Assembly (NCBI GenBank): GCA_963804165.1 | Contig: CAWDPO010000030.1 | Coordinates: forward strand, 64,001-128,000 | Reading direction: 5' to 3' | Length of the DNA: 64,000 nucleotides | Source of the DNA: an uncultured delta proteobacterium | GTDB taxonomy: Bacteria > Desulfobacterota > Binatia > UBA9968 | In this document: positions 1 to 64,000 of the stretch, one piece after another | Layout of the letters: each line of letters begins with the position of its first letter | How positions within the stretch are numbered: the stretch's first letter is position 1 | Notes under the pieces: model-generated | What the model saw: only the letters and a program-made list of their open reading frames with translations | The model's database searches: none | What the model was told of the DNA's origin: nothing | Translations under genes and position numbers: made by a program

Positions 1-494
1 GCCGCCTTGGCGACGCCCATGACGTTGTAATTCGGAATGACTTTTTCCGAGCCCATATAGGTGAGTGTGAGGATCGATCCGTTGCGCCCTTCCATCAACG
101 GCGCCGCCCGCTGCGCCAACGCGACGAGCGAATAAGCGCTGACGTCCATGGCGAGGTGAAAGCCCGCGCGGCTGGTTTGCGCATAGGGATTGGACAAGTC
201 TTCTTTGTTGGCAAAGGCGATGGCGTGAATCAGGATATCGACGCCGTTCCATTCCTGCTTCAGGCTGGCAAAAACTTTTTCGATTTCTTCGTCTTTGGTG
301 ACGTCGCAAGGCAAAATGATCTTCGAGCCGATCCCTTCCGCCAGCGGCCGCACGCGCTTTTCCAAAATTTCTCCGGCGTAAGTGAATGCCAGCTCCGCGC
401 CCTCGGCGTGAAACGCCTCCGAGATCGCCCAGGCGATGCTGCGCTCGTTGGCCACGCCAAAGATCGCCGCTTTTTTCCCCTCCAATAATCCCAT
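1..494 (-). CDS. fabI: Enoyl-ACP reductase, truncated by the window edge
   Basis: Manual translation from ATG at 494: MGLLEGKKAAIFGVANERSIAWAI...SAYSL...LTYMGSEKVIPNYNVMGVAKAA. These are FabI motifs. Confidence 0.93.
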   Translation of the reverse strand, partial: MGLLEGKKAAIFGVANERSIAWAISEAFHAEGAELAFTYAGEILEKRVRPLAEGIGSKIILPCDVTKDEEIEKVFASLKQEWNGVDILIHAIAFANKEDLSNPYAQTSRAGFHLAMDVSAYSLVALAQRAAPLMEGRNGSILTLTYMGSEKVIPNYNVMGVAKA

Positions 495-509
495 AATCTC
501 TCCCATACC

Positions 510-650
510 CAATTTTCGATTTTAGATTTTAGATTAGTCAAAAAGAAACCCAGAAACTTGTTCAGATAGATAGCCGCTCGTGCATTTTGTTCCGTATCGA
601 AAACCTGTCCTGAGCTAACGCCGAAGGATCGGCAATCGAAAATCTAAAAT
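510..650. repeat. Heptamer (AATCGAA/AATCTAA) tandem repeats arranged as an imperfect inverted pair
   Basis: TTTTCGATTTTAGATTTTAGATT at about 512-535 and AATCGAAAATCTAAAAT at about 634-650. Related runs occur at 1634-1662 and 1724-1771. Confidence 0.75.
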
Positions 651-1710
651 TATTTGATGATTCTACTCGCTCGCGCCAACACTTCGGGCGAAATCGTCAG
701 GCCGATCTGCTTCGCCGTCTTGAGATTGATGACGAACTCGAACTTCTTGGGCCGTTCCACAGGTATGTCAGCGGGTTTTGTCCCCTTGAGAATCTGATCC
801 ACGATCTCTGCGGCGCGACGGAACATCTCTAACCGATCCTCCGAGTAAACCATGAGTCCGCCTGCCTCGACATACCGAGTGTTGGGATACATCGCTGGCA
901 GTCGACTGTTTGCGGCTAGCTCTAAAATCCGTTTTTGGTGAGCGGCGAAGAACCCACTGCCTCCGAGCTAGAAGCGCCCCAGCACGCTTTTTGGTCGCGG
1001 CTTGAAAGGCATCCTTTCGATGTCGTCACGCTCTTTCACCTCTAAGGATTGAATCCCTAACCCTAAAGACCGAGCCACAGTCTCTGTCTCTTTCATCGTC
1101 ATAGCCCGCGTCTGGATTGGTCGAACTCCAGAGATACCCGACCTGCGAGAGTTTGGGAATAATTTCCTTGAGCAGCTCAAGCCGTTTTCCGTTTAGTTCG
1201 GTGTTAATAGAGGTCAGCCCTGTGATGTTTCCACCAGGGTCGCGCGAGGCTCGCGATGATGCCACGCCTTTCGGCATCCGCGCCGAATGCCATCACAACG
1301 GGGATCGTCTTGATCACTGTTTTTAGCAACCTCCGCCGCTTCAGTCCCGGTGGTAACGATAACGTCGCAGCTGAGACGGACTAGCTCGGCGGCGAGGTCT
1401 GGAAGACCGATCAACCTTCCCCTCCGAGAACCGGTACTCGATTATGAGGTTCTGCTCCTCGACGTAACCGATCTCGCGTAAACGTTCACGAAATGGCTTC
1501 ACGAAAATTGGCTGTAAGTAGAAGCGTTGCTCGCTCCAGATAACATATCCGCGCGACTTTCTTTCGGCTGCTGCGCGTCGGCCACGGCACCCGCACAGTA
1601 TGAAGAAAACAGCGAAGGCGGCGAGGCCCGCCGATTTTAGATTTTCGATTTTGGATTTTAGATTGCCGGAAATGGAATGCAGCCATGGCGACGAATACCT
1701 TTATCTTCAT
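650..1710 (-). CDS. ABC transporter substrate-binding protein (ABC_sub_bind type), several frameshifts
   Basis: Fragments LAAELVRLSCDVIVTTG, PGGNITGLTS...GKRLELLKE and GTKPADIPVERPKKFEFVINLKTAKQIGLTI are spread over several ORFs. Confidence 0.85.
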
Positions 1711-1774
1711 GCTCTTTCCCCTTAATCGAAAACTTGTGAAAGCCGAAGGATTGGCAATCTAAAATCTAAAATTC

Positions 1775-2382
1775 TTAGCTTCTGCCTCGCTTCACTGCGA
1801 GTCCGCGTTGCCAGAGATATTCTTGCTCGCCGGTTTGTTTGGCAATCCAGCGGAGAGAACGAAAAACAGATCGCTCAACCGGTTGACGTATTTGATCAGC
1901 GTCGGATTGACTTCCTCGCGCGCGATAGCCGGAATATTTCCCTCTCCGCGCGCCGGCACACCGTGCGGCACTGGTGCAGATAGGCGCCGATGCGCCCGCC
2001 GCCCGGCAAGATGAAAGACTTAAGCGGTTCGAGATCTTTCTGACACTGGTCGATCAGCTTCTCGAGCCGATTGATCTCATCGTCGCCCACTCGGTACATG
2101 CCCTCTGTGAAAAATTCCGGCGGCGTGGCCAGCTCGCTGCCGAGATCGAATAGCTCGTCTTGAATTTGGCACAGCACTTCGTCCAAAAACTGATGCGCTT
2201 CGCCAGCGTCGAGACTCTCTTCATTGAAGACCCGCGCCAGTCCGACAATGGAGTTTAATTCATCGATCGTCGCCGTAGGCGTCGATTCGCAGCGAATCTT
2301 TGGGCACTCTCTTGCCGCCGACCAGAGCGGTTTCGCCCCTGTCGCCCGTGCGCGTGTAAACTTTGGTGATGCGAACCGCCAT
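1775..2382 (-). CDS. PduO-type cob(I)alamin adenosyltransferase, frameshifted
   Basis: [20 protein letters not shown]...TIDELNS...[14 protein letters not shown]...FILPGG...RTVCRRAER. Confidence 0.9.
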
Positions 2383-2402
2383 GACTTCACAACCGCGACG
2401 TT

Positions 2403-2538
2403 TAGTAGGACGTTGAAAGACTCTCTCGGAATCCTTCGACACGCTCAGGATGAACGGAGATGGGATTGAAATCGCTGAAAAACTTCCGTGCATGCTGAGC
2501 TTGTCGAAGCATTCTTTGCCTTCTTCAGCACCCTGCTA
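2403..2538. mobile_element. MITE-like element with imperfect TIRs enclosing a REP-like palindrome
   Basis: Ends TAGTAGGACGTTGAAAG and TCTTCAGCACCCTGCTA. The internal CCTTCGACACGCTCAGG...CTGAGCTTGTCGAAG palindrome is like that at 4920-5000. Confidence 0.55.
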
Positions 2539-2582
2539 GAATGCAGGATTTAGGAGCCGGATGCTACTCTTGTTGATCCGGT

Positions 2583-3950
2583 TTATTTCTGCGACCGGCT
2601 ACGCCATAGCAAATAAGCTGGGATGCCCAAGCACAAGATGAAAAGTCCGATCAGCGATTCCTTTGGCTTTTCCGTCACCGAGCCCCAAACGATCCATAGA
2701 TGAATGAGCACGAACAGCACTGGCACGATCGGATAACCCCACACCCGATAGGGACGCTTGAGCTCCGGACGTTTCAAACGCAGAACGATCACCGAGCCAA
2801 CGTGAAAGCCGAGAAAAGCGTGATCGCCACGCTGACATAAGTAAACAAGGTGCCCCAAGTGTTGGTGAGAATCAGCAAACAGCTCCAAAGCGCCTGAAGC
2901 AAGATGGCCTTGGTTGGCGTGCCAAATTTCGGGATGAACGTAGGTGAGGCGCTGAAAAAAGACTCCATCCTTCGCCATCGCGTAGTAAATTCGCGGCCCG
3001 ATCATCGTCACTACGTTGAGCGCGCCGAGAATCGATACGGTAATGATCGCGGTAATCCAAGCCGAGGTCTTGAGGCCGAACAGCGCCGTGGTCGCGACTT
3101 CCGACATGCGCAGCGCGCCCTTCATCTCCGTCACCGGCACCGCATAAATATAAACCGCGTTAATCGCCAGATAGAGCGCGGTCACGATCAGCACGCCGTA
3201 CATCAGCGCGCGCGGCAGATTCTCTTCGGGGTCTTTCACTTCACCGGCAATGTAGATGACCGCATTCCATCCCGAGTAGGCGAAGATCACCGGTATAAAA
3301 GCCGCTCCAAACAGACTGGAGTTGCCGATCTTTTCCCAGTCGAAAAGCGGCTCAAAGTGACTCGTGTTGCCGTTGCCGAAAATCACGCCGAAGACAATGA
3401 TGCCCAATAGCGCGCCGATCTTCAGTATCGTCAAAATATTCTGCGTCAAAGTCCCCTGCCTGACACCCAGGCAGTGAAGTCCCGACAAAAGCAACACCAC
3501 CGCCATGGAAAAGAGTGTGCCCACCGTGGCGCTGATGGGAATCCACGGTAGCGGAATGGAGAAGATCACATCTTGCGAGCCGAGGAACGGAAAGAAAAAC
3601 GACACAAAGCCATTCAATATCACGGCAAGGAAAGCGATCGCGCCGGAGAAGGTGACGAGAAACGAAGACCAACCGGACAAGAAACCCATCAGCTTGCCAT
3701 AGGCTTCGCGGATGTAGATGTAGTCACCGCCGGCGTAGGGCATGCTCGCAGACAATTCAGCGCAAGTGAGAGCACCGGCAAGGGCGAGCAGTCCGCCAAA
3801 AAGCCACACGAGCAATACGCCGCCGGGGGTCGGCAGGGTCTCCGCAATCGCCCCGGTAGAGATGAAAATCCCTGTGCCGATCATATCGCCGGCAATCAAC
3901 ATGACCGCTGAAAACAAGCCGATTTGCCGTTTGAGTTCAGTTTGCGCCAT
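2583..3950 (-). CDS. APC-family amino acid permease (local frameshift pair near the C-terminus)
   Basis: MAQTELKRQIGLFS...IGTGIF...AELSASMPYAGGDYIYIREAYG...FAYSGWN...GEVKDP...RPYRVWGYP. Confidence 0.92.
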   Translation of the reverse strand: MAQTELKRQIGLFSAVMLIAGDMIGTGIFISTGAIAETLPTPGGVLLVWLFGGLLALAGALTCAELSASMPYAGGDYIYIREAYGKLMGFLSGWSSFLVTFSGAIAFLAVILNGFVSFFFPFLGSQDVIFSIPLPWIPISATVGTLFSMAVVLLLSGLHCLGVRQGTLTQNILTILKIGALLGIIVFGVIFGNGNTSHFEPLFDWEKIGNSSLFGAAFIPVIFAYSGWNAVIYIAGEVKDPEENLPRALMYGVLIVTALYLAINAVYIYAVPVTEMKGALRMSEVATTALFGLKTSAWITAIITVSILGALNVVTMIGPRIYYAMAKDGVFFQRLTYVHPEIWHANQGHLASGALELFADSHQHLGHLVYLCQRGDHAFLGFHVGSVIVLRLKRPELKRPYRVWGYPIVPVLFVLIHLWIVWGSVTEKPKESLIGLFILCLGIPAYLLWRSRSQK

Positions 3951-4094
3951 AGCGCCGAACATTACAGGGAAATGTTTAGGCAGGCAACTAATTTGCGCGC
4001 CAGACAGCTTTCCAGAGCAATTGGAACTGGCAAAAAATAATGTAGGTAGCTTTTCGCGAACTGACTGAAAGTAGCCTCTAAGGAGAATCGTCCA

Positions 4095-4769
4095 ATGATA
4101 CTCGTATCCTTTGCTCGTCGCCGTGATTCTTATGCTCCCGCTACTCGTCGCGGCCAGGATGCCGTCAAACGCGATGAACATCAGATGCATGGGCTGCACA
4201 ACGATCCGAAGTCTTACATCGGCGCGCTGGAAGATCCCAAGCGCGACGCCTACCAAAAGCCGCACGAAGTTCTGACGGCGTTGAATCTCAAACCGGGCGA
4301 AGTCATCGCCGACATCGGCGCCGGCTCCGGCTACTTCACGTTCCGTCTTGCGCACCACGTCGGCGCCAAAGGAAAAATCTACGCCGTCGATGTGAGCCCC
4401 GACATGATCCGGCACATCAACCGGCGGCATCCGCGAGACTGAAAACAACGAATGTCGTCTCGATCCTCGCCGATCCCGACGATCCACTGCTGCCGGAGCA
4501 ATCGGTCAACCGCTTTTTCTTCAGCAACTCCTGGCACCACATTGAGAACCAGACGAAATATCTTTCGACTGATGAAAAAAATGCTCAAGCCCAAGGGGGA
4601 AGTGGTCATGATCGACTTTCACAAAAAAGAGATGCAGGTCGGCCCGCCGCTGAAAACGAAAATCGCCAGAGAAGATTTAATCAAGCAAATGGAAACGAAC
4701 GGTTTTCGGCTCACCAAAGAACACACGTTTCTGCCCTACCAGTATTTCCTAGTGTTTGCGCCCAAGTGA
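4095..4769 (+). CDS. Class I SAM-dependent methyltransferase with signal-like N-terminus, frameshifted
   Basis: RDAYQKPHEVL...VIADIGAGSGYFTFRLA...IYAVDV, then LKPKGEVVMIDF...FLPYQYFLVF. Confidence 0.85.
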
Positions 4770-4837
4770 AACGTCGGTAATGACTCATCTTGGTCGACCA
4801 TTTGTGCAGAGGCTTTTCAGCAAAAGTCGCAGTAAAA

Positions 4838-4893
4838 CAGATTCTTCGCTGTGCTCAGAATGACGTTCGAGGGGGAGTTGTCATCCTGAACGA
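4838..4893. repeat. REP-like palindromic repeat (GTCATCCTGA.../...TCAGAATGAC family), interrupted
   Basis: The same family continues at 6343-6390 and occurs intact at about 36047-36128. Confidence 0.7.
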
Positions 4894-5024
4894 CAGACTG
4901 TGTGAAAACTCTATCGGAGCCCTTCGACTAGGCTCAGGGCGAACGGATAAGTACTTTATTTCTAATAAACGCCACCGTTCGTGGTGAGCGAGTCGAACCA
5001 TGAACTGTGTTTTCACACAGTCTG
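4894..5024. mobile_element. MITE sharing TIRs with the IS1182 at 37674-39327
   Basis: CAGACTGTGTGAAAAC at 4894 and GTTTTCACACAGTCTG ending at 5024. It is preceded by ACGA, as the IS is. Confidence 0.85.
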
Positions 5025-5041
5025 GGCTCATCTATGAAAGC

Positions 5042-5236
5042 TTTGTCAAGGTATCTGTTAGTCACATATTGTTTTTTCTTCTCATGGTTTCGAATACACC
5101 AGTACTTATCGTCCGTGGCAAAGCGTACCGGATGTTATAGGACTCATCTATTCGCGGTCTAAAGCGGCAGAGAAAAATGCCACAGGGCTGTCGCAATCAG
5201 AATTCGGGTCGCAGTGGACAGATGAGCCGCGCGCGC
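5042..5236 (-). ncRNA. Candidate bridge/seek RNA region of the IS1111 element
   Basis: Expected location for IS1111-type elements. It contains three 9-nt matches to the element's junctions (see findings). Confidence 0.55.
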
Positions 5237-6274
5237 TTAGCCCTGCGTGGACGACATCGGTTCGCGATAGCTTTCTCCTTTTTTCAACATGAAGAAACTA
5301 GCCTCGGCGAAGTGTCGAGCCACGGCCACAATCGCTTTGAGGTGCCCTCGTCTGGCTTTGACATTTTCATACAGCCGGGCAACGTGTCGGTACTGGCAGC
5401 GCTCGCGGTTGAGCACCGCGCTATTGGAGGCTTCGGTAAAGGCCCACTTCAGATAAAGATTCACATCCTTTCTCACCCGCGCGTAGCGCACCTTGACGAC
5501 ACTGGAGTTCTGCCAAGGTATCAGCTCGGCGTAACTCGCCAGCTGCTGGCTCGCCCAGAGCGCTAGATCGTAAAGATCTCAGCGCAGATCACCACCGCGA
5601 AAATCTCACCCACCCTGGCCCCTCTGCAAATAAGTCGTCTCGGCACAGGGAGCAAAGGCTTGGCGCATTTGGCCTTCAATGGTCTTGAGATTGGCCTGCA
5701 CATGGTCGAGCTCGTCGAGCATCAATCGCAGCGCTTGTTGGGTGTGCGGTGGCAGCTTGGAGCAAAGCTCTTCGATGATCTGTCGGCCCCGCTTGCCAAA
5801 GGCGTCGCTGACGCCGTCGACCTTGAGCCCGTACTTCTCCAGAGTGGCGTGAATACGGTTCTTGAACTGGGTTCTCTGCTTGCTGAGCACCATGCGGGTG
5901 CGCGGCAGCTCGCGGCCATCACGAACCGCAGACGGCGCAATCCACACCGTCGGCAGGGTTCCGACTCTCTGCAAACGATTCATTCCTTTCGCATCGAGCT
6001 TGTCGCTCTTGTTCACGCTGCCGATCATCAGCTTGGCCAGTCGTGCGTTGACCAGTTGCGGCGATCCTTTCCCCGCCTCGATCTCATCGACTACCCAGTA
6101 CCAGTTGCCCACGGTCTCAACCGCCACCGGGGTTCCCGGAATCCACTTGTTGGTGAAGTTCTTAATCGTTCCTCGACTATGCGCCAGTTTACACTCAAAG
6201 AACTTCTGGCCTTGGTCATTTTCTACCCGCGCCCAGGTGTAATGCTTATGAACATCCAATGCGACGTATTCCAT
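5237..6274 (-). pseudogene. IS110-family recombinase/transposase, disrupted around 5500-5610
   Basis: DEDD domain (ALDVHKHY...VETVGNW...KSDKLDA) and a C-terminal part (QLASYA...NSS...YLKWAF...AIVAVAR), separated by frameshifts and a stop. Confidence 0.85.
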
Positions 6275-6424
6275 TTGCGATTTCCTCCTCCAGCCGTCAG
6301 TCTATCTACCGACGCTGAGGATTTCATCGCTTTCATATTAATCAGAATGACGCTCGACGGAGTTGTCATCCTGAACGAAGTGAAGGATCTGCTTTCAATT
6401 TCAAATTGAGTGGCTATCGAATCG

Positions 6425-7514
6425 TCACAAATTGTAGAAGTTCATGGCGTTGCCGCTCAGGATGGCGTCCTTGTCGTGGTCGGACAAGTCCGGATGGTCG
6501 ATCAGCTCATTTAGCTCATGCACGGCAGGTCTCGCTGTTAACCTCGTGGGGAAAATCCGAAGAGTACATGAACGGCTCGGCGCCGACCATTTTAACGGCG
6601 GTGGCAAGAAGCGGTTCCCCGCCCTCGCAGCCGACGAAAATTCGCCGCGCCTTAACATGCCGGACGATGTAGTCGCTGACTTTCTCGCCTGGCTGAAGTT
6701 TTAGATAGCTGCCCCTCAGATCGCGCATCACGTGTGACTGGTAGGAGCTGTCGAACCGTTCCAGGCAGAACAAGAACCACGCGACGCCGCCTTCGAGAAA
6801 ACCGAACTTAACCTTCGGATATCTTTCCAGCACGCCGCTAAAAACAATCGACGCCAGCGAAATCATCTGACCGAGCGGATGCCCGATCGCATGCACGGCC
6901 GCGTATGGATCGAGCCCGTCCATACCCATGCCACCGTGCACTCCCCCGTGGATGGCGACACAACAACCCAAATCATTCGCCGCCTCGTAAATGGGAAAGT
7001 AAGTCGGTGTGCCGAGCGGAGGCGCGTGCAAACTGTTCGACGGGATCACCGCGCCGCACATGCCGAGCTCAGTTACTGCCCGGCGCAATTCTTGCGCAGC
7101 GGCTTGCGGATTCAAAATAGGCTGCGGCAACAATGCCAACCCGCGAAAGCGCGGGCTGTATCGGAAATAAGTTTCGCAAAGCCAGTCGTTATATGCGCGC
7201 GCGGCATCGATGGCCCAATCCGGATTGACGATGTTCGACGAACCCACGCCGGACGTTGGGTAAAGCACCGTGCTTTCGAGACCCACCTCGTCCAAAAACG
7301 TCAGCCACTCCTTCGGCCCCACGTGTCGATTAAAAGCGCCCGCGGGCATGTCGACAAGATGAGCCGCGTGCAAGTGATCGAAGGGGGGAAACGGATTGAA
7401 AGGCTGCAAGCGCGCCTTTTCACGATACGCGTCTGGCATATGCGCGATGATCGCCGGCGCATCCTCGGCGACGTGGCCGTCGGCGTCGATGATTCTTCGA
7501 TTTTCTAGAGGCAT
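6425..7514 (-). CDS. Amidohydrolase family protein (Amidohydro_2), C-terminal frameshift
   Basis: IIDADGHV...ARAYNDWL...AIHGG...FLEGGVAW...SSDFPHE...ILSGNAMNFY. Confidence 0.9.
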
Positions 7515-7836
7515 AGGCAAAGCTCCTCTCTGATCGAATGAAATAACAAATCCGCTCGTGGGAGAACAAGGTCAATTTACGAGAGTTGTAAGGTCCGCGT
7601 TTTCCGTGTCATAGGTTCGCTAAATATTTCCACGCCGCCACCTCCCGCAAATCTCCCCTATCCCCTCTTTTCCAAAGAGGGGGATTCTTGAGCTGTGATC
7701 ATCGAAGAGACGCATTTAAAATATCCCCCTTGGGAAAAGGGAAGGTGTGAAAAAATTGCTGCAAAAAATTGGTGACATAGCTATATGACTAGTGATATGC
7801 TCGCCTCCGTCGGCTTCAATGAGGGAGGCGCTTTGC

Positions 7837-8046
7837 ATGGCTTATTTAACCAAACTCCAGGTGATCGAGCGAGCCAATGGCCAGCAACAGTTTTACCTGA
7901 TTTGCCCCGCTCCTCTGGCCGAAGCTCTGGAAATGCAGAAAGGCGAGACCATCGAGTGGGTGGTCGAGGACAAATGGACTCTGAGGATAACCCGCACTGA
8001 GGCTCGCTCGGCCCAGGCGTCGCGGAGGTCCCATGCCCGACGATAG
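7837..8046 (+). CDS. Small AbrB/MazE-like protein inside the IS
   Basis: MAYLTKLQVIERANGQQQFYLICPAPLAEALEMQKGETIEWVVED fits the swapped-hairpin pattern (P..L...L.M.KGE.IEW). RBS GGAGG upstream. Confidence 0.6.
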   Translation: MAYLTKLQVIERANGQQQFYLICPAPLAEALEMQKGETIEWVVEDKWTLRITRTEARSAQASRRSHARR

Positions 8047-9561
8047 ATCCTTGGACAGTTCCAGCACGCCTGAGCAGCCTGCGGTGCGGTGCAAACCGGT
8101 TGAACGAAACCAACTTTTGCTTCGAGCGGTGGATGTGGAGAAGCTTGTGGACGATCAGCATGAGGTGCGCGCGATCTGGGAGCTGGTCGGGCAGTTGGAC
8201 TTGAGAGCTTTTTATGCCGAGATTGGCGCGCTCGAAGGGGAAGCGGGTCGGCCAGTCTGGGACCCTAAGGTCCTGATCAGTTTGTGGCTCTATGCGTATA
8301 AGGATGGAGTTAGCTCGGCCCGAGAGATTGCGCGGCTGTGTGAGTATCATCCGGCCTATCAGTGGGTGACGGGGATGGAGGTGGTCAATTATCACACGCT
8401 GGCGGATTTTCGCATCGAGCACAAAGCGGCGCTTGATCAATTGTTGATTGAGGTGCTCGGGGTGCTCACGCACCAGGGACTGATCACGCTTGAGCGCGTG
8501 ATGCACGATGGGACCAAGATCAAAGCCGCGGCATCGGATAGGAGTTTTCATCGCCAAGGGACCCTGAAGGATCACCTGAAGGAGGCGGAGGAGCAACTTC
8601 AGGCGATGGGAGATCCCGACTCGGAAAAACTTAGTCAACGCACGGCTCAAGCCCAACAGCGAGCGCTGCGCGAGAAGCAACAGCGGCTTAAAGAGGCGCT
8701 CAAGGAGTTGGAGCAGCTTGAGCACAATCGCTCCAAGGAAAAAACCGAAGAAAAGAAAAAACAACCTCGGGCCAGTAGCACCGATCCGCAGGCACGCGTG
8801 ATGTTGGGGGCCAAAGGCGCGTATGCACCGAGCTATAACGTGCAGATTTCCACCGACGCCAACGCCAAGATCATTGTGGGAGTCGACGTGAACCAGTCTT
8901 GCAGTGACGCGGGGCAATTGGAACCAGCGGTAGAACGAATCGAGGCCAACCTGGGGCAAAAGCCCGAGCAGATGGTGGTGGATGGCGCCTACCCAACGCA
9001 GCAGGCCATTGAGGCGATGGCCGACAAAGGCATTGATTTGATCGGACCTCTGCCGCAGAGAAAAAAGCCTCGTGGGACGTGTTGAAGCGGAACGGAGTCA
9101 GTGGGGAATTTTATCCGCAGGCCTTCTGTTATGATCCGAGTACTGACTCCTATCGGTGTCCGGCAGGTAAACGGCTCAGCTTTGAAACCGAGGAACGGCA
9201 AGGCGGCTGGGGCAAGCGGCGCTACCGGGCGCGGGTTTCGGATTGTCGAAGCTGTCCGTTTCAGAACCAATGTTGTCCCGGGACTAAAAAGGGGCGGTCG
9301 TTGCTGCGCAGGGAAAAGACCGCTCAACTGGTGGCGTTTGAAGCCAAGATGCAGACTGAACAAGCCCAACAGATCTACAAGCAGCGAGCCGGGGTGGCAG
9401 AGTTTCCCAACGCCTGGATCAAAGAGAAAATCGGGCTTCGGCAGTTTCGGTTGCGCGGTCTTCTCAAGGTCACAGCCGAGGCCCTGTGGGCTTGCCTGAC
9501 GTACAACATTTGCCAGTGGATTTGTCTTTGTTGGAGACCCCAAAGGTTGACTCATGCTTAG
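8033..9561 (+). CDS. IS1182-family transposase with a -1 frameshift at about 9061
   Basis: GRPVWDPKVLISLWLYAY...SSAREIARLC...DGTKIKA...STDPQARVM...SYNVQ...VVDGAY, then YRCPAGK...CRSCP...YKQRAGVAEFPNAWIK. Confidence 0.9.
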
Positions 9562-9928
9562 CCAAGAATCAAAAAAACAACCCCTGAGGCGGCCATCGTA
9601 CCTCAAACAAAGAGCCTGTGAGGATCGCAGTGATGATTTAGAACTGTTCATGACAGACACAGTTACTTAGTTCGTAGGAAAATACTTTGGAATCCAACAC
9701 CCACGACTCCTGAATTTTTTCACACCTTCAGGGGGACAAGGGGGATTTGAGTTCGGCTTTAGCTACTGGCATCGTTGTGACTTTTTAAACGGAGCTCTGA
9801 CACACCAACTGAATTCCGCTTAAAAAGCATGCGAAAATGACGGGGAAGGGAGCTCACTAACCTTGCTTCGATTTGCTCCTAGCCAGACAGCGTCGTATAC
9901 AACGAGAAGCAATCCCGAGGATAAGTCA

Positions 9929-10863
9929 ATGAAAATCATGGTCGTCGGCGGCAGCGGCTACATTGGCCGCCATGTAGTAAAAAGTTTAGCGGCTCAAGGC
10001 GCAGACGTCGTCGCGTTCGACGTAGCGCCTGCGCCGGCGAATTGGATCCAGCCCCGGTGTGCCATTCATCCAGGGCAACATGGCGAATCTCGAAGAGGTC
10101 ATGGCGGCCGTCGTCGACCACGGCGTCCAGCGGATTGTCGCTCTCGGCTACTTCATGACGCCGCTGCTCGCTCCCGAATGCCGCGATCTTCTCAATGCCG
10201 CGCGCGTGAATATTCATGGGCATCACGAATCTTTTCGAAGCCGCGCGCCTCGCCCATTTGGACCGTGTCGTTTTCGCCAGCACTGTGGGGACGTTTGGCT
10301 ACCAGGATGGTTATGGGTCTGAACCGATCAACGAGAACACTGAAGCGCGCGCCCCAAAGAGCTTGTACGGTCTTATGAAGCTCCTCAACAACGGCTTGGC
10401 CGAACGCTACACGAAAACCTTCGGTATCCAAATCGTCAAGGTTCACTCCACGGCCGTCATCGGCCCGGGCAACACGGCGTTCTCCCGTCAGATGATTCAA
10501 CAGCCCGCACTGGGCAAACCCGGGTATGCTAACTGGCCGTCCGCCGCGCCGCGCAACATCGTCGGTGTCGCCGACATCGCCCAGCTCTACAGCAAGATCG
10601 CGCTCGCCGGTGAAGTAAAGCATGACACTTACATGGGCACCGGCCCCTCGCCCACGGGCCGCGAAATCGCGGACATCGTGATCAAATATTTACCCGACGC
10701 GGAGATTAGCTTCGACGAAAAAGCCCGGGTTCCAGCCTGGAACTTCGACAATTCGCGCGCGGTAAAAGAATTCGACTGGAAAATTCAGCCGGTGGAAGAA
10801 ATGGTTTTGGACGAGATCAATGGAACGAGGCAAGCGGCAGGGCTGCCGTCTGTAAGAATGTAA
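9929..10863 (+). CDS. NAD-dependent epimerase/dehydratase, frameshifted
   Basis: MKIMVVGGSGYIG...VVFAST...YGLMK (YxxxK motif). Confidence 0.88.
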
Positions 10864-10865
10864 CA

Positions 10866-11275
10866 ACTATGGTCCGCGCTATTTAACGTAGCCATTAGCC
10901 AATTCTTAGCCACCGCACAAGAGCCAAACGCAAACAAAGCCCCGCCCCAAAAAGAAGCGAGCACGCTCGGTCGCTGGCCATTCCTTTCTCGCCAATTACC
11001 GAATCCCCTCATGATCACGCCAACGAAAAACGGCGATAGGATCAAACTAATTCCTGGGATAGTTGGCGATGGCAAGAGTCTTTGCGGGACCAGGTATGAC
11101 AGCAAGAAACCAACAATGCACCGACCATGGCGGCGCCAATGTAAGTAAAATAGGTGGGCTTCGCTCGGTGACGTTCGAAATATTCAACACGTTCGTCGAA
11201 TGTAATACGTAGCGCAAACATCATTATCAGATCAACGACGATTTCGCCGACGATCTCGAGCATCATCTCGAGCAT
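10866..11275 (-). CDS. Hypothetical membrane protein, frameshifted; ends approximate
   Basis: Hydrophobic segments MLEMMLEIVGEIVVDLIMMF... and ...LILSPFFVGVIM...FWGGALFAFG lie in two frames. Confidence 0.45.
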
Positions 11276-11429
11276 GATTTTGTCCCGTTCAAAAACTTTT
11301 CCCGAACAAAGATTTGGGTTCAACGTTCGCGCCTTATTATCCAGCATCACCGTATTCGTCAATTGCCTCCTCAGTGATGGCGCTCGACTTCGATCCGTGA
11401 TAGGGAGTCCGTGATTTCCGAGCACGGCG

Positions 11430-12086
11430 ATGAATTGGCAAGAACCGAACATGTTCGAAGCGGTCAACCACGGCAACAAGCCGTTTTCTATTCGTGTCCC
11501 GGCTCTCGTCGTCACCCGGGGTAAAAACGACCGGTTGAATTTTCTCACGGCGATGTGGTTTACACCGACCGGCGCCGAGCCGTCGCGCATGGTGGTGGCG
11601 ATACAGAAAAGCACTCTGACCTACGATTATCTGCTCGAGCGTGGTGAGTTCGTCATGAGCGCTCCAACCGATGAAATGATGGACATCGTCGTCTTCGGCG
11701 GCTATGTTTCGGGCCGCGACGTCGACAAGTGGCAAGCCGCGGGACTCACGGCCGTGCGGCCGTCGAGAATTTCCGTGCCGCTGATCGGCGAGGCGATCGG
11801 CAATGTCGAATACCAAGTTGTCAGACAGATTCCCTTCGACGACGGCATGGATCTGTTCGTCGGCGAAGTATTGGCGACGCATATCCGCAAGGGCGTCATG
11901 GACGGAGAGCTTTATCGCGCGGATGCGAATCCGCTCCTCTACATGGGAACGAAATACAACTCGGAAGGCAAATCCCAGGGCAAGTACTACGCTCACTTGA
12001 GCGGCATCGGACCGGCGAATTACGATTCTCCCCTGCTGAAGCAATACCTCTCTCAACCGAAAAAACGGACCCGGAAGGAGGAATAA
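11430..12086 (+). CDS. Flavin reductase-like (DIM6/NTAB) protein
   Basis: ALVVT...MVVAIQKSTLTYDYL...SGRDVDKW...VPLIGEAIGNVE...LFVGEV. Confidence 0.85.
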   Translation: MNWQEPNMFEAVNHGNKPFSIRVPALVVTRGKNDRLNFLTAMWFTPTGAEPSRMVVAIQKSTLTYDYLLERGEFVMSAPTDEMMDIVVFGGYVSGRDVDKWQAAGLTAVRPSRISVPLIGEAIGNVEYQVVRQIPFDDGMDLFVGEVLATHIRKGVMDGELYRADANPLLYMGTKYNSEGKSQGKYYAHLSGIGPANYDSPLLKQYLSQPKKRTRKEE

Positions 12087-12091
12087 CTGCT

Positions 12092-13252
12092 ATGATCGCC
12101 AATACACGTTTGTTGATGGTCGTATTCGTCGCAGCGCTCTGCACCTCGCCGAGTTTATCCAACGCGGCTGCCGCTCCTCTGCCCAAGTCGACGGAGGAAA
12201 TGCTCAAGAAGCTAAAGCTCGATGCCAGCACACTGGCGAATATCGACAAAGAGCTCGAAGTGCCCAAAGCCTGGCTCGACGGCGCGCGCAAAGAGGGCAA
12301 GGTGCGCATCTTTTCCACGTTTGACCCGGGCCAGATGGAAACTCTCGCGCGACCGTTCAAGGAGCGCTATCCGTTTATCAACATCGAATATTCCCGCGCC
12401 AGCCACGAGGACCGCGCCGTGCGCACGCTGGTGGCGTACCAGAACAAGAAGATCGTCACTGACATCCTCACCGGCATCGGCGGCACCTATTTCATGTACA
12501 AAGAAATCGGCGCGCTCGACGATTTGCGGGTGATTCCCAACCTAAAAAACAATCCCCCCGAAACCGTCGATCCCGAAGGGCTGTGGGTCGGCATGCACAT
12601 GCGCTACTGGTGCATGGCCTACAATACGAAAACTTTGCGAAAAGAGGACATGCCGAAGCGCTGGGACGACTTGCTCACCAATCCAAAATTTCGCAACGGC
12701 AATTTGGCCATCGGTAATCGTCCGCAACTTTGGGCTTTGAGTTTGTGGAAGGGCAACGGCGAAAAATGGGCGAAGGAATTCCTCACCAAGTTGTTCACCG
12801 AAGTGAAGCCTCAACTGCGCCGGGAAGGCATGAACGCGATGCTGGAATTACTGGCGGCCGGTGAATTTCACGCGACGATTCCGTCCGCCGAGTACCGCAC
12901 CTACAAGAAACAGCTCGACGGCGCGCCGATTTCCTACCACTGTCCCGAGCCGGTGCCGATCGCGGTGTCCGAGATGGGAATTCTAAAAGGCGCACCCAAT
13001 ATTAATTCCGCCCGCATATTCGTTAACTGGTTTCTCAGCAAAGAAGGCCAGATCGCGCAGTACGTCGGCGACTACGCGCCGCCGGTTCACAAAGAGCTGC
13101 GGCGCAAGGAGTTCGTGCCCTTCGCCGAAGAGATATTGCCCAAGAAAGGCGCCTTCCGCGATCCCGCCATTGAAGTTGAGATCCAACCCAAGCTGCTCGC
13201 CTTTTGGGACGAGCTCTGGATGCGCAGCGGCGGGCGGCGGCGCACGCCGTAA
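12092..13252 (+). CDS. ABC extracellular solute-binding protein (Fe/thiamine-like family)
   Basis: Signal peptide, then GARKEGKV...AYNTK...PKRWDDLL...ARIFVNWFLSKEGQ. Confidence 0.9.
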   Translation: MIANTRLLMVVFVAALCTSPSLSNAAAAPLPKSTEEMLKKLKLDASTLANIDKELEVPKAWLDGARKEGKVRIFSTFDPGQMETLARPFKERYPFINIEYSRASHEDRAVRTLVAYQNKKIVTDILTGIGGTYFMYKEIGALDDLRVIPNLKNNPPETVDPEGLWVGMHMRYWCMAYNTKTLRKEDMPKRWDDLLTNPKFRNGNLAIGNRPQLWALSLWKGNGEKWAKEFLTKLFTEVKPQLRREGMNAMLELLAAGEFHATIPSAEYRTYKKQLDGAPISYHCPEPVPIAVSEMGILKGAPNINSARIFVNWFLSKEGQIAQYVGDYAPPVHKELRRKEFVPFAEEILPKKGAFRDPAIEVEIQPKLLAFWDELWMRSGGRRRTP

Positions 13253-13329
13253 CTTCGCGTCGCGGGTTTCGCGTTGCGGGTTTTCAACTCCGGATGAACT
13301 CGAGACGCGAAACCCGAGATCAGTTATCC

Positions 13330-15048
13330 ATGATACGTTCGCGCTTCCAACTCGGGCCCTACGGGATATTTCTTCTCGTTTTCCTACTCGTCAGCGTGCC
13401 GCTGTTTTTTCTCGTGGCCGGCAGCTTCAGCACGGCCAAGCTTCCCACCGATTTTTCTTTCGCCACGATGGGCCTGGAAAACTACGTCAAGGTCTATTCC
13501 GATCCGGGAACGCTGGAGCTGTTCACCAACACGTTTATCTACGTGGGCGGCAGCGTCTTGTTTGGCATCACTCTCGCGGTGGCGCTTGCCTGGCTCGTGG
13601 AACGAACAAATATGCCCGGGAAGATCTGGATCTACGCCGGCGTGCCGATGACGTTGGCTGTGCCGGGAATGCTGCAGGCGATGGCGTGGGTGATTCTGTT
13701 GAGCCCGCGCATCGGCTTTATCAACAAATCTTTGCAAAGTATTTTTGGTTTCGACCGCCCGCCCCTCGACATCTATTCGCTCGGCGGCATGATTTTCCTC
13801 GAAGGACTGCGTCTCGTGCCGACAGCGTTTCTGATGCTCGTGCCGCTCATGCGCGGCATGGACCCGGCGCTCGAAGAAGCTGCCTCGGTTTCCGGCGCCC
13901 GGCCCTTTTCGACCTTGCGCAAGATCACGCTGCGCTTGCTCGCGCCGGGTCTGGTCGCGGTGATGATCTATCAGGCCATGACGGCGCTGGAGGTGTTCGA
14001 GATCCCGGGCATCTTGGGATTGCCCGCGGGGATTTACGTCTTCAGCACAAAAATCTATGCGGTCGTGCGCAGCGCGACTTTCTTGCCGGTCTACGGCCAA
14101 GCCAACGCTTTGGCGATGGTGTATTTGGTGATCGCCGTGGTCACGACTTTTTTTTATACCCGGCTCATCGGCCGAGTGGAAAGATTTACGATCATCACCG
14201 GCAAGGGTTATCGGCCGCGTCAAAACGACTTGGGCCAGTGGCGTTATCCCGCGCTGGGCTTGGTTGTACTGTATCTGTTTCTCGCCATCATTTTGCCGTT
14301 CTTGGTATTCGTCTACACATCGTTTCTTGCCTTTCTGCAGCCGCCGTCGCTCGATGCCATTCGAGGCTTTAGCCTAAAAAACTACCGTTTCTTGTTGCAG
14401 TATGGGGAAGTCGGCTCCGCGTTGAAAAACACGGCGATCATGGTCGTGGTCACGGCGACGATGACCGTTGCGCTCTCCTTCTTTGTTTCCCTGGTGATCG
14501 TGCGCAGCAAATTCTGGGGCCGCCAATTGCTCGATCAGCTGGCGTTCATGCCCCACGCGATCCCCGGCATCGTGCTCGGCATCGCTTTTTTCTGGGTGTT
14601 TTTGAAAATCGACTATCTACCGCTCTACGGCACCATCTGGGCGATGTCGATCGGTTTCACCGTAAGTTTTCTCTCCTACGGAACGCGCTCGATGAACGCG
14701 TCGCTGCTGCAGATCCATAAAGAACTCGAGGAAGCGGCCTATGTCAGCGGCGCGCGGCCCTGGCGCACGATGTGGCGGGTGTTCTTGCCCTTGATGATGC
14801 CGACCTTCGTCGGCATCTGGATTTGGGTGATTTTGCACGCTGTGCGCGTCGCCGGCTTGCCGCTCATGCTATACGAAGGACCGCAGAATCAAGTGCTGTC
14901 GATTCTAATCTGGAATATGTGGGACGAAGGTTACGTACCTGCCGTCGCGGCGATCGGCACGCTCCTTATGCTGACGCTCTTGCTTATGACCTTGGTGGTT
15001 CGCTATATCGGTTTCCGGCGCCACATGGTCCAATCGCCGTCGGTATGA
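13330..15048 (+). CDS. ABC permease (FbpB-like, two EAA loops)
   Basis: AWLVERTNMPG, DPALEEAASVSGA and ELEEAAYVSGA. Confidence 0.92.
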   Translation: MIRSRFQLGPYGIFLLVFLLVSVPLFFLVAGSFSTAKLPTDFSFATMGLENYVKVYSDPGTLELFTNTFIYVGGSVLFGITLAVALAWLVERTNMPGKIWIYAGVPMTLAVPGMLQAMAWVILLSPRIGFINKSLQSIFGFDRPPLDIYSLGGMIFLEGLRLVPTAFLMLVPLMRGMDPALEEAASVSGARPFSTLRKITLRLLAPGLVAVMIYQAMTALEVFEIPGILGLPAGIYVFSTKIYAVVRSATFLPVYGQANALAMVYLVIAVVTTFFYTRLIGRVERFTIITGKGYRPRQNDLGQWRYPALGLVVLYLFLAIILPFLVFVYTSFLAFLQPPSLDAIRGFSLKNYRFLLQYGEVGSALKNTAIMVVVTATMTVALSFFVSLVIVRSKFWGRQLLDQLAFMPHAIPGIVLGIAFFWVFLKIDYLPLYGTIWAMSIGFTVSFLSYGTRSMNASLLQIHKELEEAAYVSGARPWRTMWRVFLPLMMPTFVGIWIWVILHAVRVAGLPLMLYEGPQNQVLSILIWNMWDEGYVPAVAAIGTLLMLTLLLMTLVVRYIGFRRHMVQSPSV

Positions 15049-16154
15049 TTCGGATTCACAATCTCCACGTCTATTATCAAACCGAACGCGGCCGGGTGCA
15101 CGCGGTGCGCGGCATCGACATCGATATCACCCAGGGGCAGTTTTTCACTCTGCTCGGCCCGAGCGGTTGCGGTAAAACTACGACGCTGCGCTCGGTCGCC
15201 GGACTGGAAGCGCCCGAAGCAGGCGAAATTTTTGTCGGCGATGATTTGGTCTATTCGTCAGCCAAGCGCACGACCGTGCCGCCCTACGAGCGCGACATCG
15301 GCATGGTGTTTCAGTCCTACGCGATTTGGCCGCATCTGAATGTTTTTGAAAACGTGGCCTTCCCGTTGCGCGAAATGAGGCGCAAGTATTCGCAGCAACA
15401 GATACGCGACAAAGTCGAGCACGCGTTGGCGCTCGTCCAACTCAACGGTTTAGCCGACCGCCCCGCGCCCTTTTTAAGCGGCGGGCAGCAGCAGCGCCTC
15501 GCCCTGGCGCGGGCGATCGTCAGAGAACCGCGCGTCCTGCTGCTCGACGAACCGCTCAGCAACCTGGACGCGAAGCTGCGCGAGGAGACTCGATTTGAGC
15601 TTCGCGAATTGGTGAAGCGGTTGGGAATCACGACTCTCTATGTAACCCACGACCAATTGGAAGCGCTGACGATGTCGGATACCGTTGCGATCATGAATCT
15701 GGGGCAAATCGTCCAACAGGGGTCCCCGGTCGAAATCTACCAGGCGCCGCGGGAAAGGTTTGTCGCGAACTTTATCGGTCTGACCAATTTTCTCGAGGGG
15801 CAAGTCGAGAGCGAGGGCAGCTCCGCAGGGAAAATCGGCGCCGTAAACACGGCGAGCGGTAAGTTACACTGCGTTTTACCCGACAAAATCGCCGTGGGTG
15901 AAAACGTCATCGTCGTCATCCGTCCCGAGGACATCAGCATTGTTCCGGAATCCGTAGCTCCGAACGAAAATGTTTTACGCGCCAAGGTCGAAGCCATGAT
16001 CTTCATGGGCGACGCACTGGAATGCCAACTGTCCGTCGGCACGCAAAAACTCCGCACCAAACTTCATCCGGCATCGCCCATCCACGCAGGCCAAACCGTG
16101 CTGTTGCAGCTGCCGCCGCAGAGTTGTCTTGCATTGCGCAGCTCGGAGAAATGA
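15045..16154 (+). CDS. ABC ATP-binding protein (FbpC/PotA-like, TOBE C-terminus)
   Basis: GPSGCGKTT, LSGGQQQR, LLLDEPLSNLD and VTHDQ. Confidence 0.95.
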   Translation: MIRIHNLHVYYQTERGRVHAVRGIDIDITQGQFFTLLGPSGCGKTTTLRSVAGLEAPEAGEIFVGDDLVYSSAKRTTVPPYERDIGMVFQSYAIWPHLNVFENVAFPLREMRRKYSQQQIRDKVEHALALVQLNGLADRPAPFLSGGQQQRLALARAIVREPRVLLLDEPLSNLDAKLREETRFELRELVKRLGITTLYVTHDQLEALTMSDTVAIMNLGQIVQQGSPVEIYQAPRERFVANFIGLTNFLEGQVESEGSSAGKIGAVNTASGKLHCVLPDKIAVGENVIVVIRPEDISIVPESVAPNENVLRAKVEAMIFMGDALECQLSVGTQKLRTKLHPASPIHAGQTVLLQLPPQSCLALRSSEK

Positions 16155-16182
16155 TAACTGCAAAGGATCAATACCGTTGACC

Positions 16183-17166
16183 GTGAGTAAAACCGCCATC
16201 GCAAAGCTATTATGTCTGCCCTTGGCTCTATTCGTCCTGGGCTTCGCGCCGGGGGCTGCGGAAAGCCAGGAACGCGAAAGGCTCCGCGTCAGCACGTTGT
16301 TCATCGGCTCGTCCCTCGTGCCCTTCTGGATCGCCCAGGAACAAGGAATTTTCGCGCGCAACGGCGTCGACGTCGAACTGATCTCGATGCAATCGACGCT
16401 TTCGACGACGGCGTTGCTCGCCGGCGAAGTCGATGTCATTTTCGGCACGCCGCAGTCGATCTTTTCGGTTTTGACCGCGAAGAATCCGCCGCCGCTGATC
16501 ACCATCGCAGCCTGGGGCTCCGCCTCGGAGCATTGGCTGGTGGTCCATCCCGCGATCAAGTCGGCAAAAGACCTGGAGGGGAAAACCATCGGCATGAGCC
16601 GGCCGCGGTCAGCGGATCACGGTTACACGATCCTGATTCTCGAGCGGCTGGGCATCGATCCGCGAAAGATTACGTTTCTGTCGACCGGCGGCCAAGCCAG
16701 CCGCAGCGCAGCGGTGGAAGCGGGCACGACCATGGGCAGTTCGTTTAACCGCTATTACACGCTGCAACTAAAGCGCAAAGGGTTTCGCGACGTCGCCAAA
16801 TTGGAGCGGCCCGACTATCCGTTCCCGCCATCGATCTTTGTCGTCAAAAAAGACGCGCTGCAGAGCAAACGCAAGGCACTCAAGTCGATGTTGATTGCCA
16901 TGATGGAATCGAGCGAGCAGCACAAGATCAACAAGGAGCTTTCGCTGCAGCTGATCCGCAAGCATTTGCGCTTGCAGAATCCCGAAGTCATCGAAGCGGC
17001 GTACGAAGACGGCGTGACCACCAGCTACCCCTACTTCACGGAACGGCAATTCCAGGTGTCGCTCGAATTACTCGGCAAGAGCATGGGGCAGCCGGTGTCA
17101 CTGAATTACAAGCAAATCGTCGACCACAGCTTGCTCGACGAAATCGGTCGAGGCGGGAACGAATAA
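16183..17166 (+). CDS. ABC substrate-binding protein (NMT1/SsuA-like)
   Basis: PFWIAQEQGIFARNGVDVEL...ALLAGEVD...IKSAKDLEGKTIG. Confidence 0.85.
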   Translation: MSKTAIAKLLCLPLALFVLGFAPGAAESQERERLRVSTLFIGSSLVPFWIAQEQGIFARNGVDVELISMQSTLSTTALLAGEVDVIFGTPQSIFSVLTAKNPPPLITIAAWGSASEHWLVVHPAIKSAKDLEGKTIGMSRPRSADHGYTILILERLGIDPRKITFLSTGGQASRSAAVEAGTTMGSSFNRYYTLQLKRKGFRDVAKLERPDYPFPPSIFVVKKDALQSKRKALKSMLIAMMESSEQHKINKELSLQLIRKHLRLQNPEVIEAAYEDGVTTSYPYFTERQFQVSLELLGKSMGQPVSLNYKQIVDHSLLDEIGRGGNE

Positions 17167-17293
17167 GCCAAGCTAAGCATGTTCAGGTTACGGCGCCGTT
17201 TGACACTCTTTTCGCTGCTGAACTAGATTGGGTCATAATGAAGAACCCACCGCAAGCAGCGGGCCATCGGATCGTGATAGAGTTTTTTTCGGG

Positions 17294-17395
17294 ACGTCAC
17301 CCCGAATGTTTTTATCGGGGGTCCAGATCCGGATTCGCCTGTGGTGAGCTCAGTCGAACCACCGCTTAAAGCATGCGGGAATGACGGACTTCGGT
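17294..17395. repeat. REP-like palindrome (CGTCACCCCG...CGGGAATGACG) with nested GTGAGCTCAGTCGAACC
   Basis: Inverted ends, with related pieces at about 9810-9843, 35950-35975 and 37460-37515. Confidence 0.65.
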
Positions 17396-17477
17396 GACCG
17401 TTAGGAAAATGCAGCAAGTTGCGGGGAATGAACCCCCAAGCGATTCAACAACAACATCATCACGGGAGCACCGCTCG

Positions 17478-18569
17478 ATGACTTCGCTTCTTCGATTGAC
17501 CTTAGTTTCACTGGCCCTGCTTGGGTTTTCACCGCGGTTTACATTTGCCGTCGCTGCCACGCCCGAAGAAGTCTGGAAAGCATTGGAAAAACTTCCGCCT
17601 GCCGAGCGGGAAAAGAAACTCATCGAAGGCGCGAAGAAGGAAGGTGAGCTGCTCTGGTATACCAACTCGGGGATCGAGAACGCCACGCGTTATATCCAGG
17701 CGTTCAAGAAAAACTTTCCTTTCATCAATGCCCAGGTGTGGCGCGCCAAGACGCGCCAGGTGACTCAGCGGGCCATCTCCGAAGCCAACGCGGGCAAGCA
17801 CATGGTGGATGTGATCAAGCCCTCGACGGACCTGTTGCCGCCGATGCTCGAAAAGAATCTGCTCGCCAAGTATGAAACGCCCGGCCGTGCAATCTATCCG
17901 GCGCACTCAAAATCCGCGTACTACACGAGCATGAACTACGCCTTCCGCGTCTTCTCTTTCAACCCGCGCAAGGTTAGCCGCAAGGACGCGCCAAAAACCT
18001 GGGAAGACTTGCTGCAGCCCAAGTGGAAGGGCGAGATCCTCTTCGACGAGTCTTCTCTCGAAGAAGTCATGTCGCTGCTCGCCGCCTGGGGCAAGGAAAG
18101 AACCGTGAATTACCTGACTAAGCTAAGCCAGCAGCAGCTCTTGATCCGCGTCGGCCGGGATACGACGACGCAGATGATGATGGCCGGCGAAGCGCCGCTG
18201 GCCGTGACCACCTACGCCTATAACAATGAAAGCCTGCGCGCTCAAAACGCCCCAGTGGACTGGATCGCCGAGGACCTCATTCCGACGCTGTTGTATCCCC
18301 TAACATTGGCGCGCAACGCGCCTCATCCGCACGCCGCCGCGCTGTTCTACGATTATCTGATCTCTGAAGAAGGCCAGCGGCTGATCGCCAAGGAGGGGCG
18401 TGTCGTCGCTCATCCGAAAGTCGAGCCGATCTATCCGCGCATGAAAGAGCTGCAAAATTTATTGGGCACGCCGCGCGTCCAACTCAACACCATGGAGCAA
18501 AACCACAAACTTCTCAAAGACGGCATTCAAATCCTTGACGAGATTGTGTTGAAGCGAAGATCACATTAG
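17478..18569 (+). CDS. ABC extracellular solute-binding protein
   Basis: LIEGAKKEGELLWY...APKTWEDLLQPKWKG...APHPHAAALFYDYLISEEGQ. Confidence 0.9.
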   Translation: MTSLLRLTLVSLALLGFSPRFTFAVAATPEEVWKALEKLPPAEREKKLIEGAKKEGELLWYTNSGIENATRYIQAFKKNFPFINAQVWRAKTRQVTQRAISEANAGKHMVDVIKPSTDLLPPMLEKNLLAKYETPGRAIYPAHSKSAYYTSMNYAFRVFSFNPRKVSRKDAPKTWEDLLQPKWKGEILFDESSLEEVMSLLAAWGKERTVNYLTKLSQQQLLIRVGRDTTTQMMMAGEAPLAVTTYAYNNESLRAQNAPVDWIAEDLIPTLLYPLTLARNAPHPHAAALFYDYLISEEGQRLIAKEGRVVAHPKVEPIYPRMKELQNLLGTPRVQLNTMEQNHKLLKDGIQILDEIVLKRRSH

Positions 18570-18611
18570 CGAACGATCGTGCCCGATCGGTGAAACGACA
18601 AAAATCAGCAG

Positions 18612-19517
18612 ATGGAGGACAAAATGTTCGGCGCCGAAACCCTCGACCACGTTGCCTTTCCGGTGCGCGATCTGGCGCGCTCGGAGAAATTTTATATTGA
18701 AACGGTCGGCCTGACGTTTTTGACCCAGCGCAAAAATGCCGATGGCTCGCCGCGCCATACCTACGTCAAGGCCGGCGAAAACATCATCGGCTTGAATCTG
18801 CCCGGCATTCAGGCCGGTGCGTCTCCCAGCGGCGCGCCGCGCTATGCGGTTGCGCTCGGCTCGGAGGAAATGTTCAACGCGACGGTCGGTCGAATCAAAC
18901 AAGCCGGCGTCGCCTGCGGCGAAGTCCGCGAGCAAGACAGTAATTCGCCATTCATTCGTTCGTTTCGCTTCACCGACTTCGACAATAATCATTTCGAGAT
19001 TTGCATGAACCGCCGGTCCTTGGGTGACGTGTGCTTGAGCCACGTCGTCTTCGAAACCAAGGATCTGGAAAAGGCGAAACGATTCTATGCCGAAGCCCTG
19101 GGCTTAAAATTCGTCGGCGAAGTCGACGACGAGCACTTTTTCGAATTTCCCAATCACCAACTATTGGCCGTGAAGCAAGTCGATGCGCTTTCCGATCGAA
19201 CAAAACGCCACGGCCGCGCCGTTCACGTCGCGTTTAACGTCAGTCAGGAAGACTTCGACCGGATGCTCGAGCTTATTCCCGGCCGTGGCGGCGCCAATCA
19301 AGGCGACTTTCGCGCCGAGGACGGCCTGCGCGCGCCGGGAGAACGAAGCATTTATTTTTCCGACCCGGATACCAACAAGCTGCAGATCACCGCGCTCGGC
19401 AAGGAGAACTGGTCGCTCATTTCCGATGAAGAAAAATGGCAAAGAACCGAGGAGAATCGAGAAAAACTCGGCAGAGGGCTGTCGCGCTTCGACCGCGGCG
19501 TCAAACCCAGTCAATAA
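18612..19517 (+). CDS. VOC/glyoxalase family protein with two domains
   Basis: LDHVAFPVRDLARSEKFY...FTDFDNNHFEI and LSHVVFETKDLEKAKRFY...YFSDPDTNKLQI. Confidence 0.88.
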   Translation: MEDKMFGAETLDHVAFPVRDLARSEKFYIETVGLTFLTQRKNADGSPRHTYVKAGENIIGLNLPGIQAGASPSGAPRYAVALGSEEMFNATVGRIKQAGVACGEVREQDSNSPFIRSFRFTDFDNNHFEICMNRRSLGDVCLSHVVFETKDLEKAKRFYAEALGLKFVGEVDDEHFFEFPNHQLLAVKQVDALSDRTKRHGRAVHVAFNVSQEDFDRMLELIPGRGGANQGDFRAEDGLRAPGERSIYFSDPDTNKLQITALGKENWSLISDEEKWQRTEENREKLGRGLSRFDRGVKPSQ

Positions 19518-19534
19518 GGCTAGAAAAACTGTGT

Positions 19535-19622
19535 CTCGCGCAAAGTTCGCAAAGGACGCCAAGAAAAGGAGATAGCCACAACGGGGCGGGGCCTTTGCGA
19601 ACTTGGCGCGCTTGGCGCGAGT
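19535..19622. repeat. Palindromic intergenic repeat (CGCAAAG/CGCCAAG ... CTTTGCG/CTTGGCG)
   Basis: Inverted 9-bp-periodic arms directly after the VOC stop codon. Confidence 0.65.
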
Positions 19623-19710
19623 AAATTTCTTGAAGTCATTTTTGTCAAACAATTTAAAGATAACCTGGTAAACATGGCGCTCGAAAAACCGATCATCCCG
19701 ACTTTTTCAC

Positions 19711-20850
19711 TACGTTATTTGGAAGGGGGCGATTATTTAAAACTGTTTCATGTTGACTAAGCGGCTCGGTGATTACATCGGATGGGGTTTGCCTTGATTT
19801 CTTGGCCACTCAATGCGTTTGTGGACGGCCCAAGCTCCTCCCCATCGGACTACGCCAACAAAGCACGGCGCACTCGATACAGATTGGCCAGCGCAAACAG
19901 CGTGTAGATCTGTGCCGCGTTTTTCTTCAATCCCCGATACCGGGTCTTGATGTAGCCGAACTGGCGCTTGACCACCCGAAACGGATGCTCCACCTTGGCC
20001 CGTATACTGGACAGTTTTCTGTTTCTGCGCCGCTGCTTATGGCTCAAGCTCTTTTTGCTCTTGGCCTTGTCCAACACGCCCCAGAATAGTCCTGTCTTTC
20101 TCGCTGAGCGCTTATCCTGGTCGCTGCAGTAACCCTTGTCGGCAAACACCGCTTGCTCTTCTCCATGAAGGAGCGCTTCCATCTCCTGCTTGTCATGCAC
20201 ACTGGCCGTGGTCACTTTGACCGTGTGCACCAAACCGCTCTGACTGTCCGTTCCCGTGTGCACCTTCATGCCGAAGTGGTAGTTGTTGCCCTTCTTGGTC
20301 GAACTCATCTCCCCGTCGCGTTTCTTGTCCTTGTTCTTGGTCGAGGACGGCGCACCGATCAGCGTGGCGTCTACGATCGTGCCTTGTCTGAGCAAAAGCC
20401 TTTTCTCGCTCAAATACCCGTTGACCTCTTCCAACAGCTTCTCGGTTAACTGGTGCTTTTCCAGTAAGTGGCGAAAGTTTAAAATCGTGGTCTCATCGGG
20501 AATTTCTTCTTCCCCCAACTCTATCCGGCAAATCGCCGCACCGACCGATGTCGTACAACGCTTCTTCCATCCCGGGATCGGACAACCGTACCACTGCTGT
20601 ACAAAGTATATCCGTAGCATCCGTTCCAACGGCATCGTCGCCGTCCACTGCCGGCTTTGGGATAGTGCGCTTCGATCAACGCCAGCAATTTCTCCCACGG
20701 CACCACTTGATCCATCTCAGACAAAAACTTCTCTCGCTTGGTCTGCTTTTTCTTTCCCGCCCACGCTAAACTCGCAAACGTTGTCTGCTCCTTCAATCTG
20801 TTTCCTCCTCTACCATTGTCGGTCTTGCTGCTTTTCGATATAGAGACATT
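19711..20850 (-). mobile_element. IS5-family element; ends approximate, TIRs not clean
   Basis: Contains an IS5 transposase and splits the M24 gene. Confidence 0.75.
19850..20796 (-). CDS. IS5-family transposase, frameshifted
   Basis: KQTKREKFLSEMDQVVPW...IPDETTILNFRHLLE...GTIVDATLI...HFGMKVH...ADKGY...RAKVEHPFRVVK. Confidence 0.92.
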
Positions 20851-22148
20851 TAAAGAACGAGACCGTCGCTGGAGTCTTCTGCGCCAGGCAATGGGCACGG
20901 CCGGTCTCGACGCGCTCATCAGTTTACCCAACGAAGGACACTGGGATCAGTTCGGCGCTGACACGCGCTACATGACCCAGATCGGCGGCACGCAAACCGA
21001 AGTCGGCGCTGTGCTGCCGCGTGAAGGCGATGTTACGGCCGTGGTGCGCGGCGCCAACGAGATCGAATGGTGGGGCTTGGCCCAGGATTGGGTGAAAGAT
21101 ATCCGCCCGTCGCGCCGCTCCTACGGCGAGCCGGTCATCGAGCGCCTCAAGGAAATTCGCGCCGAGCGCGTCGGAGTCATCGGACTCTCCGGTCTGGTGC
21201 GCGCGCCCGAAGGCGTGGTGCCCTGGGGAACTTTTGAAAAGATTCGCCAGGCGTTGCCGAACGTCAAATTCGAAAACGCCACGGATCTCATGCAAGATGT
21301 CCGATCGGTGAAAAGCGCCGAAGAAGTCGTTTTTGTCGAAAAAGCCGCCGACATCATCGGCAAAGCGATCGACGTGCTGATCGCCCACTCGAAAGTCGGC
21401 GTGCGCGAGAACGAACTCATCGCGCGAGATGCTGCGCGAGATCGTCCGCCAAGGCGGCGAACCGATCACCATGATGCTTTTCGGCACCGGCGGGCCGGAG
21501 GTGCCATGGGCGCAGCGCGTGTTCACGACGCGGCAATTGAAACCTGGCGATCTGATCAACACCGAAGTGGAAGGCAAATACGCCGGCTACATCGCCCAGG
21601 CGCTGCAACCCATCTCTCTCGGACCGAAGCCGAAAGACTTGGAGAAAATTTTCGACGCTACGAAAATCATTTTCGAAAAGATGCTCAAGTTTCTAAAGCC
21701 GGGCATCACGTTCGGCGCGGTCGTCAAGTTCTACCAAGATGAAGTGCAAGCAACCGGCTACGAGCCCGACGGCGCGCTCATGCACGGCCGCGGCCTCGGC
21801 GAAGACGCGCCGATGCTCTGGGGTGCGCGTCGCGATTTCCCCGAAAAAGAAGCGAAACTCAAAGAAGGCCATGTGTTCATCTTGAAGCCGGCTTGCAAGC
21901 AAGGCTTCATGCGCGACTCGATCCGCGCCGGCGACACCGTGGCGATCGAAGCCAATGGCGCGAGAAGACTCGGCAAGCGAAATTTGACGTTCGTAGCTGT
22001 TTGAGTCGTCACCGTGCAATCACGTGAACAAACGCTCGGTGTTTTCCAGTACTCCAACACTCCAGTACTCCAACTTTCTCTTCCACCTTGCCCGCAATTA
22101 AAGGTCGTACTATAGATTGGCTAAGACTCTCTCTGCGGAGGTTTTCCC

Positions 22149-22736
22149 ATGAGCGATGAAAATTTTAATCCCGATGCGCCGCTGCATATTCGCGGCTTAA
22201 ATCATTTGACTGTTCCGGTGAAGGATCGCTACCGCGCGGCACGTTTCTTCATCGTGGTTCTCGGCGGTGAGGCGCACCATGAGTCGGCGCCCGACCGCGC
22301 TGCGAAGGGCCTCGCCCGCTCTCTGCAGGTCGGCGTGCGTCTCGCGCCTGGCTTCGAAGTCGATCTGTTCGAGCAGAGCTTCGGCCAACCGGATTGGAAT
22401 CAATCCCACCCTCACCTGGCGCTCGACACATCGGCTGAAGATTTGGCGAAATGGACCGAGCATTTCAAGAAATGGCAAGTTCCGTTCGTCGGCCCAATGA
22501 CCCGCGCCGGCACAAAGGGCGCGGAGATTTATTTCAACGACCCCGACGGCAATCATCTCGAAATCCACTGCTCCGACGTGCCGCAATCTCAGCGCGAGCA
22601 ATTTCCGGTCGGCCCTTACGACAAAGGTCTTTGCGTGCACAAACAAGAGTGGCCGCCAAAAGAATTGGCCGACGAGGCCGAGCGGTTGTTCCAAGCCTCC
22701 CTGGCGCGCATGCGCGAACGGAGACAACCACACTGA
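22149..22736 (+). CDS. VOC/glyoxalase family protein
   Basis: GLNHLTVPVKD...HPHLAL...IYFNDPDGNHLEI. Confidence 0.88.
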   Translation: MSDENFNPDAPLHIRGLNHLTVPVKDRYRAARFFIVVLGGEAHHESAPDRAAKGLARSLQVGVRLAPGFEVDLFEQSFGQPDWNQSHPHLALDTSAEDLAKWTEHFKKWQVPFVGPMTRAGTKGAEIYFNDPDGNHLEIHCSDVPQSQREQFPVGPYDKGLCVHKQEWPPKELADEAERLFQASLARMRERRQPH

Positions 22737-22754
22737 AACGAGCCTACAACTCGC

Positions 22755-22890
22755 TCACCACGAAGCTCACGAAGGACACGAAGATTGCAATTTTCTCATA
22801 CTTCATGCTCTTCACGTCCTTCGTGGTGACTGATCTCTTTTGACTTCGCACGATTTGAACGATTGGAACGTTTGGAACGACTTGAACGGA
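22755..22890. repeat. Palindromic CACGAAG repeat followed by 9-bp tandem (TTGGAACG) repeats
   Basis: ACCACGAAG...CTTCGTGGT and GATTTGAACGATTGGAACGTTTGGAACGACTTGAACG. A related run lies on the opposite strand at about 24938-24985. Confidence 0.65.
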
Positions 22891-22897
22891 GTTCTCC

Positions 22898-24118
22898 ATG
22901 TCTGATCTTTATCCTTATCCCCGCTTCTCCCTCGCCGAGCGCGACCGCCGTTGGCAAGCCGTGCGCGAAAAAATGGCCGAGCAAAACATCGACGTCATCG
23001 TCACTCCGCAAAACACCGGCCACTCGATGGATTTTCAAGCCAACACGCGCTACCTCACCCACTGCGGCGGTGGCGGCGACGCGGATATCGCGGCGGTGTT
23101 CCCACTGAAGGGCGACGTCACCGCCATCGCCACGACGGCAAATCCGCGCTGGACGACCACGCAGGACTGGACAACCGACGTCCGGGAAGCGCGCCGGGAA
23201 TACGGCAAGATTATCGTGGAGCGCTTGAAAGAATTAAAAATCGAACACGGCCGCATCGGCATCACCGGCCTGGGGGAAGTCGAAGGCACGCGCACTCCCG
23301 AAGGAACGATACTGCACGGCACCTACGAAAAAATCCGTGAAGCATTTCCCCAAGCGGAAATTGTCGACGCCACGCCGATATTGACCGAAGTCCGCTATAT
23401 CAAGAGCCGGGAAGAAATCGACGTGCTGACTAAATCGATGGAGATCGTCGAGCACGCCTATCAAGCCGAGATCGAATCCGCAAAAGCCGGCGTCAGAGAC
23501 TGGGACGTTTGGGCCGCCACGCAATACGCGCTGATGCGCAACGGCTCGGAAATGCCCGTGCACTGCAATTGGATATCAGGGAAGAACGTCCGGCGCACAT
23601 TGACGCGGCCGAGCATGCGCGTGCTCGAACTTGGCGATTTGATCATCAACGAAATCGAAGCGTCGTGGATCGGTTACCGTTCTCAGGGTGTGCAGCCGGT
23701 TTTCGTCGGCAAGGCCGATCCGGTGCACCAGGAATTGATCAAAGTGCAGCGCGAGCTTTTCAATCGCGTGATGGAAAATCTCAAACCTGGCGTATCGGTC
23801 AAAGAACTGGCCGAGTTGACGTTGAAGACGAGCGCGACCGTCGCGCCGAAATCCGGCCCTGCCGCGGGCGCGCGCGGCGATTTGAACATGCACGGCCGGG
23901 GCGCCGGCGACGACGGCCCGATTATCACGGCGCACGCCAAAAGCCCGCGCCAGCTTTCCACCGTGCTGAGAGAGAACATGGTCTTCATCTGCAAACCTTC
24001 GGCGATCTCCGCCGACGGCCAATCGATCAGTACCTGGGGCGATACGGTAGTCATCACAAAAAACGGCGGGCAACGATTAGGCAAGCGACCGCATGATTTG
24101 GCGGTGTCGGCGGCCTGA
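22898..24118 (+). CDS. M24/creatinase-like hydrolase
   Basis: FSLAERDRRW...RYIKSREEI...GDLIINEIEA...MHGRGAG...FICKP...WGDTVVIT. Confidence 0.88.
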   Translation: MSDLYPYPRFSLAERDRRWQAVREKMAEQNIDVIVTPQNTGHSMDFQANTRYLTHCGGGGDADIAAVFPLKGDVTAIATTANPRWTTTQDWTTDVREARREYGKIIVERLKELKIEHGRIGITGLGEVEGTRTPEGTILHGTYEKIREAFPQAEIVDATPILTEVRYIKSREEIDVLTKSMEIVEHAYQAEIESAKAGVRDWDVWAATQYALMRNGSEMPVHCNWISGKNVRRTLTRPSMRVLELGDLIINEIEASWIGYRSQGVQPVFVGKADPVHQELIKVQRELFNRVMENLKPGVSVKELAELTLKTSATVAPKSGPAAGARGDLNMHGRGAGDDGPIITAHAKSPRQLSTVLRENMVFICKPSAISADGQSISTWGDTVVITKNGGQRLGKRPHDLAVSAA

Positions 24119-24349
24119 AAACAATTGTGGCAGAATGTATGGACACATCGCAGCCGAGGCGAACGTCCCGTTATGCCCGGCCCGTCGTAGGGGCGACCGG
24201 CCGGTCGCCCTGACCAGAAAAGAGAACGGGAGGGGGGCTGCATGTGAAAACCAGCAGAAACTGCCAGGCGTCCGACTGGAACTGGGACATGTTTACATCG
24301 GCCATAGTTTTTCGTTGCGCCCCCGTGTCCGTTGGACTAACCTCGTGAT

Positions 24350-24604
24350 ATGGCCCACTACTTGTTGATCGAGATGCCACTCCCGCGGTACGACGGATTT
24401 GTGGGGAAATTGGAGGTGCCCTCGCGGGCGTACGACATTATGATCGCCGCGAGCCTTGACCACCGCCCGTCGAATGATCGCTTCACACGCACAATGAAGA
24501 TCCTGTGCAAAATGGAGAAGGCCGAAATGCTCCTCGATCTCGCCAACGTGCTGTATCCTGAAGCCGCTCCAGACATCACCACAGCGATCAAATTGAACAA
24601 GTAG
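24350..24604 (+). CDS. Hypothetical protein
   Basis: 84-aa ORF with protein-like composition. No family recognised. Confidence 0.5.
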   Translation: MAHYLLIEMPLPRYDGFVGKLEVPSRAYDIMIAASLDHRPSNDRFTRTMKILCKMEKAEMLLDLANVLYPEAAPDITTAIKLNK

Positions 24605-24720
24605 CGTCATCGCCGCCTTCCCTTTTCCTGTCAGATCGCACACCTCGCGCGCTCAAAGAAAATTTATTGTCGCCGCTCCGGCAGCGCTTTTATAATCACT
24701 CCGTGAGGAAGGAGCGGCTC

Positions 24721-24909
24721 ATGAAATACCGCAAGCTCCCAGGAAACCTTCATCAATGGCACAATCAGCCTCCATGCCCGGAATGGCCCGATTCCGGATT
24801 TATGGAACACGACGCACCGGAAGAAAAAACTATTTGTTCCAACTGCGCGTCCATCACTAAACTCGGAGCCAAAGCCGCAGAGCCTAGTAAAGAGCCGAAG
24901 AAAAAATAG
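24721..24909 (+). CDS. Small hypothetical protein with WH...C...CxxC (possible metal binding)
   Basis: RBS GGAG, then MKYRK...WHNQPPCPEWP...ICSNC. Confidence 0.55.
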   Translation: MKYRKLPGNLHQWHNQPPCPEWPDSGFMEHDAPEEKTICSNCASITKLGAKAAEPSKEPKKK

Positions 24910-25211
24910 TGCATAGGGTGAGCGCTGCGCCTTAGCTCGTTCGGGCCGTTCAACCGCTTCGCTCCGTTCAAAACGTTAAAGACGTTTCCGAGTCGCGCTT
25001 TCGCCGTGACCAGGCCGTGTTGCGCCGAACACGCCGCATAACCTCGAACTGGTCGGCCAGTAGCCGGTTCAAGGCTTTCAGCTCGTCGCGCAGATCCATC
25101 AGCAACGCGATTTTGATGTGATCCGGGTCTGTGAGTTTCTCGGCAAGATTCCAATTCCGTCTTTATGCCGCGCCATCTACTGCCCTTTTTCCGCGCCAGG
25201 CTAGACGCCTG

Positions 25212-26729
25212 CTAACCCGCTTTACGTAACGATCTTTTCCAAGTCCAAAAGACAATCACGAGCGAGACGATCGTCATCCCCCACGCGAACCAATCGCCGA
25301 AGCGGACGTAGTAGGTCTCGTTGTTTAAGATTTCGACTTCGGCCTGCATCACCGCCGGTGTGAACATCGGCAGGGTTTGCACCACCTCGCCTTTCGCGTT
25401 CACCAGCGAAGTCACGCCCGTGTTGGTCACGCGCAACAGGCTACGGCGAGTTTCGATGGCGCGCGATTGCGACAACCACAAATGTTGCCAGGGCCCGACA
25501 GATTTTCCGTACCAGGCGTCGTTGGTCAGATTGACCAGAATATTCGCGCGCGTTTCGCTGACGAACTTACGCGATATTTCCGGCATCAAATCCTCGTAGC
25601 AGATCAACGGCGCGATCCGCACACCGCGTGGCAAACGAAACGCGATCGGCCCAGGTCCGGGCGTAAAGCCATCTGCAAGTGGCATGGCCGGCAGTAAAGA
25701 CAAAACTTTCGCGAAAGGTAAATATTCGCCAAAGGCGAGCAGCACTTGTTTGTGATAGTGGCCGAGAATACGTCCCTTGGCGTCAGTGAAGAATGCCGTG
25801 TTGAAGGCTTTCGCGCCAGGACGGCCGAGCGTGCCGCGAAAACTCTTGGCGCCGAAGATGAAAAACGTTTGGTCCGACTTGAAAGTCGGCATAATCTCCG
25901 GCGGCAAAGCCGACAGGTCCTCGGGCACCATAGCTTCGATCGCCGACTCGGGCCATATGACCAGCTGCACGGCATTCAATTGGTCGGTAAGCTTACGGTG
26001 TTGATCGAGGTTCTTCTGCGCCAGCACCGGGTTCCACTTAAGATCGATGTCGACGTTACCTTGCACCGCCGCCACCGCCAATTTTCTCGCCGCGGCCATT
26101 TCCTCGCCCACGCTTTGGATTCTCTGGTACCCATAAACGAGCGAAAGCATGACCGCTAGAGCAGAATAGGCCAGCGGCAGAAAACGAACCGATGGTTCCT
26201 GTGCGCGCTCCGACGCCGCCCGATATACCGCGGCGCTAAACCACATAACGATGAATCCGGCGCCGTAAGGTCCGACCAGGTCTGCGCTTTGGATGAACCA
26301 CAAAAACGACACTTGCGAATTCGCCAAGTGCCAGGGAAATAACAACGGAAACAAAAACTCGATCGCCACCCAGAATATGGCCGGAAAGATTTGCAAGGGA
26401 CCGAGGCCCGCGACGCGCACGAGCATCGCGAACAGCGCCATTTGAATCGCCTGCAAGGCTGCGTAAAGCAGGAACACGATCACACTTATGGAATAATGAA
26501 ATCCGCCGAAAGCACTGATCGTGTAAACCAGCCAATGAAACCCGATGAGATGCGCGGCGAAGCCCGTCAGCCAACCGTAGAAAATCGCTCGCCGGGCATT
26601 TTCTGCGCGATGCAATGCCCAAAACAGCGGTACAAACGCGAACCACGCCAGCGGAAACAGGTTCGGCCACAAGTAGGGAGTTGCGAGCAGAGCTGCTGAT
26701 AGGAGCGCGGCAAAATAATTACTTGACAT
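25212..26729 (-). CDS. lnt: Apolipoprotein N-acyltransferase
   Basis: VQGNV, IWPES, YHKQVLLAFGEYLP, LICYE, NLTNDAWYG and RVTNTG. Confidence 0.95.
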   Translation of the reverse strand: MSSNYFAALLSAALLATPYLWPNLFPLAWFAFVPLFWALHRAENARRAIFYGWLTGFAAHLIGFHWLVYTISAFGGFHYSISVIVFLLYAALQAIQMALFAMLVRVAGLGPLQIFPAIFWVAIEFLFPLLFPWHLANSQVSFLWFIQSADLVGPYGAGFIVMWFSAAVYRAASERAQEPSVRFLPLAYSALAVMLSLVYGYQRIQSVGEEMAAARKLAVAAVQGNVDIDLKWNPVLAQKNLDQHRKLTDQLNAVQLVIWPESAIEAMVPEDLSALPPEIMPTFKSDQTFFIFGAKSFRGTLGRPGAKAFNTAFFTDAKGRILGHYHKQVLLAFGEYLPFAKVLSLLPAMPLADGFTPGPGPIAFRLPRGVRIAPLICYEDLMPEISRKFVSETRANILVNLTNDAWYGKSVGPWQHLWLSQSRAIETRRSLLRVTNTGVTSLVNAKGEVVQTLPMFTPAVMQAEVEILNNETYYVRFGDWFAWGMTIVSLVIVFWTWKRSLRKAG

Positions 26730-26862
26730 CTTAATGTTTGAAATATAAATGAAATTCCGGTCGGCGTTTTTTGTTTAAAAAGCAGCACTAAAAGTCTTTT
26801 CAGAAAATTATCACGAACCGCGCCTAAAAACATAGCTCGCTCGACGTCCCCCGGAGGAGTTT

Positions 26863-28578
26863 ATGGAATCATTGCACCGTCAGCTCGTTCACCTTGCCGT
26901 CGGAATATTTTTGATCACCATCGGCTCAAGTCCCGCCTCCGGTCAGTCGCCCTTGGGCGACGAATGGGAAACATTTTTAAAAGAGAAGGTCTCGTTCAGC
27001 GGCTTTATTGAAAATACCTCGGGCCTTTCGGTCAGCCACGGCAGCCGTTTCTTCGATACCTCGAACCGTTTCATCATGAACCGATTTACGATCCAGCCCG
27101 AGCTCAACGTCGATATGATCGACTGGGCTAAACTGTTTGTCTCGTGGCGGTTCGTCAAAGAGCCGCGGTACAACGCCGAAGCAAAGAGCCGGGAACAAAG
27201 CGTAACGTACTTCCCGCCGAGGCCAGTCAAGCCCCTACCTAACACCTTTTACGACGAGGACAGCTTTAAACCCTGGGAAGCCGTCCTCGATCTTCGGCCG
27301 CACGATCAGCTGAAGGTCCGGCTCGGCAGGCAGTTCATTTCATGGGGCGAGACCGATGGTTTCCGGCTGCTCGATCTCATCAATCCTCAGGATCTTACTT
27401 TCTCGCCGCCGGCCGCCCCCAATCTTTTCAATCTCGATGAAACGAGGATTCCTGCTTGGGGACTGCGAGCCCTGTACACAGTCCGCCCAGTGAGCAACAC
27501 GATTTTGGAATTTTTCGCCCTGCCCGGAGCTTTAGAACAGGCCAAGCAGCGAGTCGACGAGATCGTCGGTAGCAACGATACCGGCGATTTGAAGGTTCGC
27601 TATGGCCGGTGGTCGGCCCATCCGGAAACTCGACTGATGTTTTTGGGTCGTAACGCTTTCGGCAACTTGTTTGCTAATTCTCTCAACCCCGCCTGTTCTT
27701 CCGCCGCCCCACCCATTTCCATTTCTTGCCTCGTGATTCCCAGCACGAGCCGAGAGCTACCGGATGCCGGTGACAGTTGGAAGATCGGCGCGCGCATCAC
27801 GCATAGCATCGGCAAGTTGAACTTCGGCATTGGGTATATTTGGGGCTTCAATCCCCAGTCGACGGACATGGTTTTCAAAAATAAAGGGGTGACTTGCTCC
27901 GCGCCGGTGCCCGGGCCCTGCCTGGGTGGATTCGCGCCCAGTGTGGTCAACCTCAGACTGGTCAACGATCGGACGAATATTTTCGCCGGTCAATTCAATT
28001 ATCCGCTCGGTGACGTGCTGACGGTGCCCGTCAATACAACCATGAGAGGCGAAGTCGCCTTCTTTCCGGACAAGCCCTACAACATCTCAAAGTTCCCGGG
28101 AGCGTTCGGCCTAAAAGCCACGGTCGACCCGAAACATCCCGACGGCGTGGTCGAGAAACATACTTTGCGCTACGCGCTCGGTTTCGATCGCACCACGCTG
28201 ATTCCCTTCCTTCACCCTGACGATCCCTGGCGCGCCTTTAGTTTATCTTTCCAAATTTTTCAAAGCATCATCTTGAATCATGAAGACGGCATCCATCCCT
28301 TTTCCACGGCGGAGAAGATCAAGAAAGTCTCGACGACGTTGACGTTTAGAATCGGCACGGGCTACTTGGGCGATACGATTTTGCCGGACGTCTTCGTCGG
28401 CTACGATCCCGAAGGCTATTGGTCGGCCAATCCTTCAATCAGCTACGTGCCGCCGGGAAATGAGAAAATTCGCATAAGTCTGGTCGGCGCTTTGTACGGC
28501 GGCCGCAATAAATTCAAGTCGCTGGGTTTCTTCGACGAGAAAGACTCGGTTTTTCTCAAGATGCGTTATCAGTTCTGA
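26863..28578 (+). CDS. DUF1302-family outer-membrane beta-barrel protein
   Basis: LGRQFISWGETDGFRLLDLINPQD...ETRIP, C-terminal YQF, and position ahead of DUF1329. Confidence 0.8.
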   Translation: MESLHRQLVHLAVGIFLITIGSSPASGQSPLGDEWETFLKEKVSFSGFIENTSGLSVSHGSRFFDTSNRFIMNRFTIQPELNVDMIDWAKLFVSWRFVKEPRYNAEAKSREQSVTYFPPRPVKPLPNTFYDEDSFKPWEAVLDLRPHDQLKVRLGRQFISWGETDGFRLLDLINPQDLTFSPPAAPNLFNLDETRIPAWGLRALYTVRPVSNTILEFFALPGALEQAKQRVDEIVGSNDTGDLKVRYGRWSAHPETRLMFLGRNAFGNLFANSLNPACSSAAPPISISCLVIPSTSRELPDAGDSWKIGARITHSIGKLNFGIGYIWGFNPQSTDMVFKNKGVTCSAPVPGPCLGGFAPSVVNLRLVNDRTNIFAGQFNYPLGDVLTVPVNTTMRGEVAFFPDKPYNISKFPGAFGLKATVDPKHPDGVVEKHTLRYALGFDRTTLIPFLHPDDPWRAFSLSFQIFQSIILNHEDGIHPFSTAEKIKKVSTTLTFRIGTGYLGDTILPDVFVGYDPEGYWSANPSISYVPPGNEKIRISLVGALYGGRNKFKSLGFFDEKDSVFLKMRYQF

Positions 28579-28602
28579 TCGGTTAATGTGGAGGACGACT
28601 CA

Positions 28603-29847
28603 ATGATAATTCGGCGCAAAGAATTCTCGATTTTCAATTACGCGGCTTGCTGGGATTCGTCCTCGCGCTGTTCCTATGGCCCGCGACCAATCTGATCGCC
28701 GCGGACGCGGATCTTAAACCCGGCGACACCATCGGCCCCAATAACTGGCAACGAATTCAGGGCATGGTCGGCGAGAATTTTTTGAATCGGATCAAAGCCG
28801 GACATACCATCCAAATCAAACCATCAAAAGTTTATCGCCCGTTAAAAGAATACGCCGATGCGACGGAAAAATACTCCGGCAAAGTTCGCCTCGGCGCCAA
28901 CGGTGAACTTCTCGGCCACGTCGCCGGCCAACCTTTTCCGAAGCTCGATCTGAGCGATGCGCAGATCGGCCAGAAGCTCGCGTGGAATTTTTTCTGGCGC
29001 TGGCTGGGAGATGATTACAAAACCGGCGGCGCCGTCAAAGGCGGAAAAATCATTCGCTCGGCGATCGAAAAGGACGGCGCCGAACGGCGCGCCGACTTGG
29101 TTTCTTATTTTCTCTTTCCGACGAACGCGCTACATTTTGGATCCGAAACCGGTGATTCCCGGCTATGAGCATATCGACTACATGCAGCTGCGCGTCGACA
29201 GTTATCCGCGCGATGCCGCGGGCACGACGACCTTGGAAATCCGCTACGCCGATCCCAATCGCGCCGACGATCTGTACATTTATATTCCGAGCATTCGCCG
29301 CATTCGCCGCGCCACCACCACGCAGCGCTGCCAGACGCTGGCGCCGAGCGAGTTCAATCTCGACGATATCAACAGCTTCAACGGCAAGATCACCGATTTC
29401 AATTACAAGTTTCTCGGCGAAAAAAAGATGCTGGTGAATCTCAGCCAGGAACATTTGCCGTTCAATCGTAAGCCAGGCGACTATTTGCCGTTGGATGAGA
29501 AATGGGAAGTCGTCGACACCTACGTCCTCGAGATCACGCCCAAGGATTCCAATTATTGCTATCCGAGAAAGCTGCTGCACCTGAACAAGATGACCTTCGA
29601 TACCCATTGGACTTTGATCTGGGACAAGCGCGGTGAATATTGGAAAGAGCAGTTCGGCATGTTCACGCCGGTCAAACTCGCCGACGGCCGCGAAGTTTGG
29701 TCGGTCGCCGACGTCGTCATCGTCAATGTCCAAAACGGCCGCTCGACGATTGTCACAGCCACGCGCGCATACAACAAGGGCTACCCTGCCAGCATGTTCA
29801 GTCTGGCCACGCTTGAAAGCGTCATGCGCGGCGGCTCGATCGAGTAG
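28603..29847 (+). CDS. DUF1329-family (lipoprotein-sorting-like) periplasmic protein, frameshifted
   Basis: AGQPFP...KLAWNF...DDLYIYIPSIRRIRR...WDKRGEYWK. Confidence 0.82.
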
Positions 29848-29906
29848 ATTTGCCAACGTTTCCCATGGCGCGAGTGGGTTGCCGTCGCCGCTGAATAAGT
29901 TTTTCG

Positions 29907-30941
29907 ATGCGCTTTCTCGCTCTTTGCTTTGCCGGGCTGATCGTTGCATCGCACTGGCTTCTCTCCACGCCGCGACGGCTTTAAAAAATACCGCGGTTCA
30001 ACGAGAATTTTTATGGCGTCGACATCGTCGACGATCAGGCTTGGATCGTCGGCTACTACGGCACGATCCTGCATTCCGCCGGATCGCGGCCAAACCTGGC
30101 AAATTCAATCGACCGCCCACCCGGAACGCTCTTTTCAACGTGCGCTTCATCAATCCGTTAAAAGGTTGGATCAGCGGCAGCTACGGCATCCGTTCTGCAT
30201 ACCACGCGACGGCGGCAAGAGCTGGCACTCTCAGTCCGCCGGCACAACGGAGCATCTTTTCGGCTTCCTATTGGCTCGACGAGACCCACGGCTGGCTGGT
30301 CGGCAGCCGCGGCGCAACTGTGCGAACCAACGACGGTGGCCGTTCCTGGAGTACCTCTTCCGTACCGGGCGATTTCACTTTCAGCGGCGATCACATTCGT
30401 CAGCGCGTCGCGCGGCTGGATCGTCGGCGAGTTCGGCGTCATTTTCCAGACCTCGGATGGCGGTAAGAGTTGGCAAAAACAAAAAAGCCCCGTCGAGGTT
30501 TCGTTTTCTAGCGGCGCAAGCCAAAACTTGTTTGCGCTGCTATTCACGGCGCCGACCGACGGCTATGCCTTCGGACTCGATGGGCTCGTGCTCAAAACCC
30601 GGGACGGCGCCCGCTGGGAAATCGTCCGCCACCGCGAGACCGCCAATAGCGGCAGCGTCGCCAACCATCTTTTCGCCGCCGCCGCTTTCAACGGCCGCAT
30701 CTCGGTCGTCGGCGAACGAGGCACGCTGCTTCAATCCGATCCGGATAGCGGCAGCTGGCGGCAGGCCGGCGTTCAAATTCCGCGCCTCAGTTTGAACGGC
30801 ATCGCGTTCGGCAAAGACGGCTTCGGGCTGGCGGTCGGCAATCGAGGGCTCGTGTTGCGCACCGAGGATGGCGGCAAGAATTGGAAGCGGCTTAAGATCG
30901 ACGTTCAACTCGGCGCAAATAACCCTCGCCGCGCTCCATGA
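29907..30941 (+). CDS. YCF48/BNR-repeat protein, frameshifted
   Basis: Repeated GWIVG..G.I..T.DGG.SW motifs. Confidence 0.85.
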
Positions 30942-33261
30942 GACGACTCGCTCTCTTCATCGTTAAAAAGCGCGCCGTTATCTTGGGCCTCATAATCGCG
31001 GCCACGCTGGTGCTTCGCCTACCTCTCGCATCAAGATTGAAATGTACACCGCCTTTGCGGATCTCCTGCCGCGAGATCATCCTTATATCCGAGTCCACAA
31101 TCGTTTCTGGAAGACCTTCGGCGGCGCCAACGTCGTGCTGCTTTCCGTGGAAGTCTCCGAGGGCGATATTTTCAACATCACGGTGTTGGAGAAAATCAAA
31201 AAACTCACCGAAATCATCGAGCGCACACCCGGGGCAAACAACTATCAGATTTTTTCCATCGCGCGCCAGAAAGTGAAAGACGTTCGCGCCACCGCTTGGG
31301 GCATCGAGGTGCAGCCCGTGATGTGGCCGAGCGTGCCGCGAGAGCGCGAGGAGATCGAGCGGCTGCGCGATATCGTCTACGCCAATCCAACGATCGTCGG
31401 TCGGCTGGTTTCCGAGGACGGCAAGGCCGCGCTCATCACCGCCGCGTTTCACGAGGAACGGCTCGATTACGCCGCGTTGTTTCGCCGCGTTCAACAAGCG
31501 ATCAAAGAAGTCGAAGACTCCAAGACCCGCGTCTTCGCCGCCGGCGAGCCGATTCTCTACGGCTGGATTTATCATCATCTGAGCTCCATCGCGCTGATCA
31601 TCGCGCTCACCTGTTTGAGCATCCTCGCCATCTTGATCCTCTACTATCGCAATTTAAACGGCGTCATGATCCCGATGCTCTCCGCGGTGATCACTTTCAT
31701 CTGGGGTACCGGATTTACCGCTTTGATCGGTTACAATTTCGAGCCGCTCATTCTGGTCGTGCCGTTTTTGATCGCCGCGCGAACGATCAGTCACTCAATT
31801 CAGTTTCGCGAAAGATTTTTTGAAGAGCTCGAGCGCTACGGCGATAAAGAAAAGGCCGCCATCGAATCGGCGGCCGGCTTGATGATGCCCGGCAGCGTTT
31901 CCATCATAACCGACGCCATCGGTTTGACCGTGCTTCTGGTCGCGCCGATGCCGATTCTGACCAAGCTCGCGATCGCCGGAAGCTTTTGGGTGCTCAGCAA
32001 CTTGGTGACCGTGGTGATTCTCGATCCGATTCTTTGCTGTTACTTTCCCGCGCCGCGCCAAGTGCCGAAGGGCGGCGAAGGACATTGGCTCGAAGCGCCG
32101 CTACGCAGCAGTGGGAAAATTTTGCGTTCACCCTCGGGCAGGCTCGTCGTCATCGCCGGCTTTGCCGCCGTCATCGGTTGGAGTTTGTATTGGTATCAGT
32201 TTCTCACCGTCGGCGATTCGCGCCCGGGCTCGCCGCTGCTTTGGCCCGACTCCGACTACAACCAGAGCGTGCGTCACATCAATGACAAATTTCAGGGCAC
32301 CGATCACCTTTACGTGATCGTCGAAGGACAAACGGAAAGCACGATGAAGGCGCCTCAGGTGCTGGAAAAGATCGAAGTCCTTTCAGCGCCACATGCTGCG
32401 TTCGCCGCACGTCGGCTCGAGCGATTCCCTGGTCGATCTGACCCGTCAGATCAACACGGTGTTGCATTACAACGATCCGCGCTGGGGCTTGTTGCCGCGG
32501 TCAGGCGACGAGGTCGGCGGCATATTGATGGTCGCCGAACACGGCAGCGAGCCCGGTGACTTCGACCGCTGGGTCAATTACAACTTTCAGCATGGGCGGG
32601 TGACTTTCTTTCTCTACGATCACAAGGGCGACACGTTGCGCGAAGTCGATCGACCGGGCCAAGGAGTTTATCAAAAACAATCCTCTCACGGCGCGCGCTT
32701 CAACTCGCCAGCGGCTACGCCGGCGTGTTGGCGGCCGCCAACGAAGTCATCGCCCGCTCCGACAAAATCACCCTCGGCTTGATGCTGCTCGCTCAATTGG
32801 TTTTCTGTGCGCTAGGTTTTCGCTCGCTGTCCGCCGGCCTGTTGTTCGTCGGCGTCGTGTTGATGTCGAATACATTCGGCATGGCGCTGATGTCCTATTG
32901 GAATGTCGGACTGAATGTGAATACGCTGCCCGTCATCAGTCTGGGCATCGGCTTCGGCGAAGATTACGGCATCTACATCGTTTCGCGGGCGATCGAAGAA
33001 TATCGGCGCCAGCGTCAAAACGATCTCAACCAAGCCTTGATCGACGGCGTGGCCACGGCCGGCAAAGCGGTGCTCTACACCGCGTTTCTTATTTCCGCCA
33101 GCATCGCGTTTTGGTCCTTTTCGCCGCTGCGCTTTCAGGCGGAGATGGGCACCCAGCTCCTGATTATATTGACGATGAACATGCTCGGCGGGTTGCTCCT
33201 CTTGCCCGCGTTGATTTCTTTGCTGAGGCCCAAATTCGTCATCGCCTCATCGCAGAGATAA
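30938..33261 (+). CDS. MMPL/RND-family transporter, frameshifted
   Basis: LLPRDHPYI...FGGAN...AGEPILYGW...ARTISHSIQ...ITDAIG and NTLPVISLGIGFGEDYGIYI. Confidence 0.88.
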
Positions 33262-33289
33262 AAACGCGCATCACGAACCGCAAGCAGAG

Positions 33290-33862
33290 CTAAGATGGCT
33301 CGACTCTGAAATCGTAGACCACCTCTAAAAACTGCGCGATGATCCGCGCGGTTACGCCCCACACATCCCAACCATTCACGTAGAAGTGATAGCTCGGATG
33401 GCCACCCGGTGAAAGCTGAACGTCCTGCACAAAGTTAGGTTGCTCCATCAATAATTTAATTGGCACTGAAGCGACCGCCGTGGTTTCAGCCGGATCGAGG
33501 CGAAATTCACAATGCGCCGGGATGACACCCACGACCGGTGTCACGACGAGGCCGTAACCCGCGGTGAATTCATCCAAACGGCCCAGTATCCTTACGCACT
33601 CGGGGCCAATGCCGATTTCTTCGTAGCACTCGCGCAAGGCGGTTTCGGTCACGCCCGCGTCGCGCGGATCGACTCGTCCGCCGGGAAAGGCGATCTGCCC
33701 TTTATGCGTGCGCAGATGATCGGCCCGCTTGGTCAGCACGAGATAATCGCCGTCCGGCCGTTCTTGGATCGGTATCAATACGGCGGCAGGCTTGTGACCG
33801 TTGCCGCCAATGGCTTGTGGCGAACGGGCTTGGAGCGCTTTAGCGACTTTTTCTGCAATCAT
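33290..33862 (-). CDS. CoA pyrophosphatase (Nudix)
   Basis: AAVLIP...LTKRADHLRTHKGQIAFPGG...ALRECYEEIG...VWGVTA. Confidence 0.92.
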   Translation of the reverse strand: MIAEKVAKALQARSPQAIGGNGHKPAAVLIPIQERPDGDYLVLTKRADHLRTHKGQIAFPGGRVDPRDAGVTETALRECYEEIGIGPECVRILGRLDEFTAGYGLVVTPVVGVIPAHCEFRLDPAETTAVASVPIKLLMEQPNFVQDVQLSPGGHPSYHFYVNGWDVWGVTARIIAQFLEVVYDFRVEPS

Positions 33863-33945
33863 TTCGAGAAAACTTTTTTGCCGCGTATAATCTATGATAG
33901 AACCAAATTCGAATTTAACCAATCGTCAGGAAAAAGCCCAGCGCC

Positions 33946-34602
33946 GTGAAAGACCGCGATATTCACACCGCCGTTCGAATTTTGCGTCGTGAAGTGCCCA
34001 AGTGGGAAACGCCCATCGTGACGCTCATGGCGGAAACCTACGAGAGCCCGTTTCGGGTACTGATCTCGTGCATCTTGAGCCTGCGCACGCAGGATTCGAC
34101 GACGGCGAAGGCGTCGCATCGTTTGTTTGCCGTTGCAGACACGCCGCAAGCGATGGTGAAACTTTCTCCGAAAAAGATCGAGAAGCTGATCTACCCCGTC
34201 GGCTTTTATAAGACCAAGGCAAAAAATATTCTCGAAATCTGCCGGACCTTGATCGACCAACACGGTAGCAAGGTTCCCGACGAAATCGACGAGCTCTTAA
34301 AGTTCAAAGGCGTCGGCCGCAAAACCGCGAATCTAGTGGTAACACTCGGTTACAAGAAACCGGGTATCTGCGTCGATACGCATGTGCATCGGATCTCGAA
34401 TCGCTGGGGCTATATCAATACAAAAACACCGGAGAAGACCGAGATCGCGCTGCGCGCGAAACTTCCCAAACAGTATTGGATCGAGTACAACGACCTGCTC
34501 GTAAGCTTTGGCCAGCATCTTTGCCGGCCGATTTCTCCTGTGTGCAGCCAGTGTCCGGTAAAGAAGTATTGCAGACAAATCGGCGTAACAGTGAGGCGAT
34601 GA
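33946..34602 (+). CDS. nth: Endonuclease III
   Basis: HhH motif GVGRKTANLV, VDTHVHRISNR and the 4Fe-4S motif CRPISPVCSQCPVKKYC. Confidence 0.95.
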   Translation: MKDRDIHTAVRILRREVPKWETPIVTLMAETYESPFRVLISCILSLRTQDSTTAKASHRLFAVADTPQAMVKLSPKKIEKLIYPVGFYKTKAKNILEICRTLIDQHGSKVPDEIDELLKFKGVGRKTANLVVTLGYKKPGICVDTHVHRISNRWGYINTKTPEKTEIALRAKLPKQYWIEYNDLLVSFGQHLCRPISPVCSQCPVKKYCRQIGVTVRR

Positions 34603-35837
34603 ATATGACCCAAAAAACTCCCCAGGGTTATTTTGCTCAGAATGTAGACGCGGTCGGATATCACGATCTAAACAGCAAGCCGGCGTTCAAGTTGGCAATG
34701 CAGGAAGTAAACAATCGCTGGTACCTCTATGTCGCTCATCTCTGGCATCGGGGCTGGAGCGTGCTCGACGTCACCGACCCGGCGGCTCCGGAGTTTTGCA
34801 CTTTTGTTCCCGGGCCGGAAAATACCTGGACGATTCAGGTCCAGGTCGCCGAAGGCAAGATGATCGCCGGCCTCGAACGCATCGCGCCGGGCTGGGGCGG
34901 CTCCGACGGCCAACCATTCACCGAAGGTTTTTTTATATTCGACGTGAGCGAGCCGACCAAGCCGAAACAAATCGGCCACTTCAAAACCAGCAGCACCGGC
35001 ACGCATCGCAATTTCTACGACGGCGGCAACCTAGTTCACGCCGCGGCGGGCGCGCCCGGCATGACCGGAAAGATTTATCGGATCGTCGACATCGCCGATG
35101 CCGGCAATCCACGCGAAGTTGGCCGCTTCTCATTGCCGGAGCAGGTGCAAGGCGCGGCGACAAATGGCTTGAAGTTTTCCTGTCATGGTCCCGCACATAT
35201 CGAAGGCAATCGCGCTTATCTTTCGTACGGCGACGGCGGCGGTATCATCCTCGACGTTTCCGCTATATCCCAGCCGAAGATGATCAGCCAGATCGCATTC
35301 CGGGGCATTACCGCAACTCAAGGAATCCATACTTACCTGCCGTTACCGCGCCGGAAAATCGCCCTCGTCAACGACGAAGCGATTCGAGAAAACGGCGATG
35401 AAAATCTCAACATGGCCGGCATCGTCGATATCAGCGACGAGAAGCGCCCGCGCATGCTGTCGCTCTTCCCGCTGCCCGAGCCGGCGCCGGAAAGCGAATT
35501 GAAAAACTTCTATGAGAAAGCGGGCCGCTTCGGTCCACACAACCATCATCATCCGAATCATCAAGCCTGCCTCGAAGATCGCGATGATATTGCTTACCTC
35601 ACGTACTTTAACGCGGGGCTGCGCGTTTATGATATTCGCGACCCGCGCCAGCCGAAAGAGATCGGCTACTTCGTGCCCGCAGACCCACTAACGCGAAACG
35701 GCCTCAAGCCAAGTCGATTAGCCGCGCAATCGGAGGACGTGATCGTCGACCGGCGCGGCTATATTTATCTGAGCGATAAGAATCACGGGATACACATCCT
35801 TAAACTCAAAGAGGTCTGGCCATATCCAAGCGCCTGA
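34599..35837 (+). CDS. LVIVD-repeat beta-propeller protein
   Basis: Repeated D(V/I)xxP motifs, plus RFGPHN and YFNAGLRVYDIRDP. Confidence 0.8.
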   Translation: MNMTQKTPQGYFAQNVDAVGYHDLNSKPAFKLAMQEVNNRWYLYVAHLWHRGWSVLDVTDPAAPEFCTFVPGPENTWTIQVQVAEGKMIAGLERIAPGWGGSDGQPFTEGFFIFDVSEPTKPKQIGHFKTSSTGTHRNFYDGGNLVHAAAGAPGMTGKIYRIVDIADAGNPREVGRFSLPEQVQGAATNGLKFSCHGPAHIEGNRAYLSYGDGGGIILDVSAISQPKMISQIAFRGITATQGIHTYLPLPRRKIALVNDEAIRENGDENLNMAGIVDISDEKRPRMLSLFPLPEPAPESELKNFYEKAGRFGPHNHHHPNHQACLEDRDDIAYLTYFNAGLRVYDIRDPRQPKEIGYFVPADPLTRNGLKPSRLAAQSEDVIVDRRGYIYLSDKNHGIHILKLKEVWPYPSA

Positions 35838-36046
35838 TCGACGGATGGGATCATAGAGTATAGCTTTTCGCGGTTTGTCTAGGGATTCGGGCGGTCATTC
35901 TGGGCAACCTGGCGAAGCTAGCCCGAACAGGAATGCAGGTTAAAGAGATTTCTGGATGTCTTCACCGGCATGACGAAAGAATCTAAATGACCGGCCTCGC
36001 GAACTCTTGAGAAAGTAACTCGTGTGATGCCTCTAATTCGATGGGT

Positions 36047-36128
36047 GTCATTTTGAGGAGCTTTGCGACGAAGAATCTGCTTCGAGCAATGAACAAAGCA
36101 GATCCTTCGCCCCTGGCTCAGGATGACA
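36047..36128. repeat. Intact REP-like palindrome of the family targeted by the IS1111
   Basis: TGTCATTTTGAG...GAAGAATCTGC / GCAGATCCTTCG...GGCTCAGGATGACA. Confidence 0.7.
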
Positions 36129-36212
36129 ACTAAGAAATGTCGAGATAATCCTGATCGGTTTCAACCAGGACACGAGCGACGCTTAGGAAGTTAAAAAAGA
36201 CTCTGCCGATTT

Positions 36213-36537
36213 CTACGGCTTCATCGATTCGGGAAAATATTTCGACGGCGCCCAGACGTTGACGGTGAAGTTGTTGCAGCCGAGGATGCGCAACTCGCGC
36301 ATGATGCGGATATAGTCTTGGGAATCGATGAAGTCGCGCCAGTTGTCCAGCGTCTCGAAGTCGATGGTAATGGCGACGTGCGGCGTCACTTCCAACGGGA
36401 TTTCGGTAGTTGCGAATCTCGATCACGCCCTTGTGCGCCAGCGTTGTCGGCAGCCAATCGTTTTTAGCCTTGTTCGCGTAAATAGTCAGGTTGGCTTTTT
36501 GATCCGGCAAATTCCACTGGATAACAAAATGCACCAT
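36213..36537 (-). CDS. Hypothetical protein (dimeric alpha/beta-barrel-like), frameshifted
   Basis: MVHFVIQWNLP...YRNP joins EVTPHVAITIDFETLDNWRDF. It directly follows the SDR gene. Confidence 0.6.
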
Positions 36538-37329
36538 TTATTGTATCCCTCGCACCAGACCGCCATCGATTTGAATCGTGGTGCCGGTGACGTAGCTCGC
36601 CCGCTCTGAACCGAGAAAAACAATCACATCCGCCGTCTCTTCCGCAGTACCATAACGCCCGAGCGGCACTTCCGCCGCCATCTCTTTGTTGATCTCCTCG
36701 ATGGGCCGGCCGACCCGATCCGCTCTAGCTTTGTTGAGCTTCTGCGCCCGCTCGGTATCGATGCGGCCCGGACAGATGTTGTTGATGAGAATGTTATCGC
36801 GCGCCAGCTCACGCGAGAGCGTCTTGGCCAAGCCAATTACCGCGCTGCGCACCGCGTTGGACAATACCAGGCCCGTGATCGGCTCCTTGACCGAATACGA
36901 AGTAATATTGATGACCCGGCCGCCGCCGGCCTTGCGCATGTGCGGCACGGCTTCGCGAGTCATGCGCATGGTGCTCATGAAGCTTATATTGTAGGCGTTG
37001 CTCCAATCTTCGTCGGTAAACTTCATAAACTCACCCGGGGGCGGTCCGCCGGCGTTGTTGACGATGATATCCAAGCGGCCGAAGTGCTCGGCGCTCTGAT
37101 TGACGAATTTTTTTATGTCCTCCGGCTTCGCCATATCGGCCACCACTGCAAGCACCTCGCCGCCGGTTTCCTTGCGAATCGTAGCCGCGGCTTCGTTGAG
37201 CGCCGCTTCACCGCGCGCGCAGATCGCCACCTTTGCCCCTTCGCGAGCGAATCCCAACGCCGTCGCGCGCCCCATTCCCTGGCTGGCGCCAGCGACCAAA
37301 GCGACTTTTCCTTTTAGTCCTAAATCCAT
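36538..37329 (-). CDS. SDR family oxidoreductase (FabG-like)
   Basis: MDLGLKGKVALVAGASQGMG...VNNAGGPPPG...CPGRIDT...IDGG. Confidence 0.93.
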   Translation of the reverse strand: MDLGLKGKVALVAGASQGMGRATALGFAREGAKVAICARGEAALNEAAATIRKETGGEVLAVVADMAKPEDIKKFVNQSAEHFGRLDIIVNNAGGPPPGEFMKFTDEDWSNAYNISFMSTMRMTREAVPHMRKAGGGRVINITSYSVKEPITGLVLSNAVRSAVIGLAKTLSRELARDNILINNICPGRIDTERAQKLNKARADRVGRPIEEINKEMAAEVPLGRYGTAEETADVIVFLGSERASYVTGTTIQIDGGLVRGIQ

Positions 37330-37673
37330 TCTTGCTTTTCCCCCCGGTAGTTTTGCGTCTGCCGGATACTAGCAAAGCCGATACGGCGGGTCAAAAGAAC
37401 AGCGGTCAGAAGTCAGAGATCAGAAATCAGCAGCTGTCCCAATTCCTGCGTCTTTTTTTGTCATACCGGCGAAGGCCGGTATCCAGAAGCATTTGAAACT
37501 CCTGGATGCCGGATCGCGCTACCCTAAACTATGATGAGGGGTTCGAATTATGCTGTGAACTTTGGTTCCACTTCTTGCACGCTGATCAAAAAGATCCAGA
37601 GGTGAGGCGCGCGAAGGTCGATGAGCGTAGGCGTACTCCTGTACGTTGACGCGAAATCGGCCTAGCGCAACGA

Positions 37674-39327
37674 CAGACTGTGTGAAAACTCCGTTTAGAA
37701 CCATAGTGACAGAGAATATTGTTCATGAATGGATCGTTCGAATGTAGAATCATCCAACGTTGAGATCAAGGGAGATGTTGGATGGGATACATTGAGGGAG
37801 AAGATCGTAAGCAGACGGTGTTGTTTCCAGAGGTGCTGGACGATTACATCAGTGAGGAAAATCCGGTTCGGTTCATCGATGTATTTATCGAAGGACTGGA
37901 CCTTTCGGGGATGGGATTTCAAAAGGCGATCCCGAAGGATACGGGACGGCCGCCGTATGATCCAGGAGATCTTTTACGGCTGTATGTGTACGGGTATCTG
38001 AATCGGACGCGCTCGAGTCGGCGGCTAGAAACCGAAGCCGGGCGCAACGTGGAGGTGATGTGGCTGATGCGCAAGCTTAGGCCGGACTTTAAGACGATCG
38101 CGGACTTTCGCAAGGATAATGCTCAAGGGATCAAGAAGGTATGTCGAGAGTTCACGCTGTGGTGTAAGCGGCTAGAGCTGTTTGGGAGCGAGTTGGTGGC
38201 CATCGACGGCAGCAAATTTGGAGCGGTTAATAGTCCCAAGCGCAACTTCACAGAAAAAAAGCTTAGGCGGATGATAAAAGAGATCGACGGTAAGATCGAT
38301 CAGTATCTTAAGCAATTGGATCAACAGGATAAGCAGGAAGCCGGGCAACGGGGTGTGAGCCCAGAACAGCTCAAGGAGAAGATCGAACGATACAAAGAGC
38401 GCCGAGCGCAGTATGAGCAGTTAAAGACTGATCTGGAAGGCAGTGCAGAGAGTCAAATATCATTGACAGATCCGCAGAGCCGCTCGATGCGTGTAGGGCA
38501 CGGGGTGGAGGTCAGCTACAACGTGCAGATCGTGGTGGATCACAAGCACAAGTTGGTGGTGGAGCACGAGGTGACCAATGAAGTCACCGACCAAGGGCAA
38601 CTGTCCACGATGGCAAAGAAGGCCCAAGAGACGCTCGGCGTACAGAGTCTAGAGGTAGTGGCCGACCGGGGTTACTACAACGGGGAAGAACTGAAAGTCT
38701 GCGAGCAGTCCGGGATGACGGTTTACGTCCCTAAGCCCAATAATTCATCGAACCTTAAGCGTGGACTGTTTACTAAAGAGGACTTTGTCTATGAGCCACA
38801 AAAGGACTGCTACAGGTGTCCTGCGGGAAAAGAGCTAAGCTACCGCTTTGACAGTGTGGAACAGGGTCGGGCGGTGCACTCCTACGAGATCTATGGCTGT
38901 AACAGCTGTGAGTTAAAGTCCAAGTGTAGCATCAACAAAAGGGGAAGGCGGCGGATCACACGCTGGGTCGATGAAGCGATTTTGGAAGCGATGGCCCGGC
39001 GAATGACGGAGCATCCCGAGAAGGCAGAGTTACGCAAGTGTCTAGTGGAGCATCCTTTTGGCACCATCAAACGGGCCATGAACCAGGGTTACTTTCTGAT
39101 GCGGGGATTAAGCAAGGTCGGAGCCGAGACGAGTCTGACAATACTGGCATACAACCTCAGGCGAGTGATGAATATTCTCGGAGTACGGAAAATGATGGAG
39201 GCCGTTACCTAAGAAGACGGGATCCTCAGCTGGGTAGTCGCGGTTTAGGGTGACAGGCGAATTCAATGAGCCGCTCAATCGTCGCCCATGCATACGCCGA
39301 AAGCTCAAAGAGTTTTCACACAGTCTG
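37674..39327 (+). mobile_element. IS1182-family insertion sequence, apparently intact
   Basis: Perfect 18-bp TIR CAGACTGTGTGAAAACTC and a 4-bp TSD ACGA (37670-37673, 39328-39331). Confidence 0.95.
37782..39212 (+). CDS. IS1182-family transposase
   Basis: TGRPPYDP...YGYLNRTRSSRRLE...PDFKTIADFRK...AIDGSK...ADRGYY...VEHPFGTIK. Confidence 0.95.
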   Translation: MGYIEGEDRKQTVLFPEVLDDYISEENPVRFIDVFIEGLDLSGMGFQKAIPKDTGRPPYDPGDLLRLYVYGYLNRTRSSRRLETEAGRNVEVMWLMRKLRPDFKTIADFRKDNAQGIKKVCREFTLWCKRLELFGSELVAIDGSKFGAVNSPKRNFTEKKLRRMIKEIDGKIDQYLKQLDQQDKQEAGQRGVSPEQLKEKIERYKERRAQYEQLKTDLEGSAESQISLTDPQSRSMRVGHGVEVSYNVQIVVDHKHKLVVEHEVTNEVTDQGQLSTMAKKAQETLGVQSLEVVADRGYYNGEELKVCEQSGMTVYVPKPNNSSNLKRGLFTKEDFVYEPQKDCYRCPAGKELSYRFDSVEQGRAVHSYEIYGCNSCELKSKCSINKRGRRRITRWVDEAILEAMARRMTEHPEKAELRKCLVEHPFGTIKRAMNQGYFLMRGLSKVGAETSLTILAYNLRRVMNILGVRKMMEAVT

Positions 39328-39364
39328 ACGAAGCAGATGGGTCTTTTTCAGCAGCGTGCCAGGC

Positions 39365-39610
39365 TCACTTCTGCTGCCAGTAAATGTTGTCGCGGAACTC
39401 CGGCTGGAGACGTTTGATATAGAGACAGAGCATGCCGTGGACGCCGAGCTGGCGTAGCTTGCGCGGATCGCCGGCACGCAACGCGTCCTGTTCTTCGGTC
39501 GAAAGATCATACCCGCCCATCACTTGCTCAAAGTCCTTCAGCGATTTTTGATACACTGATTCGTTCATCTTCAAATCAAACAGCAGACGGCTCAGATCGT
39601 AACAGCTCAC
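39365..39610 (-). CDS. LigA-like small subunit of an extradiol dioxygenase
   Basis: GTG overlaps the ligB-like stop codon. Motif YDLSTEEQDALRAGDPRKLRQLGVH. Confidence 0.75.
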   Translation of the reverse strand: MSCYDLSRLLFDLKMNESVYQKSLKDFEQVMGGYDLSTEEQDALRAGDPRKLRQLGVHGMLCLYIKRLQPEFRDNIYWQQK

Positions 39611-40476
39611 AACGACCTCCAACTGACAAATCCCCAGCCCGTCGCGACAAAGTCGGGCATATAGGCGGTGTAAGATGCTTTTGCATCGCCGACGGCGCCG
39701 ATCACAACCATCCAATTGAGAAATTCGGTATCGCCCGCTTGCAACAGGTCTTGCACGGAATAATCCACCAGGCTTTTCCCTTTACCTTCGCGCATCACTT
39801 CGAGGAGCTTGTGATCGAAGGTCTCGTCGATCTCGCCGATACGCGGCGAGCCCGGAAAGTGCGATAACCCGCCCGTCGCTAGAATCGCCACGCGCTCGGC
39901 GGATTTTTCCGCAACTTCGCGAATCAACTCACCGACTTGATAGCAACGCCGCGGCGACGGCGCCGGATCGACCCACGTGTTTACGTAAATCGGCAGGATC
40001 GGGATCGTCGGTTCGCGTAGCAAAAAATAAAGCGGCACGTTCTGAGTGTGCTGCAACTCGATGTGTTCGCCGTAGGAGAAATCGATGCCCTTGTCCATGC
40101 CCGCGCGAATGATCGCTTTACCTAACTCTTTGTGATTTCGATAGCGGAAAGAATGACGGGTAAACTGACCCTTGACTTCATCAGCAATGGTGACGAAAAA
40201 CGTCGGAATATTATTCCAAAAGAAGTTGACGAATTGATCGTTGGCAATGACGATCAAGACGTCAGGTTTCGCCTGCTCCAGATCCTTGCGCAGTGCGCCG
40301 AAAGCGGCCTCGGCATCCTGCCGTAGTTTTTTTTGTTGTTCGAAAGTCGGCCTGCTCGCGGTGCCTTGGGGCGCCGCCATACTGTAGTGCAGATCCATGA
40401 AGTCTTCCCATTCACGGCCCGGCTCAAGAAGTATGTTAGGCGCGTGGCTTGCGGCCATGGCAGAAACTAGCGGCAT
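39607..40476 (-). CDS. Class III extradiol ring-cleavage dioxygenase (LigB-like)
   Basis: AASHAP...PDVLIVIANDQ...ILATGGLSH...FD...EFLNW. Confidence 0.88.
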   Translation of the reverse strand: MPLVSAMAASHAPNILLEPGREWEDFMDLHYSMAAPQGTASRPTFEQQKKLRQDAEAAFGALRKDLEQAKPDVLIVIANDQFVNFFWNNIPTFFVTIADEVKGQFTRHSFRYRNHKELGKAIIRAGMDKGIDFSYGEHIELQHTQNVPLYFLLREPTIPILPIYVNTWVDPAPSPRRCYQVGELIREVAEKSAERVAILATGGLSHFPGSPRIGEIDETFDHKLLEVMREGKGKSLVDYSVQDLLQAGDTEFLNWMVVIGAVGDAKASYTAYMPDFVATGWGFVSWRSL

Positions 40477-40656
40477 AGGGCAACTCCTCAGCGAATTGGC
40501 AAAAATCCTATTCCCCGACCTGGAAAAAAGCAACTGCGAGTTTATGCGGAACGTTATTGCCGCGCGTGCCGAGGGCGGGACCGCCGCGGAAGGGCTGAAA
40601 GGAAAAAATCGTCGATGAAATCGAGATTTAGCTCTGTGGATTTTGCCGGCGAGGAA

Positions 40657-40803
40657 TCACAGCATGCGGTAATTGCGCACCGAGAAATAGATCAAAGCCA
40701 CGACGACGACTACCGATACAATGGGGTGATCTATCACCCAGCCCAGCCCCGGCTCGAAGACATGCCGAGATAGGTAGTCGATAAATCTATTGACACGATC
40801 CAT
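40657..40803 (-). CDS. Small membrane protein (48 aa)
   Basis: RBS GGAG, then MDRVNRFIDYLSRHVFEPGLGWVIDHPIVSVVVVVALIYFSVRNYRML. Confidence 0.55.
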   Translation of the reverse strand: MDRVNRFIDYLSRHVFEPGLGWVIDHPIVSVVVVVALIYFSVRNYRML

Positions 40804-41218
40804 TCTTCTCCCCTTCCATAAACCACTTACTTATAACAAAACTACGCGTCGGCGGAAAACTGATTTTTTGGGTTCGAATATGCCATTTGGGCTAGATCTT
40901 GATGCCATCAACAACGATCAATTAGCAATTATAACACTTCCCGAGTTCGAATCCCCGCGCACCTAAACATCCGAGCTGCCGACCCCACGTGAAGCTCAAA
41001 AATTGGGCTTTTGAGGGACTCCAAGTAAGATTTCAGGACAACACTGTTCAATCTTGCTCACTGTTGGACAAGACTGGCCTAAACGGTCTGCCTACAGGTA
41101 GCTTCGCCGACCCAGGACTCTTGGAAAATCAGCACTTTTTAGAATGCAGCGAAAATCAGGTTCGTGGCATTGCCGTTGCTCTACGGAGGTAGCATCAAAT
41201 CCATTGGAGGAGCAAACG

Positions 41219-41368
41219 ATGAAACTTCTGCTTGCAACCATGTTCAAGAAAGTCCCCGTGAGAGAAACCCAGCAGAGAGCCACCATCTGCAAGCGCTGCG
41301 GTACGCGAATCTATTCGCTGAGCTTTTTGAAAAAGCACCTCGAAGCTCACGATAAGAAAACTCACTAG
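41219..41368 (+). CDS. Small C2H2 zinc-finger protein (49 aa)
   Basis: RBS GGAGGAG. CKRCGTRIYSLSFLKKHLEAH equals C-x2-C-x12-H-x3-H. Confidence 0.65.
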   Translation: MKLLLATMFKKVPVRETQQRATICKRCGTRIYSLSFLKKHLEAHDKKTH

Positions 41369-41392
41369 TCATCAATTCTAAGGAGAGAGACA

Positions 41393-41894
41393 ATGGAGAT
41401 CCCGGTTATTCCCTGGCGGGTGTTCTTTGACACGCTGAGAAAACAGCAATCGAGCACCATCGAACTATGGCTGCGGCGATGGTTGTTCACCAATGAGGGG
41501 GCGATTCTGGCTGACCAGCGCGTTACGACCGTCAATTAGTCCGATGTTTGTTGACCGATCGAGATTTGTCGCGGATGGTTTGTCAGCGGCTTCATCGCGA
41601 GCATCGCTAAAGTTGACCAGAACCAACGGACACCACCTTCGAATCGCGATGCTACGAATGTGGCTCACCTTCAGATCGCTATGGCGTAACTCTCCGGAAC
41701 ACGGCTGGCGAACGATCAATCACCGCTGCAGTCATCCGCTCGCTCTTGCGGTCGATCCAACGGAAAATGAGCAGCGCGACCTTGAAACCATGTTGGCCGA
41801 TTGCCCCAACTGCAGTCAATGGACACCGGGCGACGGACCGATCGTCGCAATATTATCGAGCGAGGCAAAAGCCGGCCGCGACGATTCCATTTAA
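41393..41894 (+). CDS. Hypothetical protein with CxxC, frameshifted
   Basis: RBS AAGGAG, MEIPVIPW... and C-terminal CSHP...CPNC. Confidence 0.4.
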
Positions 41895-42525
41895 ATTCTC
41901 TGAAGTCCCTCGCATACGCGCGCTCAACGCGAAAAATGATCGAATCAGAATCGACACCAATGACGGAGACACCATGGAAGCATTAAGAATTATCAAGCCC
42001 ACATCGGATCGAAAGCCCTACGTGTGCGGGGCGACGCTCCAGCTTTGCCGCGACTCGACCGACCGGCGTAGAACTCAGGTGTGTGGCTCTGCTCGCGCCA
42101 CTGCGGCGCCCGCGGTTTGACTTACGAAGGAGCGTTGCGGCGCAAAGTCCGCCTCGACTTGCTCAGCTGGGGCGCGATATTCGAAGGAATGCCCAAACAC
42201 TGATCGCCGCTGAAACGACGATCGAAACATACCGGTGTTGCAATGAGCCGCGTGCGTAATGAACACTCGCCTCGGCCCAGATGGTCGAGAGCTAGGCGAT
42301 AGGCGACACGACCGGCGCGGTCATGCCCAGCAACCGAGAAGCGAGGGAAGTCGAGCCGCTCCCTGACGACCACCATGTCGCGCGCCATAGCCCGCTTTGC
42401 AACCACAAAACCGCCGGAAATTGGACCGCAGAGACACAGAGCAAGTAGAGAGAGTTGAAAATTTTATTGGTGTCTACGCGCCTTGAGATAAGAAATCCGC
42501 TCTCAACGTTAGGGAAGTCGAGAAG

Positions 42526-42771
42526 CTACGGCGCAACAGACGCGATCGGCGGCGGTGCGACCATGGAGCCGACCACGATCGCGAATCCCATAATCACAGC
42601 AGCCATGATGATTGCGATTCCGAGGTTGCCTTTTCGCAGCTCCTCCCATTCGTCGATAGGTGTCAGCCAAGTGAAGACTTTGAGCAGGATCCAGAGAGAA
42701 ATCGCCATCGTAATGGCGCCCACCAACCCCCAACCAAAAGCCTTGAGATAGTCCACGATTAAGAGAGCCAT
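42526..42771 (-). CDS. DUF350-family membrane protein
   Basis: FTWLTPIDEWEELRKGNLGIAIIMAAVIMG between two TM helices. Confidence 0.82.
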   Translation of the reverse strand: MALLIVDYLKAFGWGLVGAITMAISLWILLKVFTWLTPIDEWEELRKGNLGIAIIMAAVIMGFAIVVGSMVAPPPIASVAP

Positions 42772-42988
42772 CCGTTCCTCCGAATGTGTTTTGTAAAATA
42801 CGCGGGACTCAGAGCCACGAGACTACTCTTGATCGAATCTCGGCGTCAAGCGGTGTCCAATGGGTGGGACTCCGGATGGTCATGTACGGCATTCGAGCTT
42901 TGCCGGCCTGCGGCGTGACAAAGAGGCTTGCCAGATAGTCAGAAAACAGATACTTGATTTAGAATCGGATTGGAGGTTTACTGCGCAC

Positions 42989-43321
42989 ATGAACTTACTT
43001 GACCTTACATCAGACCAACTAAAACGTGCTGTCTCGATCAAGGAACAAATCGACAAGCTCAATAAAGAGCTCGTTAGCATTCTCGGTGCGCCAGCTACAT
43101 CGCGAGCGGCGCCAACTAGAAATCGGCCCATGAGCGCTTCTGTGAAAAAGAAGATTGCGGCAGCTCAACGGACAAGATGGGCAAAACTTCGACGGTCGAA
43201 ACCGGCTGTTTCAGCCCGACCTGCGGCCAAGAAGAAAGCATTCACTACGGCCACCCGGGCGAAGTTGTCGGCTAAATTGAAGGCTTACTGGGCGGCGAAG
43301 AAGAAGGCGGGCAAGAAATAA
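42989..43321 (+). CDS. Lys/Ala/Arg-rich basic (histone-like) protein, copy 1
   Basis: MNLLDLTSDQLKRAVSIKEQIDKLNKEL...MSASVKKKIAAAQRTRWAK...KLKAYWAAKK. Confidence 0.75.
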   Translation: MNLLDLTSDQLKRAVSIKEQIDKLNKELVSILGAPATSRAAPTRNRPMSASVKKKIAAAQRTRWAKLRRSKPAVSARPAAKKKAFTTATRAKLSAKLKAYWAAKKKAGKK

Positions 43322-43454
43322 TTTATATTTCTAATTCGGTTGGTAGGCGTATCGGCTTACGTCGCCCGTATTTTGTTTTGGCTCTATCGGCTATTGCCTT
43401 CTTTCGATTTCCTTTTTCCCATACGGAGTCTCCATTCGCTCCGCGCCGGTTGTC

Positions 43455-43634
43455 TTAATCCCACCGTGATCGAATCCAGAATGTCGCCAGAAGCACTGCG
43501 GCCAATATCCCAGCAAGCAACCAGTGGATGCCATAACGCGGTAGGTAGTATGCCTCAACCAGGCCAATACCGTAGAGCGTCGAAATTATAGACGTACGTC
43601 TGATGCGGTCACGCCACTTCACTCTCTGATTCAT
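43455..43634 (-). CDS. Small hypothetical membrane protein
   Basis: MNQRVKWRDRIRR...GIHWLLAGILAAVLLATFW. Confidence 0.4.
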   Translation of the reverse strand: MNQRVKWRDRIRRTSIISTLYGIGLVEAYYLPRYGIHWLLAGILAAVLLATFWIRSRWD

Positions 43635-44038
43635 TACATTTTCTCCGGTTGATTCCGATAGCAACGTTCTGCCGGGACGGTTTTAGCAATTACCAGACAT
43701 GTTCCGTTTTTTAATCTCCAGGTCAAATGCAGCGAACCCCAAATTTTTCGAGTGCCTGCCCGAGGGCGCGCAGTTGACGCGCATACTCTTCGAGACCTGA
43801 TCTGAGTTCTCCACTGCGCAATCATCATTTTGACTAGCACGGTTCGCTCTCATTTTTCGCTCCGGATGCTGCACCGGGAATGGCCCTTCGCCGGTTACGG
43901 GCGGCGACTTATTTCATTAGCAAAGTCATGGCCGCTTTATGCTACGTTCCTCTGACGTGCAGAATAGGCAATGTGAGCAAATTGCCCGTCCAGACTTGTG
44001 GCTGCTGGTGTTGTTATCACGATCAGCCAGTTCAGCGT

Positions 44039-44227
44039 TTAGGCGCTGCACGAAAATGGTGCTGTCACGCACTCAAGTACTCTTGTCCAGCCTTGTGCCA
44101 AATTGGCTCCGACGTTCGTATTTCGCACTCCCATCCAAAAAACTAAAGCAACTAGAACGACAACCAACGTATACTCAACAAGGCCCTGTCCGTCGTCTTC
44201 CCAGCAAAGTCTCTTCAAAATGTTCAT
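44039..44227 (-). CDS. flp: Flp family type IVb pilin
   Basis: RBS GGAGG, then EDDG|QGLVEYTLVVVLVALV (prepilin cleavage site plus EY Flp motif). Confidence 0.88.
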   Translation of the reverse strand: MNILKRLCWEDDGQGLVEYTLVVVLVALVFWMGVRNTNVGANLAQGWTRVLECVTAPFSCSA

Positions 44228-44281
44228 CTCACACCTCCTAACTAGGTTTTTGCGCGCCTATAAAAAATTCAGACGTTAGTC

Positions 44282-44318
44282 AAAAAAAAACCGGCTACAG
44301 AATCTCTGTTGCCGGTTT
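44282..44318 (-). terminator. Intrinsic terminator in the flp leader (expression platform)
   Basis: Minus strand AAACCGGCAACAGAGATTCTGTAGCCGGTTTTTTTTT. Its 5' arm overlaps the aptamer 3' end. Confidence 0.75.
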
Positions 44319-44385
44319 CACCACTCGCTCCCCGATCCCCTTGGTGACCACGTTGGGGTATCAGTTCATTGCGTCAACGTCCTTA
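44308..44385 (-). promoter_or_regulatory. c-di-GMP-II-like riboswitch
   Basis: Minus strand GACGCAATGAA-CTGATACCCC-AACGTGGTCACCAA-GGGGATCGG-GGAGCGAGTGGTGAAACCGGC. Loop GGTCAC can pair with GTGAAACC as in the class II pseudoknot. Confidence 0.75.
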
Positions 44386-44851
44386 CGGTGTCACAGCGCA
44401 CGGATTGTGCCAAGGAGCGTGCTGCAACGCATTGGAGCGTTGACACCCATATGTTGACAACTCAATCTACTTCCAATCGCATACGCGTGTCAGTTGACAA
44501 ACACATTGGCGGTGATGTCGTGTCATAAATATTTAAAGTTCTGCGGCCGAACTCCATTTCTTTCTTTGGAACGATGTAGCGATCAACATCCGCAGCGGTG
44601 ATGGGCTCGCGAGCCGTCCTCGGTGACAGTGCTACCTGCGGCCGCGGGTTTCCTGGTAGGAATTTGTCCTCTGCTTCATTGCTTATCCAAATGTCACCGG
44701 ACAAAACTTCGTAGGCTCGGTAATTTTAGCGCCTACTGCCGAATCTCATTCACACTAAACGCTCGTAATGTTGATGATTGAGCTATGGCATGGTTGCTGC
44801 GTTGGCCTCCGCTCACAAAGCCACACTGGTGGCAAAAACAAAGGAGAGATT

Positions 44852-45169
44852 ATGAATATTTTGAAGCTACAACGGGTCGTGCCGGCACTCATGGTCACCT
44901 GCGCATTGGGGCTGACAGCATCGCCTGCTTTGGCCAAGAAGGAAGGCAAGACCAAAATCAAGAGCAGCGAAAAGACCACGGAAAAGGAAAACTCTGGTCG
45001 TCAAGCTGGAGAGCTGCCTTCCGGTTTGCAGAAATACTCGGAGAAAAAAGGCCAGCTTCCATCCGGGTTGCAAAAAAAGAAGGATGAAGACGGCCTACTA
45101 ACCAAAGGCCTCACGAGTGGTGGCAAAAAACTTGAGTCTACCGCCAAAAGCTCTAAACCTTCCAAGTAA
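44852..45169 (+). CDS. Secreted Lys-rich protein with LPSGLQK repeats
   Basis: RBS AAGGAG, signal peptide ending SPALA, and GELPSGLQK / GQLPSGLQK. Confidence 0.7.
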   Translation: MNILKLQRVVPALMVTCALGLTASPALAKKEGKTKIKSSEKTTEKENSGRQAGELPSGLQKYSEKKGQLPSGLQKKKDEDGLLTKGLTSGGKKLESTAKSSKPSK

Positions 45170-45284
45170 TCCCCCCTATCGGGGCGGTGAGCAGTTATTT
45201 TCGGACAACTGCAATACCCGCCCCGCCCTTCTCACACGCGTGAGCGGTTGATTTAAAACCGCATTGAATGTATTTACTGCCGAC

Positions 45285-45617
45285 ATGAATTTACTTGACC
45301 TTACACCCGCGCAACTGAAACGTGCTGCCTATATCAAGGAACAAATCGACAAGCTTAATAAAGAGCTCGGTAGCATCCTCGGTGCGCCAGCTACATCGCG
45401 AGCGGCGCCAACGAGAAATCGGCCCATGAGCGCTTCTGTGAAAAAGAAGATTGCGGCAGCTCAAAGGACAAGATGGGCAAAACTTCGACGGTCGAAACCG
45501 GCTGTTTCAGCCCGACCTGCGGCCAAGAAGAAAGCATTCAGCACTGCCACCCGGGCGAAGTTGTCGGCTAAATTGAAAGCTTACTGGGCGGCGAAGAAGA
45601 GGTCGGGCAAGAAGTAG
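45285..45617 (+). CDS. Lys/Ala/Arg-rich basic (histone-like) protein, copy 2
   Basis: Same length as, and nearly identical to, 42989-43321. Confidence 0.75.
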   Translation: MNLLDLTPAQLKRAAYIKEQIDKLNKELGSILGAPATSRAAPTRNRPMSASVKKKIAAAQRTRWAKLRRSKPAVSARPAAKKKAFSTATRAKLSAKLKAYWAAKKRSGKK

Positions 45618-46347
45618 TCTATAGACTTGCTGTCTCCTCTCTCACGCATCAGCGTGCCAGCGGATAAAACGCATTAATCAAGAATAGTGGTGAAGCTTCA
45701 GGATGGGTCATGCCGCAAGGCTTGGCCCATTTTTTTTGCTCAAACAGTTCGGCGATCCGATGGTCAAAAGTGGCTCTTGACGGGGCACGGTGTAAACGTC
45801 GCCGTGCCGACAAGTAGGCGGCAATCTCAACCAATGGGACTCTTCAAACCGATACATAAGTATCATCCTTTTTTTCTCTACTTGAGTTTTTCTAACAAGT
45901 TCACCATCTTCAAGCATTGCCAACAATAGTATGTATATATCACCAGCCGAAAACGAAATTGATTATCAATCAAGTTGCCGGGGGAGATTGACAGCCCCAG
46001 CCCCTCGCCGATGATTCGTGCTAATTTTCGCAATGTACGTTTGATGCTTTATCCAGTGAAAGCTTGCGGCATAGCTGAGGACGGGCATGCCAAACCAAAC
46101 CAAGCAACACGAGGATTAAGGATTCTCAGCACGTGTAACCACGAGAAATCACAATTGAAGTTCTCTGGTTTGCCATCACTTTGCCATAAGAAAAAAACCC
46201 GTGAGTTCGAATCTATCCACCATTGGTAGATCGAATCAGCCAAATCAGACAGAATCCCGCCTTGTTGGGTTGTGGCGTCGACCAAATTACGTCCTTGTCC
46301 GAGGCAGTCGGGTTGACACGTATGAAGATAATGACAAGGTATTTCTC

Positions 46348-46793
46348 ATGTCCATCAAGAACATGCTTCTGCAGGGTGCGACACTTGTCTCGCTCTTACT
46401 CGGGGTCTCGGCATGTGCGAGTCAGAGGCCGGTGCTATCTTCCAATGAACACCTGATGCGCATGGGTGCTGAGGTCGGGGAACGGGACATCGACGAGTGT
46501 ATAGCACGCGCCGAAGCGACGTCGACCGAGAGTGGAAATGCTGCCAAAGGGAATGTGGTCGCCGGTGCAGCGACTAGCAGTGTTGTGGGCGCGGCGCAGG
46601 GGGTGCCGGTGGTGCGATTGTTGGACGGGCGGGTCAAGGTGCCGCAGCAGGCGCAGTAGGCGGAGTAGCGGGTAGCCTTACGCACGCACTATTGCAGGGA
46701 TTGTTCCGATCTAAACCGCCGCAGCCATCCAATCAGCAATTCGTGGACAATTGCCTCCGCCAAAAAGGGTACGAGCCTGCTGGGTGGAAATAA
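46348..46793 (+). CDS. Glycine-zipper lipoprotein, frameshifted
   Basis: Lipobox-like VSAC, DIDEC, a Gly/Ala-rich zipper, and C-terminal FVDNCLRQKGYEPAGWK. Confidence 0.75.
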
Positions 46794-46899
46794 TTAATCA
46801 TTGGTACACCCCTCCGCTCTGGTCACTTCTTAGCCACCAACAGCACGAACCAACACAATTCAAAGGAAAAGTCTCTGGTCATGCGCTACACTCCAGAGC

Positions 46900-47386
46900 A
46901 TGGCAAGGCATCCCCGGCAAATCCGATCCATCAGGCAATCAGAATGCTTTCCGCTACGGTCTGGGATCTCCCAGCGCCGCGTTAACGGCGCGCTCAATTC
47001 CCACTGAACAGTCAATCCGAGAAGAAGTCCTGGCAGGCTTGCTCGCCGATAAGGGCGGTGAGGCGCAGATCAGCACCACCATGCGCGTGCTGCCGAGATC
47101 ATCGCGAGCGACGTGTCACTGCTGGTCACCGTCAACCAGGCGATCTAGGGCGTCATCCAGAATAATCAGAAAGCGAAGACAAAATCCCAAGGCGCTAGCC
47201 CAATTGGACGGCTACAAAAGACCGCTGGTCGGCGCGTTGTCGGCGAATCTCCAGCGGTTCGGCATGGAAAAGGTCGCCAAATTGGAGTCGTTTCAAGAGA
47301 TTATCGCCGAAGATGACCGAGGACGATGGGACCAGCGAAAATTCACACCAAACCACTCCAATTACGAAGGCAGATGCAGACAATGA
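46900..47386 (+). pseudogene. Degraded copy of the 51194 terminase-small-subunit-like gene
   Basis: GKSDPSGNQNAFRYGL...NPKALAQLDGYKRPLVG, with frameshifts. Confidence 0.7.
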
Positions 47387-47497
47387 TGGGGGTGACCAGC
47401 TTTTACCCTCTTCATTCGATTATGGACAACTATATGAAATATCTAACAAGGCGAACGGAGGGATAGACAAAAATTTTAGCTATGTCATTCTGATGGC

Positions 47498-47686
47498 ATG
47501 GCCAACAAAGCAAAGAAAAGAATTGCAAAGTCGAAAAGAACGGCTACCGACTGGGGGATAGGCCAGCCGTTAGCCTTCCCTAAGGCAAAAAACCTCACCG
47601 CCATTGATCGGCTGGCGCAAGAAGTCGTGGAAGAAGCCATGAGGGGCCCCTTCAAACCCAAACGACCAAAGCTGAAGAAAAAGTAG
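47498..47686 (+). CDS. Small basic hypothetical protein
   Basis: 62-aa Lys-rich ORF. Confidence 0.4.
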   Translation: MANKAKKRIAKSKRTATDWGIGQPLAFPKAKNLTAIDRLAQEVVEEAMRGPFKPKRPKLKKK

Positions 47687-47961
47687 CTTCTAATCTCACC
47701 GGTGGTGGTGTGTCTTGCCATCCCGCCACGCCTGTAATGCAGGTGTGCCGCGGGCAATCAATCCTCATCCCGGAACGACAGGTGCAGACCAGCGCTCCTC
47801 ACAGAGTCTTTCAGGTAACTCACCTGAGATCCTATTTAGGCAAGCAAAACGTTGAAGGCCAGCAGTGAAACGGCGTAATTCTTAATGTGTCGGCGTGCAA
47901 TCGCTCGACGGCAAACAACTGAGCGAGCTTTATACGAAGATGTTCCTACTAGTTATACGTC

Positions 47962-48312
47962 ATGAAACAGACATACAAAGGTTCGTGTCACTGCGGTAAA
48001 GTTCAGTTCGAAGTTGACGTTGATCTCGATCATGTCCGAGTTTGTGACTGCTCAATATGTCGTCGAAGAGGTGCCCTTATTCATCGTGTCGAAGAACAAG
48101 ATTTTCGTCTGTTAACGCCGATCGAAGAGCTTTCTCTTTACCAGTGGCATACGAAGACCGCCAAAGACTATTTCTGTCCTGACTGCGGTATCTTACCGTT
48201 CCGTCGTCCGCGTACAGCTCCAGAACTGTGGGATGTCAATGTTCGTTGTCTCGAAGGTGTCGAGCTATCGTCTATTCCCATCAGGTACGTTTATGGAAGC
48301 CGGTTGGACTGA
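47962..48312 (+). CDS. GFA/CENP-V family protein
   Basis: GSCHCG...CDCSIC...FCPDCG...VNVRCL. Confidence 0.92.
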   Translation: MKQTYKGSCHCGKVQFEVDVDLDHVRVCDCSICRRRGALIHRVEEQDFRLLTPIEELSLYQWHTKTAKDYFCPDCGILPFRRPRTAPELWDVNVRCLEGVELSSIPIRYVYGSRLD

Positions 48313-48321
48313 GAGGGTGGC

Positions 48322-48400
48322 GTATAACATGCGCCTTGAGACAGATCTTCGGACCCGCTCGCAAAGATCGCGGGCCTCGGCTGCTCAGCCTCCGCGTCAC
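48322..48400 (+). other. attC-like site (degenerate 3' end)
   Basis: GTATAAC after the stop codon is the reverse complement of GTTATAC (47952-47958) before the start, and is followed by an imperfect palindrome. Confidence 0.55.
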
Positions 48401-48420
48401 AACGAGTTGGAGAATGAACC

Positions 48421-49353
48421 GTGGCGCCAAAACCAAAGAGGAGTGATCTCGAGCAAGCGACCGGGAAACCCGCTTCCCGGCTCATCGACCAGCGGATCCG
48501 CGATCTAGGGGGATGGCGCGGGGAGACCCTGGCCCGCATGCGGGCGCTGATCCTGGAAGCCGACCCCGAGATGACCGAGGAGTGGAAGTGGATGGGCACT
48601 CCGGTCTGGTCGCACCACGGGATCGTCTGCACCGGGGAGGCGTACACGAAGGTCGTGAAGCTCACGTTCGCCCGGGGGGCCAGGATCCCAGACCCATCGC
48701 GCCTCTTCAATTCCAGCTTGGAAGGCAACACGCGAAGGGCGATCGACATCCACGAAGGGGAGAAGGTCGACGCGGGCGCGTTCAAGGCGCTCGTGAAGGC
48801 CGCGGTGGCCCAGAATGGCCCGCCGGGTCCCGTGCACATGCCTGGCAAGGCGAAGCCGAAGGCCAGGAGCACGTCGCGTGCAACAAAGCCGGGAAAGGCG
48901 ACCACCAAGGGCAAGGGACCGTCGAGGGTAGGCGCGAAGGCCAAGCCGTTGAAACTCCTTTCAGGCGGCAATCCGCAAATCGCGAAGGCCGACGGCGACG
49001 CCCCGGTGCAGGCGTACATCGCCGCGATGCCGGGCTGGAAGCGCGCCATTGGGAAGCGCCTCGACGCGCTCATCGTGCGCAACGTGCCCAACGTGCGCAA
49101 GGCCGTGAAGTGGAACTCGCCCTTGTACGGCATCGAAGGCCAGGGCTTGTTCCTGGGGTTCCACACCTTCACGCACTACGTCAAGGTGACCTTCTTCCGC
49201 GGCACGTCGCTGCGACCCGTTCCACCCGGAGGCACGGGCAAGGACGCGCGCTGGATCGACATCCACGAGGACGATCTCGACGAGGCGCAGATGGCGACCT
49301 GGGTGAAGCAGGCGGCCGCGTTGCCCGGCTGGGTTCCTGGCCGACCGTCCTGA
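48421..49353 (+). CDS. Tandem DUF1801 (YdhG-like) domain protein
   Basis: RALILEADPEMTEEWKWMGTPVW...LTFARGA and VPNVRKAVKWNSPLYG...VKVTFFRG. Confidence 0.85.
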   Translation: MAPKPKRSDLEQATGKPASRLIDQRIRDLGGWRGETLARMRALILEADPEMTEEWKWMGTPVWSHHGIVCTGEAYTKVVKLTFARGARIPDPSRLFNSSLEGNTRRAIDIHEGEKVDAGAFKALVKAAVAQNGPPGPVHMPGKAKPKARSTSRATKPGKATTKGKGPSRVGAKAKPLKLLSGGNPQIAKADGDAPVQAYIAAMPGWKRAIGKRLDALIVRNVPNVRKAVKWNSPLYGIEGQGLFLGFHTFTHYVKVTFFRGTSLRPVPPGGTGKDARWIDIHEDDLDEAQMATWVKQAAALPGWVPGRPS

Positions 49354-49470
49354 GGCAACGCCCGGAGCAGACCCGCCTCACCTGTTGGAGCAAGAACGAA
49401 TTTGATTCTCAATCAAGTGCCCACCTGCGGGCACAGTGCCGATCATTCGGAGTGCAAAACGTGATCGCGT

Positions 49471-49977
49471 TTATTCGTAGATTCGATTTGTTAAAACATG
49501 CACGTACGAAATTTTATTTTCAGCCGTAGGAAAAATATTGATCTCGTAAATGCCCGGCAGATTCCGCCATCTGGTGACGGCCTGATTAGATAAATCACCT
49601 GTCGCATTCTTATCCAAGCCAAGATCTCCCAGTAGCGTCCATCCGTCCTTGGGGTAGGAATAGTCCAGATATTTTCCGCTCAATTTTTGCACCCATATCG
49701 TCAGATACCTTGCTCCACCTTCCAAATACGTGACCTCAATGGCCCCGTTCGTATAGGCTGCTCTTATCGCGGGATAGGTGGTGCCTCGGGTACCTCTAAA
49801 AATGTCGTCTACGAGTTTGGATGGTTGACCTAAAATCTTTTCCACATCTGGACGAGGCCTATCAGCCACCTGTTTCAAATCGAGGAGAAGTTTTTCCTGC
49901 GCAGCGGAATGGCCAATCACAAAAAACACGGGCAACAATCCTATAATGACGATTTCCTTCAACCCTATAAAATTCAT
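49471..49977 (-). CDS. Hypothetical exported protein
   Basis: RBS GGAGG, signal-peptide-like N-terminus, 168 aa. Confidence 0.65.
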   Translation of the reverse strand: MNFIGLKEIVIIGLLPVFFVIGHSAAQEKLLLDLKQVADRPRPDVEKILGQPSKLVDDIFRGTRGTTYPAIRAAYTNGAIEVTYLEGGARYLTIWVQKLSGKYLDYSYPKDGWTLLGDLGLDKNATGDLSNQAVTRWRNLPGIYEINIFPTAENKISYVHVLTNRIYE

Positions 49978-50340
49978 CTCTTGTCACCTCCGATAACGCG
50001 AGAGACCTCCTTTATTTGACGAACGGGAAGCGGCACGACATTCATGACGTCGATAACCAGATCGACACGTTACAGATTGAAAGCAGATGATACGAGGATT
50101 CAGGATTCTCGTAGCATCTCTAAGCACAAGAGAACACAAGAGAATTTTTTAACTTTGCTACTACTTTGCCAGTAAAATAATCGGCATCAATTCGAATCCA
50201 TCCAAGACTGAGAGAACGAAAGGGGCCTTATTCGAGCAGAAACTCTGAGGGAGTCGCAGGATCGAATTCAACGACGCCTCAGGCAAATCTTACAGGATTT
50301 GTTAGGGGGGAAGAATACAATTCAAACAATTCAATTACAG

Positions 50341-50441
50341 GGTCAACGTCAGAGCTAACCGGCGCACGCCATTTTTGCACGCGTGTAATGTTGATACGTC
50401 AGACAATGGCGTGCCCGGTTTCCACAAGCCAGACGTTAAGC
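50341..50441. other. attC-like palindrome
   Basis: AACGTC...AACCGGCGCACGCCATT / AATGGCGTGCCCGGTT...GACGTT, with ends GGTCAAC and GTTAAGC. Confidence 0.5.
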
Positions 50442-50560
50442 CTTTGATCCATCAACCTACTGAACGAATAAAATTTGTGCGGTGATTCGTAGGACGATAG
50501 AAGCGTAGATTACAACTGCTTCTCTCCGGTGTCCCGAATCATCTCGTCTTCGTTTTTTGG

Positions 50561-50860
50561 CTACTCTCTGGCGTTGCGCGTCGCCACCCATACAGAGAGC
50601 GCACCCATGCCGAGGCCGATCGCCAAGCCCAAGGCCACTGAGCGTAGCGGATCGCGCTTGACGCGATGGGCCGCATCTTCCATCAAGTCTTCAGCGGCAT
50701 AACGGCTGTGCTTGGCCAACCGCTTGGCCTCAGTCACAGCATCTTCGACGGCGTGAGAAGCTGCAGCTTTCAAGCGCGCGGCTTCGCCTCCCACTTCCGC
50801 CAGCCGATCTCTAACGTGCATGCCTTTCTCGAGCAGACTGTGTTTCTCGTTCACTTCCAT
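50561..50860 (-). CDS. DUF883/ElaB/YqjD-like tail-anchored protein
   Basis: VKRDPLRSVALGLAIGLGMGAL at the C-terminus. Confidence 0.78.
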   Translation of the reverse strand: MEVNEKHSLLEKGMHVRDRLAEVGGEAARLKAAASHAVEDAVTEAKRLAKHSRYAAEDLMEDAAHRVKRDPLRSVALGLAIGLGMGALSVWVATRNARE

Positions 50861-51193
50861 AATCGATTCCTCCTTTTTTCTAGAGGTTAAAGGTTGAGGA
50901 AGGTTTACTAACTGCTGGTTTTCTTCTTCCCGGCTGCACCTGACAGTCGACGGATCGGAAAATAGAGTCCGGGTCTTTGTTGCGCTGTGGGTTTTTACAC
51001 TTCACATACCCAACCGCAATAGCGAAAGCGTTGAGTGGGCTTTTTAGCTAAGTTCTTTTTTCTTTGTGTAGACATGAGTTGAGTTTAACAAACGGGCTGT
51101 GTCACCGCTAGACGCTTTACTCAATACTGAGAGAGCCGAATAACTCCGCCAATTCAGAGGAAAAATCCCGTTCTCTCCGCTATCCAATGCCTC

Positions 51194-51694
51194 ATGGCAG
51201 GGTTACGCGGCAAATCAGGCCCACCGGGCAATCAGAACGCCTTCCGCCACGGTCTGGCTGGGATCTCGCAGCGACGGATCAACGGCGCACTGAACCCCGC
51301 CGAACAGTCCATTCGAGAAGAAATCCTAGACGGTCTAATCACTGATAAGGGCGGTGAGCCCCAGATAAGCACTGGCCTGCCCGTGCTGGCCGAGATCATC
51401 GCGAGCGATGTGTCTCTGCTGGTCACCTTCAACCAGGCCATTGAGGGCGTCATCCAGAGGGCGAATCCCAAGGCGCTGGCTCAATTGGACGGCTACAAAA
51501 GACCGCTCGTGGGATCTCTATCGGCGAATCTCCAGCGGTTCGGTATGGACAAGGTCGCCAAATTGGAATCTCTTCAGGAAATCATTGCCGAGATGACCGA
51601 GGACGATGGGAACGGCGAGAATTCAAACACAGACGGGCCCATTACGACGGCCGTTGGTTCGTCATTCGGTATAAGCAATTCTGTGAGAAATTGA
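51194..51694 (+). CDS. Hypothetical protein with a terminase-small-subunit-like GNxNAxxHG motif
   Basis: MAGLRGKSGPPGNQNAFRHGL. Confidence 0.65.
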   Translation: MAGLRGKSGPPGNQNAFRHGLAGISQRRINGALNPAEQSIREEILDGLITDKGGEPQISTGLPVLAEIIASDVSLLVTFNQAIEGVIQRANPKALAQLDGYKRPLVGSLSANLQRFGMDKVAKLESLQEIIAEMTEDDGNGENSNTDGPITTAVGSSFGISNSVRN

Positions 51695-51738
51695 GCGCTA
51701 CGGGGTGAGTGGGTCATCTCTGATGGATTTTATCTGGT

Positions 51739-52008
51739 ATGAACGTTTATAATAGGGCTGAAAGCATGGCAAACCAAATAAAAGGTTCGTGTTCATACCG
51801 TGGCCACGCGATAGATTTTGCGACCGAGGAACACGACGGTCTCTGGGAAACCGCGGGTAGGTTTCAATCGCGTAAGGGAAGCTTGGGCATCACGGTCTAC
51901 AACGATGGGATAAAAGGTTTTAGTTCCAAAGAACAGGCCGAAGATGCCACCATCAGTTGGGTGAAACAATGGATCGATGAAAATCTCCCAGAGTCCCCAC
52001 GACCCTGA
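51739..52008 (+). CDS. Hypothetical protein
   Basis: YRGHAI...FSSKEQAEDATISWVKQWID. Confidence 0.5.
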   Translation: MNVYNRAESMANQIKGSCSYRGHAIDFATEEHDGLWETAGRFQSRKGSLGITVYNDGIKGFSSKEQAEDATISWVKQWIDENLPESPRP

Positions 52009-52040
52009 AATGCCGCCGTATTACACGCAATCACCAATAA

Positions 52041-52247
52041 TCACCGCCGCTGCCTAACGGCTTTGCTATCGGCCGCATGCTTCGCTGGTCTTTTTAGCAG
52101 GACAGTATCGCTTTGCGCCACGTACGCCACGGCTTCCCATTCCTCGCGACCGAGATCGTTCAAAATCTGCTCATGCTTTTTCCGCTGGTGCGGTTCTGTG
52201 GCATCAACAAGCAATCCGAGCGCAACTATTTTGTATTCCCATTGCAT
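52041..52247 (-). CDS. DUF4177-like small protein
   Basis: MQWEYKIV...ILNDLGREEWEAV...LLKRP. Confidence 0.7.
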   Translation of the reverse strand: MQWEYKIVALGLLVDATEPHQRKKHEQILNDLGREEWEAVAYVAQSDTVLLKRPAKHAADSKAVRQRR

Positions 52248-52578
52248 ATAACCGCCTATTTCTCGGGCGTGCGCAGCTACGGCTCAATCTGCCAATCTAT
52301 AGGTGCTGGTTCTTTCCATCCCACCACACCTGTAACGCCGGCGTATTGCAAGCTATCCTCCCTCTCGATCACCGGTGCTGCCGGATCGTGTTTCACTGAC
52401 TACCGGAAAAAGCTCTCGCTGATTCCAAGCTGAGCAGCCGCACTCCTGAGTAGTGCAAATCATAGTCAGCGTATGCTGCTGCCATTCCAATAATCTTGTC
52501 TGATCCGGCTGAAATATACAGTGACAGATTGTTCCTGAGCGGGGGAGTCGTGGGCCGTTGGAAACCAGAAGGGAAAAA

Positions 52579-52626
52579 TGTGGCCAGGGACGGAGTCGAA
52601 CCGCCGACACGAGGATTTTCAGTCCT
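52579..52626 (-). other. 3' half of tRNA-Phe(GAA), att-site remnant
   Basis: Minus strand AGGACTGAAAATCCTCGTGTCGGCGGTTCGACTCCGTCCCTGGCCACA gives anticodon arm, T arm and acceptor strand. There is no D arm. Confidence 0.88.
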
Positions 52627-52769
52627 GCGATGGTACCGGGACTATGTGTCACCATTGGTCGTCAACTGAATGAATCCAAGCGTCTGAAGCCGGTATGGTC
52701 GTGCTCCATTCTCCGATAGAGACACATTGAAACAAATAGTTCTGGCAAAGTTGTGACAAAGTAAGTCGA

Positions 52770-53150
52770 TTACCCATCAACTTTAGCGATTAATCGTTCT
52801 ACTTCCCCGAGAAATTCCTTCAGGTTGAGCGGCTTGGTCTGGTAGCCGTCGAATCCTTCCGCCAACATCGTTTGTCTGTTGTGTGTCATCGCCGATGCCG
52901 TGATGGCGACTATCGGTATGCGGTTAGTTTTCGGCGCAGCCTTGAGCTGCTTCATCGCCGTTATGCCGTCCATACCAAGGAGCTGGATGTCCATCAGGAT
53001 CAGAGCGGGAGTTTTTTCCTCTGCGAGCTTTAGTCCATCCTCGGCGGTCTCGGTGTCGATAGTTTGATAGCCCTTGACCTGAAGTAAGTCACGAATGAGC
53101 TTACGATTTTTCTCATTGTCCTCAATGATCAGTATTAGTTCGTTGGCCAT
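52770..53150 (-). CDS. Single-domain response regulator (DivK-like)
   Basis: ILIIEDN...LILMDIQL.GMDG...IVAITA...GFDGYQTKP. Confidence 0.92.
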   Translation of the reverse strand: MANELILIIEDNEKNRKLIRDLLQVKGYQTIDTETAEDGLKLAEEKTPALILMDIQLLGMDGITAMKQLKAAPKTNRIPIVAITASAMTHNRQTMLAEGFDGYQTKPLNLKEFLGEVERLIAKVDG

Positions 53151-56100
53151 CAAATTTCTCTTGGTTGAGCGGCAAAGTAAACGTGAATGTACTGCCTTTG
53201 CCAACTGCGCTTTCGACCCAAATCTTCCCGCCATGCAACTCGACAAACTTTCGAGTGAGCGTTAACCCGAGTCCCGTCCCTTCGCGCTTTTTGGAATAAT
53301 CGGTACCGACCTGACGAAACTCTTCAAAGATCGTCTCCTGGTTTTCGGGGGCGATGCCGAAGCCCGTGTCGCTCACCGATATCTCCACCGCTCCATTGGT
53401 CAGCGTGGCATCGACGTCGATACGTCCACCTTCCGCGGTAAACTTGACTGCATTCGATAGAAGATTCAAAAGAATTTGCTTGAACTTTCGCTCGTCGCCG
53501 AGGACCTCACCCAGCCGCTCGTCTACGCTATGCTCTAGCCGAATACCATGGCGAGTCGCCCGTTCTCGTATGAGAATCAACGCGTTGTCGATCGCAGTTG
53601 CGATGTCGAACTTCGTCAGATCCAATTCCATCCGCCCCGCTTCGACTTTGGACAGATCCAGAATATCATTGATCAGTGAAAGAAGATGGCGACCCGAGGA
53701 GACGATATCGTCCATATATTCGTTCTGCTTGTCGTTCAGTTCGCCGAACATCTTCTCTGAGAGAACCTCGGAGAACCCAATGATTGCGGTCAATGGCGTG
53801 CGCAGCTCGTGGGACATATTGGCAAGAAATTCTGATTTATGCCGGTTGGCCGTCTCGATCTGTCGGCTCTTATCCTCAATTTCACGGAACAACCGTGCGT
53901 TTTGGATAGCCAGGGCGGACTGGGTCGCAAAGGTTTGCATGAGATTCACGACTTCGGTTGAGAAGTTGCCCGCTTCCTTGCGCCAGACCGTTAACGCACC
54001 CATGATTCGCTCCTCGCGCAGCAGCGGAACTGCCAGAACAGAGCGATAGCCGAGACGTGCAAGCATGGGCCGCACCCGAGTACCCGTATATTCTCGCTCC
54101 TCTAAAATGTCCGGCACTTGAACTGGCGCACGAACCGTCGCCATTTGGCCCGTCGCGCCCTGCCCCGGACGGAGCGGTGTCCCCTGGAGCGCCTGAACTA
54201 TCTCTTCCTCCATGCGGAAACTTGTCCTGAGGTGAAACTCTTGCGCAGCTTCGTCGAACTCGTAAATAACGCCGCCACTGGTTCCGGAGAGCTGCACCGC
54301 ATGTCCAACGATGGCGCTAAGCACAGTTTGGAGATCGAGTGTAGAGCTGACGGCTTGGCCTACGTCTCCCAAAGCTTTGAGTTCGCCAACCGATCGCGCT
54401 AGATCCTTTGTTCGTTCCTCCAGTTCCTTAAACAGCCGCACGTTCTCGATGGCGATGACGGCCTGGTCGGCGAAAGTTTTAAGAAGGGCGATTTGCTTTT
54501 CGGAAAACGGACGGACCTCGGTACGGCGAATAAAAATAGCCCCAATCGGAATACCTTCGCGCAGCAATGGTGTGGCAAGCACAGTGCGGGCACCAGTAGC
54601 TGGTTGTATACTCTTCGATTCTGGGAACTCGATTTCAAGCTCTGCGGCAAGATCATGGACGTGGATCGTTTGCCGGTCAACGATGGCTCGGCCAATGGGG
54701 TTGCTGCGACTGATCGCGGAAGAGGCGGCTGGGACGGGTATTGATCCATATCTTGCCACGTGTCGAAGAACGTCACCCTCGACGCGAACAATCTGGGCAT
54801 CATTCGCGTCGCACAGCCGGGCCGCATTCTCCGCGACGACATCCATCACCGGTTGTAGATCGGTCGGCGAACTGGCGATGACTTCTAAAATCTTTCTGGT
54901 CGCGGTTTGCTGCTCCAGGGCCTCGGTGAGATCGCGGTTGCGCGTCTGTAGTTCCTGGAGCAAGCGCGTGTTCTCGATTGCGATTACCGCTTGATCCGCG
55001 AAGGTCGTCACTAAGTCGATCTGCTTGTCTGTGAACGGCCGCGCGTCCGAGCGATTGAGCGTGATGACGCCCAGCAGATCGTCTCCCCGGAGCATCGGGA
55101 CGCCCAGCACTGACCGATAGGTTGCACTTGCCAGGCAGCATAGGTGTACTCCGAATCCGCCAGGATGTCGGGTATGTGGATAGTCTGTCGCTCGAGCGCC
55201 GCCCTCGCGGTGACACTGTCACGTCCAGGAACGATCGGGTTTTGCGCCACGAAGTCTCGTAGCTCCGCGGAAGCGTTGTAGGCGACCGCCAGGTTTAACT
55301 GCCCTTCCTCAAACCGGAGGAGAAATGCCTGCTCCGCTCCGCATAGCGTCGCCGCATTCTCAGCGAGCGTTTCCAGTACGGGTTGTAGGTCGAACGCAGA
55401 GCGACTAATGACCTTGAGCACCTCACTAGTGGCTGTTTGCTGCTCGAGAGCTTCGGTGAGATCACGGTTGCGCGCATCGAGCTCCTTGAACAGCCGCACG
55501 TTCTCGATGGCGATCACGGCTTGGTCAGCGAAGGTTTTGAGAAGAGAGATATGTTTCTCCGCGAAGGGACGGACCTCCGTGCGGCGAATCGAAATAGCGC
55601 CGATAGGGACATCCTCACGCAGTAGCGGCGTGAGCAGCATCGTTCGAGTACCACTGTCGCGCTGAAGTGCTCTCGCCTCCGGAAACTCCGTCTCAATTTC
55701 TGCCGCGACATCATGAATGTGGATCGTCTTTCGGTCGATAATGGTTCGTCCGACCGGCAAGCCGCGACTCAACGGCCGATAGTAATTCTGAAGGGCTGGT
55801 ACAGGCCCACAATGCGCTACCGGCTGAGCGTGGTCCGATTCCACGCGATAGATGATAGCGTCTTTCGCATCACATAACGTTGCAGCATTCCGGGCAACGA
55901 CATCCAATACGGGTTGAACATCGGTCGGCGAGCTGGCGATGACACCCAAGATCTCACTCGTCGCGGTCTGCTGCTCCAATGACTCCTTGAGCTCGTTGAA
56001 CAGTCGCACGTTCTCGATGGCAATGACCGCCTGATCGGCGAAGGTTTCGAGCAGCTTGATCTGCGCCGGCGTGAAGGGGCGCACCTCAATCCGACGTGCC

Positions 56101-59100
56101 GTCAGTGTTCCAATAATTTCCCCCTGCTGACGAAGGGGAACGATTAACAAGCTAAGTGCGATGGTACCGAGCGTTGGGAAATCATTCCTCTGCGCACGGA
56201 CATCGGGAACGTGGAGCGTGCCGTGCTCGCACATCCAGCGAAACTGTGGCGTATCAGTATTGAGCGCTTCACGGCCAATGGGTATGGGTATGGGACCAAA
56301 ATGAGCCCGCGCAACCATCTTGTTGTCCTCGCGGAGCCGGAGCACCACGTCATCAATTCCACAAACTCGGGCGGCGCTCTCCACGATAGCGTCGAGTACC
56401 GGCTGCACGTCCGTGGGTGAGCGGCTGATGATGCCGAGCACCTCGGACGTTGCCGTCTGATGCTCCAGCGCTTCGCGCAACTCCGCGTTACGCTCCTGGA
56501 ATTCTTGGAACAGCCGCACGTTCTCGATGGCGATCACCGCCTGGGAGGCGAACGTTTCGAGCAGCTTGATCTGTTTCTCCGTGAACGGTCGCACCTCCAA
56601 TCGGCGGATCATAATTGCGCCAATGGAAAGACCCTCGCGAAGCAGTGGCGTAGCCAAAATTGTGCGGGAACCAGTAATCTGGTGACGGGGTTTAGACTCC
56701 GGATACTCGGTTTCAAATTCCGCTGCTATGTCCTCGACATGGATCGTTGTTCGGTCGAGCATAGCTCTGCCTGCCGGTGTCCCTCTCGTGTCAGGAAACA
56801 CCTCTCCTAGCTGCATGCTCATTGGCAATGATCCATATGCGCGCCACAGCGCGAGTAATGTCTCCATCACGGCGAAAGATCACTGCATCCATCGCATCGC
56901 ACAGTCGGGCGGCGCTCGCTGCGACTGCATCTAGCACTGGTTGAATGTCAGTCGGCGAACTCGCGATTACACCAAGAATTTCGCTCGTCGCCGTTTGCTG
57001 CTCCAGTGATTCCTTCAACTCGTTGGAACAACCGTACATTCTCAATCGCAATAACCGCCTGATCGGCGAAGGTTTCCAACAGCTTGATCTGCGCCGGGGT
57101 GAAGGGGCGTACTTCGATGCGGCGTACGATTAACGCACCGATGAATTGCTTTTGCTGTGTAAGAGGGACGCCCAAGAAAGTGCGCCAGTCACTGACCGAA
57201 CCCACTGTTGGTATAATGTTCTGCTCGCGGCGGTCGGGAATATGCAGCGTGCCATGCTCGCGCATCCAGCGAAACCGTGGTTCATCATTACTCATTCCGG
57301 CGCGACCAATGGCTATGGGGCCAAAATGAGCCCGCACAGTCATAGTGTTTCCTTCCTGAAGTCGCAGCGCCACGTCATCGATCCCACAGACCCGCGCCGC
57401 GCTCTCGACAATCTCGTTTAGCACCGGCTGCACATCAGTGGGCGAGCGGCTAATGATACCAAGCACTTCGGATGTTGCCGTCTGATGCTCCAGCGCCTCG
57501 CGTAGTTCCGCGTTGCGCTCCTGGAGTTCCTTGAAAAGCCGCACGTTCTCGATCGCGATGACGGATTGGGAGGCGAAGGTTTCGAGAAGTTTGATCTGCT
57601 TGTCCGAGAACGGGCGCACTTCGGTGCGCGCGAATCATGATAGTCCCAATGGGGGTTCCCTCGCGCAGCAAGGGGGTGGCCAGTACGGTGCGATGTCCCG
57701 TACGTCTCGTGAAAGCTCAAACCTTCTGGAAACTCGGCTTCAGCCTCTGCCGCCATATCGTGAAGGTGGATCGTTCGTCGGTCGACCACGGCGCGACCAT
57801 TCACCGATCCGCGGCTGACAAGAAGACTGCTCTTCACTGCCCGCCCAGAAAATCGGCCCATAATGCGCGGCTCGGTCAAGCACGTTAGCGTTAACGCGGA
57901 AGATAACAGCATCGTTTGCGCCACACACACGGGCAGCGTTCTCCGCGACTACGTCCAGCACCGGCTGAATATCCGTCGGCGAGCTGGCGATCACGCCCAG
58001 TATCTCGCTCGTCGCCGTCTGCTGCTCCAAGGATTCTTTGAGTTCTTGAAACAGCCGCACATTCTCGATTGCGATCACCGCCTGGTCCGCGAAGATCTTT
58101 AGAAGAGCGATTTGCTTTTCGGTAAACGGACGAACTTCTGTGCGACGAACTCCAATGCACCCGATGGCCACACCTTCTCTCAGCAACGGTGTGTTAAGTA
58201 CGGTTCGAACACCAGTGATTTGCTGGGGAATCCTAGAATCGGGATATTCGGTGCCGACCTCCGCTATATCGTGGATGTGAATGGTTTCGCGGTCGATGAT
58301 GGCGCGGCCAGGAGGAAAGTCTCGACTTAACGGCAGAAAACTAGCGGTGGGTATCGGCCCGTACTTTGCCAGTATCCGAAGGTGGTTACCTTCGGGCTGA
58401 ACTATCACGCCGTCGATCGCATCACACAGCTTGGCAGCATTCTCCGCAACCACGTCAAGCACCGGTTGTAAGTCCGTCGGAGACCTGGCAATCACGCCCA
58501 AAATTTCACTTGTAGCGGTTTGTTGTTCCAGAGACTCTTTCAGCTCTTGGAAAATCCGGACGTTCTCAATGGCGATCACAGCCTGATCGGCGAAGGTTTT
58601 TACCAGTTCGATCTGTTGCTGAGTAAAACCTTCGACCAAATTACGCCAAATTGTGATGGCTCCAATTGGGGTTTCCTCTCGCAGGAGGGGCACCCCTAAA
58701 AGCGTTCGTGCCCCCCTCTGAACTGCTAGATGGAAAGAAACTGGATCCGCCTGGGCATCAAGCACATGGATTGGTTTTTTCTCGAAAAAAACGCGGCCGC
58801 CAAACATGTTCTCCGGGGTCACCCGAATAGGTCTACTTTGAAGAAGGGCGATCTGTTCAGAAGTCTCACCATAGTGAGCGACCACTCGCAAATATTCCCC
58901 ATCGTACCTACGTAAATGACCTTGAGTCGCTCCTGCTAGCCTGACGGCATTTGCAATCACAGTGTCCAGCACCGGCTGAATGTCTACCGGCGAGCTTGCG
59001 ATCACGCGTAGGATATCGCTCGTCGCAGTCTTCTGCTCCAAGTCTTCGGAGCGCTGGCGCTTACAATCCTGAAGCTCTCTGCCCAATTCGGCGAGTTGCC

Positions 59101-59203
59101 GGCGTAGCTCTGCAATGGTCTGCGCTTCTTTGGCCAGGGGTGTTTTCGCGGCAGCACTGCGTGCTTTGGTTTTTTTGTTCTTGGAACTTTCTTTGGTCGC
59201 CAT
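53122..59203 (-). CDS. Large soluble histidine kinase with about 10 GAF domains, split by frameshifts
   Basis: Ten AI(E/Q)N(V/T/A)R(L/I) GAF ends, then FLANMSHELRTPL, NLLSNAVKF, DTGFGI and GTGLGL. Confidence 0.88.
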
Positions 59204-59539
59204 AAAACAAAAACGACCGAGTGGGAATGTTGGTCGCGGGAGAAACTGGAGATAGGGGTACGCTCTGGCAGCAGGCTTCCCCAGCGGCTGAGCTGACTTT
59301 TACTTCAGGTGGTCGGTGGCGTCAACCGAGAACTGAACGCACATTCAGCGAAGGTTTGCTCGATTGGCGTTGCAGTCGACCGTAATATCGCGGAGTTGAT
59401 TGATACGAGGATTGCCAATTCTTGTGTCGTCAACCGCGAAAAAAATCTTTCCATACCGGCGAATATTTCCGAGAACAAAAGACTGTGAGAGCCAATCGGA
59501 AGGACTGGAAGCCGGATCGTCGGAACCGGAAATCTTTAT

Positions 59540-59704
59540 CGCCCAGTTCCGACGCCCGGCCCAGGGACAATCACCCGTTCCTTTTGAAACCCGCCACGCC
59601 GGGAGAACGGCTCTTTGCCCCGAAATGTCTGTAGCACCGGCAGCGTCCACAACCCGTAGGGTTTGGCGGGTGGGATCACTATGCGTTCAATTTGGTGATG
59701 TCAA
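59540..59704 (-). ncRNA. Unknown promoter plus structured RNA-like element, copy 1
   Basis: Direct repeat of 62293-62473. Begins with TTGACA-N17-TAGTGA on the minus strand and has several stems. Confidence 0.45.
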
Positions 59705-59849
59705 TTCGTCACAAAATGAAGAAATGTTCTTGTGTTGACAGACTTACATGAAGTGATATTGGTCGCTGCATAGACGGTCTCCCTCCAGCAGTGGTACAGC
59801 TCTTCCTCGAAGTGAATTGAACAGAAGTTCCAGCCGCGAGGAGAAAACG

Positions 59850-60731
59850 ATGAAAACTCTGCGACGTTTAGTAATCGTACTTTCGTGTCTTACAGTAGCG
59901 TTCACGACTAGCTTCGCACAGGAAAAGTTTTTCGATTCCAATGGGGTGCGCATTCGATATGTCGAACAGGGCAATGGAGATGCAATCCTCTTGATTCACA
60001 ATTTCGGGAATAGCCTCGACCGCTGGATTGCTTTGGGCGTACTGCCGAATCTCGCTCGGGATTACAGAGTTATTGCCTTTGACGTGCGCGGCCATGGAAA
60101 GAGCGGGAAACCGCAAGACGCGAATGGCTATGGAAAGGAGATAAGTCTAGATGCTGTTCGTCTGTTGGATCACCTCGGGATCCAAAAGGTGCACATGATC
60201 GGATACTCGATGGGGGCCCGCCTTACAGCGCAACTTTTGACAACTCACTCCGAGCGCTTTATCACCGCTACGCTCGGAGGCCACGCAGGCGTATTTCGCT
60301 GGACCCGCGAAGATACTGAACGCATTGAGCAGGAGGCATCTGAGATAGAACGCGAGTGTGTGAGCCGGACTCAGCTTTACCGTAATGCTCCCAAGCTGGA
60401 CGAGGAGGAGATAAAAAAGCGGTCAACGGCCTGTATGGCCGACCCCAACAAAGACCGATTCGCACTGGCGGGAGTTAGACGCTCCCGTAAGAATTGGGTC
60501 ATCACGCCCGCACAGGTTGCAGCCGTGAAAGTACCGACCCTCGCGGTTGTTGGAAGTCTCGATGGATCGCTCAAGGATTTTTACGATCTGAAGAAACTAC
60601 GGCCGGATGTGAAGCTGGTTATCTTAGATGGTGCCACGCATGTTGGAGATCGTGGGGTGGAACGTCGGCCCGAATTCGTCGGGGCCATTCGGGAGTTCAT
60701 TGCCTCCAATCGAGCGGCGTTGTCGCGGTGA
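59850..60731 (+). CDS. Secreted alpha/beta hydrolase
   Basis: Signal peptide, FDVRGHGKSGKP, GYSMGA nucleophile elbow, VVGSLD and GATH. Confidence 0.92.
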   Translation: MKTLRRLVIVLSCLTVAFTTSFAQEKFFDSNGVRIRYVEQGNGDAILLIHNFGNSLDRWIALGVLPNLARDYRVIAFDVRGHGKSGKPQDANGYGKEISLDAVRLLDHLGIQKVHMIGYSMGARLTAQLLTTHSERFITATLGGHAGVFRWTREDTERIEQEASEIERECVSRTQLYRNAPKLDEEEIKKRSTACMADPNKDRFALAGVRRSRKNWVITPAQVAAVKVPTLAVVGSLDGSLKDFYDLKKLRPDVKLVILDGATHVGDRGVERRPEFVGAIREFIASNRAALSR

Positions 60732-60735
60732 ATGA

Positions 60736-61428
60736 ATGAAGCAGATAGTTGCTATGGGTGGCGCGGGGTTTCTGATGGAGGATACTCCGCTGCTCGATGA
60801 TTTCATCCTGTCGCGCGCCAAGGGGAAGGAGTCCAGACTCTGCTTCCTTGCGACTGCCAGCGGCGACAGTGATCGAATGTTGGTCAACTTCTACACAGCA
60901 CTTGGTGCTCGTTGCAGCGCGAGTCACCTTGCCCTTTTCCGCCGGACGCATGCGGACATCGCAGGTTATCTTCTCAAGCAGGATATCGTGTATGTCGGCG
61001 GCGGTAATACCGCCAACATGCTGGCAGTCTGGCGAACTCACGGTGTTGACAAGGCGCTAGCGCGTGCCTACGAGCACGGTGTCGTCCTGTGTGGCGTCAG
61101 TGCAGGAGCGCTCTGTTGGTTCGACTGTGGCGTTACTGATTCATTTGGACATCTTGCGCCGCTGCACGGACTCTTGGGATTGCTGCCTGGGAGTTTCTGC
61201 CCGCACTACAATGGAGACGCGGGAAGACGTCCGACCTATCACCGCCTCATACGGGAAGGAATGAAGGCAGGCTTCGCGGCTGATGTGGGTGCTGCCCTGT
61301 ACTTTGCGAATGGAACGCTGGCTGAGGTCGTGACTTCAGCTCCCAATGCTGCCGCGTACAGGGTCGAATGTCGCGAAGACATAACACATGAAGAGCAGTT
61401 GGCAACGCGATATCTCGGAAACCGCTGA
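60736..61428 (+). CDS. Peptidase E (S51 family)
   Basis: FLATASGD...YVGGGNTANML...GVSAGA...FCPHY. Confidence 0.92.
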   Translation: MKQIVAMGGAGFLMEDTPLLDDFILSRAKGKESRLCFLATASGDSDRMLVNFYTALGARCSASHLALFRRTHADIAGYLLKQDIVYVGGGNTANMLAVWRTHGVDKALARAYEHGVVLCGVSAGALCWFDCGVTDSFGHLAPLHGLLGLLPGSFCPHYNGDAGRRPTYHRLIREGMKAGFAADVGAALYFANGTLAEVVTSAPNAAAYRVECREDITHEEQLATRYLGNR

Positions 61429-61563
61429 AAACGCCTACGGCTTTTTCGATTTCTGGCACGGCCTCCGAGATCGGCAGCGATGAAAATGGTTCGAACTGTC
61501 GACAGGAGGATTGCCAATTCTCGTGCCGCAGCGATTGATTTGTAGCAAGTCGACGAGCACCCC

Positions 61564-62275
61564 GTGATTACGGTCGCCGGTAAACCACGTCCGCCAATTC
61601 CTGTCTGCGCTTTTTGTGGCAAGTCACAGCTAAGACTAGAGACCACATTCCACCTAAAGGAATCTTCCCGAGGCCGAGGCCACAGTTGATCACTGTTCCG
61701 GCTTGCTGCACGGTGTAACAGAGGCACATCGAAAATCGAAGAAGCTTTCAGAGTGTATCTGTCACTCCGTGTCGGCATCAACAATGATGCAACGGCGAAG
61801 CTTTGGAACGATGAAGCAATGCGGACACTTAGGCACAATCCCCGGCTCCGTAATAGAATCCTGCGATCCACGCGAACTATCAGCGCGCGGAGCCCAGCCG
61901 GGCTTATCTTGGCCGAAAGACAGGGCGGAGCATGGCCACCTGAACTTCACGATCCCATTGTCGAAAAAACAATTCGCGGACTCTATTTTTATCACTACGG
62001 CGAGATCCTAGGCGACAGAGTGCAAATCAAGGTTCAATGGTTACGGACGACGGAAGATGTGGAAAATTGGTCAAGGCACGTCGATCCATCCGTGGAGCAA
62101 TTGTGGACGGAAACTTCCGGGCGTCGGCAATGTCGGCACAGGATATTTCCGATATCGCTATGCCACGGCTCTTGAAAATCCATTACACTCTGCGTGGTTG
62201 TTCGACTTCTACGGGGCACATTTCGCCAGCGGGTATACATCACCAATCGACATGCTGAAATCTGACAGCAATTGA
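61564..62275 (+). pseudogene. HNH endonuclease-like protein, frameshifted
   Basis: Across frames: CAFCG...TRDHIPPKGIFPRPRPQLITVPAC..CNRG. Confidence 0.6.
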
Positions 62276-62292
62276 AAGCCAGTGCGTCAGAA

Positions 62293-62473
62293 CGCCCAGT
62301 TCCGACGCCCGGCCCAGGGACAATCACCCGTTCTTTTTGCAACCCGCCACGCCGGGAGAACGGCTCTTTGCCCGAAATGTCTGTAGCACCGGCAGCGGTC
62401 CACAACCCCAGCACCATGGGTGCTGCTGAGTTTGGTGGGTGGGACCACTATTCGTTCAATTTAATGATGTCAA
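62293..62473 (-). ncRNA. Unknown promoter plus structured RNA-like element, copy 2
   Basis: Near-identical to 59540-59704 but with a longer first hairpin. Confidence 0.45.
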
Positions 62474-62889
62474 CTTCGCGGCAAGAACGAACACTCAGTA
62501 GGACACGTCGACGCGCAGCAAAACCAACGAGAAAGATCTCCCTCTGTGCACCACCCCGGCGATCCTCGGAACTTGATTTCGAGTCTGCCAGCTTAAGCTC
62601 TGAACCACCATTCACCGGCAACAACCAACAGAAAATCAGCGCCTCTCTCCCCTCTTCTTTGTCCGTAATTGTTCCTGTTTGTCGATACAACAAGCACAAA
62701 ATACGCACAGCGTATCGGCAATCAGCTTGTAGGCGGCCTTTGCCGATATTAATATCGAAAAAAGACAGATCCGTAATACTCGCTAGTTGGGCAGACGAAA
62801 AGGACGCGCATGCCGGATACCAGTGGAGGCAATCAGGAAGGACCGACCTTATGCGCGTTCCTCCGGGACTCGGCCAAAAGGAGGAAACG

Positions 62890-63276
62890 ATGAATCAACA
62901 GTACTTCTATCGACTTGAGGATGCCCTTCATGGTCTCTCGACTGACCCAGCGACTGCCGCGGACCCAATCAAGCGAACATTCTTGTTTGACGGACAGCAC
63001 GTCTCGTGCAACGTGAACATTCTCGAAAAGAGCGAAGATGTCATCCACATTCAGCCAAACCACGATGAGATCGTGCTAGTACTAGAAGGAAAGTGCGGTT
63101 TCAGGGTCGGTGATGAGACCAGGCGCGTTGCGACGGGGGATTTGATGTTCATCCCGCGTAATACGGTGCATGGGCCAATTATCGACAGTGGGCGGGTTGC
63201 ACTGCTGTCGCTTTTTGCACCATTCTTCGATCGCACGAAGAAGAACATCCAGTGGTCGCGCGATGCGTTTGCATAG
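62890..63276 (+). CDS. Cupin domain protein
   Basis: RBS AGGAGG, then HIQPNHDEIVLVLEG...GDLMFIPRNTVHG. Confidence 0.88.
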   Translation: MNQQYFYRLEDALHGLSTDPATAADPIKRTFLFDGQHVSCNVNILEKSEDVIHIQPNHDEIVLVLEGKCGFRVGDETRRVATGDLMFIPRNTVHGPIIDSGRVALLSLFAPFFDRTKKNIQWSRDAFA

Positions 63277-63372
63277 CCACCGAACTCCCGCTTGCACACG
63301 GAGGTCGAAGCGTCACTCCAACTTCGTGTTCCGTGATTAGCTCCGCGAGCTTCTGTCCATCGACGACTGCCA

Positions 63373-63976
63373 TCACCGAAGAGTACCCACCTGCTCGACG
63401 CGGCCATCGAATGTTCGCCCGAGCCCCTTTACTATACGCAGCGCGATAGCGGATTGAGCATATTTTGCATCTGATTCGGTTCGGTATAATCCCCACCCGA
63501 TGCGATAGCACTCAGTACCTGGGAGAGGCAGCACGATTAACTCGGCTTCCGGGACCGAAAAGATGGCCTCGCGTACCACATAGGAGTCGCAACTATCACG
63601 AATGATAACTGTATAGTAAGCGGTTCCTCGTAGCGCTGAAGCGAAAATTTTTGATGCGCGGAGCGGTCCTTGTTTACGGGCATCTGCTCGTGCCGTCGCT
63701 AACCCCGCTGCCAGCCTGTCTATTGGGATCAATGTATACCGGTGCGGCCCGTTCTCTTTCTGCCTGAGCCGCGCGTTCCCTTTCCTCCTGAGCCCGTCGC
63801 CCCCCTGCCTGAGCCTGAGCCGCACGTTCTCTTTCTGCCTGAGTTCGTTCTCTCTCTGCCTGAGCCTGAGCCGCACGTTCTCTTTCTGCCTGAGTTCGCT
63901 GTCTCTCAGCCTCAGCCGCTGCCGCTTGAGCCTGCTCCTCCGCTCGCTTCTGCTCCGCCCTGGACTTTTCTTCCAT
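63373..63976 (-). CDS. TolA-like Ala/Glu/Gln/Arg-rich protein; frameshifted, may start beyond the window
   Basis: (TQ)AERERAAQAQA repeats encoded by tandem DNA repeats at about 63750-63905. Confidence 0.5.
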
Positions 63977-64000
63977 AATGGTACGATAGGACAGGAATCC

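Follow-up and report, generated by a model that had tools for sequence, protein, structure and literature searches.

A decayed IS1111-type element occupies a REP site

Between two copies of the dinucleotide CA, the 64-kb stretch of DNA analysed here (hereafter the window) holds a decayed element of the IS1111 type, in which a disrupted transposase gene on the minus strand is followed by a structured non-coding region (Table 1). About 206 nt separate the stop codon from the element end and about 68 nt lie upstream of the start codon, placing the long non-coding region downstream of the transposase gene, as the IS1111 group requires. The subterminal inverted repeats, conserved among relatives as ..TGAAAG / CTTTCA.., are set off from the cores by extensions of 2 nt at one end and 5 nt at the other, in keeping with the repeats of 7-17 bp and short terminal extensions described for IS1111 elements (PMC11208160).

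Table 1. Features of the element, its insertion site and the related REPs (window positions).
Feature	Position	Strand	Description
Unoccupied REP	4838..4893	+	Same family as the occupied site
Left CA core copy	5029..5030	.	TG in transposase orientation; divides the REP flank ..GGGCT from the element end
Element body	5031..6342	-	IS1111-type, type A, decayed; 12 matches in its own genome
Subterminal inverted repeat TATGAAAGC	5033..5041	+	End downstream of the transposase
TTGACA	5044..5049	-	-35 half of the predicted circle-junction promoter, read from sequence
3' strand of tentative helix, UGCCAC	5115..5120	-	Partner GUGGCA at 5178-5183; from single-sequence folds
Hairpin hp2	5128..5142	-	UCCGAUAACAUCGGG in intact copies; broken here by changes at 5130 and 5139
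Substitution tract, window copy	5130..5621	+	492 bp; 40 of 45 private substitutions, 30 of these 40 on a plus-strand C
Donor guide, RNA AAUAGAUGAG	5143..5152	-	Complementary to plus-strand CT-CA-TCTATT; RDG-like and handshake-like
Hairpin hp1	5153..5168	-	GCCGC...GGCG in intact copies; broken here by a change at 5156
Segment (i), RNA UUUUUCUCU	5169..5177	-	Fourth-guide position in distant relatives; complementarity to the other half of the donor is weak here
Target-binding module of the bridge/seek RNA	5183..5245	-	Closed by P1 (5239-5245 with 5183-5189) and P2 (5232-5235 with 5192-5195)
Guide 2, RNA GAAUUCUGAU(U)	5196..5205	-	Complementary to plus-strand CA-GAAT, right flank
Apical hairpin P3, target loop	5206..5221	-	Damaged here, GGGUC to CUGUC, by changes at 5220-5221
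Guide 1, RNA CGCGGCUCAU	5222..5231	-	Same sense as the plus-strand left flank and CA core; pairs with the other strand
Transposase pseudogene	5237..6274	-	N-terminal DEDD domain largely intact
Subterminal inverted repeat partner GCTTTCATA	6329..6337	+	End upstream of the transposase
TAATAT	6335..6340	-	-10 half of the predicted circle-junction promoter, read from sequence
Right CA core copy	6343..6344	.	Followed by the REP half GAATGAC...GTCATCCTGAAC
REP half downstream of the insertion	6345..6375	+	GAATGAC...GTCATCCTGAA
Unoccupied REP pair	36047..36128	+	Same family as the occupied site

The initial annotation had placed the element at the CA core of a REP family with two further locations in the window, and we found CTCAGRATGAC-type sites with inverted partners at all three: 4854-4864/4880-4890, 6341-6351/6365-6375 (the occupied site) and 36047-36057/36117-36127. 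The pattern has 11 matches in the 64-kb window against 1.69 expected, and two REP variants, CTCAGAATGAC and CTCAGCATGAC, occur 70 and 20 times across the genome. A 9-mer-like match at 47484-47494, with neither a REP nor an element nearby, is due to chance.

Insertion at CA is precise and brings no other duplication. Ten copies in the genome have CA on both sides, and two empty sites, one matching the type B copy and one the type A copy on contig C20 (the types are defined below), show a single CA within a 98.5%-identical stretch of contig C25. The window copy's own empty site was not found in its genome, nor in 30 relatives, where the flanking gene was at most 85% identical and the intergenic region could not be aligned. 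One sequencing run contained a weak joint from 5024 to 6375 (depth 2, side 23, intervening letters not known), which may come from an unoccupied, diverged version of the locus and is too weak to use.

If the element ends were joined in a circle, the predicted junction promoter would have a 17-nt spacer made up of 13 nt from one end, the 2-nt core and 2 nt from the other; the TTGACA motif is retained in relatives (CTTGACAAAGCTTTCATAGATG). No circle junction was seen in the public contigs of four runs. Public runs containing this stretch number 23 as listed, none of them recorded as RNA.

Sister copies and the recombinase gene

The element has 12 matches in its own genome, which holds type A, whose intact members are near-identical, and type B, a sister at 80% identity. 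Four intact type A copies, each 3 nt longer than the window copy, differ from one another by 0-1 nt while lying at different loci, which implies recent activity as judged from their sequences. The six full-length type A copies are all inserted in REPs reading ..CA-GAATGAC, the four type B copies all in REPs reading ..CA-GCATGAC, and none of these ten lies in an unrelated site; the contrast between the two types counts as one evolutionary event, not ten.

The intact copies encode a protein of 346 aa with the IS110-family domain pair PF01548 (E 4.9e-13) and PF02371 (E 2e-21), which scores 234.9 bits against NCBIfam NF033542, 'IS110 family RNA-guided transposase' (cut-off 140). It matches the IS621 transposase 8wt6 through the C-terminal domain only (E 5.8e-12), with its SG serine aligned to the IS621 ESG. 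The serine motif reads YAGLVPRENSSGGK in intact type A and type B copies. Candidate DEDD residues D7, E53, D91 and D94, chosen by eye on D..E..DxxD spacing without alignment to IS621, are invariant in nine relatives, and within the serine-motif stretch of a nine-sequence alignment only Y249, G251, R255, G260 and K262 are invariant, the serine and P254 not being among them.

Measured against the intact 346-aa copies, the window gene carries one stop and frameshifts at 5547 and 5616, in agreement with an earlier reading of this copy as disrupted. These lesions and many substitutions fall in the C-terminal Tnp domain, including its GLxPxxxxSG serine motif (altered by G251E, R255W and G260V), and leave a 222-aa N-terminal open reading frame (5606-6274, minus strand) that retains PF01548 only. 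Since both its recombinase and three hairpins of its RNA are broken, the window copy is unable to act alone; intact copies might mobilise it in trans, given that both its ends and its flanks are undamaged.

A predicted structured RNA with guides in an internal loop

Downstream of the recombinase gene, the non-coding region folds into a target-binding module followed by a second, donor-side module. The guides sit in the internal loop between the helices and the apical hairpin, as opposed to forming stems themselves. Across 73 sequences, pairing holds in 98.6% of helix cells, and compensatory change is seen at 15 of 23 pairs (in P1, 8 of 8 pairs); slid controls reached 32-44% paired and no shuffle or slid control came near. 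The scaffold around the guides is conserved among relatives and the guide letters vary. A further helix, P4 (UGCCAC/GUGGCA), would tentatively close the donor module as a multiloop in folding models; in the type B copy just 4 of its pairs remain. An Rfam scan of 4500-6800 with E up to 10 returned four weak matches, all far below gathering scores, and no bridge RNA.

The 5' strand of P1 overlaps the last transposase codons and the stop codon (5237-5239), as would suit a regulatory 3' UTR or small RNA that acts on the stability or translation of the transposase gene and carries no targeting guide; IS110-family elements such as ISPpu9 are described as having regulatory small RNAs as well (PMC12288879). 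Regulation does not predict, however, that loop letters should follow the flanking target and the element end, as they do (below), and we regard this explanation as extremely improbable.

The same non-coding region might instead act as DNA, through recombinase binding sites or a junction-like DNA-DNA pairing site that positions the ends. The subterminal inverted repeats of IS1111 elements probably bind protein, and one of four guides is missing in the clade of the window copy, both of which would fit. Yet the helices keep their pairing through compensatory changes that include G-U pairs (GU in 23 sequences at one P1 pair, with invariant G-U at P2 and at hp1), which make sense at the RNA level only, and related IS1111 recombinases are reported to co-purify with RNA from their non-coding region, which is essential for movement (PMC11187229). 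A DNA-level role is thus very unlikely, and we treat the region as a guide RNA in what follows.

Target guides change with the insertion site

Three 9-mers shared between the non-coding region and the element junctions had drawn attention to this region. AATCAGAAT, at 5195-5203, does repeat the right junction at 6340-6348 (5 window matches against 0.57 expected), and CTCATCTAT is present at both 5027-5035 and 5143-5151 (2 matches against 0.24 expected, a count reached by 1 of 100 shuffles). The third, GGCTCATCT, likewise matches between 5025-5033 on the plus strand and 5220-5228 on the minus strand (3 matches against 0.43 expected), but its reading as a guide copied from the left junction fell: the 'AG' of AGATGAGCC (5220-5221) is private to the decayed window copy, and the four intact type A copies, like the four of type B, have CCATGAGC or TCATGAGC at this place. 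It follows that the true guide, ..GAGCCGCG (reverse complement CGCGGCTCA), holds no 9-mer copy of the left junction. Counts of single 9-mers are only mildly unusual, and the weight of the evidence comes from relatives.

We tried 103 related elements, 82 of which could be parsed. With kinship ignored, guide 1 agreed on average with 4.75 of 7 nt of its own right flank (permuted, 2.75) and guide 2 with 4.13 of 5 nt of its own left flank (permuted, 1.77), and for neither did any of 5000 permutations reach the observed value. Guide letters track the flanks in 61 and 30 dereplicated elements. Within the genome itself, the RNA has AAUUCUGAU in type A where type B has AAUGCUGAU, a difference that falls exactly where the targets differ, and guide 1 also varies with the left flank between the two types. 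A relative at 92% protein identity has the target GTGCCTC-TG-AGCAGGC and guides that match that site. Guide 1 scored 3 or less in 8 of 70 elements, which shows that mismatches are tolerated; together with the mean of 4.75 of 7 nt on own targets, this indicates that the pairing rules are loose. The target-binding loop proposed earlier for 5195-5228 stands on these results, its letters changing with the flanks within an internal loop and its targets being consistent. Comparison of the sequences thus supports two opposite-strand target guides in one loop that change with the target, the pattern by which a seekRNA or bridge RNA is recognised.

It could be argued that the short matches are by-products of the REPs, that is, a captured REP or REP-like palindrome in the non-coding region with no guiding role. 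The genome is rich in REPs, with 70 sites of one variant and 20 of the other, the target is an imperfect palindrome, and the single 9-mers depart only mildly from chance in 64 kb. Against this, relatives inserted outside REPs have guides that match those other sites (GTGCCTC-TG-AGCAGGC, GCGAACC-TG-GATGCCG and tRNA-like sites); guide letters vary within a conserved scaffold, and relatives with different flanks do not keep identical loop letters, the 9-mers of the window included; and the donor guide follows the end of the element itself, where the sequence is not that of a REP. We judge such a by-product highly improbable, and return to the guide RNA reading.

The donor guide and the fourth guide

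The match at 5143-5151 had been proposed as a donor guide, and relatives bear this out: in 70 of 72, its 4-mer is identical to the final 4 nt of the element end, and the letter after it agrees with the one that begins the target flank in 63 of 71 (20 of 28 where that letter is not A). In the window, the complement of the donor guide, CT-CA-TCTATT, runs from the element end through the core into the left target flank, of which it covers 2 nt. Guide 2 is extended at its 3' side by AU(U), complementary to the last element letters before the core, making it RTG-like and handshake-like, and guide 1 is LTG-like when the element is read in plus orientation. The guides resemble the junctions because the two 3'-side guides extend 2-3 nt beyond the core into partner DNA, in a handshake-type arrangement.

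A fourth guide, for the other donor half, had escaped the first reading of the window, and it is likewise not evident in the clade. In most distant relatives it forms 5-7 of 8 Watson-Crick pairs (4 of 8 in L083), and in the window's clade 0-3 of 8 in the same register. We also sought it in segment (i), in the segment after hp2 and in several bulged registers, where complementarity was AU-rich and inconsistent and the best matches reached 4-6 of 8 in varying registers. It is possible, though at a low probability, that the clade works with three RNA guides and leaves the fourth donor half to protein contacts with the inverted repeat.

A REP-directed member of the IS1111 group

We consider it very probable that positions 5029-6344 of the window hold a dead IS1111-group (IS110 family) element, inserted at the CA core of a REP, with a bridge/seek RNA that guided it to the REP. 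The mechanism is already known for the IS1111 family, and that known mechanism is unchanged by our results. In outline, the intact sisters encode a 346-aa DEDD/serine recombinase and, directly downstream and overlapping the stop codon, a bridge/seek RNA of about 130 nt. The first RNA module is an internal loop between P1/P2 and P3, the two sides of which would pair with opposite REP strands around CA; the second module would guide to the element end adjoining the RNA gene; and the two 3'-side guides would pair 2-3 nt past the core with the recombination partner. As in the rest of the family, the recombinase-RNA complex would excise the element as a circle with a TTGACA-17-TAATAT junction promoter and would go on to insert this circle into REPs matching the guides. 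We infer expression of the RNA, the RNA-protein complex, the circle and the activity of the promoter by analogy with these relatives.

IS1111 elements are described as having a downstream non-coding region, subterminal inverted repeats, transposases of 330-350 aa and a top-strand match located 5' of the bottom-strand match (PMC11187229). The present element thereby resembles the seekRNA elements ISEc11, ISPa11, ISKpn4 and ISPst6 (Siddiquee et al. 2024, PMC11187229) in its transposase of about 340 aa with a DEDD domain, its subterminal inverted repeats, its long downstream non-coding region, its two short target matches with the top-strand match 5', and its site- and orientation-specific insertion. 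Natural retargeting of close relatives, reported there for ISEc11 and ISXne4, recurs here between types A and B and in the relative at 92% identity. It differs from those elements in identity and target, a REP of a soil bacterium, and is known here from sequence alone. The donor-side guide and the handshake-type extensions, which are backed by covariation here, are not described in the available parts of that report.

With the bridge RNA of IS621 (Durrant et al. 2024, PMC11208160; Hiraizumi et al. 2024, PMC11208158) the RNA shares two modules, recognition of both strands by each module and a 2-nt core; in IS621, handshake guides have been described (PMC11208158) that adjoin the 3'-side guides, as they do here, and the target is also a REP. 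Read in plus orientation, the order of guides suggests the IS621 order by analogy: LTG-like 5', RTG-like with handshake 3', and RDG-like with handshake in the second module. Unlike IS621, as far as the available accounts go, the element has its RNA gene downstream of the recombinase gene, with transcription toward the element end, and long inverted repeats (9 bp); its core is CA as opposed to CT, its donor module resembles a multiloop with two hairpins, and an LDG equivalent is not evident in the clade; similarity to the IS621 protein is distant, as the C-terminal match above indicates. For IS1111 bridge RNAs, a location in the RE and donor-binding letters often lying in a multiloop have been reported (PMC11208160). 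The superfamily of the present element also includes ISPpu9 and ISPpu10 of Pseudomonas putida, which likewise insert multiple copies at a fixed dinucleotide in host REPs (PMC12288879) but are described as members of the IS110 group with an upstream bridge RNA and without long subterminal repeats, ISPpu9 having its own strong promoter and extra small RNAs.

The two sister elements provide a natural retargeting series, in which one genome holds two REP variants matched by single guide-letter changes, with more than 30 further target classes among relatives. The donor guide and handshake-type extensions of IS1111-type RNAs gain covariation support, where published experiments, in the accounts available, centre on the target loop, and the clade offers a case in which one donor guide appears dispensable.

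A private substitution tract in the window copy

Most private substitutions of the window copy fall in a single tract (Table 1). Those on a plus-strand C are mostly C>G and C>A, with several doublets, and the changes are mostly non-synonymous. In contigs of four public runs, intact type A letters stand at every covered position among the private ones listed (X3 and X7 cover some only), and these contigs neither confirm nor refute the tract. It is possible, if unlikely, that the tract is the real footprint of strand-coordinated hypermutation, arising from lesions on a transiently single-stranded element strand or from a directed process that disables insertion sequences, followed by error-prone bypass; if real, it would be a bacterial counterpart of clustered strand-coordinated mutagenesis on a mobile element. 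Recombination with a divergent copy was rejected as its source, the variants not being shared with type B at comparable positions of the non-coding region and being mostly non-synonymous. Ordinary decay is also an unlikely source: in the decayed type B copy on C20, the changes take the form of transitions and indels without strand bias.

The element, its protein and its insertion site

A search with the window copy of the element (5029-6344) gave 12 matches in its own genome, a 7.5-Mb assembly of 46 contigs. Besides the window copy these include five full-length copies with 96-97% identity to it (type A), four of which differ from one another by 0-1 nt, four copies of a sister element of ~80% identity (type B), and one type A copy that is deleted internally (C22:28900-29690, element positions 296-388 joined to 615-1316). 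The REP flank of this deleted copy is AAATGAC, not GAATGAC. Further IS110-family transposase genes, with 25-40% identity to type A, lie on contigs C6, C12, C15, C18, C26, C28 and C34.

Intact copies of both types encode a 346-aa protein with domains PF01548 and PF02371, which scores 234.9 bits against NCBIfam NF033542 ('IS110 family RNA-guided transposase'; cut-off 140) and shows distant similarity to the solved transposases of IS621 (E 5.8e-12) and ISCro4 (E 7.7e-11), with the SG serine aligned. Across 9 aligned relatives, D7, E53, D91 and D94, candidate DEDD acidic residues chosen by eye from their D..E..DxxD spacing, are invariant, as are G251, R255 and G260 of the YAGLVPRENSSGGK stretch; the serine and P254 of that stretch are absent from the invariant list of this alignment. 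The transposase of the window copy is disrupted, as the initial annotation stated: its minus strand holds only a 222-aa ORF (5606-6274) with the DEDD domain PF01548, the remaining gene being out of frame.

When joined, the flanks of the window copy read ..GGGCT-CA-GAATGAC.., one REP arm. The repeat family proposed for this site is present elsewhere in the window as unoccupied REP copies at 4854-4864/4880-4890 and 36047-36057/36117-36127, and the genome has 70 sites of CTCAGAATGAC and 20 of CTCAGCATGAC, nearly all in the context AGAT(T/G)CTTCGC-N-CTCAG(A/C)ATGACA. Two empty sites occur on contig C25, ..GCATTGCT-CA-GCATGACA.. (where contig C20 carries a type B copy) and ..CTGCGGCT-CA-GAATGACA.. 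(where it carries a type A copy). Since a single CA is present at the empty sites and CA on both sides once they are occupied, insertion was precise. The stretches concerned, C25:1-6926 and C20:82150-89976 at the contig end, are 98.5% identical within the same assembly, one without the type A and type B insertions of the other, which suggests either a bin of mixed strains or a recent duplication. Between the two REPs to the left of the element, 4894-5024 forms a repeat of another kind, whose borders are a 15-bp inverted repeat (AGACTGTGTGAAAAC at 4894-4908, the complementary sequence at 5010-5024), so the element lies within a cluster of differing short repeats.

Features of the element and its predicted RNA (guides and segment (i) on the minus strand)
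Feature	Description	Coordinates	Basis
P1	outer helix, 8 bp		RNAalifold
P2	helix, 4 bp		RNAalifold
P3	apical hairpin		RNAalifold
hp1	hairpin		RNAalifold
Guide 1	target guide	5222-5231	
Guide 2	target guide	5196-5205	
Segment (i)	RNA segment	5169-5177	
Donor guide	guide	5143-5152	
Subterminal inverted repeats	9 bp	5033-5041 and 6329-6337	read from sequence

Guides follow targets between sister elements and across relatives

The three 9-mers first read as copies of the junctions are all in place: AATCAGAAT at 5195-5203 and 6340-6348, GGCTCATCT at 5025-5033 with its reverse complement at 5220-5228, and CTCATCTAT at 5027-5035 and 5143-5151. For the second the match stands, although its extending AG was created by private changes of the window copy. 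With 0.57, 0.43 and 0.24 matches, respectively, expected by chance in 64 kb, the three coincidences alone are suggestive, not decisive.

Type A and type B provide a natural guide swap. After the core, GAATGAC follows in 6/6 full-length type A copies and GCATGAC in 4/4 type B copies, and the left flanks are ..GATTCTTCGC..GCGGCT and ..GATGCTTCGC..TTGCT, respectively. In the non-coding region, AATCAGAAT of the window copy is AATCAGCAT in all four type B copies, and the second guide, tracking the left flank, is CATGAGCCGCGC in type A but CATGAGCGAAAC in type B. The hairpin separating the two guides has changed in a compensatory manner (GGGTC/GACCC in type A, GAGCC/GGCTC in type B). This contrast is one evolutionary event, not ten; the letter changes are exactly those that would be predicted if these letters are guides.

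To this we add relatives from protein-query scans: 21 loci from genome contigs (25-92% identity; MAGs labelled Binatia, Nitrospirota, Chloroflexota, Planctomycetota and others) and 80 further loci from metagenome contigs. Of 103 elements, 82 were recognised by a pattern-based parser as carrying the RNA scaffold; the other 21, mostly truncated or decayed, were left out. In transposase orientation, the scaffold is ..AAGCGCG - guide 1 - CAUG - hairpin - guide 2 - UGAUUGCGA - helix, followed by segment (i) - hairpin GCCGC..GGCG - AA-NNNN-UG-NN - hairpin UCCGA..CGG. Targets vary widely, from a REP class (GTCATTC, GTCATGC or GTCATCC-TG-AGC..) to GCGAACC-TG-GATGCCG, GTGCCTC-TG-AGCAGGC, GACCTT-TG-GGTTATG and TCCCGT-TG-GAGCCACC, and the guides of the parsed elements track them; L018, whose protein is 92% identical to that of type A, has the target GTGCCTC-TG-AGCAGGC and guides that match it. 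On average, guide 1 agrees with 4.75/7 positions of its own right flank (2.75 with targets permuted; 61 dereplicated elements) and guide 2 with 4.13/5 of its own left flank (1.77 permuted; 30 dereplicated elements). For either guide 0/5000 permutations reach the observed match, a figure that is not a probability because the permutations ignore relatedness; the effect is nevertheless large and extends over many target classes.

Nine distant relatives (L080, L091 and L108, together with L077, L078, L093, L097, L101 and L102) are inserted in tRNA-gene-like sequences that their guides match. By the look of the sequence, the flanks of one class, GGTTCGAATCCCGT-TG-GAGCCACCA, resemble a T arm plus a 3' end bearing CCA, and those of another, GACCTT-TG-GGTTATGAGCC, read on the opposite strand like an anticodon arm with CAU.

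Predicted RNA structure

The non-coding region lies downstream of the transposase gene, whose stop codon is overlapped by the 5' strand of P1; Rfam has no family matching this region. In the structure predicted by RNAalifold from an alignment of 73 distinct sequences, 98.6% of cells are paired and 15/23 pairs show changes on both sides; 0/500 shuffles reach the observed values, and slid controls are 32-44% paired. Both target guides fall in the predicted internal loop between P2 and P3, neither in a stem, in agreement with the target-binding loop initially proposed. The second module is tentatively a multiloop closed by GUGGCA/UGCCAC, a closing helix suggested by single-sequence folds.

Donor guide, proposed handshakes and the fourth guide

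A donor guide had been placed at 5143-5151, and in 70/72 elements the 4 nt preceding UG in it are indeed the same as the final 4 nt of the element end (TAGA in 43, GATA in 21, GAGA in 5, TACA in 1; two single mismatches). Its post-core letter agrees with the letter that opens the target flank in 63/71. Among the 28 elements with a target flank opening in a letter other than A, which is the letter that opens the other element end, it agrees with the target in 20 and is A in the remaining 8. Guide 2 extends past the core by AU(U), with which the other element end begins; this extension is invariant and so beyond covariation testing.

In IS621, handshake guides adjoin RTG and RDG and pair with partner DNA after top-strand exchange (PMC11208158). 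Taken in the + orientation of the window, guide 1 would be LTG-like, guide 2 RTG-like with a handshake extension and the donor guide RDG-like with a handshake extension; the 9-mers would look like junction copies because the guides follow this scheme.

An LDG-like fourth guide would be expected in segment (i). In clades with an element end beginning ATG.. or ATATTA, this segment ends ..CCAUCAU or similar and makes 5-7 of 8 Watson-Crick pairs with core and end (L083, the only ATTGCA element, makes 4/8). For the clade of the window (37 elements; ends ATTAAT, ATTATT, ATTACT, ATAATT) the same register gives 0-3 of 8, and other registers give 4-6 of 8, inconsistently. Four near-identical intact type A copies (0-1 differences) occupy different loci, so recent movement took place with no fourth guide in evidence. 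PMC11187229 reports that a short seekRNA with the target loop only was enough for ISEc11 to move; it is therefore not surprising if IS1111 elements are lax in the RNA they require on the donor side.

On a circle, TTGACA (5049-5044, minus strand) and TAATAT (6340-6335, minus strand) would lie 17 nt apart, which would make a classic junction promoter were the circle formed; promoter, circle and RNA-protein complex are all suggested by family likeness.

Relation to described systems

Apart from the fourth guide, the element shows all the testable features that define the IS1111 group and a seek/bridge RNA. In the abstracts and passages compared (PMC11187229, PMC11208160, PMC11208158, PMC13604230, PMC12288879, PMC13626964), whose supplements may already show IS1111 donor-module folds, the most similar systems described are the IS1111 elements ISEc11, ISPa11 and ISKpn4 (PMC11187229), the closest guide logic is that of IS621 (PMC11208160, PMC11208158), and REP targeting is already known for IS621 and ISPpu9/ISPpu10 (PMC12288879). 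This is a known mechanism, correctly read, in a new element; the loose ends worth attention are the three-guide clade and a strand-biased tract in the window copy.

A strand-biased tract in the window copy

The window copy differs from intact type A by 45 substitutions and 3 deleted letters, and 40 of the 45 private substitutions lie in 5130-5621. Contigs of four public soil/metagenome runs, two of which cover only part of the listed window-private positions, have the intact type A letter at every such position covered; intact type A is therefore widespread, a result that does not probe the private tract itself. A + strand C is struck by 30 of the 40 tract substitutions (14 C>G, 12 C>A, 4 C>T; several CC doublets), for a tract C content of 35% (binomial P = 2.4e-7 for the C bias). 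The tract may be either an artefact of assembly or a genuine cluster of strand-coordinated mutations.

The pattern is strand-coordinated, transversion-rich and mostly non-synonymous, unlike the decayed type B copy on C20, which has ordinary transitions and indels only. The coding part carries 27 non-synonymous changes, 1 stop and 10 synonymous changes, and the invariant residues altered include G251, R255 and G260; in the RNA, private changes break P3, hp1 and hp2 (the second donor-module hairpin).
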